Source of the DNA: Candidatus Latescibacterota bacterium
GTDB lineage: Bacteria; Latescibacterota; UBA2968; UBA8231
Assembly (NCBI GenBank): GCA_965205655.1
Contig: CBDBIJ010000038.1
Location: 1-33,197, forward strand
Direction of reading: 5' to 3'
Length of the DNA stretch: 33,197 nucleotides
Below the pieces are notes generated by a model, which ran no database searches, was not told the DNA's origin, and saw only the letters and a list, made by a program, of their open reading frames with translations. The translations under genes and the position numbers were made by a program. Below are positions 1-33,197 of the stretch, piece after piece; the first letter of the stretch is position 1; each line of letters starts with the position of its first letter.

Positions 1-82
1 GCGCCACGATGGGAACCTGCCGCGTCTCGGAAACACAGCCCCAGATCAACAGCCCAGCAAAGAGAGCAAGAGGGAATCTCAT
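1..82 (-). CDS. 5' end of a lipoprotein gene (partial), possibly a SurA/PrsA-like peptidylprolyl isomerase
   Basis: Manual translation from ATG at 82: [27 protein letters not shown], with a lipobox-like IWG-C. It starts 1 nt after the mfd stop. The PPIase guess rests only on the common mfd-PPIase synteny. Confidence 0.6.
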
Positions 83-83
83 T

Positions 84-3000
84 TCAGACGACTTCCCGCA
101 TGATGTTCCTGGCCTTCTCGAGGCGCTCCTGCTCGTCGGTGGCGCGGATGAAGGCCTCGACGACGAGCGCGTCGGCCACCTTGAACTCGAGCTGGGCCGA
201 GCTCTTCTCCACCAGCCGCTGAATATCGGCCGGTGCCGGTTGAACCTCCTCGGGAAAGATCATGCGGAAGCGAGACTTCTCCAATTGCACCGCCGCCAGA
301 CCGAGCTGGCGCGCCATGATCTTGATCTCCATCAGCGCCAAGAGGGATTTCGTCTGATACGGCATACGGCCGAAGCGATCCTCGAGCTCCTCCTGCACGC
401 CGAGCAGCTCGACGAGACGGTGCGCCTCGGCAAGCCGCTGGTAGAACTCCATCTTCAAGTCGGTGTCGGGGACATAGTCGTCGGGGATGTAGGCGGTGAC
501 GGCGATCTTCATCTCCGGTTCGACGACGTGCTCGACCTTTTCTCCTTTCAATTCCCGAACCGCTTCGTCGAGGAGCCGGCAGTAGAGATCGAATCCCACC
601 GCCGTGATATGGCCGTGTTGCTGGGCGCCGATGATGTTGCCGGCGCCACGGATTTCCATATCGCGCATGGCGATGTTGAACCCGGAGCCCAGGTCGGCGA
701 ACTCCTCGATGGCCTGAAGCCGCCGGCGGGACTTTACGCGTCAGGCGCTTGCCCTTGGGCACCAGCAGATAGGCATAGGCCCTTTCCTTGGAGCGCCCCA
801 CTCGACCGCGAATTTGATAGAGCTGGCCCAACCCCAGCATGTCAGCCCGGTTGACGAGAATCGTATTGACCGAGGGTATGTCGATGCCGGACTCGATGAT
901 CATAGTACTGACGAGACAGTCGTACTTCCGTTCCAGAAAGTCGAGCATGATCTTCTCGAGCTGACGCGAGGGCATCTGGCCGTGGGCCACGGCAAAAACG
1001 GGTCGAGGGAAGGAGCTCTTCGAGGTATTCGGCGAGTCGATAGATGGACTGAATCCGGTTGTGGACGAAGTAAACCTGGCCGCCTCGCTGGACCTCCCGG
1101 ACGATAGCCTCGACGATGCGGCCCTCGTCGAAGGCGAAGATCTCGGTGTGGATGGGGAGTCGGTCCTGCGGCGGCGTGTTGATGACGGACATGTCCCGCG
1201 TTCCCATGAGCGACATGTGCAGGGTGCGCGGGATGGGCGTGGCGGTGAGCGTGACGACGTCCACGAGCCGCTTGAGCTGCTTGATCTGCTCCTTGTGGCG
1301 CACGCCGAAGCGCTGTTCCTCGTCGACGATGAGAAGACCGAGGTCGCGGAAGGTCACATCCTTCGATAAAAGGCGGTGGGTGCCGATGAGGATGTCGACT
1401 TTGCCGGCTTTCGTGTCGCGGGCGACGTCCCGTTGTTCCTTGGGGGTGCGGAAGCGGCTGAGGACCTCGATGCGCACTGGCAGGTTGGCCATGCGCTCGG
1501 TGAAGGTCTGGTGGTGCTGCTGAGCCAGAATGGTTGTCGGCACCAGCATCGCGACCTGCTTGTGATCCGCCACGGCCTTGAACGCCGCCCGCACCGCCAC
1601 CTCCGTTTTTCCGTAACCCACGTCGCCGCAGACGAGGCGGTCCATGGGATGAGGGGCCTCCATGTCCTTCTTGACATCCTCGACGGTCCGCAGCTGGTCG
1701 GGCGTCTCTTGAAAGGGGAAGGCCGCTTCGAGCTCGCGCTGCATTGGCGTGTCTTCGGAAAAGCGAGCCCCCGGCAGCGCCTTGCGCGCGGCGTAGAGCT
1801 GGATGAGCTCGCTCGCCATTTTGAAGATCTCCTCCTTCGTGCGCTCCTTGAGCCTCTCCCAGGCGTTCGAACCGAGCTTGTTGAGAATCGGCGGCTCGCT
1901 TTCGGAACTGGAGTATTTGCGCAACCGGTCGAGCTGTTCGACCGGGATAAAGAGCTTGTCTTTACCCTGATAGGTGACTTCGAGGCAGTCGTGATCTCTG
2001 GCCGAGAGCACGAGGCGCCTGATGCCGCGGTAGCGCCCGATGCCATGATCTTCGTGGACGACGAAGTCTCCCACATGAAGAGCCTCGAAGGTGGAGATCG
2101 GTTTTGCCGCCTTGAAACGACGATAGCGGTAGCGCTGCTTCTGGCGGCTGAAGATCTCGTGATCGTTGAACAGGGCGATGGCGGCTTCGGGAAACACGAA
2201 GCCGCCGGTTCAGGGTACCGAGCCCGAAGGAGGCGACGTCGGACCAGTCGCTGAAAATCTCCTCGAGGCGACTGCTCTGACCCTGGGTCTCCGAGAGGAC
2301 GTGGATCTCGTATCCCTCTTCACTCAGCGCCGCGACTTCGTTTCGCAGGATGCCGAGTTCGCCCTGAACGGCCCCGCGGTTCGCGGGCACCGAAGCGGAT
2401 GGCGCCGTCCAACTCGCCAAGGGGGGCTGGCTGAAGCAGCGTATGCTCCGCAAAGTGGGTCCGCAGCCATGCGGCATCCCGCAGCAGGCGTTCGGGCGGC
2501 AGATAGGTACCACGATCGGCGTGGCGTCGATAATCGCGCCTCGAGGGAGCGACCGACTTCTCGATCTCCGCCTCGAGCTCGTCGAGTTCATCGCAGTAGA
2601 GAATCGGGCCATCGAGGTACTCGAATAGCCCTTTGTCGCGTCCGTAGAGGATCGACATGTAGGTCTCGATCCCCTCGAGAGAGGTGCCGAGTTCGATCTG
2701 GTCCTTCAACGCCGCAAGCTCGACCTTCGCTTCGGCCTCGACGGGTTCGATCGCCCGCATGTAGTCTTCGGCTGAATTCGGGGGTGAGGATAACCTCTCG
2801 GGCCGGCAGAATGCAGGCCTCCTCACAGGCGGTGAGCGAGCGCTGCGTGGAGATGTCGAACTGCCGGATCGAGTCGACTTCGTCACCGAAGAACTCGAGG
2901 CGCAGCGGGTGCTCGACGCCCAGGGGATAGATGTCGACGATACCGCCGCGAACGCTGAATTGGCCGATGCCGTCTACCATCGGCACACGCTCGAAGCCGA

Positions 3001-3493
3001 CGTCAACGAAATGAGAGTTCATCCGGTCGAGGCGATGCTCCTGACCGACCCGGCAATGAAAGGTGCCCAGCTCGAGGGCGTGCGGTGGGATGAGGGGCGA
3101 GATCAGGGCCGCAGCCGGAGTCACGACGATGGTGGGGTCGCGGCGGGCGAGTTGGGCCGCCGCCTCGATCCGCAGCCCGGTGATCTCCTGGGACGGCGAC
3201 CGACCTTCATACACGTCCATATCCCAGGCGGGGAAATAGCGCACGATCTCATCGCCGGCGATGGCCTGCAAATCGTCGCGCCACTGTTCGGCGCGGTCTT
3301 CATCGGCGGCGATGACGAGCAGGGGCCGGGGGATGGAGCGCTGAACCTTCGTAAGCAGAAAGGCGGCAAGGGTCGAGGGCAGGGCGTGCAGCAACACCTG
3401 CCGCTCCCCACTGTTCAGGCGGGCGACGATGTCTCTGAAACTCGCCGTCGCGGCCGTCTTGCGGGCGATGTGATCGAGCGACGGAGCGGTCAT
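84..3493 (-). CDS. mfd: Transcription-repair coupling factor Mfd, split by 5 apparent +1 frameshifts (~2772, ~2375, ~2205, ~995, ~730)
   Basis: UvrB-homology [28 protein letters not shown], Walker [37 protein letters not shown] motif [12 protein letters not shown] and the TRCF C-terminal domain are spread collinearly over six ORFs. Confidence 0.95.
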
Positions 3494-3559
3494 TGCGGTT
3501 CGAGCCGGTTGAAGCTAAAGAGCTGGGAGGGTAGGGCAGTCGCGTGGGGGAATCAACCA

Positions 3560-3589
3560 AAAATAACCGGCGTCGAGCAGGGCTGTCAA
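3560..3589 (-). promoter_or_regulatory. Putative sigma70-type promoter of mfd
   Basis: Minus strand TTGACA-N18-TATTTT(TG), about 65 nt upstream of the mfd ATG. Confidence 0.55.
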
Positions 3590-3641
3590 AATACGACAGC
3601 TCCGGCTGTCAAAATGCGACAGCTGTCAAAACGCGAGCAGC
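3582..3641. repeat. Three tandem palindromic units GCTGTCAAAAyrCGACAGC
   Basis: GCTGTCAAAATACGACAGC 3582-3600, GCTGTCAAAATGCGACAGC 3605-3623 and degenerate GCTGTCAAAACGCGAGCAGC 3622-3641. Confidence 0.85.
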
Positions 3642-3657
3642 CCTTTGTTCGACAGGC

Positions 3658-3951
3658 TTACTCAACTCGGCGGCGCTTCGCCGGCTTTTTCTTCTTCGCG
3701 GTCTGAGCCTCCTCCGCCCGCATCTCTACGGCCATGCGGTCGAGATCTTTCAGTTCGCGGCGGGCGGCGAAAAATAACCAGATACTGACTACGGAAGAGG
3801 CAATGAGCATGCAGAGCAGGGCCATGCGGGCGTAGAACCACTAATGCTCCTCCTCGCCGCCGATGAAGATGACCCCGCTGCTGCACAATAGCCAGATCAT
3901 TCCGGTGGCGCCACCGAGAACTCGCCTGAAGCGCTTCCACTGGACACGCAT
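3658..3951 (-). pseudogene. Small two-TM membrane protein (97 codons) interrupted by an in-frame TAG at codon 37
   Basis: Manual translation: MRVQWKRFRRVLGGATGMIWLLCSSGVIFIGGEEEH*WFYARMALLCMLIASSVVSIWLFFAARRELKDLDRMAVEMRAEEAQTAKKKKPAKRRRVE. TAG at 3841-3843. Not in the ORF track. Confidence 0.6.
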
Positions 3952-3995
3952 CCAGGCTATGTCGCGCAGATCGATCACGGGGCGCAGAAGGTAGC

Positions 3996-5242
3996 GGTAT
4001 ATTCAATCGGTCAATGCAACATTCTCCCCACTAATCTAATCATAGGAGATGTTGCACATGGCTCAAATGGGACGACCAGGATTGTCCGCGTCACAGAAGT
4101 TGGAGGTATGGCGTCGATGGAAGAGCGGCCAGTCGCATAGCGATATTGGTCGGGCGCTCGGGAAGCATCCGGCGTCGATTCATGGTGTCATCACCGCCAA
4201 TGGGGGCATCGTACCAATGCCGCGTCGACGCTCTCGATGGGCTCTTGGCTGGGAAGAGCGTGAAGAGATCTCTCGAGGTATCGCTGCGGGAAAATCGATA
4301 CGAATAATTGCGGCCGCTGTTGAGCGTGCACCCTCGACGGTTAGCCGAGAGATTGCCCGCAATGGCGGGCGGCAAAGGTACCGAGCAAACGTCGCCGACC
4401 AAGCAGCCTGGACGCGCGCCAGCCGGCCGAAATGCTGCCGACTCGCATCCAATCTTCGTTTGCGGCGAGTCGTGGCGGACAAGCTACGCCTGAAGTGGTC
4501 ACCTGAGCAGATATCGGGATGGCTGAAGCGGGAGTATGCGCTTTTAGGAAATATGCAGATATCCCACGAAACGATCTATCGAACTCTCTTCATCCAGGCA
4601 CGCGGGGCACTCAACAAGGACCTCATTGCGCATCTGCGGACGCGAAGGATGATGCGGCGATCCAAGAAGGCAAGCACACGCGATCAGCCGAGAGGCCGGA
4701 TCGTCGACGCCGTATCCATCAGCGAGCGGCCTGCCGAGATCGAGGACCGCGCCGTTCCCGGCCACTGGGAGGGAGACTTGATCTCGGGGTCGAACAACAC
4801 GCACATCGCCACGTTGGTGGAGCGGCAGTCTCGGTTCACGATGCTCGTGAAGCTCAACGGCAAAGACACCGAGACCGTTGTCAGAGCGCTGATCAGCCAG
4901 GTGAAACGACTCCCCTCCGCGGTGCGGTTGTCCCTTACCTGGGATCGAGGAATGGAGCTAGCTCGGCACAAGGAGTTCTCGATCGCAACTGACGTCGAGG
5001 TGTATTTCTGTGATCCTCAGAGTCCCTGGCAACGAGGCACAAATGAGAACACGAATCGCCTTCTTCGACAGTACTTCCCGAGGAAGACCGATCTGTCGCT
5101 ATTCTCCCAAGCCGACCTGCACAGAGTCGCTCTTCAACTGAACCAGCGCCCGCGGAAGACGTTGGGGTTCGTTTCACCCGCAGAACGCTTCAATGAAGGT
5201 GTTGCGTTGACGAAGGTGTTGCATTGACTGGTTGAACTCGCG
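3996..5242 (+). mobile_element. IS30-family insertion sequence (~1.25 kb)
   Basis: Imperfect 26-bp terminal inverted repeats GGTATATTCAATCGGTCAATGCAACA (3996-4021) and TGTTGCATTGACTGGTTGAACTCGCG (5217-5242). A 2-bp GC direct repeat flanks it (3994-3995 and 5243-5244). It holds a single transposase. Confidence 0.9.
4058..5227 (+). CDS. IS30-family DDE transposase
   Basis: Two N-terminal HTH segments (RAPSTVSREI), WSPEQIS, ISHETIY, GHWEGDL, TWDRGME and SPWQRGTNENTNRLLRQYFP. AGGAG RBS at 4044; start is ATG 4049 or 4058. Confidence 0.95.
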   Translation: MAQMGRPGLSASQKLEVWRRWKSGQSHSDIGRALGKHPASIHGVITANGGIVPMPRRRSRWALGWEEREEISRGIAAGKSIRIIAAAVERAPSTVSREIARNGGRQRYRANVADQAAWTRASRPKCCRLASNLRLRRVVADKLRLKWSPEQISGWLKREYALLGNMQISHETIYRTLFIQARGALNKDLIAHLRTRRMMRRSKKASTRDQPRGRIVDAVSISERPAEIEDRAVPGHWEGDLISGSNNTHIATLVERQSRFTMLVKLNGKDTETVVRALISQVKRLPSAVRLSLTWDRGMELARHKEFSIATDVEVYFCDPQSPWQRGTNENTNRLLRQYFPRKTDLSLFSQADLHRVALQLNQRPRKTLGFVSPAERFNEGVALTKVLH

Positions 5243-5405
5243 GCAACACGATTACGTACCGCCAAATCTGGACAACTATAGTGAGAATGGGACAACTGAT
5301 CCGTCACCATTGCGAGTGCCACCTCCTACCGGACGCCGGGGTGTATGACGTATCCTCTCGCGTCGGCAGTAGCCTTCATGCCATTATCCTAACAGGTCTA
5401 CGATC

Positions 5406-7482
5406 GTGCAGCCAACAGAGCGATCTCGATGGACGCCGGGAAACGGCCTGGCGTGGGCGGTGTACGCGGCTGGAATGGCCGTGCTCGCAGCCCTCGTTTT
5501 CGGCGATCTCGGAGATCGCGCCGTCGCCAACTACGATGACTTCCACTACCTGCTTCAGAGCGAGAGGATAAGCGGGGATTTCCTAGCTCTCCTGTCTCCG
5601 GAATACCACGGGCCACGGCCTGTGACCGATCTGGTGTTTTGGCTGGCATTCGAGTTGTGGGGCAAAGAGCCGAAGGGGTACTACGCGCTCACGATCTGCA
5701 TTCACAGCCTGGCGAGTATCTTTCTGGCCATCCTTTGCCAAAGGATTGGATCGAGCCGCGATACTGCCTTTGTTGCCGGCGCCTTCTTCCTGACCACCGT
5801 CGCCCATTTTCGCAATCTGTTCGTCATCTCCGGCCTGGCGTATCCCCTGGCCCTGTCGTTCACTTTTGTGGCAGCCCACTGGTTCACGATTGCCCGACAG
5901 CCAGGTCAATCCAGATGGTACGGTGCCCTCTCCGGGGCCGGCTTGTTGGCAGCTCTATCCCACCCGGCTGCCATAGCTGTCTTTCCGTTCTGTATCTTCG
6001 TCGGCTTCAACAGACGTGACCGTATCAGCGCTATCGTCCCGAGGGTCATCGCCTCCGGCATCGGCGCTGCCGCAGCGATCCTCAGTATGGTCTACTTCTA
6101 TCCGCACAAGATCCAGTCTTACCACTCCGCCCACATACCCGACATCGCACGTATTTCAGAGCACCTTCTGTGGCTCCTGGGTCGACTGCTGGCGACGGCA
6201 CATTGGCTGGCCGCACCAGTCTACGGGTATCAATCCTGGGAACTGGGCCTCGGCCTTGTCGGCCTGGCGGCAATTGCGTTCCTGTTGTTCCAACGAGGAG
6301 CAGCGGCAGCGGAGTGGTCCTTCTGGGTACTCATCATGATGCTGCCGTTCGTCAATCGCCTGCCGACTTCATTCATGCTCGGTGATTCGGGCCCTTCCCA
6401 CTATCTGTATTTTGCCAGCGCTGGCTTTGCCGTCCTGTCGGCCATGCTCTTGCGGGAGGTTGCAATGTTCACTTGCCGACGAGGCGGACCGCGGATCGGC
6501 AGACTGCTGCTCTTCGCGCTGAGCGCCGGGATCGTCGCCTACAGCGCTGCTGCGATAGATGAGTTAGAAGCCTTTTCGTTCCATCGGTCGGGTGAGTTCT
6601 ACCTGCGTCAGCGGGATGAAGACAACGCCGTGCGGCAGCTTTCGCTCGCAGTGGATCGACTCGAATCCGACAAGGTCATTGACGGAGAGCGAGCATACGT
6701 GGCGCTGTGCTATGCCCTCTTGCTAAAAGGCGGGCGGATCGCGCCAACGATGAATGAAGCGCGCCAGAAATATCCGGATAGCTACCGACTCGCCGCCTTG
6801 TCGGGCGCGGTGAATTCGATGAACCCCGACTCCACGGTGCGCCGACGTGGCTCCGAATTGATTCGGCAGGCACAGGAGAGTGCAGACGGTCGAAACCAGG
6901 GCGAGCAGTTCAATGCACAGATGGCAGAGACCTACGAATGCCTCGCCGACGCTCTCAACGGAGAAAGAGACTTTCGGCGTGCAACCGAAGCTGCGAGACG
7001 TTCGCTCGCCTACGGCGAGTCTGCCCGAACCTACTTCGCCCTCGGCAACCGCGCATACACTGCTGGGTGAATACGAGCAAGCAGCTACGGCTCTCGAAAA
7101 CGGAATCTCGCTTGGCCCCAACATCGCGGAACTTCACCACAACCTCGGACACGCATACCGCATGACCGGCGAGTTCGACAAGGCGGAGAAAGCGCTCCAG
7201 AGAGCGACGGAACTGAAGCCACGCGGAGCTGCCTCCTACTACGAACTCGGGCTGGCGCGTTCCCGGCTCGGCGACGACGAGGGCGCCGTCGAGTCTTACA
7301 TGCAAGCAGTGCGATTGGATCCGGTCCACGACAGGGCGCGGTTCGAATTGGCCATGTCTCACGTCCGGCTTGGAGACCCCGGGGCAGCCAGAGCCGAGTA
7401 TGACTCGCTGAGACGAAGCGCCGGCGGGCAAGTCGGGGAACAGCTTCTGCAGGACCTCGAACAGGCTATCGAGGTCGAATAA
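5406..7482 (+). CDS. Multi-TM GT-C/TMTC-like glycosyltransferase with C-terminal TPR repeats (+1 frameshift ~7050)
   Basis: TM1 followed by NYDDFHYL and GPRPV, then about 10 hydrophobic helices. TPR motifs (YFALGN, HHNLGHAY, YYELGLA, RFELAMS) continue in ORF 6880..7482. Confidence 0.7.
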
Positions 7483-7541
7483 AAAACCCTCTTTCAGACG
7501 CGAAGTACAGGCACAGATCGCGTCCTGGAAAGAAGGGTGTT
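7483..7541. terminator. Imperfect stem-loop between the convergent TPR gene and tRNA-Ala
   Basis: AACCCTCTTTCAGACGCGA ... TCGCGTCCTGGAAAGAAGGGTGTT. The preceding A run gives a U tract on the minus (tRNA) strand. Confidence 0.45.
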
Positions 7542-7582
7542 CGGTTCGCATCGACTCTTTACAGAGCCGTCATATGTATTGC

Positions 7583-7658
7583 TGGTGGAGCTGAGGGGAA
7601 TCGAACCCCTGACCTCCTGAATGCCATTCAGGCGCTCTCCCAACTGAGCTACAGCCCC
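7583..7658 (-). tRNA. tRNA-Ala(GGC)
   Basis: GGGGCTGTAGCTCAGTTGGGAGAGCGCCTGAATGGCATTCAGGAGGTCAGGGGTTCGATTCCCCTCAGCTCCACCA: 76 nt, G3:U70 pair, anticodon GGC, encoded CCA. Confidence 0.98.
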
Positions 7659-7669
7659 GAGGGCCTTGA

Positions 7670-7698
7670 AACCTAAGAGGCGCTTCGGCGAGCGTCAA
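7670..7698 (-). promoter_or_regulatory. sigma70-type promoter of tRNA-Ala
   Basis: TTGACG-N17-TAGGTT ending 11 nt upstream of the tRNA 5' end. Confidence 0.7.
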
Positions 7699-7741
7699 AC
7701 GGTCTGGCCGGCAAGTGCGCACAGGCAGCACCTGGCGGATG

Positions 7742-8344
7742 CTAATTGACGACGACACCGAGACTGAGCTCACTCGCCTCGTAGATGTCGCGGCGCTCGG
7801 ACCGAGGTCCGAGCGACAGGAGGAGCACGGTGATGCGGGCCCGGGTAAGGCTGTTGAAGCTCTCGCTGGTGGCGAGTCTCAGCGTCCCGAGGGTGTGGTC
7901 GCCCTCGACGTCCTCGCTAAAGGTAGCGCCGCCAATCCTGACATGATTTCCCTCGTCGACTTCGACACCGGAGCCGAAGGTCGTGAATGGCTCCCCGACT
8001 GCGAATGAGGCGCCCGTCAACTCGAAGGCGGAGGACGGCAGCGGTTCGAGGACAAGCTCGAATTGTCGGACCCCGGACAGTCCGGCGGCCAAGAAGGTGA
8101 GGGAAATCTGCTGAGAGGGGCGAGTGGCCTGCCAGCCATTTCCGACGATGCGAATCTCCCCGATATACTGTCCGTCGAGCTCAGCCCGCTGCCGGTACTG
8201 GATGGACGTGTCGCCGCCGCCGGGAATCGTCACGCCGCCGCCGGCGTCGGGATCGGCGTCTCCGCAGTTCAGAGCGCACAGAGCCACGAACAGAAGTGCG
8301 CCGGAGGCGGTTTGCCCAGAGGACGGGAAGCGAGGTTCGTTCAA
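7742..8344 (-). CDS. Lipoprotein with a beta-sandwich, cohesin-like domain
   Basis: AAGGAG RBS then TTG at 8344; signal with lipobox ALNC. Segments GVRQFELVLE, VRIGGATF, GDHTLGTLRL and ITVLLLSLG resemble cohesin strand patterns (recognition only). Confidence 0.55.
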   Translation of the reverse strand: MNEPRFPSSGQTASGALLFVALCALNCGDADPDAGGGVTIPGGGDTSIQYRQRAELDGQYIGEIRIVGNGWQATRPSQQISLTFLAAGLSGVRQFELVLEPLPSSAFELTGASFAVGEPFTTFGSGVEVDEGNHVRIGGATFSEDVEGDHTLGTLRLATSESFNSLTRARITVLLLSLGPRSERRDIYEASELSLGVVVN

Positions 8345-8397
8345 AAAAGTGCACTCCTTCGACGACGTTTTTTTCGAGAATCGCTTCGACGGGCGCA

Positions 8398-8426
8398 AAG
8401 GTATATGGGTTCAACGCTGGTCACAA
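8398..8426 (-). promoter_or_regulatory. Putative sigma70-type promoter for the cohesin-like lipoprotein
   Basis: TTGTGA-N17-TACCTT(TG). Confidence 0.45.
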
Positions 8427-9172
8427 GCGCAGGAGCGGCCGATGGCGACGGCATGGCTGGGGCCAAGCGTCGCGTGGGTTCGAACGCCGTATCCGACGAA
8501 ATGAGCGCCACGCTCCGAGCCCCAGCCGACGGCAAACTGGCGCGGTGAAGACGACGTGCCGAGAGAGAGCCTGAATCGCGGATCGAACTGCCGCTCGGCG
8601 GCCATATGCAGTCGTGGCGGTGAGTGGCCGCGGCGGTCCACCACTGCGACGGCCGAACCTTCTCCTGAGAGATAGCGGTGGAACCGAATGGCGATGCGAG
8701 GCTGGACGTGATCACCGGCATCCGTTCGACCTGCCACGAAAAGAGAGAACGACTCGCTCAGCGCCAGCCGAACCGAGAGTGACAGCCCATACGTTCGCGA
8801 GGTGTGGTGAGACTGCTGAAGATGGTATCGGGTGAGGGCCGCAGTTGTGGAGAGACGGCGGCTCATCCTCCAGCCGCCGCCAACACGAGTGGAGATCTCC
8901 CTATGTCGAGCCGGACCGCGGAGTGTTAGGCCGGCTTCGACGCCGTGGAAACCGACGGTCAGGGAGTGACCGGCGAGCTCCGGCAGGCCGAAGGGGAGAT
9001 GGTGGCCGAGCCGCCAGCGAAAGCAGGATCCCCGGAAGAGGTCCGGCGTCCCCTCCCGGCCTGTCGAGCCGGGTAGGGCCGAGCCGGGTTCAACCTCGAA
9101 AGCGGCAAGACAGGGTCCGCCATCGCCACAGCTGATTATGACGACAATCGAAAACGAGACGAGTCTGCTCAC
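8411..9172 (-). CDS. Secreted hypothetical protein, probable outer-membrane beta-barrel (distant PorV/PorQ-like)
   Basis: Signal-like N terminus, LPFGLPELA motif, alternating amphipathic strands, C-terminal YGVRTHATLGPSH resembling the PorV-type LGxxH strand. GAGGT RBS before GTG. Confidence 0.5.
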   Translation of the reverse strand: MSRLVSFSIVVIISCGDGGPCLAAFEVEPGSALPGSTGREGTPDLFRGSCFRWRLGHHLPFGLPELAGHSLTVGFHGVEAGLTLRGPARHREISTRVGGGWRMSRRLSTTAALTRYHLQQSHHTSRTYGLSLSVRLALSESFSLFVAGRTDAGDHVQPRIAIRFHRYLSGEGSAVAVVDRRGHSPPRLHMAAERQFDPRFRLSLGTSSSPRQFAVGWGSERGAHFVGYGVRTHATLGPSHAVAIGRSCACDQR

Positions 9173-9210
9173 TGGGACCTCGAAGGATCGCGGATATTAC
9201 GACCAGGCCC

Positions 9211-9227
9211 AGCAATCGACACGCCAA
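9211..9227 (-). promoter_or_regulatory. sigma54 -24/-12 promoter
   Basis: Minus strand TTGGCGTGTCGATTGCT has GG-N10-GC spacing and matches TGGCAC-N5-TTGCW. It is intergenic, 38 nt before the GTG at 9172. Confidence 0.65.
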
Positions 9228-9339
9228 CGGCGCCGCTCTCTCAGTACGGAGACCGCGCTGATTTGCGCAGCGCGGAAGCAGTTGGATTGGTGGCGCTAAA
9301 TGGACGCAGAAGTGTGTGGGATGTGGAACGGTGCAGCCG

Positions 9340-9948
9340 CTACAGCGACGCCTTCCAGGTCAGGCGGGCCGAGAGACCGTCGGCACCCGGCAGGATGTCG
9401 ATGCGAGGTCTCTCGCCGACGCTGCTGAGATGCGCATCCACAAAGGCCTCGAGAGCGGCGAATGTAATGGTGGCAAACAGACCCAGGAAGTAGGTGTTTC
9501 TCCGGGCCGCCCCGTCTTCGTGCGCACCCTCGAGCTCTTCGACCGCAAGGCGCAGCGCCGTGATGTCTGAACTCCCGCCCTCGTCGGTCGCCCGGCGCAG
9601 CTCGTCACGGGCGCGTCGGGCCCGGTCGCCGATGCGATCCAGGTCGCGCACCTTCAACACACCACCCGCCAGAAAAGCGCCGGCCGAGGCCCCGAACAGG
9701 ATGGCCCTGGCAGGGCGGTCGTTCGAGTACTGACCCCACCCCGGCAGCAGAGCCGATCGCAGCAGCGCGCTCCGCGGTGTCACAGCCGAAACGACGCAGG
9801 CGCTACCGGCGCTCGCGGGAGCAGTAGCTGTCTGGCCCTCGAGCGCGCCGGCCATCACACCGAGGCTCACTGAGATGGCGACGGCGATTGCCTTCCACGT
9901 CGGGCGCGCACGGGGTTGTTCGAATCCGGCCGTGTCGCTGCCGGTCAT
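9340..9948 (-). CDS. DUF5683-like membrane protein
   Basis: ALLRSALLPGWGQYSN motif and RRN...LEAFVDAHL. ATG at 9948 overlaps the fmt stop. Confidence 0.75.
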   Translation of the reverse strand: MTGSDTAGFEQPRARPTWKAIAVAISVSLGVMAGALEGQTATAPASAGSACVVSAVTPRSALLRSALLPGWGQYSNDRPARAILFGASAGAFLAGGVLKVRDLDRIGDRARRARDELRRATDEGGSSDITALRLAVEELEGAHEDGAARRNTYFLGLFATITFAALEAFVDAHLSSVGERPRIDILPGADGLSARLTWKASL

Positions 9949-10889
9949 CACGGTTTCACCGGTCCGAACCTGGACCCAACGGCGATGGGATGGCCCCGCA
10001 GGAAGGCGGTCCCTTCCATCTTCGACTTTCCTGAGGGCTGCACCTGGGTGAGCTCCAGCGAACCGTCGCCCGCGGCGATCACCAGCCCGGCCCCGGAGTC
10101 GGCCGCTATGACGACGCCGGGTGCGCCAGTCGGTGGCGTCTGAGACAGGCGGGCGCGGTGCACTTTCAGGGTGCCGCCCTCCCACTCGGTAAAAGCCCCG
10201 GGCACGGGGTTGGCACCCCGAATTCGGTTGCACACGGTAACCGCCGATTGTGACCAGTTCAGGCGGCCATCTTCCCTGGTGACCTTCGGCGCCCGGCTGA
10301 CACCCGCCTCACCTTGCCGACGGGGAGTGATGTCGCCGCGCTCGAGTCCGTCCAGGGTGTCGGCCAGCAACTCCGCGCCGATCTCGCGCAGGCGGAATTC
10401 GAGCTCGCCCGCCGTTTCATCGGATTCGATGGCGACCCGGCGTTGCAGGAGAATGTCGCCCGCGTCGACGCGGTCCTCGAGCAGAAACGTCGTAACCCCC
10501 GTTTCCGTCTCGCCATTGAAAATTGTCCAGATAATCGGAGCGGCACCGCGATAGGCCGGCAGGAGCGACGGATGAAGATTGACCGCACCGCCGGGCGCAG
10601 CGGCCAGAAGGTGCCTCGGAAGTATGGAGAAGGCGACGACGACGAAGACATCGGCCCCCAGGCGCGCGAGCTGAGCGGCGAAGCGCTCGTCTAGCAGCGA
10701 CGAAGGCTGCAGGACGTCGATGTCGAGCTTGCGCGCAGCGGTCTTGACGGCGGGTGCGGCGGGACGCCGCCCGCGACCGGCCGGTCTGTCCGGGTTGGTG
10801 ACAACAGCGACGATGTCGTGAGTGCTGCGGGCGAGTCGTCGGAAGGAGGGGACGGCGAACTCAGGCGTCCCCATGAAAATCACTTTCAT
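9948..10889 (-). CDS. fmt: Methionyl-tRNA formyltransferase
   Basis: MKVIFMGTPEFA, PDRPAGRG, NLHPSLLPAYRGAAPI and DAGD. Confidence 0.97.
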   Translation of the reverse strand: MKVIFMGTPEFAVPSFRRLARSTHDIVAVVTNPDRPAGRGRRPAAPAVKTAARKLDIDVLQPSSLLDERFAAQLARLGADVFVVVAFSILPRHLLAAAPGGAVNLHPSLLPAYRGAAPIIWTIFNGETETGVTTFLLEDRVDAGDILLQRRVAIESDETAGELEFRLREIGAELLADTLDGLERGDITPRRQGEAGVSRAPKVTREDGRLNWSQSAVTVCNRIRGANPVPGAFTEWEGGTLKVHRARLSQTPPTGAPGVVIAADSGAGLVIAAGDGSLELTQVQPSGKSKMEGTAFLRGHPIAVGSRFGPVKP

Positions 10890-10926
10890 AGCGGCTCAGC
10901 AGCGAGCCACATTCTCGAAAAGCTCT

Positions 10927-11265
10927 CTATGACTTGTCCCCACCGCCGTTCTTGATGCGGGAGACTGCCGTCCTCGACAGCTCGACCTTCACGTTGTCGG
11001 CGATCTTCACGACGATGATGTCGTCCTTCATGTTGGAAATAACGCCGTGGATGCCGCCGCTGGTGACGATCTGATCTCCCTTCTTTAGCTCGTCGACCAT
11101 GCGCTGCTGCGACTTCTGCTTCTTGATCTGAGGACGCAGGATGAGGAGGTAGAGAACGCCGAACATGAGAATAAAGGGGAGGAGCGACATGATCGGGTTC
11201 GCATCCCCTCCATCACCGGGCGTGGATCCCAGGGCATAGGCGGTATCGACTAGAAACAGCAGCAC
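10927..11265 (-). CDS. yajC: Preprotein translocase subunit YajC
   Basis: YLLILRPQ and LKKGDQIVTSGGIHG; tgt-yajC synteny. Confidence 0.95.
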   Translation of the reverse strand: MLLFLVDTAYALGSTPGDGGDANPIMSLLPFILMFGVLYLLILRPQIKKQKSQQRMVDELKKGDQIVTSGGIHGVISNMKDDIIVVKIADNVKVELSRTAVSRIKNGGGDKS

Positions 11266-11311
11266 AGCGGTATCCTCCGAATACAGTCAGGTCGCCCGAA
11301 AGTACGAAAAA

Positions 11312-12481
11312 CTACTCATCTTGGTAAGCTGCGTCCCGGTAGGCGGTGAGGAAATCGACCTTCCACCGGGGGAAGCGGCCAGCGGCGATGACGGCCCGCA
11401 TCTGTCGCATGAGATCGAGGAAGAAATGCACGTTGTGGCAGGTTGCCAGGTGGAGCCCGAGCAGCTCGTTGGTTTGAAACAGATGGCGCAGGTAGGATCG
11501 GTGATAGTTGCGACAGGTCTTGCATTCACAGTCCTCCACGACGGGACGTCGATCGGAGGCGTAGCGCGCGTTCTTGATACGCAGCCGTCCGCCCGGCGTG
11601 AACAGGGTGCCATTGCGAGCGTTGCGGGTCGGGATGACGCAGTCGAACATGTCGATGCCCAGAGCGACGCACTCGACAAGGTCGTGAGGCAGTCCCACCC
11701 CCATGAGGTAGCGCGGCCGTCCCGACGGCAGATGCGGCAGGCTGATACGGGTCATCTCGAGCAAATCCGAGCGGGGCTCGCCCACGCCCAGGCCGCCGAG
11801 GGCGTAGCCGTCGAAGTCCATGGCGGCGAGCTCTGCAGCACAGCGGCGACGAAGGTCCGGGTAGACGCTGCCCTGGACGATGCCAAACAACGCCTGCCGG
11901 CGCTGACCCACGCCCGCGGAGAGCTCCTCGTAGCTGGAGCGGCAGCGCCGGGCCCAGCGCACAGTGCGGTCCATGGAGTGACTCGCGTCCTCCAATTCAC
12001 ACGGATACGGCGTGCACTCGTCGAAAGCCATGATGATGTCGGCGCCGAGTTCGCGCTCCACGTCCATGACCTTTTCAGGTGAAAAGAAGTGATAGGAGCC
12101 ATCCAGATGCGATTGAAAGCGAACACCCTCTTCTTCGATGCGGGTGAGTCCGGTGAGACTGAAGACCTGGAAGCCGCCGCTGTCAGTGAGCACGGCGCCG
12201 GGCCAGTTCATGAAGCGGTGCAGTCCGCCGAAATCGCCGATGACGCGGGTTCCCGGCCGCAGATAGAGATGGTAGGCGTTGGCCAGAACGATGCCGGTGC
12301 CGAGCTCGAGAAGATCCTGCTGCGACAGCGACTTGACGGTCGCCTGAGTGCCCACCGGCATGAACACTGGTGTCTCCACGGTGCCGTGGGGGGTGTGGAG
12401 CAGCCCCGCGCGCGCGCCGCGGCGCTCGTCCCCGGCGACGATTTCGAATCGAATCGGCGCGCCAGAAGCCGCAGACGTCAC
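11312..12481 (-). CDS. tgt: Queuine tRNA-ribosyltransferase
   Basis: TPVFMPVGT, TDSGGFQVFSL, FDECTPYP, GIVQG, GGLGVGE, DMFDCVIPTRNARNG and Zn motif CECKTC...H. GTG start at 12481 overlaps the upstream stop. Confidence 0.97.
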   Translation of the reverse strand: MTSAASGAPIRFEIVAGDERRGARAGLLHTPHGTVETPVFMPVGTQATVKSLSQQDLLELGTGIVLANAYHLYLRPGTRVIGDFGGLHRFMNWPGAVLTDSGGFQVFSLTGLTRIEEEGVRFQSHLDGSYHFFSPEKVMDVERELGADIIMAFDECTPYPCELEDASHSMDRTVRWARRCRSSYEELSAGVGQRRQALFGIVQGSVYPDLRRRCAAELAAMDFDGYALGGLGVGEPRSDLLEMTRISLPHLPSGRPRYLMGVGLPHDLVECVALGIDMFDCVIPTRNARNGTLFTPGGRLRIKNARYASDRRPVVEDCECKTCRNYHRSYLRHLFQTNELLGLHLATCHNVHFFLDLMRQMRAVIAAGRFPRWKVDFLTAYRDAAYQDE

Positions 12482-13677
12482 TGGACGAGCTCGGAGACGG
12501 GGACGAAACGATGGCCCCGGGATTCCAGACGGGGCAGTACGGCCTCCAACGCCAGCAGCGTCTGCTCGCGCTCGTGCCCGATACCGATGGCCTGACCATC
12601 GGCCACGGCGATGGCCGCCAGCCGCCACAGTTGGCCCTCAACCGTTTCCGACTGCACGCGTCCGTCCTCGTCCACCGGGTCGATGAACAGATCTCGCTGA
12701 GCCGCAGGCAGCTCGAGGGCGCTGGCCACGGCAAGGCAGAGCGATTCAGCTGTTGTGCGGCTGTCGAGGAAGAACAGGTTGTGATGCTTGACTTCGGTGA
12801 GCACCTGCTCCATGACGCGCCAGTCAGCAGTGGCGCGGGAGCCCATGTGGTTGTTGACGCCGACGGCGCCCCGGACCCTCGCCAGGGCCTGTCGCACGAG
12901 CCGCCGAATCGTGTCGCCGTCCTGGTTGGTGAATATGGCGCCCGCGCCCGGATCCTGTTCGGGATAGTCGCGGGGCTCCATCGGCAGGTGCAGAAGAACT
13001 TCGTGGCCGTGCCGATGGGCCAGATCGACGATCGTCGAGGCCTGACCCTCATTCGGCAGCACTGCCATCGTGAGGGACTGCGGCAGGGAGCAGAACCGGT
13101 GGAGGAGGTCGTCGCCGGAGGTATAGCCGAAGTCGTCGAGCACGATAGCAATGCGGCCGGTCCGGCGCTTCAGCCTGCGATCATGCCGCAAGCTGAACAA
13201 AGTCGTCTCGACCGAGTCGAGGCCGCAACGCACATCCACCCTGCGGGCGTTTCTCTGAATCCCCTCGAAGACGCGTCCGCCGTGCCACCGAACGAAGCGC
13301 GACAGGCTCAGGTTGACCGCCGTCAGAGGGAGATCCGCCGGCACCCGAACAGAGATGTAGTCCACGACCGTCAGCGAGTCACTGGCGGCACGCTGCTTGT
13401 GGATCAGTTCCGGCCAGATGCCGAGCTCGGCGAGCGCCGAATCTACCTGGGCATGGAGACTATCGGCGAAGGCGTGGGCGTCTGTCGTTGTTGCAGGCGG
13501 TAGAGAAGAGAAGATAGCGTCGGCTGCCGGCTCCTCGTCGTGCCAGTGAACGACGAGGCCGGACAGCGCCGCGCCGGCCAACAGCAGCGCCGTCAAGCCG
13601 AGGTGCCAGTGCGCCCTTCGTCGCCGCGCCATGCGCGGGTGCGCTGATGCTGATGGGGTACGGCGGTTTCGACCCAT
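12478..13677 (-). CDS. Divergent polysaccharide deacetylase family protein (YibQ/DUF610) with N-terminal TM anchor
   Basis: IAIVLDDFG, HEVLLHLPMEP, GVNNHMGS, FFLDSRT, RDLFID and AIGIGH. The start could be 13632. Confidence 0.92.
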   Translation of the reverse strand: MGRNRRTPSASAHPRMARRRRAHWHLGLTALLLAGAALSGLVVHWHDEEPAADAIFSSLPPATTTDAHAFADSLHAQVDSALAELGIWPELIHKQRAASDSLTVVDYISVRVPADLPLTAVNLSLSRFVRWHGGRVFEGIQRNARRVDVRCGLDSVETTLFSLRHDRRLKRRTGRIAIVLDDFGYTSGDDLLHRFCSLPQSLTMAVLPNEGQASTIVDLAHRHGHEVLLHLPMEPRDYPEQDPGAGAIFTNQDGDTIRRLVRQALARVRGAVGVNNHMGSRATADWRVMEQVLTEVKHHNLFFLDSRTTAESLCLAVASALELPAAQRDLFIDPVDEDGRVQSETVEGQLWRLAAIAVADGQAIGIGHEREQTLLALEAVLPRLESRGHRFVPVSELVQ

Positions 13678-13707
13678 GCTGATCGGGGCGCGGCAGCTAC
13701 AGGCGGC

Positions 13708-14424
13708 TCAGCGAATGGACTGCTTGATGACGGACCATGGAGCGGACGCGATCGGTCCTGCCGCAACCGGCTTGTTCGCCTCCTCCCCACCGCCCTCGTC
13801 TCCGGCGCCGCCGCAGTCGCCGGCCAGCGGATCGTCGGCCCAGCGGATGATCTTCCAGGTGCCGTCCTCATCTTCGCGCAGCTTGAAGGTCATGACCTGG
13901 TTGACGCGGAACCCGTCGTCCTCCTCGACGAGTAGGAGAATGCGCACGCGGGCGCGGAAAATCTCCCAGTCCTCGTCGGGATGACCGTCAATGTCGTTCT
14001 CATCGGCCTTGGGATAGTCGCGCCCCAGCTCAGTGCTGCGGCGAATGAGCTCGAATTCGTACTCGATGGTTCGGAACACATCGAAGATGCCGGGCTCGCT
14101 TCCGTCGCGGGAGCCAGCCATGAGCTCGAGCTCCGTCTCGCGACCGTAGGCAAATTGAAGGTCGCCGAGACAGTCGGGCTCCGTGAACCAGAAGTCCCCG
14201 TCGAGGAGCGACTCGTAGAGCTCCTTGTCGCGGTTGTTGAAGGCGCGCTCGAGGTTGTCCATGGCGATCGTGGGGGTGTCCGCATCCTCGGCGGGGGGCC
14301 GCTCCACGGCTGCCGTTCCCTCTGGGGTGTGCTTGGCAGGAGCGAAGGGGTTGCTGCCGCCGCAGGCTGCGAGCGCGAAAAGTCCGCAGGCTCCGAAAGC
14401 GACTGCGAGAGCGGCTCTGATCAT
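13708..14424 (-). CDS. Acidic lipoprotein, probable NTF2/SnoaL-like fold
   Basis: Lipobox LAAC, NPFAP, TPTIAMDNLERAFNNRDKELYESLLDGDFWF and WKIIRWAD. ATG 14424 overlaps the upstream stop. Confidence 0.7.
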   Translation of the reverse strand: MIRAALAVAFGACGLFALAACGGSNPFAPAKHTPEGTAAVERPPAEDADTPTIAMDNLERAFNNRDKELYESLLDGDFWFTEPDCLGDLQFAYGRETELELMAGSRDGSEPGIFDVFRTIEYEFELIRRSTELGRDYPKADENDIDGHPDEDWEIFRARVRILLLVEEDDGFRVNQVMTFKLREDEDGTWKIIRWADDPLAGDCGGAGDEGGGEEANKPVAAGPIASAPWSVIKQSIR

Positions 14425-15203
14425 TGAGAATATTCTCCTCTCAGCTCCGTCCAAGAGCGTCTCGTCGAGGCGTCATCGCGAAGGTCCTCCCAACGACGGA
14501 CGATCCAGATCGGATTGTCCTCCGATGGCGTCGCCACGTCGATCTCGATGCGCCCACTGATCTCGAATATCTCAGCTGCGCGCTCTGGGGAGGGCTGTTC
14601 GGTAAACTCCACGCGATACTGGAAAATGTAAGTTTCCAGGAGCTGGTCGTCATCGTAGAGTAGCCGCTCGGCCTTGGTGGAGTCGAACCAGCGGATGAAA
14701 TCAATCTTCTGAAATCGCGTGCGGTCGAGCAGGTTGAAGACGAACAGGCGCTCCTGATCCAGCGACCAGAGCGTGTCGGCGTCGGCCTGAGGGTCGTAGT
14801 CGGCCGGCGGGTTGAAGACTTCTCGAAAGAGTTGCAAGCCATCGACATCCGGAACGAACAGGAAATCCTCCGTGAGTTGATCGAGGTACTGAATCGGGCT
14901 AAACCCCTCGACCGCATCCCGCACATTAAGAAGAGCTGCGTCCGGCGTCGTCGGTTCCCGCAAAAACAGCAGTGTGCCACTGGGGCAGTCGGGGGTTCGT
15001 GCGGAGAACGGGTTTTCATCGAGGCGCTCGACCTCGACGATGGCATTGCGGCAATGCGGGAAGGCATGCAGGTCGGTCTGTACCGTACACCGGCACTCCG
15101 TTTCGGCACTGTCGTCGAGGGTGCATCCGAGCAACGCGGCCAGGCCAAAGATGACGACGGGAGCCGCGCGCCTGCGCGGGCGCGAGCTGGATCGCCAGTT
15201 CAT
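14421..15203 (-). CDS. Lipoprotein paralogous to 13708..14424
   Basis: Lipobox LLGC, NPFSAR, TPDAALLNVRDAVEGFSPIQYLDQLTEDFLF and WIVRRWED. Confidence 0.7.
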   Translation of the reverse strand: MNWRSSSRPRRRAAPVVIFGLAALLGCTLDDSAETECRCTVQTDLHAFPHCRNAIVEVERLDENPFSARTPDCPSGTLLFLREPTTPDAALLNVRDAVEGFSPIQYLDQLTEDFLFVPDVDGLQLFREVFNPPADYDPQADADTLWSLDQERLFVFNLLDRTRFQKIDFIRWFDSTKAERLLYDDDQLLETYIFQYRVEFTEQPSPERAAEIFEISGRIEIDVATPSEDNPIWIVRRWEDLRDDASTRRSWTELRGEYSQ

Positions 15204-15206
15204 GGG

Positions 15207-16235
15207 TCAGTGGCTGAACGGAACAGGAGTAAAGCAGACGCCGAAGACGAACAGGCAGAGCCACCCCACGCGACGGCGCCACGGATCGAGCGGTACGTAG
15301 GGATAGTAGGGCGCCGGGTGATCCCTGCCGAAAAGAGTCAGAAAAAAGGCCAATCCCAACCAACCGGGCCAGCCCTGAGGCAGGTCCCACATGATTGAGA
15401 AAATACCGTACAGCCCCAGACCCAGCAACACGCCGAACGTCGCGCGCGCCACCTCGCGATGCCGAGGGCCGAAGAGGGCGTAGACGATGTGTCCGCCGTC
15501 GAGCTGACCGATCGGCAGGAGATTGAAGGCGGTGATGAACAGCCCTACCCAGCCGGCAAAGGCGACAGGACTGAGGAGAACGAGATCGCTGGGCTCGACG
15601 GCCGGCATGAGCGCGCCGGACATGACGGCGAACAAGAGGGGGGCGCCGAGCTCAATGACAGGTTCGGGGTGCTGGAAGGGCGACTCGCGGAAGTAGTCCG
15701 GGGAGACGACCTCAGACTGGGGCAACCCAATGGCGCAGGCAGCGATGGCGACGATAAATCCGGCGAGGGGCCCCGCAGCACCGATATCGAGGAGTGCCCG
15801 TTTGTGGGGAATGGGAGACCGCAGACGAATGACGGCACCGAGCGTCCCCAGAAAGGAGACATAGGGGAGTGGTAGAAAATACGGCAGCGAAGCCCGAACT
15901 CTCCATTTTCGAGCCGCGAAGTAGTGGCCGAATTCGTGCACTGTCAGAATAAGGAGGAGGGTGGCCGCAAAGGGAATTCCCTCTACGAGGTGCACGAGAC
16001 CGCTGACGTCGTGAAAGGGACTGACGCCCTGCTGCATCGCACCTGCAGCCATCATCGACGCGAGCGTCAACACGAACAGGATCACGTGGACCCACGGCCG
16101 CGAACGGCTCACAGGTGGCGCCATCCACAGTGGCCGCGCCTGTCGGGGTGGCGGTGTGGGGGCGGAGGAAGTCGAGGTCCGCCGGGGCGGTGGCGTTTGG
16201 GGAGGAGGGGGAGGGGTCTTGCGCCACAGGTTCAT
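15207..16235 (-). CDS. Site-2 protease family (M50) intramembrane metalloprotease
   Basis: HEFGH, GTLGAVI, IGAAGPLAG and NLLPIGQLDGGH. Confidence 0.95.
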   Translation of the reverse strand: MNLWRKTPPPPPQTPPPRRTSTSSAPTPPPRQARPLWMAPPVSRSRPWVHVILFVLTLASMMAAGAMQQGVSPFHDVSGLVHLVEGIPFAATLLLILTVHEFGHYFAARKWRVRASLPYFLPLPYVSFLGTLGAVIRLRSPIPHKRALLDIGAAGPLAGFIVAIAACAIGLPQSEVVSPDYFRESPFQHPEPVIELGAPLLFAVMSGALMPAVEPSDLVLLSPVAFAGWVGLFITAFNLLPIGQLDGGHIVYALFGPRHREVARATFGVLLGLGLYGIFSIMWDLPQGWPGWLGLAFFLTLFGRDHPAPYYPYVPLDPWRRRVGWLCLFVFGVCFTPVPFSH

Positions 16236-16245
16236 GCCGACACCA

Positions 16246-17115
16246 TCACCGTCGTCGAGGGCGGCTCAGAGTGAATAGGTGCGCCTCCCCGAGCTCTGAG
16301 CGGAACGGGACAAACGCGTAGTCGATGATCCACTGGCCCAGCTGCACCCCCACGCCGGCGGAGAGCGAGCGAGTATCGGCCGTCTGAAAACCGCCGCGCA
16401 GGGCCAACTGCTGTCGGGCGCGCCACTCCGTACCCAGGTGCGCCGTGACGCTGCCTCCGTCAGTCCACTGCGCGTCGAGAGTGATCAGCGCGTCGACGAG
16501 TCGACAGGCGGCGCCCAGCCGCAGCTGTCGCGGCAGATCGGTGGATTCGCGATCCAACCTGGTCGTGCCTCCGAAGTTGCGCAGGACGGCACCGACACTG
16601 AGGCGCGAAGAGTAGGCATGGATGATACCCAGATCGGCTGCAGCCCCGACGGCAGCCTCCGTGTAGATAGATTGCCGAATAAATTTCAGGGCCGCGCCCG
16701 CGTAGGTCGATTCCGTCAGGGTCCGCGATCCTCCGAACGCGAACGACCACTCATAGATGCCGAATTCTCCCAAAGGCTCCCGGGACGGCCCGACACGTCG
16801 CTGAAGGTCGTCGGCCCGAAAAAGCTCCGCGGCGATACCGACACTGCCCCGCTGCCGCGGCCACAGAGCGCTGACCTCATCGAGGCCGATGTCCTGAATC
16901 CACTCGCTGTGGCTCAGGGCATAGCCCCCGCCGGCACCGGAATCCAGGGCTGCGGGATTTGCCGAGAGCTGGCCGGGGCCGCGTACGGCGGTGACCGCTT
17001 GCCCCATGGCGGCGCTGCGAGCGCTGGCTCCGACACGCAGGAACGGGAAGCCGGCTGCAGCGAAGGAGTCCGTTGCAGCGATCAGGAACAGGAGCCAGGC
17101 TGATATTCGCAGCAC
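16246..17115 (-). CDS. PorV/PorQ family outer-membrane beta-barrel
   Basis: Signal peptide, FPFLRVGASARSAAMG, NPAAL, DLG, LP..LRLG and IDYAFVPF..LGEAH. Confidence 0.85.
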   Translation of the reverse strand: MLRISAWLLFLIAATDSFAAAGFPFLRVGASARSAAMGQAVTAVRGPGQLSANPAALDSGAGGGYALSHSEWIQDIGLDEVSALWPRQRGSVGIAAELFRADDLQRRVGPSREPLGEFGIYEWSFAFGGSRTLTESTYAGAALKFIRQSIYTEAAVGAAADLGIIHAYSSRLSVGAVLRNFGGTTRLDRESTDLPRQLRLGAACRLVDALITLDAQWTDGGSVTAHLGTEWRARQQLALRGGFQTADTRSLSAGVGVQLGQWIIDYAFVPFRSELGEAHLFTLSRPRRR

Positions 17116-17130
17116 GGAGTCGGCCCCAAA

Positions 17131-18087
17131 CTAGAAGTTGCCGGAGAAACCGAAGGCGGTGGTGCTGCCGGCATCGAGCTCATCGGTGAGATAGGTGTAA
17201 TGGAATTGCAGGACTTCCACCCGCATCGGTCTGAGGGTGAGACCGAAAACGGCCGAGTTCGATGATTGGCCGACTCTATCGAGACCCGCCCGCAGACTTA
17301 GCAAGGGGCTCACAGTCCACTCGAGACGCGTATCAAGATCGGTGTCGACGGAGCTGGACTGCACGTCGGCGGCAAGCAGGAGCATGGACCCGAACTCATG
17401 AGCGGCGCCGATGGCGAAAACGGCGGGAAGATCATCGTCCGACTTGCTTGTCTGCTGGGAGGATCTGTTTACGGACCAGCTCATGCGAGATTTCAGATTG
17501 CGCACAGTCGCCGCCACACGGGTGCGCGGCGACAATTCGTATTGAAAGCCCAGATCGAGGCCCCGACCAGTGGCGCTCGAGGTGCCCCGCTCGGGCACAC
17601 CGATATCGTGACTGAGCAGCTTCACGGCGAATCCGAAGGCGAGCCGGTTCAGGGGCACACCAAGTGCAAAGAAGAACGCGCTCTGCGAGGCATCGATGTC
17701 TCCCGTGACGTGACCGGAAACAGACCTGCCAACGAGGTCCCCGACGCCGGCATCGATCCATGCAAAGCCGAATCCAAGGCCGCCTCGCTGGTTCCAGGCC
17801 GCCGCCAGACCAGTGAGCCTGCGATTGACGGGGTCGAAGGAGCCAGGCTGCGAAACTGCCAGGAGTCGGGCACCGCGCACGCGGCTGAGAGCCGCCGGGT
17901 TCCACACGGCGGCGGCGGCATCGTCGGCCGCAGCCGTAAAGCTGCCGGTGATTCCGAGGCCACGAGCACCCATTCCGGTCTCGAGAAAGGCACCGGCGTA
18001 GTCGGCGGCGTCCGCCGCTGACGGTCCCACTGTCAGCGCGACCAGCTTGAGAAGGAGAGCGCTAATCCAGGACGACGACTTTTCCAA
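17131..18087 (-). CDS. PorV/PorQ family outer-membrane beta-barrel
   Basis: AFLETGMGARGLG, DDAAAAVWNPAAL, GLDLG and C-terminal Phe (GFSGNF). The start is uncertain; TTG 18087 was chosen. Confidence 0.85.
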   Translation of the reverse strand: MEKSSSWISALLLKLVALTVGPSAADAADYAGAFLETGMGARGLGITGSFTAAADDAAAAVWNPAALSRVRGARLLAVSQPGSFDPVNRRLTGLAAAWNQRGGLGFGFAWIDAGVGDLVGRSVSGHVTGDIDASQSAFFFALGVPLNRLAFGFAVKLLSHDIGVPERGTSSATGRGLDLGFQYELSPRTRVAATVRNLKSRMSWSVNRSSQQTSKSDDDLPAVFAIGAAHEFGSMLLLAADVQSSSVDTDLDTRLEWTVSPLLSLRAGLDRVGQSSNSAVFGLTLRPMRVEVLQFHYTYLTDELDAGSTTAFGFSGNF

Positions 18088-19777
18088 AGGCTCGGTGTCC
18101 TCCGTCGGTTTCGAGGCGATAAAAATAAACGCCGTTGGCGACCACATCGCCGTCATCGTCGCGACCGTCCCAGTTTTCGCCGTGATTGCGTCCGCCAGTG
18201 CGGTGCGCGTCGCCGACGAGACGCCTCACCCGGCGGCTGGCGAAGTCGAAGATGTCGATGGTCACAGCCGCTTCGCCGGCCAGACTGTAAATGATGCGGG
18301 TAAGCTCCCCTTCCGAGGGATCGAATGGGTTCGGCGCGGCATAGGTAGTACTGGACTCGGGGTCGACGACGCCGACCTCGCCGACGATCCGACCGGTGTC
18401 GACGGAGCGAGTCAAAAGCGGAAAGTTGAGCACCTTCCAACTCGCACCGCCGTCAACTGAGCGGCCAAGCCCGTTCTCCGCTCCCACCCAGATCGCTTGG
18501 ACGCCATCGGCGCCGCGGATGCTCTCGAGGCCGTTGAAGGTGCCGCGCAGGGCGTCGCGCGTGTCCGGGTCGGCGACGGTGACAGGTCCCCAACTGAGGC
18601 CCCCGTCCTCGCTGAGAAACAGTCCCTTTTCCGTGCTCGCCCACACACCATCGTCGGTGAAGGCGAAGTCCCAGGCGAAGCCTGGACCTTCTTCGCCCGG
18701 ACTTTCTTTGAAGAAGCGCCAGGAGTTGCCGCTGTCGAGCGTGTAGCTGATGCCGTCCACCTGCCCCTGCCCCTCCGCGACCCTCGTGCCGGCCCAGATG
18801 ACGGACGCTCCCGAGCTCAACCGCTGGCGCTTCAGTGCGACGACCCACTCGGCGGAGATGTTTCCAGGCAGGGGTTTGTCATCCGAATCGAGACGGACCC
18901 TGAGGTTCGCCCAGGTGGCGCCCCCATCGAGGGTACGCGCCACCCCGGCGGATGTTCCGATCCAGGCGGTATCGCCATAGGCGATGACGGAAAAGGTGCG
19001 GTGGAGGAGACGCTGCCTGCGCAGTGAATCGGCGGACGCGAGAACCTGTGCGATGCGGTCATCGTCGGCGCCGGTCGTCGACAGGCTGTCGGCGAGAATG
19101 TCGAGGCTGTCGGCAGCCGTGTCGGCCTCGGTGAAGACGATGCGGTCGGCTCCGTCCGGCAGGACCCGTTCCCAGGACCGTCCATTGTTCTTCGATCGCA
19201 CTGAAGATCCCGCGAAGAAGGTGCCCCATACCGTGTCGCCCTCGAAGGCAAGCCCGAAACAGGCGTTCTGCGCCGCCGTGCGCGGTCCGCCTCGAAAACT
19301 CGGCACGGCCGGATCGAATATGCGGCCGTTCGGTATGTGTTCCCAACTCAGGCCTCCGTCGAGTGAAAGACTCAGCCCATTGCCTGCCTGCCGGTCGCGC
19401 TGACCACCTATGACACTGTCGACCAGGGTGGCGACCCACACTGTGTCGCCGGCAGCCGCCAGCGCGCTCACGGCGCCGCGACCCAAACCGTTCTGCTCGG
19501 TAAAGGTGACCCAGTGCTCGGCTGACAAACCGTCCCCAGTGCGGGGATCATGTCGCGCCAGCCCCTCATTGGTCGCGACCCACAGATAGCGACCGCTCCA
19601 CACGACGTCGGAGATAGAGGCGCCGACGAGGCCGCCAACAGGCTGCTCCGGCTCTTCGCCCTGGAGAAAATGTAAGGGCAGAGATGACCGCGCCGGAGCG
19701 ATGATGGCGAAAAGGGAAAGGCAGACGAGCACGCCGGCAACGCCGACGCCGTCGCGAAGCGAGGTGCCGCTAGGCAT
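18062..19777 (-). CDS. Secreted BNR/Asp-box beta-propeller with C-terminal FlgD-Ig (T9SS CTD-like) domain
   Basis: Six Asp-box-like motifs (SLDGGLSW, SKNNGRSW, TLDGGATW, TLDSGNSW, SEDGGLSW, SVDGGASW). C terminus YAAPNPF...IDIFD...WDGRDDDG..VANGVYFYRL...KVVVLD. Confidence 0.85.
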   Translation of the reverse strand: MPSGTSLRDGVGVAGVLVCLSLFAIIAPARSSLPLHFLQGEEPEQPVGGLVGASISDVVWSGRYLWVATNEGLARHDPRTGDGLSAEHWVTFTEQNGLGRGAVSALAAAGDTVWVATLVDSVIGGQRDRQAGNGLSLSLDGGLSWEHIPNGRIFDPAVPSFRGGPRTAAQNACFGLAFEGDTVWGTFFAGSSVRSKNNGRSWERVLPDGADRIVFTEADTAADSLDILADSLSTTGADDDRIAQVLASADSLRRQRLLHRTFSVIAYGDTAWIGTSAGVARTLDGGATWANLRVRLDSDDKPLPGNISAEWVVALKRQRLSSGASVIWAGTRVAEGQGQVDGISYTLDSGNSWRFFKESPGEEGPGFAWDFAFTDDGVWASTEKGLFLSEDGGLSWGPVTVADPDTRDALRGTFNGLESIRGADGVQAIWVGAENGLGRSVDGGASWKVLNFPLLTRSVDTGRIVGEVGVVDPESSTTYAAPNPFDPSEGELTRIIYSLAGEAAVTIDIFDFASRRVRRLVGDAHRTGGRNHGENWDGRDDDGDVVANGVYFYRLETDGGHRAFGKVVVLD

Positions 19778-20597
19778 AACCAGCGGCGCGCTCTCTGAGT
19801 GATTCGATTGCCTCGTAGCCGATACCGCAGTCGCCGATTTTCGGGCCCTCGGCCTCGCCGTGGCTGTCCGAGCCTCCGGACGGGAGGAGGCCGTAGCGCT
19901 CGGCGGCCGCGGTGTAGTGTTCGATGAGCGTCGGATGGTGAGAGGGGTGATACACCTCTACTCCGTCGAGACCGCATTCGGCGAGTTGGGCCAATTCGGT
20001 TTCGGGGAAGCTGGCGCCCGGATGAGCGAGCACGGCGACGCCGCCAACATCGTGGACGAGTGAGATGATCTGCTCGACCGGAGTGTGCGGCTTGGGCACT
20101 GCGGCCGGACCCCGGTCGCCGATATAGCGCACGAAGGCCTCCTCCTTATCGGAGACGGCGCCTCGATCCACCATGGCGGCAGCAACGTGTGGCCGGCCGA
20201 CGACGCCGGTCCCGGCCTTTTGGAGGACATCCTCCACAGTCACGTCCACGCCCAGTTCGTTGAGTCTGGCTACCATTGCTTCGCTGCGCTCACGCCGCCG
20301 CCGGTGCATTAACGACAGAAACTCGACGAGCGTCCGAGCCTTCCAATCGATGAAGTAGGTCAGAAGGTGAACTTCTCGCTCGTCAACGTGGGCGCTCAAC
20401 TCAGAACCGGGGATCAGCTCGACGCCGAGCGATTGTCCGGCTCGCGTCGCCTCATCGATGCCCTCGACGGTGTCGTGATCGGTCAAGCTCAGCGCCCGCA
20501 CGCCGGCGGCCTCGGCTTCCTCTACCGCCTGGGTCGGCGTGGGCAGTCCGTCGGAGCAGAAGGAGTGGACGTGGAGATCGGCAAGATTGTACTGCAC
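19770..20597 (-). CDS. PHP-domain phosphoesterase (YciV/TrpH-like)
   Basis: DLHVHSFCSDG, LTDHDT, GSELS, VHLL, GRPHVA, AHP and GGSDSHG. Confidence 0.93.
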   Translation of the reverse strand: MQYNLADLHVHSFCSDGLPTPTQAVEEAEAAGVRALSLTDHDTVEGIDEATRAGQSLGVELIPGSELSAHVDEREVHLLTYFIDWKARTLVEFLSLMHRRRRERSEAMVARLNELGVDVTVEDVLQKAGTGVVGRPHVAAAMVDRGAVSDKEEAFVRYIGDRGPAAVPKPHTPVEQIISLVHDVGGVAVLAHPGASFPETELAQLAECGLDGVEVYHPSHHPTLIEHYTAAAERYGLLPSGGSDSHGEAEGPKIGDCGIGYEAIESLRERAAGYA

Positions 20598-20721
20598 GAG
20601 ACAGAGTATTATTGGATGGAGGAGTGAAGGAATCGAGAGCGATCAAAGATAGGAAAAAAGCTCAGCAGGTGCCCGGTCACAGGGGCAGAGACGTCTGCCA
20701 CTCTGCGTGGTTCCCATCCAC

Positions 20722-21000
20722 CTAGATGTAATTCAGTCCAAGCTCGGCGACCAACTCCCTGGTGCCGGTATCGAGGAGGGAGCAGATGAGGGCAAAACCG
20801 AATTCGCGATCGATATCCCGGGCGTATTGAGTCTGCTCATCGCGATAGTTGAGTCGCTGAAATCCCAGCACCGCGTCTTTGAACCTGTCGGGAGACTCAT
20901 AGATGACCACTTGCGCCAATTCGGCGTGATCGAGGGCATCGCTGACGTAGTCGTCGCCGAAGATCTCCTCCAGCGCGGTGCGCAACTGACGGTGTAGCAT
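20722..21000 (-). CDS. Small acidic hypothetical protein (92 aa)
   Basis: Protein-like composition. ATG overlaps the upstream TGA (TGATG) with AG-rich upstream sequence. Confidence 0.75.
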   Translation of the reverse strand: MLHRQLRTALEEIFGDDYVSDALDHAELAQVVIYESPDRFKDAVLGFQRLNYRDEQTQYARDIDREFGFALICSLLDTGTRELVAELGLNYI

Positions 21001-21200
21001 CAGAAAGGATAGAGCTCGTCCAGTTTCCTGTGCAGCCGAAGATTCCGCGTCGCGTCGCCGCGATGTCCGAGCTGGCTCAAAACGACTTCGATCGCCGGGC
21101 GGCGAAGCCAGGTCAACAACACGAGCCCCATGTCCAACGGCACCTGCCGGAGCTCCAGTCGAAAGACGAGGGCAGCTGTGGAGACGATCCCTCTCAGCAC
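21000..21200 (-). CDS. Small hypothetical protein (66 aa)
   Basis: Fills the gap after purC; its stop overlaps the next ATG. Confidence 0.5.
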   Translation of the reverse strand: MLRGIVSTAALVFRLELRQVPLDMGLVLLTWLRRPAIEVVLSQLGHRGDATRNLRLHRKLDELYPF

Positions 21201-21220
21201 GATTGCATCCCGCCGGCCAC

Positions 21221-22192
21221 CTATCCAGGCAAATAGGGCTCGATTGCCCTCTCGATGCGATCCTTGACCGCGAGGCCGTTCGAGTCGGCGCTGAACGGCT
21301 GGCCCGTCATTCGCTCATACAAATCGATATAGCGCGCAGCTACCTGGAGCCTGATGTGGTCGTTCAGATCCGGGATGTTGTCGTCGGTGATCCCCTGCTC
21401 TTTCAGCCACAGACGGAGGAACTCCTTATCTAGCATCTCCGGCTCCTCGCCCCCGGCGTGGCGCTCTTCGTAGGTGTCGGCGATCCAGTAGCGCGATGAG
21501 TCGGGTGTGTGGATCTCGTCGGCGATGGCGATGGCCCCCGCGCTGTTGCGCCCCATTTCGTATTTCGTGTCCACGAGGATCAACCCCTCTTTTGCGGCCA
21601 GCTCGGTGCCGCGCGCAAACAGTGCCAGCGCGATGTGCTCGATCTCCTCCCACGTTTCCCGATCGACCAGTTCCCGTTCGAGGATCTGCCGAGGCGAGAT
21701 TGACTCGTCGTGGTCGTCCGCCTTCGTGGAAGGCGTAATGATGGGGCTCTCGAAGGGCTGATTCTTGACCATGCCATCGGGCAGATTCAGTCCGCAAAAC
21801 TGGCGCACGCCTCTCGAATAGTGGGTCCACACGGAGGTTTCCGTGCTGCCGGTCAGATAGGCCCTCACGACGATCTCCACAGGAAACATCTCCAGCTCCT
21901 CGGCCACTGTGACGTTGCCGTCGGGGACGGCGATCACATGGTTGGGGACGATATCCGCCGTCCTCTCGAACCAGAACTGGGCGATGCGATTGAGCACCTG
22001 CCCCTTGAGGGGAATGGTGCCGAGGACGTGGTCGAAGGCGCTCTGGCGGTCGGTGGTGATGAGCACCCGCTTGTCTGACAGCAGGTACATGTCCCGCACC
22101 TTGCCCTGCTTGTAGTAGGCCTGCCAGCGGTCGTACCTGGCGTCCATGAGGCAGTTCTGGAGCTGCGTCTCGAGCTCTTGTCGAGTCATCAT
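21221..22192 (-). CDS. purC: SAICAR synthase (long, plant/Bacteroidota-like type)
   Basis: GKVRD, TDRQSAFD, IPLKGQVL, PVEIVVRAYLTGS, TPSTKA, LVDTKYEMG, DEIHTPDSSRYW and LDKEFLR. Confidence 0.97.
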   Translation of the reverse strand: MMTRQELETQLQNCLMDARYDRWQAYYKQGKVRDMYLLSDKRVLITTDRQSAFDHVLGTIPLKGQVLNRIAQFWFERTADIVPNHVIAVPDGNVTVAEELEMFPVEIVVRAYLTGSTETSVWTHYSRGVRQFCGLNLPDGMVKNQPFESPIITPSTKADDHDESISPRQILERELVDRETWEEIEHIALALFARGTELAAKEGLILVDTKYEMGRNSAGAIAIADEIHTPDSSRYWIADTYEERHAGGEEPEMLDKEFLRLWLKEQGITDDNIPDLNDHIRLQVAARYIDLYERMTGQPFSADSNGLAVKDRIERAIEPYLPG

Positions 22193-22240
22193 CGATTCTG
22201 TTTTTCCAGCGGGGAGAAGAGTGTGGCAACCGTGATTTTT

Positions 22241-22320
22241 AAGGTATCCCGCTCCCGTAAACCGGTCAACAGCTCCCACCTGCCCAGCTGCTTGCTATTC
22301 GCCCTAAACCGGCCTATGTT
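22241..22320. promoter_or_regulatory. Divergent sigma70-type promoters for purC and the HD gene
   Basis: Minus: TTGACC-N17-TACCTT (22269-22241). Plus: TTGCTA-N17-TATGTT (22292-22320). Confidence 0.6.
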
Positions 22321-22364
22321 ACTCGGCCGTAGCGCTTAGACGACCATCACCTCGGCTCGGGGAA

Positions 22365-22967
22365 TTGAGTTCAGTGGACAGGGATAGCGCTTGGTCGCTG
22401 CTTTCCGAATACACCCGGAATCCCAATCTCATCAAGCACGCCCTCGCCGTCGAGGCCGCCATGCGGGCCTACTCGCGGCGATTCGATGAGGATGAGGAGT
22501 TGTGGGGGATCGTCGGCCTCATCCACGACTTCGACTACGAGCGCTGGCCCGATCCGAAGGATCACCCGCAACGGGGTTCAGAAATCCTGCGGCAGGCCGG
22601 CTATCCGGAGGAAGTCATCTACGCCATCCAGGCCCATGCCACATATCTGGAGCTGGAGAGGCGCAGCAAAATGGATCAGGCGCTGTTCGCGGTGGACGAG
22701 CTGTGCGGATTCATCACCGCCGTAACGCTCGTGCGCCCGAGTCGCGACGTCGCCGACGTGAAGGTGAGCTCGATCAAGAAGAAGTGGAAACAGAGGAGCT
22801 TCGCTGCAGCGGTCAGTCGCGAGGACATGACACTGGGCGCGCATGAGCTCGGCGTCGAGCTGGACGAGCACATCGGATTCGTTCTGGTTGCCCTGCAGGA
22901 GACCGCACCCGATGTCGGCCTGTCAGGTGAGTTGGAGCCGGCCGGCGCCAAGGCGAGCTCGGGATAG
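22365..22967 (+). CDS. HD (HDIG) domain metal-dependent hydrolase
   Basis: KHALAVEAAM, GLIHDFDYE, H, AH, DELCGFI and KKKWKQRSFAAAVSRE. Confidence 0.9.
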   Translation: MSSVDRDSAWSLLSEYTRNPNLIKHALAVEAAMRAYSRRFDEDEELWGIVGLIHDFDYERWPDPKDHPQRGSEILRQAGYPEEVIYAIQAHATYLELERRSKMDQALFAVDELCGFITAVTLVRPSRDVADVKVSSIKKKWKQRSFAAAVSREDMTLGAHELGVELDEHIGFVLVALQETAPDVGLSGELEPAGAKASSG

Positions 22968-23067
22968 CGAATCAACCAGGTGGCATGGTCGTCAGAAGAT
23001 GCGTGCCCGCCACGGTGTTATGACCGGGGGTCGTTTGCGACCTCACAAAACAACCAGGGAGGTCGAC

Positions 23068-23547
23068 ATGCTACGGGGGCTAACGGTGTTGGCAATGGTC
23101 CTGGGCTTGTGGGCATGCAGCGAAGAAGCCGAGAAAGCCGAGCTCCAGACCTACGTGAAGGCGATTCAGAAGTTCGACACCTACAACCAGAGAATCCAAG
23201 ATTACATCACGAACCTCGACGACCCGACCTACGAGGTCACCGAGGAACGCATCGACGAGGCGCGCCGGCTGCTTAAGGACTACGCCGAGGTGGTGGCAGA
23301 AGTATCCGAACCGGACGACAACACCCTGAGATTCACCCACGAGCTCTATGTGCGCATCTTCAAGGACGCCCAGCGTCTCGCCACGGATCGCACCGGCGAT
23401 CTGAAGAGGCAGGCTCACTCGGTGGTGATCGGGTTTCGGAATCTGCGACGCGACGTCGCCGACCGGGTATATGACACTCTCGACGTGCTGCTCGCGAGAC
23501 GAGACCTGTCGACAGACGAGTACGCCCTTGACTGGCCTTCTTCCTGA
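23068..23547 (+). CDS. Helical lipoprotein, hypothetical
   Basis: GGAGG RBS and MLRGLTVLAMVLGLWA-C lipobox. Confidence 0.8.
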   Translation: MLRGLTVLAMVLGLWACSEEAEKAELQTYVKAIQKFDTYNQRIQDYITNLDDPTYEVTEERIDEARRLLKDYAEVVAEVSEPDDNTLRFTHELYVRIFKDAQRLATDRTGDLKRQAHSVVIGFRNLRRDVADRVYDTLDVLLARRDLSTDEYALDWPSS

Positions 23548-23606
23548 GAGCGGACAGGGTAGCGGCCAGCGATAACCAATCGACTATAGCGATAGCGATG
23601 AGATGG

Positions 23607-23634
23607 ATCCCCGCCCATCGGCGGGGATTTTTTT
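23607..23634 (+). terminator. Rho-independent terminator
   Basis: ATCCCCGCC-CATC-GGCGGGGAT followed by a T run, between convergent genes. Confidence 0.85.
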
Positions 23635-25123
23635 ATCTGACGGCAAAGCCCCAGCGCGCCGGACGCAACTGTAGAAGCCAGGGTTGCAAGGAGGACATGA
23701 GGCCGGTGTAGAGAAAACCTGTGTGAAACAGCAGGAGGAAGGGCATACCGAAGTACAAGCCGATGGACCAGGCCTGATGCAGGACCGCGACGAAATAGGC
23801 CGCCATGGCTATTTCGGCCACCGCGAGAAGCGTCTTCTTGCCCGCGTATTTGCGGCCGACGGCGCTTTGTCCCCCGGTAACGCCGTACTTGGGGGTGCGG
23901 TGAAAATTGCCGCGATGTCCCACAAGACCTTCGAGCACTCCGCGGCTATTGTTCACGCACAGACTGATGCCGATAGCCATCAGCGCAGGAAGAAACTTGA
24001 TCTGCTTCTTCCAATCGAGATAGAGGGCGCGCTGCGACACGATGTAGAATCCGGAAACTGCCAGGGTGGCCATCGAAAACAGAGGCAGGTCGATGATGAG
24101 CAGTCGCTGCCAGCCGAGTTGGGAGCGGATGGTCAGGACTGGCAGCATGAGGATGGCCATGGCGAGCATGAGAACGTAGTTGCAGTTGGACGTCAGGTGG
24201 ACGGTGGCCTCGAGTTTGATGCGCAGCGGCAGGCCGCTGGCCCACATCTTCGGCAAGATCTTCTTGGCCGTCTGCACCGCTCCCTTCGTCCAGCGGTGCT
24301 GCTGCGTCTTGAAGGCGTTCATCTCCACGGGCAGCTCGGCGGGTACCTCGAGCTCTGGCAGAAACAGGAAATTCCACCCCGCCAGCTGGGCCCGGTAGCT
24401 CAAATCGAGATCCTCGGTGAGCGTGTCGTGCTGCCAGCCACCGGCCTCGAGGATGCTCTGTTTGCGCCAGACGCCGGCAGTTCCGTTGAAATTGAAGAAA
24501 CAGCCCGACCTGTTGCGGGCGGTGTGTTCGATCATCATGTGACCGTCGAGGAAGATGGACTGGATGCGAGTGAGCAGGGAATAGTCCCGATTCAGGTGTC
24601 CCCAGCGCATCTGCACCATACCGAGCCCGGGGTCGGTGAAGTAGTGGATGGCCTCGTGCAGAATGTGCGGCGGCGGCACGAAGTCGGCATCGAGGATGAG
24701 GATGAATTCGTGCTTGGCCCGCTCGAGGCCGGCGGCCAGAGCGCCAGCTTTGAAGCCCTCGCGAGTGTGCCGATGCAGGTACTCGATGTCGAGTCCGTCG
24801 GCGGCGAGCCGCTCTGACATCAACTGGGCTCGCTGCGACGTTTCGTCCTCCGAGTCGTCGAGGACCTGCACCTGCAGCCTGTCGGCGGGGTAGTCGAGGC
24901 GGCTTACCGCGAGCAGCAGGCGGTCGACGACGTGGTATTCGTTGTAGATGGGAAGCTGAACGGTGACGCCGGGCAGCTCGCCGAAACGCTCGGCCGGCGC
25001 CGGCGAAGGGCGCCGGTGCCGGTAGAACAGGCGCAGCATGTGGTAGCGGTGCAGGCCGTAGATGCTCAACAGCGCCACGACGAGGCAGTAGGCGAACAGG
25101 CAGCTGAATTGCCACCAGCTCAT
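23633..25123 (-). CDS. GT2 processive glycosyltransferase, cellulose-synthase-like (CslA/mannan synthase-like)
   Basis: QLPIYNE, LDDS, GFKAGAL, DADF, FNGTAGVWR, TEDLD and QQHRW, plus C-terminal TM helices. ATG 25123 lies 1 nt after the secA stop. Confidence 0.9.
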   Translation of the reverse strand: MSWWQFSCLFAYCLVVALLSIYGLHRYHMLRLFYRHRRPSPAPAERFGELPGVTVQLPIYNEYHVVDRLLLAVSRLDYPADRLQVQVLDDSEDETSQRAQLMSERLAADGLDIEYLHRHTREGFKAGALAAGLERAKHEFILILDADFVPPPHILHEAIHYFTDPGLGMVQMRWGHLNRDYSLLTRIQSIFLDGHMMIEHTARNRSGCFFNFNGTAGVWRKQSILEAGGWQHDTLTEDLDLSYRAQLAGWNFLFLPELEVPAELPVEMNAFKTQQHRWTKGAVQTAKKILPKMWASGLPLRIKLEATVHLTSNCNYVLMLAMAILMLPVLTIRSQLGWQRLLIIDLPLFSMATLAVSGFYIVSQRALYLDWKKQIKFLPALMAIGISLCVNNSRGVLEGLVGHRGNFHRTPKYGVTGGQSAVGRKYAGKKTLLAVAEIAMAAYFVAVLHQAWSIGLYFGMPFLLLFHTGFLYTGLMSSLQPWLLQLRPARWGFAVR

Positions 25124-25124
25124 G

Positions 25125-28100
25125 TCAGGCGGCGCGCCCGCAACAGCGCTTGTACTTCTTGCCGCTGCCGCATGGACATGGGGTGTTGCGGCCGACCTTT
25201 GGGCCGACGCGCACTGGTTCGCGCGTTGCCTCGCCGCCGCCATCGGGCCCGCCCGACACCAGTCCTCGATCCCTGGGAGCTTTCTGTGCCGCGCCCGGCT
25301 GTCCGAGCAGAAGACCATCGGCCCGGTCGGCACCGGACTCGGCCGCCGCACCGGGGCGAAAGCCCAGGTTGGTGGCCTCGCGATGGATCGAGCTGTAACG
25401 TCCCGCCTGTTGCCTCGCCTCGATGGTGGGAGGCTCGGCCTCGATGCGCAGCCGCAGCAGATTCCTCAACGATTCCTGGTTGATGCGGTCGACGAGCTGC
25501 TCGAACATGTCGTAGGCGCCCTTCTTGTACTCGATGAGCGGATTCTTGCCACCGATGCCGACGAATCCCACGCCCTCCTTCAGCTCGTCCATCTCGTAGA
25601 GATGCTCCTGCCAGCACGTGTCGATCGTGTGTAGCAGCAGCGCCTTCTCGACTTCGCGAAAGGTCTCTTCGCCGACCAGTTCCAGGCGCTTTTCGTAGGC
25701 CTCGGTGACGCAATGCAGGACTTGCTCCCGCACCTGCTCCGGGGTGGCTGTGGCGCGCTGGTCGACATCGATCGGGAAGGGCGTAAAGAACGTGCCGCCG
25801 ACCTCGGCGGCGAAATCTTCCCACGGCCACTCTTCGGGATGGGCCTCGGCGTGGATGTGGGTGGCCATGAGCCCGTCGACCGTCTCCTCCATGATTTCCA
25901 GGACCTGCTCGCGGGCGGAGTCGCGCTCGAGCACGTCGCGGCGGCGGTTGTAGATAACCTGGCGCTGCTGGTTCATGACGTCATCGTACTCGAGCAGGTG
26001 TTTGCGCATGTCAAAGTTGCGCGCCTCCACCTTCTTCTGGGCCCGCTCGATCGAGCGGGTGACCATGCGGTGCTCGATGACCTCACCTTCCTCGGCGCCG
26101 AGGCGATCCATCACGGAGGCGATGCGCTCGGAGCCGAACAGCCTCATGAGGTCGTCCTCGAGAGAGAGGTAGAACCGACTGGAACCGGGGTCGCCCTGGC
26201 GGCCAGACCTGCCGCGCAGCTGCCTGTCGATGCGGCGCGCCTCGTGGCGCTCGGTGCCGATGACCTGCAGGCCGCTGGGGTGCTCGCTCAGCTCCTCGCG
26301 CAGCGTCCCACCCGAGGCGCGCTGGTCGAGGGTCACATCCGACTCCACAACCGTGCGGTCGATGTGAATGACCTCGGGGTTGAGCTTGATGTCGGTACCC
26401 CGGCCGGCCATGTTCGTGGCGATGGTGACGGCTCCCGGTTGGCCGGCCTCGGCGACCACCTGGGCCTCTTTCTCGTGGTAACGCGCATTCAGCAGCTGAT
26501 GTTTGATGCCGCGGCGCGTCAGCATGCGACTGAGGAGCTCGGACGCCTCCACCGAAACGGTACCCACCAGGACTGGGAGATTCAGCTCGTGGAGCGCGGC
26601 GGCGTCCTCGATGATGGCGTTGTACTTCTCGCGCTTCGTGCGGTAAATCTGGTCTTCGTGATCGACCCGCCGCACCGGCCGGTGGGTGGGAACGACGACG
26701 ACGTCGAGTTTGTAAATCTCCCACAGCTCGTGTGACTCTGTCTCGGCCGTACCGGTCATGCCAGCTATCTTGTGGTACATGCGAAACAGGTTCTGCAGCG
26801 TGATGGTGGCCACCGTCTGAGTTTCCTGCTCGACCTTGACCCCCTCTTTGGCCTCGAGCGCCTGGTGCAGCCCGTCGGCGAAGCGACGCCCGGGCTGCGG
26901 CCGACCTGTGCTCTCGTCGACGATGACGACCTTCTTGTCTTCTGTGACGAGATACTGAATGTCCTTTTCGAACAGGCTGTACGCCTTCATGAGCTGATTG
27001 ATGTTGTGCACAGCCTCGGTGCGGTGGGCGTGGTCGCGGTAGGCCTCCTCCTCCTGCTCGCGACGCTCGTCGTCGGTGAGTGCCGCATCCTTGCGAATGG
27101 CGTCGATCTTTTCGCTCAAATCGGGCAGTATGAACAGGGCCTGCTCGTCGGGTGAGAGCAAGTCTCGCCCCTGTTCGGTGAGATCGATGGTGTGCGCTCT
27201 CTCGTCGACGATGTAGTAGAGGGATTCGTCGATTTCGTTGAGGCGTTTGTCGCGCATGTAGTCGGCTTCCACGCGGCTGATGAGCCGCTTGATCCCCTCT
27301 TCCTGCAGAAGCTTCATGAGCCGCTTGTTCTTCGGGGCGCCGCGGGAGGCCTTCAGCAGGTCGATGCCCACGTCGTAGTCGACGCCGTCGGTGTCGGACT
27401 CATCATCACGGTGTGCCTTTTCCGCCGCGGCGATGGTTTTATTGACAAGGTTCGTCTGCGCCTGAAGGAGCTTCTCAACCAGCGGTTTGAACTCGCTGTA
27501 GCGGTTCGTTGACTCGGGCACTGGCCCGGAGATGATGAGCGGGGTGCGAGCGTCGTCGATGAGGTTGCTGTCGGCCTCGTCGACGATGGCGTAGTTGAAC
27601 TCCCGCAGGCTCATGTCCTCCCGGCGGGTGGCCATGTTGTCGTACAGATAGTCGAATCCCACTTGGTCCTTGGTGGCGTAGACGATGTCGGCTCGGTAAG
27701 CCTCCCGGCGCGTGGCCGGTTGCCAGACGAAGTCGTCAGGCACGCCCTCCTGGGCGGGCAACAGGTAGGCCTCGGCGCCGCCAGTCTGGCGGGCGTCCTG
27801 CACCACGCCGACGGAGAGCCCGAGGGAATTGTAGGTGGCACCCATCCACATGGCATCGCGCTTGGCCAGGTAGTTGTTGTGTGTGATGAGGTGGCACCCT
27901 CTGCCAGTGAGGGCATTGAGGTAGAGTGGCATCGTGGCCACGAGAGTCTTGCCCTCTCCGGTTGCCATCTCGGCGATCTTGCCCTGGTGGAGGACGATGG
28001 CGCCGAAAAGCTGGACATCGTACGGCACCATGAACCACTCCTCCTGCCCCGCCACACCCTCCCAGCTGCGGCCGACCAGACGCCGACAGGTCTCCCTGAC

Positions 28101-28433
28101 GAGGCCGAAGGCGCGGGCCATGATCTCATCGAGGGCGGCCGCTTCGGCCTGTCGAATGTCCCGGTCGAGGGACTCGAACTCGTCATTGAGGCGCTCCCTG
28201 TCGTCGGGTTCGAGATCGCCCCGGAGGCGCTCCTCGAGCTCGCCAAACGAGGTCGCGAGGTCGCCGGTCCGCTGGGAGATTTCGGCTTTGAACTCCGCCG
28301 TCTTCGCCACCAGCTCCGCATCGGAGAGGCGCTCGTAGTCCTCCGAAAAGCGGCGGATTTCGCCGATGAGATCGGAGGACCTCTTGAACTCGCGCTCCGA
28401 CTGGGAGCCGAAGATTTTCTTGATGTTCAGCAT
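25125..28433 (-). CDS. secA: Preprotein translocase ATPase SecA
   Basis: EMATGEGKT, DEAD, RTPLIISG, GMTGTA, ATNMAGRGTDI, RIDRQLRGRSGRQGDPG and C-terminal SEC-C CPCGSGKKYKRCC. The true start is MLNIKKIFG at 28433. Confidence 0.98.
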   Translation of the reverse strand: MLNIKKIFGSQSEREFKRSSDLIGEIRRFSEDYERLSDAELVAKTAEFKAEISQRTGDLATSFGELEERLRGDLEPDDRERLNDEFESLDRDIRQAEAAALDEIMARAFGLVRETCRRLVGRSWEGVAGQEEWFMVPYDVQLFGAIVLHQGKIAEMATGEGKTLVATMPLYLNALTGRGCHLITHNNYLAKRDAMWMGATYNSLGLSVGVVQDARQTGGAEAYLLPAQEGVPDDFVWQPATRREAYRADIVYATKDQVGFDYLYDNMATRREDMSLREFNYAIVDEADSNLIDDARTPLIISGPVPESTNRYSEFKPLVEKLLQAQTNLVNKTIAAAEKAHRDDESDTDGVDYDVGIDLLKASRGAPKNKRLMKLLQEEGIKRLISRVEADYMRDKRLNEIDESLYYIVDERAHTIDLTEQGRDLLSPDEQALFILPDLSEKIDAIRKDAALTDDERREQEEEAYRDHAHRTEAVHNINQLMKAYSLFEKDIQYLVTEDKKVVIVDESTGRPQPGRRFADGLHQALEAKEGVKVEQETQTVATITLQNLFRMYHKIAGMTGTAETESHELWEIYKLDVVVVPTHRPVRRVDHEDQIYRTKREKYNAIIEDAAALHELNLPVLVGTVSVEASELLSRMLTRRGIKHQLLNARYHEKEAQVVAEAGQPGAVTIATNMAGRGTDIKLNPEVIHIDRTVVESDVTLDQRASGGTLREELSEHPSGLQVIGTERHEARRIDRQLRGRSGRQGDPGSSRFYLSLEDDLMRLFGSERIASVMDRLGAEEGEVIEHRMVTRSIERAQKKVEARNFDMRKHLLEYDDVMNQQRQVIYNRRRDVLERDSAREQVLEIMEETVDGLMATHIHAEAHPEEWPWEDFAAEVGGTFFTPFPIDVDQRATATPEQVREQVLHCVTEAYEKRLELVGEETFREVEKALLLHTIDTCWQEHLYEMDELKEGVGFVGIGGKNPLIEYKKGAYDMFEQLVDRINQESLRNLLRLRIEAEPPTIEARQQAGRYSSIHREATNLGFRPGAAAESGADRADGLLLGQPGAAQKAPRDRGLVSGGPDGGGEATREPVRVGPKVGRNTPCPCGSGKKYKRCCGRAA

Positions 28434-28435
28434 AG

Positions 28436-29167
28436 CTAGTGGCCGTGTTTCAAACGCTCGGCCAGGAATGGAGGCAGTCCCGCCTCGACGATCTTCGCGG
28501 CGGCGGCATCGATGTCGTACTCCACGCGGACGAACTCCACGGCGTCGTCGCTGTCGTCGTGGAGCGCTACACAGGCGCGCGGATCCCCATCGCGCGGCTG
28601 TCCGACGCTGCCCACATTGACGAGGTAGCGGCTGTTCGGTTCCAGATCGACCCTGCCAGTACCGTCGTCGACGATCTCGGGCCCGGAATCGCCGACTGCG
28701 CAGGCGAACGGGTCGTGGGAGTGACCGACAAAGCAGAGCCTCGTGCTCACCGCCTTCATGGCGGCAACGGCATCCCGAACCGACAGAACGTAGCCCCAAT
28801 CTGCCGGCTCGACTGGCTCTGCATGAACGTAGAAAGCGTCTCCGCTCACGTCGGTCAGGGGAAGGTCGGCGAGGAAACGGCGTTCCTCGCTCGGCATATG
28901 ATCCCTGGTCCAACTCACTGCTTTCCTGGCGTAGTTGTTAAAATAAGTGACATCCTGGAGGCCGGCCACAGCGGCGTCGTGGTTCCCGAGCAGAATCCTG
29001 TTCGTCAAAGAGCGGACGATCGCCAGGCATTCACCAGGATCGGCTCCGTAGCCGACGATATCCCCCAAACAGATCCAGCGATCGACCCGACGGTCCTTGA
29101 CGGTGCGACAAATCGACTCGAGAGCCTCGAGATTGGCGTGGATGTCGGAGAGGATGGCAGTGCGCAT
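28436..29167 (-). CDS. Calcineurin-like metallophosphoesterase (MJ0912/YfcE-like)
   Basis: SDIHAN, GDIVGYG, GNHD, H, GHSH and NVGSVGQPRDGD. Confidence 0.93.
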   Translation of the reverse strand: MRTAILSDIHANLEALESICRTVKDRRVDRWICLGDIVGYGADPGECLAIVRSLTNRILLGNHDAAVAGLQDVTYFNNYARKAVSWTRDHMPSEERRFLADLPLTDVSGDAFYVHAEPVEPADWGYVLSVRDAVAAMKAVSTRLCFVGHSHDPFACAVGDSGPEIVDDGTGRVDLEPNSRYLVNVGSVGQPRDGDPRACVALHDDSDDAVEFVRVEYDIDAAAAKIVEAGLPPFLAERLKHGH

Positions 29168-29186
29168 CCACCTCACGCAGGTCTAA

Positions 29187-29690
29187 TCACGGCTTCTTCT
29201 CGTCGGGGTCTCTTGAGGTCACGACCGCGTCGAGCACGCCGTTGACAAAGGCATAGGATTGCTGGCCGCCGTACGCCTTGGCCAGCTCGACAGCCTCGTC
29301 GATGGTGACGCTCGGTGGGATGTCCGCGAAGTAGAGAATCTCAGTCAGGGCGAGTCGAATGATGATACCGTCGATGCGAGCGATGCGATCCGTGCGCCAG
29401 TGGGCCGCTGTCGAGTCGATGATGGAGTCTAGCTCGACGGCGCGCTCCAGGGCTGTGCGGACGAGCTGCTCGGCGAATTCGTAGGTTAGCCCGGAAACGC
29501 CATGACGACAGGCGAGCTCGGACAGGGCGCTATCGACGTCGCCGGGGGAGCAGGTCTCCCAGTAGAGGGCCTGGACGGCGAGCTGACGGGCCCCTCGCCG
29601 CGTGTTCGGGAGAGCGGGCTCGGCCCACGTGAGCTCCTCGACCTCGAGCTCGCTGTGGCTGCCGGCGGGCTCGGCCTCATCTGTTTCCAT
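29187..29690 (-). CDS. nusB: Transcription antitermination factor NusB
   Basis: RRGARQLAVQALY, W..DRIARID, IDEAVELAK and FVNGVLD. Confidence 0.95.
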   Translation of the reverse strand: METDEAEPAGSHSELEVEELTWAEPALPNTRRGARQLAVQALYWETCSPGDVDSALSELACRHGVSGLTYEFAEQLVRTALERAVELDSIIDSTAAHWRTDRIARIDGIIIRLALTEILYFADIPPSVTIDEAVELAKAYGGQQSYAFVNGVLDAVVTSRDPDEKKP

Positions 29691-29707
29691 GACGAGGATC
29701 AGCCGGG

Positions 29708-30973
29708 TCAGCCGCTCTGCGCTGTGCCGCTCGAGTCGGGGGCGTCGAACAAGGTGACGTGGCCCATCTTGTCCCGCTTCGTTTTCAGGTAGCGGATGTT
29801 GTGGGGGTTGGGCGAGGTGGCGATGGGGACCTGCTCGACGACGGAGAGCCCGTACCCTTCGAGGCCCACTCGTTTCTTCGGGTTGTTGGTCAAGAAGCGC
29901 ACCCGGCGCAAACCGAGATCGTGCAACACCTGGGCTCCGACTCCGTAATCGCGGGCATCGGAGGGAAGGCCGAGGGCGTGGTTGGCCTCGACCGTGTCCA
30001 AACCCCGCTCCTGCTGCAGCTCATAGGCCTTGAGCTTGTGGATGACTCCGATGCCTCGGCCCTCGTGATGCTGGATGTAGACGATGGCGCCCCGTCCCGC
30101 GTCGGCGATCATCTCGAACGAGCGCTCGAGCTGTTCGCCGCAGTCGCACAAGTGGGATCCCAAAGCGTCGCCGGTGACACAGCACGAATGCATGCGCACG
30201 AGGGTATCCTCTCCATCGGTGACGTCGCCCATGACGAGGGCGATGTAGGGATTGCCGTCGACGAGGCTGCGGTAGGCGTAGGCCGTGAAGTCCCCGTACC
30301 GGGTCGGCATCTTCGCCTTCGCCTCGAGTTCAATGAGTTTCTCAGTGCGGCGCCGGTAGGCGATGAGGTCGCGAATGGAGGCGATCTTAAAGCCGTGGCG
30401 TTCGGCAAAGGTGAGCAGGTACGGCGTCGCCGCCAGGCGACCGTCCTCGTCGAGAATGGCGGCGATGAGCGCAACTGGTTGAAAGTCCGCCATCCGCACG
30501 AGGTCGACGGAGGCTTCGGTGTGGCCGGCGCGCTTGAGTACGCCTCCTGGTTGCGCCAGCAGCGGCGTGATGTGGCCGGGCTGAACGAAATCGGCTGCCG
30601 AACTGTGAGGGTCGACGAGCTTCTCGACAGTGAGGGCGCGATCGTGAGCAGAAACGCCGGTGCCTTCGACGTCAGCGGCATTGATAGAGACCATGACCGC
30701 GGCACTTCTTGGTCCGGCTGAGCCTGGAAGCGGGACATCGAGGCCGAGCGCCTCGAGCCGCTCCACGGCGACGGGCGCGTAGAGCGGTCCCCCTGCCTGC
30801 CTGGTCATGAAGTGAATGGCCTCGGAGTCCGCAGCCTGGGCGGCCATAGTGAGTTCGCCCTCTCCGACAAACTCGGTTCCGTCCACATCGACGGCGCGCT
30901 CGTCCACAAGGACGACCTTCTTGCCGGCTTGCAGATCCTCTACGACTTCCTCGACGGTGCTGAAATCAGACAT
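29708..30973 (-). CDS. ribBA: RibBA-type fusion: degenerate DHBP synthase domain plus intact GTP cyclohydrolase II
   Basis: GCH II motifs RMHSCCVTGD...CDCG, EGRGIG, RDYGVGAQ and TNNPKK. The N-domain keeps TGVSAHDRA, PGH and RAGHTE but lacks RENEGD, GLIC and ICEI. Confidence 0.93.
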   Translation of the reverse strand: MSDFSTVEEVVEDLQAGKKVVLVDERAVDVDGTEFVGEGELTMAAQAADSEAIHFMTRQAGGPLYAPVAVERLEALGLDVPLPGSAGPRSAAVMVSINAADVEGTGVSAHDRALTVEKLVDPHSSAADFVQPGHITPLLAQPGGVLKRAGHTEASVDLVRMADFQPVALIAAILDEDGRLAATPYLLTFAERHGFKIASIRDLIAYRRRTEKLIELEAKAKMPTRYGDFTAYAYRSLVDGNPYIALVMGDVTDGEDTLVRMHSCCVTGDALGSHLCDCGEQLERSFEMIADAGRGAIVYIQHHEGRGIGVIHKLKAYELQQERGLDTVEANHALGLPSDARDYGVGAQVLHDLGLRRVRFLTNNPKKRVGLEGYGLSVVEQVPIATSPNPHNIRYLKTKRDKMGHVTLFDAPDSSGTAQSG

Positions 30974-31559
30974 CGGTGCTCAACATGCGCTCGACATAGC
31001 GGGCAATGAGGTCCACTTCGACGTTGACACGGGCCCCCGCGTCAACTTGCGAAAGATTCGTATGTTGTAATGTATGCGGGGTGATAGCGACGGTAAAGGC
31101 AGCGCTGTTCACGTCCACGACCGTGAGTGAAATGCCATTGACGGCGATGGATCCCTTGCTGGCGATGTAGCGTTGCAGGAGTGCCGGAGGCGCTACTTCG
31201 AGGATGGTGCTCTCTCCGTTTCGATCGAAACGCGTCACCTCGCCGACGCCGTCGACATGACCGGTGACGAGGTGTCCCCCGATCCGATCCTCCAGTCTGA
31301 GCGAGCGCTCAAGATTGACGGAATCTCCCGGTTTCCTTTCGCCGAGCGTCGTGCGCGCCAGGGTCTCCTCTACTGACTCCACCACAAAACCACCGGCCGG
31401 CAGCTCCACGACCGTGTGGCAGGCGCCATCGATGTCGATGCTGTCGCCGACGCAGATGCTCTCGAGCACGCGCCGGGCCTCGATCAGCAGTCGTTGGCAG
31501 TCTTTCCCCCTGCGGATGTCGCCCACCCGCCCCACTTCCTCGATCAGTCCTGTGAACAT
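30966..31559 (-). CDS. ribE: Riboflavin synthase (alpha chain)
   Basis: MFTGLIEE, GDSI..GAC, VNLER, GGHLVTGHVDG and KGSIAVNGISLT. Confidence 0.96.
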   Translation of the reverse strand: MFTGLIEEVGRVGDIRRGKDCQRLLIEARRVLESICVGDSIDIDGACHTVVELPAGGFVVESVEETLARTTLGERKPGDSVNLERSLRLEDRIGGHLVTGHVDGVGEVTRFDRNGESTILEVAPPALLQRYIASKGSIAVNGISLTVVDVNSAAFTVAITPHTLQHTNLSQVDAGARVNVEVDLIARYVERMLSTDV

Positions 31560-32648
31560 GCGTACCTCACGTCGGCGGTGTAGAGCAGGTCGTCTCCCAG
31601 GCGCCGGGTGCGGACCTGCTCGAGCGTAACGGCATCGGCCAGCTCCCGCGTGTCGAGCTCGCCGATGGCCGGGATGCCCTCGCCGATGATGCGCGGAGCC
31701 AGGTAGATCATAACCCGATCGACGACCTGGTCCTTCAGGGCCGAGGCCGCGAGCCGGCCACCGCCCTCGACGAGCACGCTGGTCATGCCTCTCCTGCCAG
31801 CCTCGTCCATGACGCTGCGAAGATCGAGGCGACCGTCCTCGTCCGGGAAAGTCCACACCTCGACGCCGGCGTCGAGGAAGTCACCTCTGCGCTGCGGCGG
31901 CGACGACTCGGAGGTGGCCAGGATCGCTCCCGAATGCTGGAACACTCGCGCCTGCGGAGTTAGGCGAAGCCGACCATCCACCACCACGGGCCGCGGGCCG
32001 GGGTGGCGGCTTCCGGAGCCCAGGCGAACAGTCAATTGCGGGTCGTCCACCTCGACGGTGGAGGCACCAACGAAAACGGCGTCGACGCGGCGGCGCCACT
32101 GGTGGACATGTCTTCGCGCCTTTTCGCCGGTGATCCAGCGCGGACTGCCCCCCGCGGGTGGCGATGCGCCCATCCAGACTCTGACCCAGCTTGAGGATGA
32201 CGAGCGGCCGACCGGTGCGGCGATGCTTGAGATAGGGCGCGTTGAGGCGCTCGGCGGAATCCCGCAGCAGTCCCACGTCAACTAGCAACCCCGCCTCTCT
32301 CAGTGTCGAGATTCCGCCACCGCTCACCTCCGGGTCGGGGTCTTCCATGGCACAAACGACGCGGCGTATCCCGGCCTCGATCACGGCATCGGTGCAGGGG
32401 GGTGTGCGGCCCTGATGGGGGCACGGTTCGAGGGTCACGAACATCGTCGCCATCTGGCTCGCCAGACCTGCTGCGGCCAATGCGTGGACTTCGGCGTGAG
32501 GTCCTCCCAGCTGCAGATGGGCTCCCTCCCCGACGACGCGGTCGTCGCTGACGACGACGGCGCCGACAAGTGGGTTCGGGCTCACTCGGCCGAGCCCGCG
32601 GCGCGCGAGACGCAGCGCCCGCCGCATGTGATCACCATCTTGTAGCAT
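31544..32648 (-). CDS. ribD: Bifunctional deaminase/reductase RibD (+1 frameshift ~32140)
   Basis: PNPLVG, HAE, TLEPCPHQGRTPPC and SLDGRIAT, then WITG, DDPQLTVR and VEGG in the next frame. Confidence 0.95.
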
Positions 32649-32699
32649 CGGCCTAACTTACTGTGTCGCAATCCGGTAGGGCTGTATCAGGAAGGGCTG

Positions 32700-32816
32700 A
32701 ATGTAGCTGGAGCAGGCAGAAAAGTCAACTTCCGAGAGCTGTGTTTCCGAGCGGCTTATCCTTTTGTGCACCAAATTGCACGAAGCTTGACACTCGCTTC
32801 GCTAAGACGGTATTCT
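32700..32816. promoter_or_regulatory. Divergent sigma70-type promoters for the rib operon and the exeA-like gene
   Basis: Minus: TTGACT-N17-TACATT (32728-32700). Plus: TTGACA-N18-TATTCT (32787-32816). Confidence 0.65.
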
Positions 32817-32867
32817 TTAAAAGCTTATGCCCATGTTCGACCAACGAACGGGTGGAGTTCTGCCGGC

Positions 32868-33197
32868 ATGTACCAATCCTACTGGGGACTACAGGAAAAG
32901 CCATTCGAGAACACGCCGGATCCGCGATTCTTCTTCCAGGATCCGGATACGAGCGAGGTCTTCACCCGCCTGCTCTATACGCTTCAGAGCAACAGGGGGG
33001 CCGCCCTGCTGACCGGCGGGTCCGGCTGCGGCAAGAGACGCTCGTAACGCGGGCGCTGTTACAGGAGCTCGACCCCGATAAGACGGAAGTCGCGCTGCTG
33101 CCGACACCGAGCCAGACGCCGGACGAGTTTCTGCGCGAGGTCCTCTATGAGCTCGGCGAGGACAGCCGGCCGGAGGATCGCACCCAGGCCGTTCACC
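32868..33197 (+). CDS. ExeA/GspA-like AAA ATPase, 5' part (partial; frameshift ~33036)
   Basis: MYQSYWGLQEKPFENTPDPRFFF and Walker A GGSGCGK. Removing a duplicated AG restores GKTLVTRALLQELD. Confidence 0.85.

Follow-up and report, generated by a model that had tools for sequence, protein, structure and literature searches.

How does a bacterium make riboflavin when its operon has no gene for lumazine synthase (ribH) and the domain expected to supply the four-carbon (C4) unit has lost canonical residues? DHBP synthase (RibB) and lumazine synthase are regarded as obligatory for riboflavin synthesis, and both are antibiotic targets. The question is raised by a 33,197-nt stretch of DNA (hereafter, the window) from Candidatus Latescibacterota bacterium (assembly GCA_965205655.1, contig CBDBIJ010000038.1), for which the initial annotation proposed that the DHBP branch had been lost as one unit. 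A literature search returned nothing on the flavin pathway of this Latescibacterota family.

Deletion of ribH from the riboflavin operon

As first described, the operon lies on the minus strand and reads ribD-ribE-ribBA-nusB, and only 17 nt separate the stop codon of ribBA from the ATG of nusB. TIGR00326 matches both halves of the deaminase/reductase gene ribD (31544..32648), in which one extra base near 32142-32143 produces a 1-base frameshift. This base is absent from all four sequencing runs compared, so it is an assembly error; ribD is intact, and its reading as a pseudogene is ruled out. The riboflavin synthase alpha chain gene ribE (30966..31559) is likewise intact, with an MFTG start and the GGHxVxGHVDG motif, as judged from the family alignment and from matches to NF006767 (226.7 bits; cut-off 155) and TIGR00187 (192.6; cut-off 156.6). 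The ribBA gene (29708..30973) encodes a RibB domain (residues 1-206; 30356..30973) and a GTP cyclohydrolase II (GCH II) domain (29708..30340; TIGR00505 221.5, cut-off 205.85), and it is followed by nusB (29187..29690; TIGR01951 122 bits, cut-off 88.35). The 17-nt spacer (29691..29707) occupies the position at which relatives carry a ribH of about 465 nt.

Mis-assembly of this junction is ruled out by two contigs that bridge it with no ribH in between: one from run X1 (28400-30283, 0 differences) and one from run X4, a separate study (28435-30530, 7 differences). The overlap of run X6 has too few letters on one side and was left uncounted, and no listed X7 piece lies over the junction. In relatives, ribBA ends in xAQSA*, overlapping in another frame the ribH start MPKVHE. 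In the window, the ribH-start frame reads QRRAAD and its ATG is gone. Because the ribBA tail AQSG* (29708..29722) resembles the tails that overlap the ribH start codon, it is likely a small relic of that overlap, and the earlier statement that no remnant survives was probably mistaken.

The absence of ribH itself stands for the operon and for the assembly (150 contigs, 84.3% completeness). A PF00885 (lumazine synthase) search of this genome gave 0 matches, and a family-specific RibH HMM, run in six frames with filters off, gave a best E of only 0.54. All 75 other family genomes carry ribH, which confines the loss to this lineage. It is unlikely that ribH alone lies elsewhere in the unassembled part of the genome. 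Ordinary relocation of both ribH and an intact ribB into the unassembled 16% is less probable still. The incompleteness of the assembly favors such a move, as does the failure to find rarA and the spoU orthologue, neighboring genes in the family, and the intact ribE points to continued lumazine production. However, the ribH match adjoins the ribBA match in every one of the 75 relatives, the slot that would hold a second ribB is empty here on an assembled and bridged contig, and relocation would leave nine near-closed relatives, described below, unexplained.

The RibB domain and its GCH II partner

The RibB domain is recognizable by PF00926 (E 4.8e-57, 193.5 bits), but scores 148.7 on TIGR00506, under its cut-off of 177.45; the full RibBA also falls under the PRK09311 cut-off. 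The canonical DRENEGD register is gone, and the equivalents of Glu38, Cys67, and Glu174 are lost. We take Cys67 and Glu174 to have catalytic roles in DHBP synthase. In place of DDEDRENEGD stands a family-specific acidic loop with a 7-residue insertion (30854..30904; D24-E25-R26...G32-x-E34-x-V-G-E38-G-E40), which is modelled with low confidence (pLDDT <50) at residues 27-34. These changes are found at 37 of 37 aligned family loci and 0 of 13 outgroup loci; Cys67 and Glu174 are each retained at 0/37 family versus 13/13 outgroup loci. Among 111 homologues, Glu174 is missing from all, Cys67 is not among the six commonest residues of its column, and the loop reads x-V-G-E-G-E rather than R-E-N-E-G-D, with Val in 105 at the Glu39 position (V. 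cholerae numbering). Glu39 is the metal ligand, and its mutation abolishes activity (PMC5228156, PMC9305975). The RibB change is thus family-wide and the ribH loss confined to one lineage, which speaks against both the loss of the DHBP branch as one unit and a clade-wide co-loss of ribH and RibB.

The remainder of the phosphate/metal site has been kept. R148 and H151 are invariant in the 111 homologues, T152 and S108 are present in 110, and T105 (94) and H134 (90) are partly relaxed; the canonical counterparts of this site (R150-G-H153-T, the TG(I/V)S..DR loop, and His136) are all present in the window protein. R26, E40, and R89 are retained in 106-107 of the 111; in P0002, the closest sister protein, R89 and N98 are both gone. 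The predicted structure preserves the RibB fold, with a Foldseek E of 8.7e-41 to Mycobacterium tuberculosis (Mtb) RibA2 (PDB 4i14) and TM-scores (by target) of 0.81-0.93 against solved bacterial and fungal DHBP synthases. Its dN/dS is 0.03-0.16, and 0.03-0.14 in seven pairs of genomes that lack a standalone RibB (RibB2). Judged from sequence and predicted fold, the domain is remodelled, not decaying. The initial annotation was right that both the RibB domain and the missing ribH are anomalous at this locus, but purifying selection on the domain makes its description as dead an overstatement.

Sequence identity within the family is 66% for the RibB domain versus 80% for GCH II, compared with 80% versus 78% in the outgroup; inside the family, the RibB domain evolves faster than its partner. 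A search of metagenome contigs for closer relatives returned six loci, none above 48% identity.

The claim that RibA, RibD, and RibE retain their motifs held for ribD, ribE, and the three Zn cysteines of GCH II, which also keeps the equivalents of Tyr105, Asp126, and Arg128, but not for the GCH II Glu53 and Arg64 equivalents, which are lost in 37/37 family rows. The Glu53 position, in the HSEC motif, is C, G, A, S, or T in 111/111 homologues. Two unrelated RibBA matches (P0116 and P0117) are likewise without Glu53.

Several known proteins offer comparisons. The bifunctional Mtb RibA2 (PRK09311) resembles the window protein in domain order, fold, operon position, and GCH II core residues, and differs in the rebuilt loop, the three lost residues, and the model scores noted above. 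Arabidopsis RIBA3, inactive as a DHBP synthase and active as GCH II, demonstrates that a conserved DHBP synthase domain can be inactive (PMC3509567); by sequence pattern it resembles the window protein, likewise a fusion in which DHBP synthase residues have been exchanged and GCH II is intact, although plants retain the bifunctional RIBA1. Finally, RibBX (PDB 6mnz) is also a fusion with one domain stripped of canonical residues, but as a mirror image: it retains DHBP synthase, and the Zn motif is missing from its GCH II-like domain.

Standalone RibB and the source of the C4 unit

RibB2 is present in 49 of 75 relatives. In the other 26 and in this genome, hence in 27 of 76 genomes, the remodelled domain is the sole RibB-family match and there is no second RibB-family gene of the kind that RIBA1 provides in plants. 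The TIGR00506 cut-off is exceeded in one of the 76 family genomes, by a standalone RibB. The suggestion that ribB had moved elsewhere therefore fits the 49 relatives but not this genome, where the RibB2 slot is vacant: the murA or racemase gene abuts dsbD here and in 5/5 near-closed genomes checked, and an X4 contig bridges the vacant slot in this genome. RibB2-less genome pairs span a deep clade (support 100/99), and nine near-closed RibB2-less genomes from five genera (G008, G010, G013, G015, G017, G021, G026, G097, and G099) keep ribH. With a third of the relatives lacking a standard RibB copy, it is likely that the C4 unit is made by undescribed chemistry.

Our tentative best explanation is that the remodelled RibB domain still supplies the C4 unit, and that lumazine in this lineage is formed either without RibH or by a RibH whose gene is missing from the assembly. 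Two events would be involved. In the first, family-wide rebuilding of the domain would have changed the active site while preserving C4 supply; the domain may still turn over ribulose 5-phosphate, with His151, Arg148/Thr152, E34, E38, and E40 assuming the roles of Glu38, Asp42, and Glu174. The standalone RibB of two thirds of the relatives may then be a backup. In the second, later event, ribH was deleted from the operon in this lineage, after which lumazine might arise by uncatalysed condensation or through a RibH copy that the assembly lacks. Lumazine is known to form without a catalyst (PMC12855090), yet mycobacteria require RibH despite this reaction (PMC12240317).

It is also possible, if doubtful, that the RibB domain is a dead sugar-phosphate-binding or structural module like that of RIBA3, and that the C4 unit comes from a non-homologous enzyme of the family. 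The loss of three catalytic residues is consistent with this, as is the apparent non-orthologous replacement of another flavin enzyme in the family (loss of PF06574, gain of a RibL-like gene). A precedent exists in Sinorhizobium meliloti and Brucella abortus, whose ribBA deletions are prototrophic, with an alternative DHBP synthase described as 'yet to be discovered' (PMC9478397). As described there, those organisms likewise have a riboflavin pathway without a recognizable canonical DHBP synthase, but there the loss of ribBA was engineered and the deletion strains were seen to grow, whereas the present gap is a natural one known from genomes, in which a RibB-fold domain remains as a candidate. 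The family RibH is also altered (G84S/K135R), with G84 replaced by S or T in 37/37 family rows versus G in 7/7 outgroup rows. Among 120 RibH matches listed of at least 8000, S84 occurs in 120 and R135 in 119, a tally that is partly circular because the search profile was built from family sequences.

Against a dead module, no candidate enzyme was found in the neighborhoods of the rib operon, the RibB2 slot, or the RibL-like gene. Nor would such a module account for the erosion of the other active-site residues, which is found mainly where RibB2 is present: non-conservative loss at R26, E34, E40, R89, T105, or H134 is seen in 1/18 loci without RibB2, 5/10 with it, and 6/6 short-loop loci, for positions picked post hoc and about three independent events. 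All short-loop genomes (n=26, called by match length) carry RibB2. Under our preferred explanation, the G84S/K135R lumazine synthase may have co-adapted to the new C4 supply. A bolder proposal, which we consider rather unlikely, is that the family uses a different C4 chemistry, in which the rebuilt domain or another enzyme would make a donor suited to the G84S/K135R RibH and reactive enough to have permitted ribH loss here, giving a pathway without canonical DHBP synthase or lumazine synthase.

Another use of the RibB domain would be to feed 1-deoxyxylulose 5-phosphate (DXP) into the MEP pathway, in the manner of E. coli RibB G108S/D113G mutants; RibB mutants yield DXP (PMC3424233). The gene dxs is missing from this genome and from 34/36 family genomes, while dxr is found in 5/5 genomes and HMG-CoA reductase in 0/5. 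Nevertheless, this repurposing is very improbable: five outgroup genomes with dxr and without dxs carry canonical RibB, the G108 equivalent is unaltered in all family rows with D113 as Asp or Glu, and the two dxs-bearing family genomes keep the domain unchanged. An MTA-isoprenoid shunt was also rejected, there being no RuBisCO-like protein in this genome and one in 7/36 family genomes.

The remainder of the flavin pathway

The FAD-synthetase domain of RibF (PF06574) is found in 0/37 family versus 22/24 outgroup genomes, and a RibL-like gene in 31/37 versus 0/24. The candidate in this genome (G000:C46:31776-32168) is a short HxGH nucleotidyltransferase matching PF01467; no family-level RibL model matched it, and its best PDB match, 3glv, is labelled 'lipopolysaccharide core biosynthesis protein'. 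The RibL label is putative, based on sequence likeness and on the complementary distribution with PF06574. The archaeal-type FAD synthase RibL (E. histolytica FADS, PMC11423594) is a comparable short HxGH nucleotidyltransferase in an organism without the bacterial FMNAT domain; here, the gene occurs in a bacterial family that also has a standalone riboflavin kinase. With RibA, RibD, RibE, the retained kinase, and this RibL-like enzyme, the pathway would extend all the way to FMN and FAD.

These genes bear on whether RibB2-less lineages instead salvage riboflavin, lumazine, or a C4 donor from outside, with ribH loss as a first step of decay. Salvage would accord with the ribH deletion in this genome, with the loss of RibH Phe22 in G027, which has no RibB2, and with the retained kinase. 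We regard it as unlikely. In RibB2-less pairs with usable dS (n=7; an eighth was saturated and not counted), ribH (dN/dS 0.04-0.22) and ribE (0.09-0.34) are under purifying selection, as are ribD and GCH II, across a deep clade. The X4 strain is separated from the window by 13 coding differences, of which 7 are synonymous; no stop codon arises among them. In a search covering two of nine transporter families, RibM/PnuC (PF04973) was absent from 5/5 genomes and RibU (PF12822) had nothing over cut-off in 5/5; sub-cut-off PF12822 matches include one thiamine S-component. A scan of 61 genomes found no FMN riboswitch, which rules out this element as a pointer to replacement genes.

F420 was considered as a reason for the retention of ribA and ribD. 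This genome has no CofD and its CofH-like matches are MqnC/MqnE, so F420 does not explain the retention; real or partial CofD-family matches occur in only 3/36 family genomes.

The case made in the initial annotation for pursuing a non-standard route is upheld, and the strongest case for it lies in the near-closed relatives with ribH and without canonical DHBP synthase. Annotation labels such proteins bifunctional RibBA unchecked, and the present result is a warning in that regard. For the family, nine near-closed genomes in five genera have no canonical enzyme but an otherwise retained pathway, and the 49 RibB2-bearing relatives provide a contrast set. Should the RibB domain prove inactive, the search for the missing enzyme can be directed to these genomes.

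ribH and the riboflavin operon

On the minus strand of the window, the riboflavin operon reads ribD, ribE, ribBA and nusB, and, as the initial annotation had described, nusB starts 17 nt after ribBA stops. The lumazine synthase gene, ribH, is missing from the operon as claimed; a PF00885 search of the source genome, G000 (84.3% complete, 150 contigs, the window being contig C38), gave no match with 14/14 controls positive, nor did a profile made from the RibH sequences of 46 relatives and run with filters off. Mis-assembly at this junction was also checked, and among the four sequencing runs aligned, contigs of X1 (0 differences) and X4 (7 differences) bridge ribBA and nusB without ribH, these runs being from separate studies and X1 possibly the source of the window assembly. 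The X4 strain differs in the operon by 7 synonymous and 6 non-synonymous changes and 0 stops. The further statement that no remnant survives fared less well: in many relatives, RibBA ends in xAQSA plus stop and overlaps the ribH start, and the window protein ends in AQSG plus stop with the corresponding ribH ATG missing, a tail that we infer to be the relic of an old, clean ribH deletion.

In relatives, ribH is found in 75/75 other genomes of the family, at completeness down to 58%, with matches that adjoin the ribBA match by coordinates; it is likewise found in 24/24 outgroup genomes, one copy having an internal stop. The suggested co-occurrence of ribH absence with RibB change across the clade is thereby contradicted, the latter being family-wide. 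The window RibBA and its closest relatives (P0121, P0002, P0003 and P0004) form a clade with support of 100/99 that is nested among ribH-bearing genomes, and P0002 and P0121 share the window's tail. The loss of ribH appears to be lineage-specific, the probability that unassembled sequence of G000 holds a copy being low. Lumazine-forming condensation can proceed uncatalysed (PMC12855090), although mycobacteria require RibH despite this (PMC12240317).

One base near 32142 is missing in 4/4 aligned runs, and what looks like a frameshift in ribD is thus an error of the assembly. Small indels relative to the runs occur in ribD and an upstream AAA-type gene (window 32142, 32880 and 33034), and an mfd-like gene (window 82-3493 listed) and the riboflavin kinase gene (G000:C98) appear split; together, these suggest a frameshift-prone assembly whose split genes are not to be taken for pseudogenes. 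The genes 5' of ribD (window 32663-33197) are unlike those of relatives (L097-L104), which have S55-like and Ig-domain genes, and the 5' context of the operon is therefore rearranged. Two 392-aa integrase-core transposase genes (window 4049-5227 and locus L191:11481-12659) look like members of the IS30 family. In a weak ribH match of the outgroup genome G056 (C1:3632537-3632929), an internal stop is seen, and the match is distant from ribBA.

The remodelled RibB domain

Across 37 family loci, the equivalents of Cys67, the Thr93 region and Glu174 are missing in every row, and in 13/13 outgroup loci they are present; the sites are numbered as in E. coli RibB, where Cys67 and Glu174 are taken to be catalytic. 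The loop DDEDRENEGD has become DER-x5-G-x-E-x-VGEGE in the family. In a wider tally of 111 homologues, Glu174 occurs in none, R148 and H151 are invariant, and T152 (110/111), N98 (109/111), E40 and R89 (107/111 each) and R26 (106/111) follow, T105 (94/111) and H134 (90/111) being less strict. In V. cholerae RibB, the metal ligands are Glu39 and His154, and Glu39 mutants are inactive (PMC9305975 and PMC5228156). The predicted structure (pLDDT 83.6 overall, <50 in loop 27-34) has Mtb RibA2 and DHBP synthases as its best matches, and the model indicates that the RibB fold is kept.

Pairwise dN/dS of the domain is 0.03-0.16 (13 usable family pairs; one further pair saturated), and that of outgroup RibB is 0.04-0.10 (3 pairs). 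By these sequence comparisons, the domain is remodelled and maintained across the family, evolving faster than GCH II; "catalytically eroded" thus stands with respect to the lost residues, and "dead" is too strong. The window RibBA, a fusion with the RibBA fold, falls outside DHBP synthase membership on both score and residues and within GCH II membership on score and core residues, so the GCH II motifs were correctly called as kept, save that Glu53 and Arg64 are lost in the family. If the reaction of this altered GCH II ends with the intermediate still formylated, one creatininase-like gene could be a BrbF/ArfB-type formamidase. Creatininase-like matches, by motif only, lie at G000:C60:13989-15107, C137:27062-28162 and C81:48058-48819.

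Standalone RibB and the four-carbon unit

A second RibB-family gene outside the operon, standalone RibB, has DRE(N/D)EGD and Glu174 and lacks Cys67 (His, Leu or Phe there; L048-L064). Among the 75 relatives, 46 have it at full length and 3 have a broken or partial copy; in the other 26 it was not found. Its usual neighbours are dsbD on one side and murA or a mandelate-racemase-family gene on the other. The proposed relocation of ribB therefore suits 49/75 relatives but not G000, where the sole PF00926 match is the N-domain of the window RibBA and the slot, bridged by an X4 contig, is empty, as it is in G008, G010, G013, G015 and G017. Only 1/49 standalone RibBs passes the TIGR00506 cut-off, so their function may differ too. 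Nine genomes of <=10 contigs, from five genera, have the remodelled domain only and still carry ribH, and in the tested pairs lacking standalone RibB, purifying selection acts on ribH (dN/dS 0.04-0.22), ribE (0.09-0.34), ribD and GCH II. The real pathway gap is that of near-closed genomes without a canonical DHBP synthase but with ribH and the rest conserved.

Our leading, still tentative, reading is that riboflavin is still made de novo and that the remodelled domain provides the four-carbon unit; this would require no unseen gene and would explain why standalone RibB is dispensable. It is also consistent with erosion of the remaining site mostly where standalone RibB exists (1/18 loci without it, 5/10 with it and 6/6 short-loop loci, all 26 short-loop genomes having it), a post hoc pattern with about three events behind it. 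Counting against it are the lost catalytic residues and the precedent of AtRIBA3, a conserved yet inactive domain (PMC3509567). The window RibBA is similar to AtRIBA3, with the difference that no canonical copy was found in 27/76 genomes here, and is the mirror image of RibBX. An unknown enzyme ranks next, at distinctly lower probability; S. meliloti and B. abortus are prototrophic without ribBA, and their alternative DHBP synthase was not found (PMC9478397). Salvage is slightly less probable again, with some room left by a transporter check that covered RibM/PnuC and RibU only. No literature on this family's flavin pathway was found in the mostly open-access main texts searched.

The remodelled domain was also considered as a source of DXP, which E. 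coli RibB mutants make (PMC3424233). The family has dxr (G000:C147:2532-3650) and almost no dxs, the latter not being found in G000, 34/36 family genomes and 5/6 genomes of two sister families; HMG-CoA reductase was not found in 5 genomes tested. This candidate is undercut by five outgroup genomes that lack dxs and carry canonical RibB, which uncouple the dxs gap from RibB remodelling. Rhodothermus marinus has the same unexplained gap (PMC11730185).

Other flavin-pathway changes in the family

Changes in RibH, GCH II and RibF coincide with RibB remodelling in the family. In RibH (L019-L047 in relatives), Gly84 is replaced by Ser or Thr in 37/37 family rows and Lys135 by Arg in 36/37, both being retained in 7/7 outgroup rows; Gly84 lines the DHBP-phosphate site. 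The family retains Phe22, His88 and Arg127, except Phe22 in G027. The flavophos preprint names these three as catalytic. The RibF FAD-synthetase domain is absent from 37/37 family genomes and present in 22/24 outgroup genomes, the ribF remnant being a standalone riboflavin kinase that follows truB (G000:C98, about 6800-7200, which is L080; also L076-L079). A 131-residue HxGH nucleotidyltransferase (G000:C46:31776-32168, equal to L191:9777-10172; best PDB match 3glv), found in 31/37 family versus 0/24 outgroup genomes, resembles archaeal RibL in our estimation. The comparison system is the archaeal-type RibL FAD synthase, as described in PMC11423594. A non-orthologous replacement of the FAD synthetase by this RibL-like nucleotidyltransferase is likely and, with the RibF domain missing and the RibL-like gene present, one flavin enzyme has therefore probably already been replaced in this family.

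Follow-up and report, generated by a model that had tools for sequence, protein, structure and literature searches.

Cys67 and Glu174 are catalytic residues of canonical RibB, the DHBP synthase of riboflavin biosynthesis, and E. coli RibB mutants at Cys67, Glu174, Asp42, Arg37, and Glu38 lose activity. All of these positions follow E. coli numbering, which is used below unless the variant is specified. The metal ligands of the canonical enzyme are described as Glu38 and His153 (PMC9305975). The substrate phosphate is described as resting on Arg37, Arg150, His153, and Thr154, with His136 and Asp42 placed on substrate oxygens (PMC12268802; numbering converted to that of E. coli). In RibBA (PRK09311/NF006803; M. 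tuberculosis Rv1415, PDB 4I14) a RibB domain precedes a GTP cyclohydrolase II (GCH II) domain, and several relatives of this arrangement with a departure in one half have been described. Arabidopsis RIBA3 was reported to have GCH II but no DHBP synthase activity, whether tested in vitro or by complementation of E. coli (PMC3509567). RibBX from Shewanella, Aeromonas, and Acinetobacter (PDB 6MNZ) is a RibBA-derived fusion in which one half is likewise non-canonical. As the first-pass annotation of the present locus had stated, it is the opposite half that is affected in RibBX: its GCH II half lacks zinc ligands and its RibB half is canonical, the reverse of what is seen at the present locus. A separate ribA is reported to supply the lost step (PMC10012899). 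The RibB fold can also be diverted, since E. coli ribB mutants are reported to bypass dxs (PMC3424233, PMC8227265, PMC8791446).

The locus described here lies in the window, the whole stretch of 33,197 nucleotides of a Candidatus Latescibacterota genome that was analysed (Table 1). Its gene order is ribD-ribE-ribBA-nusB. The encoded protein resembles RibBA in domain order, fold, phosphate and metal platform, and GCH II catalytic set, as well as in its place within the operon pattern ribD-ribE-ribBA-(ribH)-nusB. It departs from RibBA through a 7-residue insertion in the lid, the absence of Cys67 and Glu174, a Glu in place of Asp42, and a displaced Arg37. Pfam places PF00926 at residues 8-206 and PF00925 at residues 218-383. 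The RibB domain scores 148.7 with TIGR00506, below the cut-off of 177.45, and the whole protein scores 508 with NF006803, for which the cut-off is 569. This domain is the sole PF00926 match in the genome, an 84% complete assembly. The closest named loci are in Ca. Latescibacterota and Gemmatimonadota assemblies, and a literature search, which covered few subscription papers, found no published description of the variant in Latescibacterota.

Table 1. Features of the riboflavin operon in the window (residue numbers are those of the variant unless E. coli is named).
Feature	Position	Strand	Evidence or remark
nusB, downstream operon neighbour	29187..29690	(-)	PF01029
17-base ribBA-nusB gap, place of ribH in relatives	29691..29707	(-)	contigs of runs X1 and X2 span the junction
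ribBA ORF	29708-30973	(-)	open, 421 aa
GTP cyclohydrolase II domain, ribBA residues 209-421	29708..30349	(-)	TIGR00505; residues invariant in 37/37
Remodelled RibB (DHBP synthase-fold) domain, ribBA residues 1-208	30350..30973	(-)	PF00926 E 1.6e-56, alignments, AlphaFold2 model
RAGHTE motif (148-153), phosphate and metal site (E. coli Arg150, His153, Thr154)	30515..30532	(-)	
Lid loop 2, family-specific Pro88-Arg89-(Gly/Ser)90	30704..30712	(-)	counts across 68 family genomes
Lid loop 1 with 7-residue insertion (Asp24-Glu40)	30854..30904	(-)	predicted beta-hairpin 26-28/34-36
ribE, riboflavin synthase alpha chain	30966..31559	(-)	PF00677; stop overlaps ribBA start by 8 bases
ribD, deaminase/reductase	31544..32648	(-)	PF00383 and PF01872

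Alignment to M. tuberculosis RibBA (4I14) and E. coli RibB located the replacements. Asp42 corresponds to Glu40 of the variant, Cys67 to Tyr65, Glu174 to Ala172, Thr96 to Met94, and Glu100 to Asn98. Moreover, MAR reads LAA, which amounts to Arg184 becoming Ala182, and the insertion falls in the DEDRENEGD loop. Retained are Arg150, His153, and Thr154 (148, 151, and 152 in the variant), His136 (134 in the variant), and Gly108, Ser110, Asp113, and Arg114 (Arg112 in the variant). Each motif change listed in the first-pass annotation, including the lost Cys and Glu and the change of MAR to LAA, could be seen in these alignments, and the phosphate-site residues of RAGHTE, TGVSAHDRA, and PGH are kept, as it had said. 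Its statement that R-E-N was lost needs dividing. In the lid motif Arg37-Glu38-x-Glu40-Gly-Asp42, Arg37 is absent in either alignment register and E. coli Glu40 is kept, but the loss of Glu38 is not clear: its counterpart is Asp29 in the MAFFT register (acidic in 30/37 genomes) and Val36 in the other. In variant numbering, lid loop 1 bears Arg26, Asp29, Asp31, Glu34, Glu38, and Glu40. An AlphaFold2 model gave a confident RibB fold for the domain (pLDDT 91), in which the insertion is modelled as a hairpin (pLDDT about 80). Foldseek returned strong matches to RibB structures only (TM 0.8-0.89), which bears out the earlier view that the fold is retained. A protein atlas search gave RibB clusters only.

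The unusual motifs are not a product of assembly. Contig pieces from three of four public runs, covering all or most of the domain, differ from positions 30350-30973 at 0, 4, and 1 places, and the remaining run has short pieces only over this domain. Strain-level substitutions in ribBA number 7, of which 5 are synonymous. The run contigs reproduce the sequence, whose open frame had been noted before, and together with the family-wide occurrence of the variant they exclude an assembly error. An assembly error does account for the apparent ribD frameshift at 32142, where the extra base is absent in 4/4 runs. Genome-specific decay of the riboflavin operon was therefore rejected, the frameshift being spurious and the variant family-wide. 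A 2-base difference at 33034, in an ATPase-like gene at the contig end, occurs in 2/4 runs.

Further genomic analysis covered 37 genomes of one family and then 31 more, giving 68. The variant was found in 68/68 of these and in 0/24 aligned genomes of three sister families, all of which are canonical. Cys67, Glu174, Asp42, Arg37, and Glu38 are invariant in the 24 sister-family enzymes. Conversely, Cys67 or Glu174 occurs in 0/37 family proteins, one of which has Asp at position 174. RibB scores are 290-304 bits in 53 sister-family genomes and 190-218 among the family matches listed (9 further ones are lower), and the 8 loci read in further families of this phylum appear canonical. In a quick tree the variant forms one clade with support of 99 and a long stem. 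A protein search yielded 119 closely related clusters of the variant type together with one intermediate, P0119. This RibBA has the canonical lid and Cys, a Gly at Glu174, and already the changes seen in the family's GCH II.

Codon models gave a dN/dS of 0.059 for the variant domain and 0.055 for the canonical outgroup domains, and those within-genus pairs that are not saturated gave 0.03-0.26. The domain is under constraint, as had been proposed, and its orthologues show no unconstrained decay; these comparisons point to a history of change followed by constraint. In variant numbering, Arg148, Gly150, His151, Thr152, and Glu153 are invariant in 68/68 genomes, and the surface lid residues and the whole phosphate and metal site are conserved across 18 genera. 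The full set of Arg114, His136, Arg150, His153, and Thr154 is kept in 63/68 family genomes. His134 of the variant was lost in four genomes that bear ribB2, a paralogue described below, and in one that lacks it (G016).

The GCH II half has kept its catalytic residues. The Zn ligands C265, C276, and C278 are intact, as are R341 (Arg128), D339, and Y317, all of them invariant in 37/37 family genomes. In other words, ligands of the CX2GX7CXC-type zinc motif described for GCH II (PMC10366380), Arg128, Asp126, and Tyr105 are present throughout. The TIGR00505 score of 221.5 exceeds the cut-off of 205.85, and codon models gave a dN/dS of 0.040 for the family's GCH II. To judge from its residue set, and from its being the only PF00925 match in this genome, the half is probably active. 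Family-wide changes are found in 37/37: Glu53 to Gly, Cys, or Ala; Arg64 to Leu; and Gln91 to His. Among 136 other clusters Glu53 is variable (Glu in 90) and Arg64 to Leu is rare (1).

The first-pass annotation had described a RibB pseudo-enzyme fused to an active GCH II, the mirror image of RibBX. Among the best 149 other 50%-cluster representatives of RibBA, 131 have most of the N-domain, and 118 of those have intact GCH II zinc ligands and Arg128. The RibB lid motif is missing from 32/118, so mirror images of RibBX are common. With RIBA3 already assayed (PMC3509567), the arrangement of a dead RibB and a live GCH II is known and is not supported as a novelty; it is the genomic context that is new. 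Even so, the full Arg114, His136, Arg150, His153, and Thr154 set survives in only 2/32 degenerate RibBA, one of which is a plant protein, P0131.

RIBA3 is the nearest parallel in kind, an intact GCH II fused to a RibB domain whose essential residues are exchanged and which is reported as long conserved (PMC3509567). P0131, a RIBA3-like protein from Euphorbia, keeps RAGHTE, PGH, and GVSAADR, has lost Arg37, Asp42, Cys67, and Glu174, and has Ala at Glu174 as the variant does; its orthology to Arabidopsis RIBA3 is suggested by this pattern only, and it lies outside the tree. Since P0131 loses the catalytic residues yet keeps the motifs, motif retention does not imply activity. Unlike RIBA3, the variant still has an acidic residue at position 42, and its lid has gained residues; the two are probably of independent origin. 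Moreover, plants have a bifunctional RIBA1 that supplies DHBP, whereas 26/68 family genomes have no other intact RibB.

This last point depends on ribB2, a family-specific standalone RibB paralogue found next to dsbD, with aroA or an enolase-family gene on its other side. Examples are L107:5965-6567 (G030) and the syntenic L105-L124; ribB2 carries a TPRFG motif, sits on a long stem in the tree, and was repeatedly lost. Its lid is canonical and Glu174 is kept, but Cys67 is replaced by His or Leu in 15/15 aligned sequences, two having been left out for an N or a contig end. Across the 68 family genomes ribB2 is present in 42, broken in 2, and absent from 24. Its status changes 8 times on a quick tree of the GCH II domain, and at least 5 of these changes are forced by supported branches. 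In this genome aroA stands directly before dsbD and ribB2 is cleanly deleted. The gene is likewise absent from one- and two-contig assemblies (G008, G015, G017; G010, G013, G120).

The variant is consequently the only intact RibB in the 26 genomes mentioned, and no separate canonical DHBP synthase was found in this genome (84% complete) or in 25 others. Nevertheless, ribH, encoding lumazine synthase, is kept in 25/26 of the genomes without intact ribB2. Both ribE and ribD are in the operon of all 37 mapped family genomes, and dN/dS values of 0.038 for ribH and 0.13 for ribE show strong purifying selection. With ribH under selection in 25 genomes without intact ribB2, DHBP must be supplied somehow.

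The present genome is unusual in this regard. In 36/36 other family genomes ribH comes after ribBA, and the idea that the whole family had lost lumazine synthase along with its RibB chemistry was therefore rejected. Here ribH is missing from the operon, with no PF00885 match in the whole genome (84% complete). L206, the closest metagenomic relative, lacks ribH at the same spot, and the other 16 family loci that reach this point have it. The lumazine synthase of the family is itself altered, with Ser or Thr at Gly84 (B. subtilis numbering), a residue which we take to be at the phosphate site, in 94/94 loci, some genomes being counted twice, against 0/84 others. The ribH at L090:9757-10167 (G030) is an example. 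Matches to ribF (riboflavin kinase/FAD synthetase) in this genome are fragments only (G000:C98:6808-7177), and the gene is possibly frameshifted or misassembled. A search for ECF riboflavin importers in 5 genomes gave no match over the cut-off. F420/Fo synthesis was considered as a sink for the pyrimidine and rejected, as cofG had no match over the cut-off in 5/5 genomes.

The residues that distinguish the family follow the status of ribB2. Arg26, Glu40, and Arg89 of the variant, all family-specific, are jointly kept in 26/26 genomes without intact ribB2 and in 15/42 with it. Arg89 alone occurs in 26/26 genomes lacking intact ribB2, in 16/17 long-loop genomes with ribB2, and in 1/25 genomes of a loop-less clade. 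The 25 genomes of this clade have lost the insertion, Arg26, and Glu40, and 24 of them Arg89; ribB2 is kept in 25/25, and so is RAGHTE. Their dN/dS is 0.101 for RibB and 0.025 for GCH II, a fourfold relaxation in a clade so shallow that its shallowness can inflate the value. In ribB2-less genomes the figures are 0.041 and 0.034 (1.2-fold), and in long-loop genomes with ribB2 the ratio is 1.3-fold. The 27 losses in ribB2-bearing genomes represent 3 independent events, 25 of them being one clade, so that this is a pattern and not a significance test. Replacement of Glu40 by Ala co-occurs with Asp in place of Ala172, the Glu174 position, in P0082, P0086, P0092, and G004. This swap looks like compensation, as if one carboxylate must stay on the active-site floor.

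The reading that we tentatively prefer, while giving it a little less than an even chance, is that the domain is a live DHBP-forming enzyme with a rewired active site. The pseudo-enzyme label of the first-pass annotation was right in that the canonical catalytic residues are gone. It is doubtful as a statement of function, the variant being the only intact RibB in 26/68 genomes with ribH in 25/26 of them. The remodelled domain would still deliver the four-carbon unit of riboflavin, either DHBP or an equivalent that lumazine synthase accepts. Arg26 or Arg89 may bind the phosphate in place of Arg37, one of the acidic residues in the insertion (Asp29, Asp31, or Glu34) may hold the metal in place of Glu38, and Glu40 alone might perform the acid-base work of Asp42 plus Glu174. 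All of these placements are putative. The rate would probably be slow yet sufficient. Functional redundancy with ribB2 would make either one dispensable. In a narrower version, the domain may be confined to the second half-reaction, in which the carbon skeleton is rearranged and formate is released, acting on a 1-deoxy-2,3-diketone 5-phosphate made elsewhere.

Several observations argue for a live enzyme: the hole in the pathway, the turnover of ribB2, the reciprocal dependence of Arg26, Glu40, and Arg89 on ribB2 status, and the Glu40/Asp172 compensation. The phosphate and metal set, far better kept than in other degenerate RibBA, and the Gly84 change of lumazine synthase lend further support. 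Against it, residues invariant in all the sister-family enzymes are gone, and the proposed catalytic capacity is deduced from sequence. Moreover, the loop-less clade keeps RAGHTE and a low dN/dS, and G016 has neither ribB2 nor His134. Amino-acid identity is also lower among variant domains than among canonical ones (0.68 and 0.84, in sets of different depth). In this genome and L206, which lack the operon ribH, the product would have no known enzyme using it.

The ligand-sensing or scaffolding role that had first been suggested for the domain is a live rival, and one we regard as quite possible though doubtful. It holds that the domain is dead for DHBP formation and persists because it binds a ligand, regulates GCH II, or forms the dimer, convergent with RIBA3. 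DHBP would come from ribB2 where present, and elsewhere from a non-homologous enzyme, non-enzymatic chemistry, or uptake. The assay of AtRIBA3, with GCH II but not DHBP synthase activity reported (PMC3509567), provides a precedent, and P0131 has lost and retained nearly the same residues. In RibBX, the X domain is said to regulate its partner (as cited in PMC10012899). Furthermore, no FMN riboswitch was found in the window or in 5/5 genomes tested, which leaves room for control at the protein level, and the GCH II domain changed in step with the RibB domain. However, a dead module requires an extra source of DHBP in the 25 genomes where ribH persists under strong selection. This reading also leaves unexplained why Arg26, Glu40, and Arg89 are lost only where ribB2 is present, and why Glu40 and Asp172 exchange.

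An unlikely alternative is that the family re-plumbed the four-carbon arm of the pathway, so that the domain uses a different substrate and performs only rearrangement and deformylation. The substrate might be, for example, a 1-deoxy-2,3-diketopentose 5-phosphate shared with the Dxs-independent isoprenoid route of the class. Such a change would account for the missing Cys67 and Glu174, for the altered lumazine synthase, and for how this lineage can do without ribH.

Isoprenoid genes of the class were surveyed as well. The MEP pathway without DXP synthase, a condition shared by this class, is an open problem in print for Rhodothermus (PMC11730185). By family, dxs was found in 3/64 genomes of the variant family (f1), 29/29 of f2, 0/3 of f3, and 2/21 of f4, and dxr in 47/49 class-wide. 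In the present genome dxr lies at G000:C147:2532-3650 and ispG at G000:C148:3311-4336. A shunt through a RuBisCO-like protein was rejected as a source of DXP, with none detected in 5/5 genomes. Reversal of LsrF/LsrG was likewise rejected as the origin of the diketone across the class, since one query found an LsrF-like gene in only 10/117 class genomes. The search for the Lsr route gave no match for luxS and a weak one for lsrK (E 1.6e-6, 23%). This genome has an LsrF-like thiolase/aldolase (41% to E. coli LsrF) at G000:C56:33008-33829 and a weak LsrG-like match at C56:7754-8045.

It was also considered that the domain dehydrates ribulose 5-phosphate and releases the 1-deoxy-2,3-diketone, which would be reduced to DXP for the MEP pathway. 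The domain would then be a natural counterpart of the laboratory ribB suppressors, in which DXP synthase is bypassed. We hold this to be improbable. The family's scarcity of dxs beside dxr in 35/37 genomes and ispG in 4/4 tested fits the proposal, as does the missing RuBisCO-like protein, and this genome retains the variant without ribH or ribB2. The diketone is reported as an observed RibB intermediate (PMC9305975), and E. coli ribB G108S and D113G are reported to rescue dxs loss with DXP up about 20-fold (PMC3424233). These DXP-forming suppressors (PDB 7TYE) resemble the variant in being an altered RibB fold in a dxs-less background. In contrast to the variant, they are laboratory single mutants with canonical catalytic residues, and Gly108 of the variant is unchanged. 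Across the family Gly108 is invariant and position 113 is Asp or Glu, so that no suppressor-type change is present. The proposal is weakened further because dxs loss extends beyond the remodelling: f3 and f4 have RibB that scores as canonical, although 22/24 of their genomes lack dxs. The loop-less clade is also without dxs (g13, 0/28), and the DHBP hole would stay unfilled.

A functionless vestige, kept because the fused protein needs the domain to fold or dimerise, seems improbable: degenerate RibB beside intact GCH II is common (the 32/118 clusters above) and dN/dS in the loop-less clade is still 0.10, but the lid surface and the phosphate and metal site are conserved across genera, dN/dS equals that of the canonical enzyme, new family-specific residues have been fixed, and the pathway hole is left unexplained.

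Either outcome would be new. Should the domain prove active, it would be a DHBP synthase that works with neither Cys67 nor Glu174 and has a rebuilt lid. It would then serve as a natural test of which residues the unusual rearrangement requires, and would caution that calling a pseudo-enzyme from its motifs can mislead. Should it prove dead, another source of DHBP is required in at least 25 genomes whose riboflavin pathway is otherwise intact and under selection.

Elsewhere in the window, mfd appears split near 845-3493. An integrase-core transposase with HTH domains lies at 4049-5227 (+), and a tRNA gene at 7586-7658 (-).
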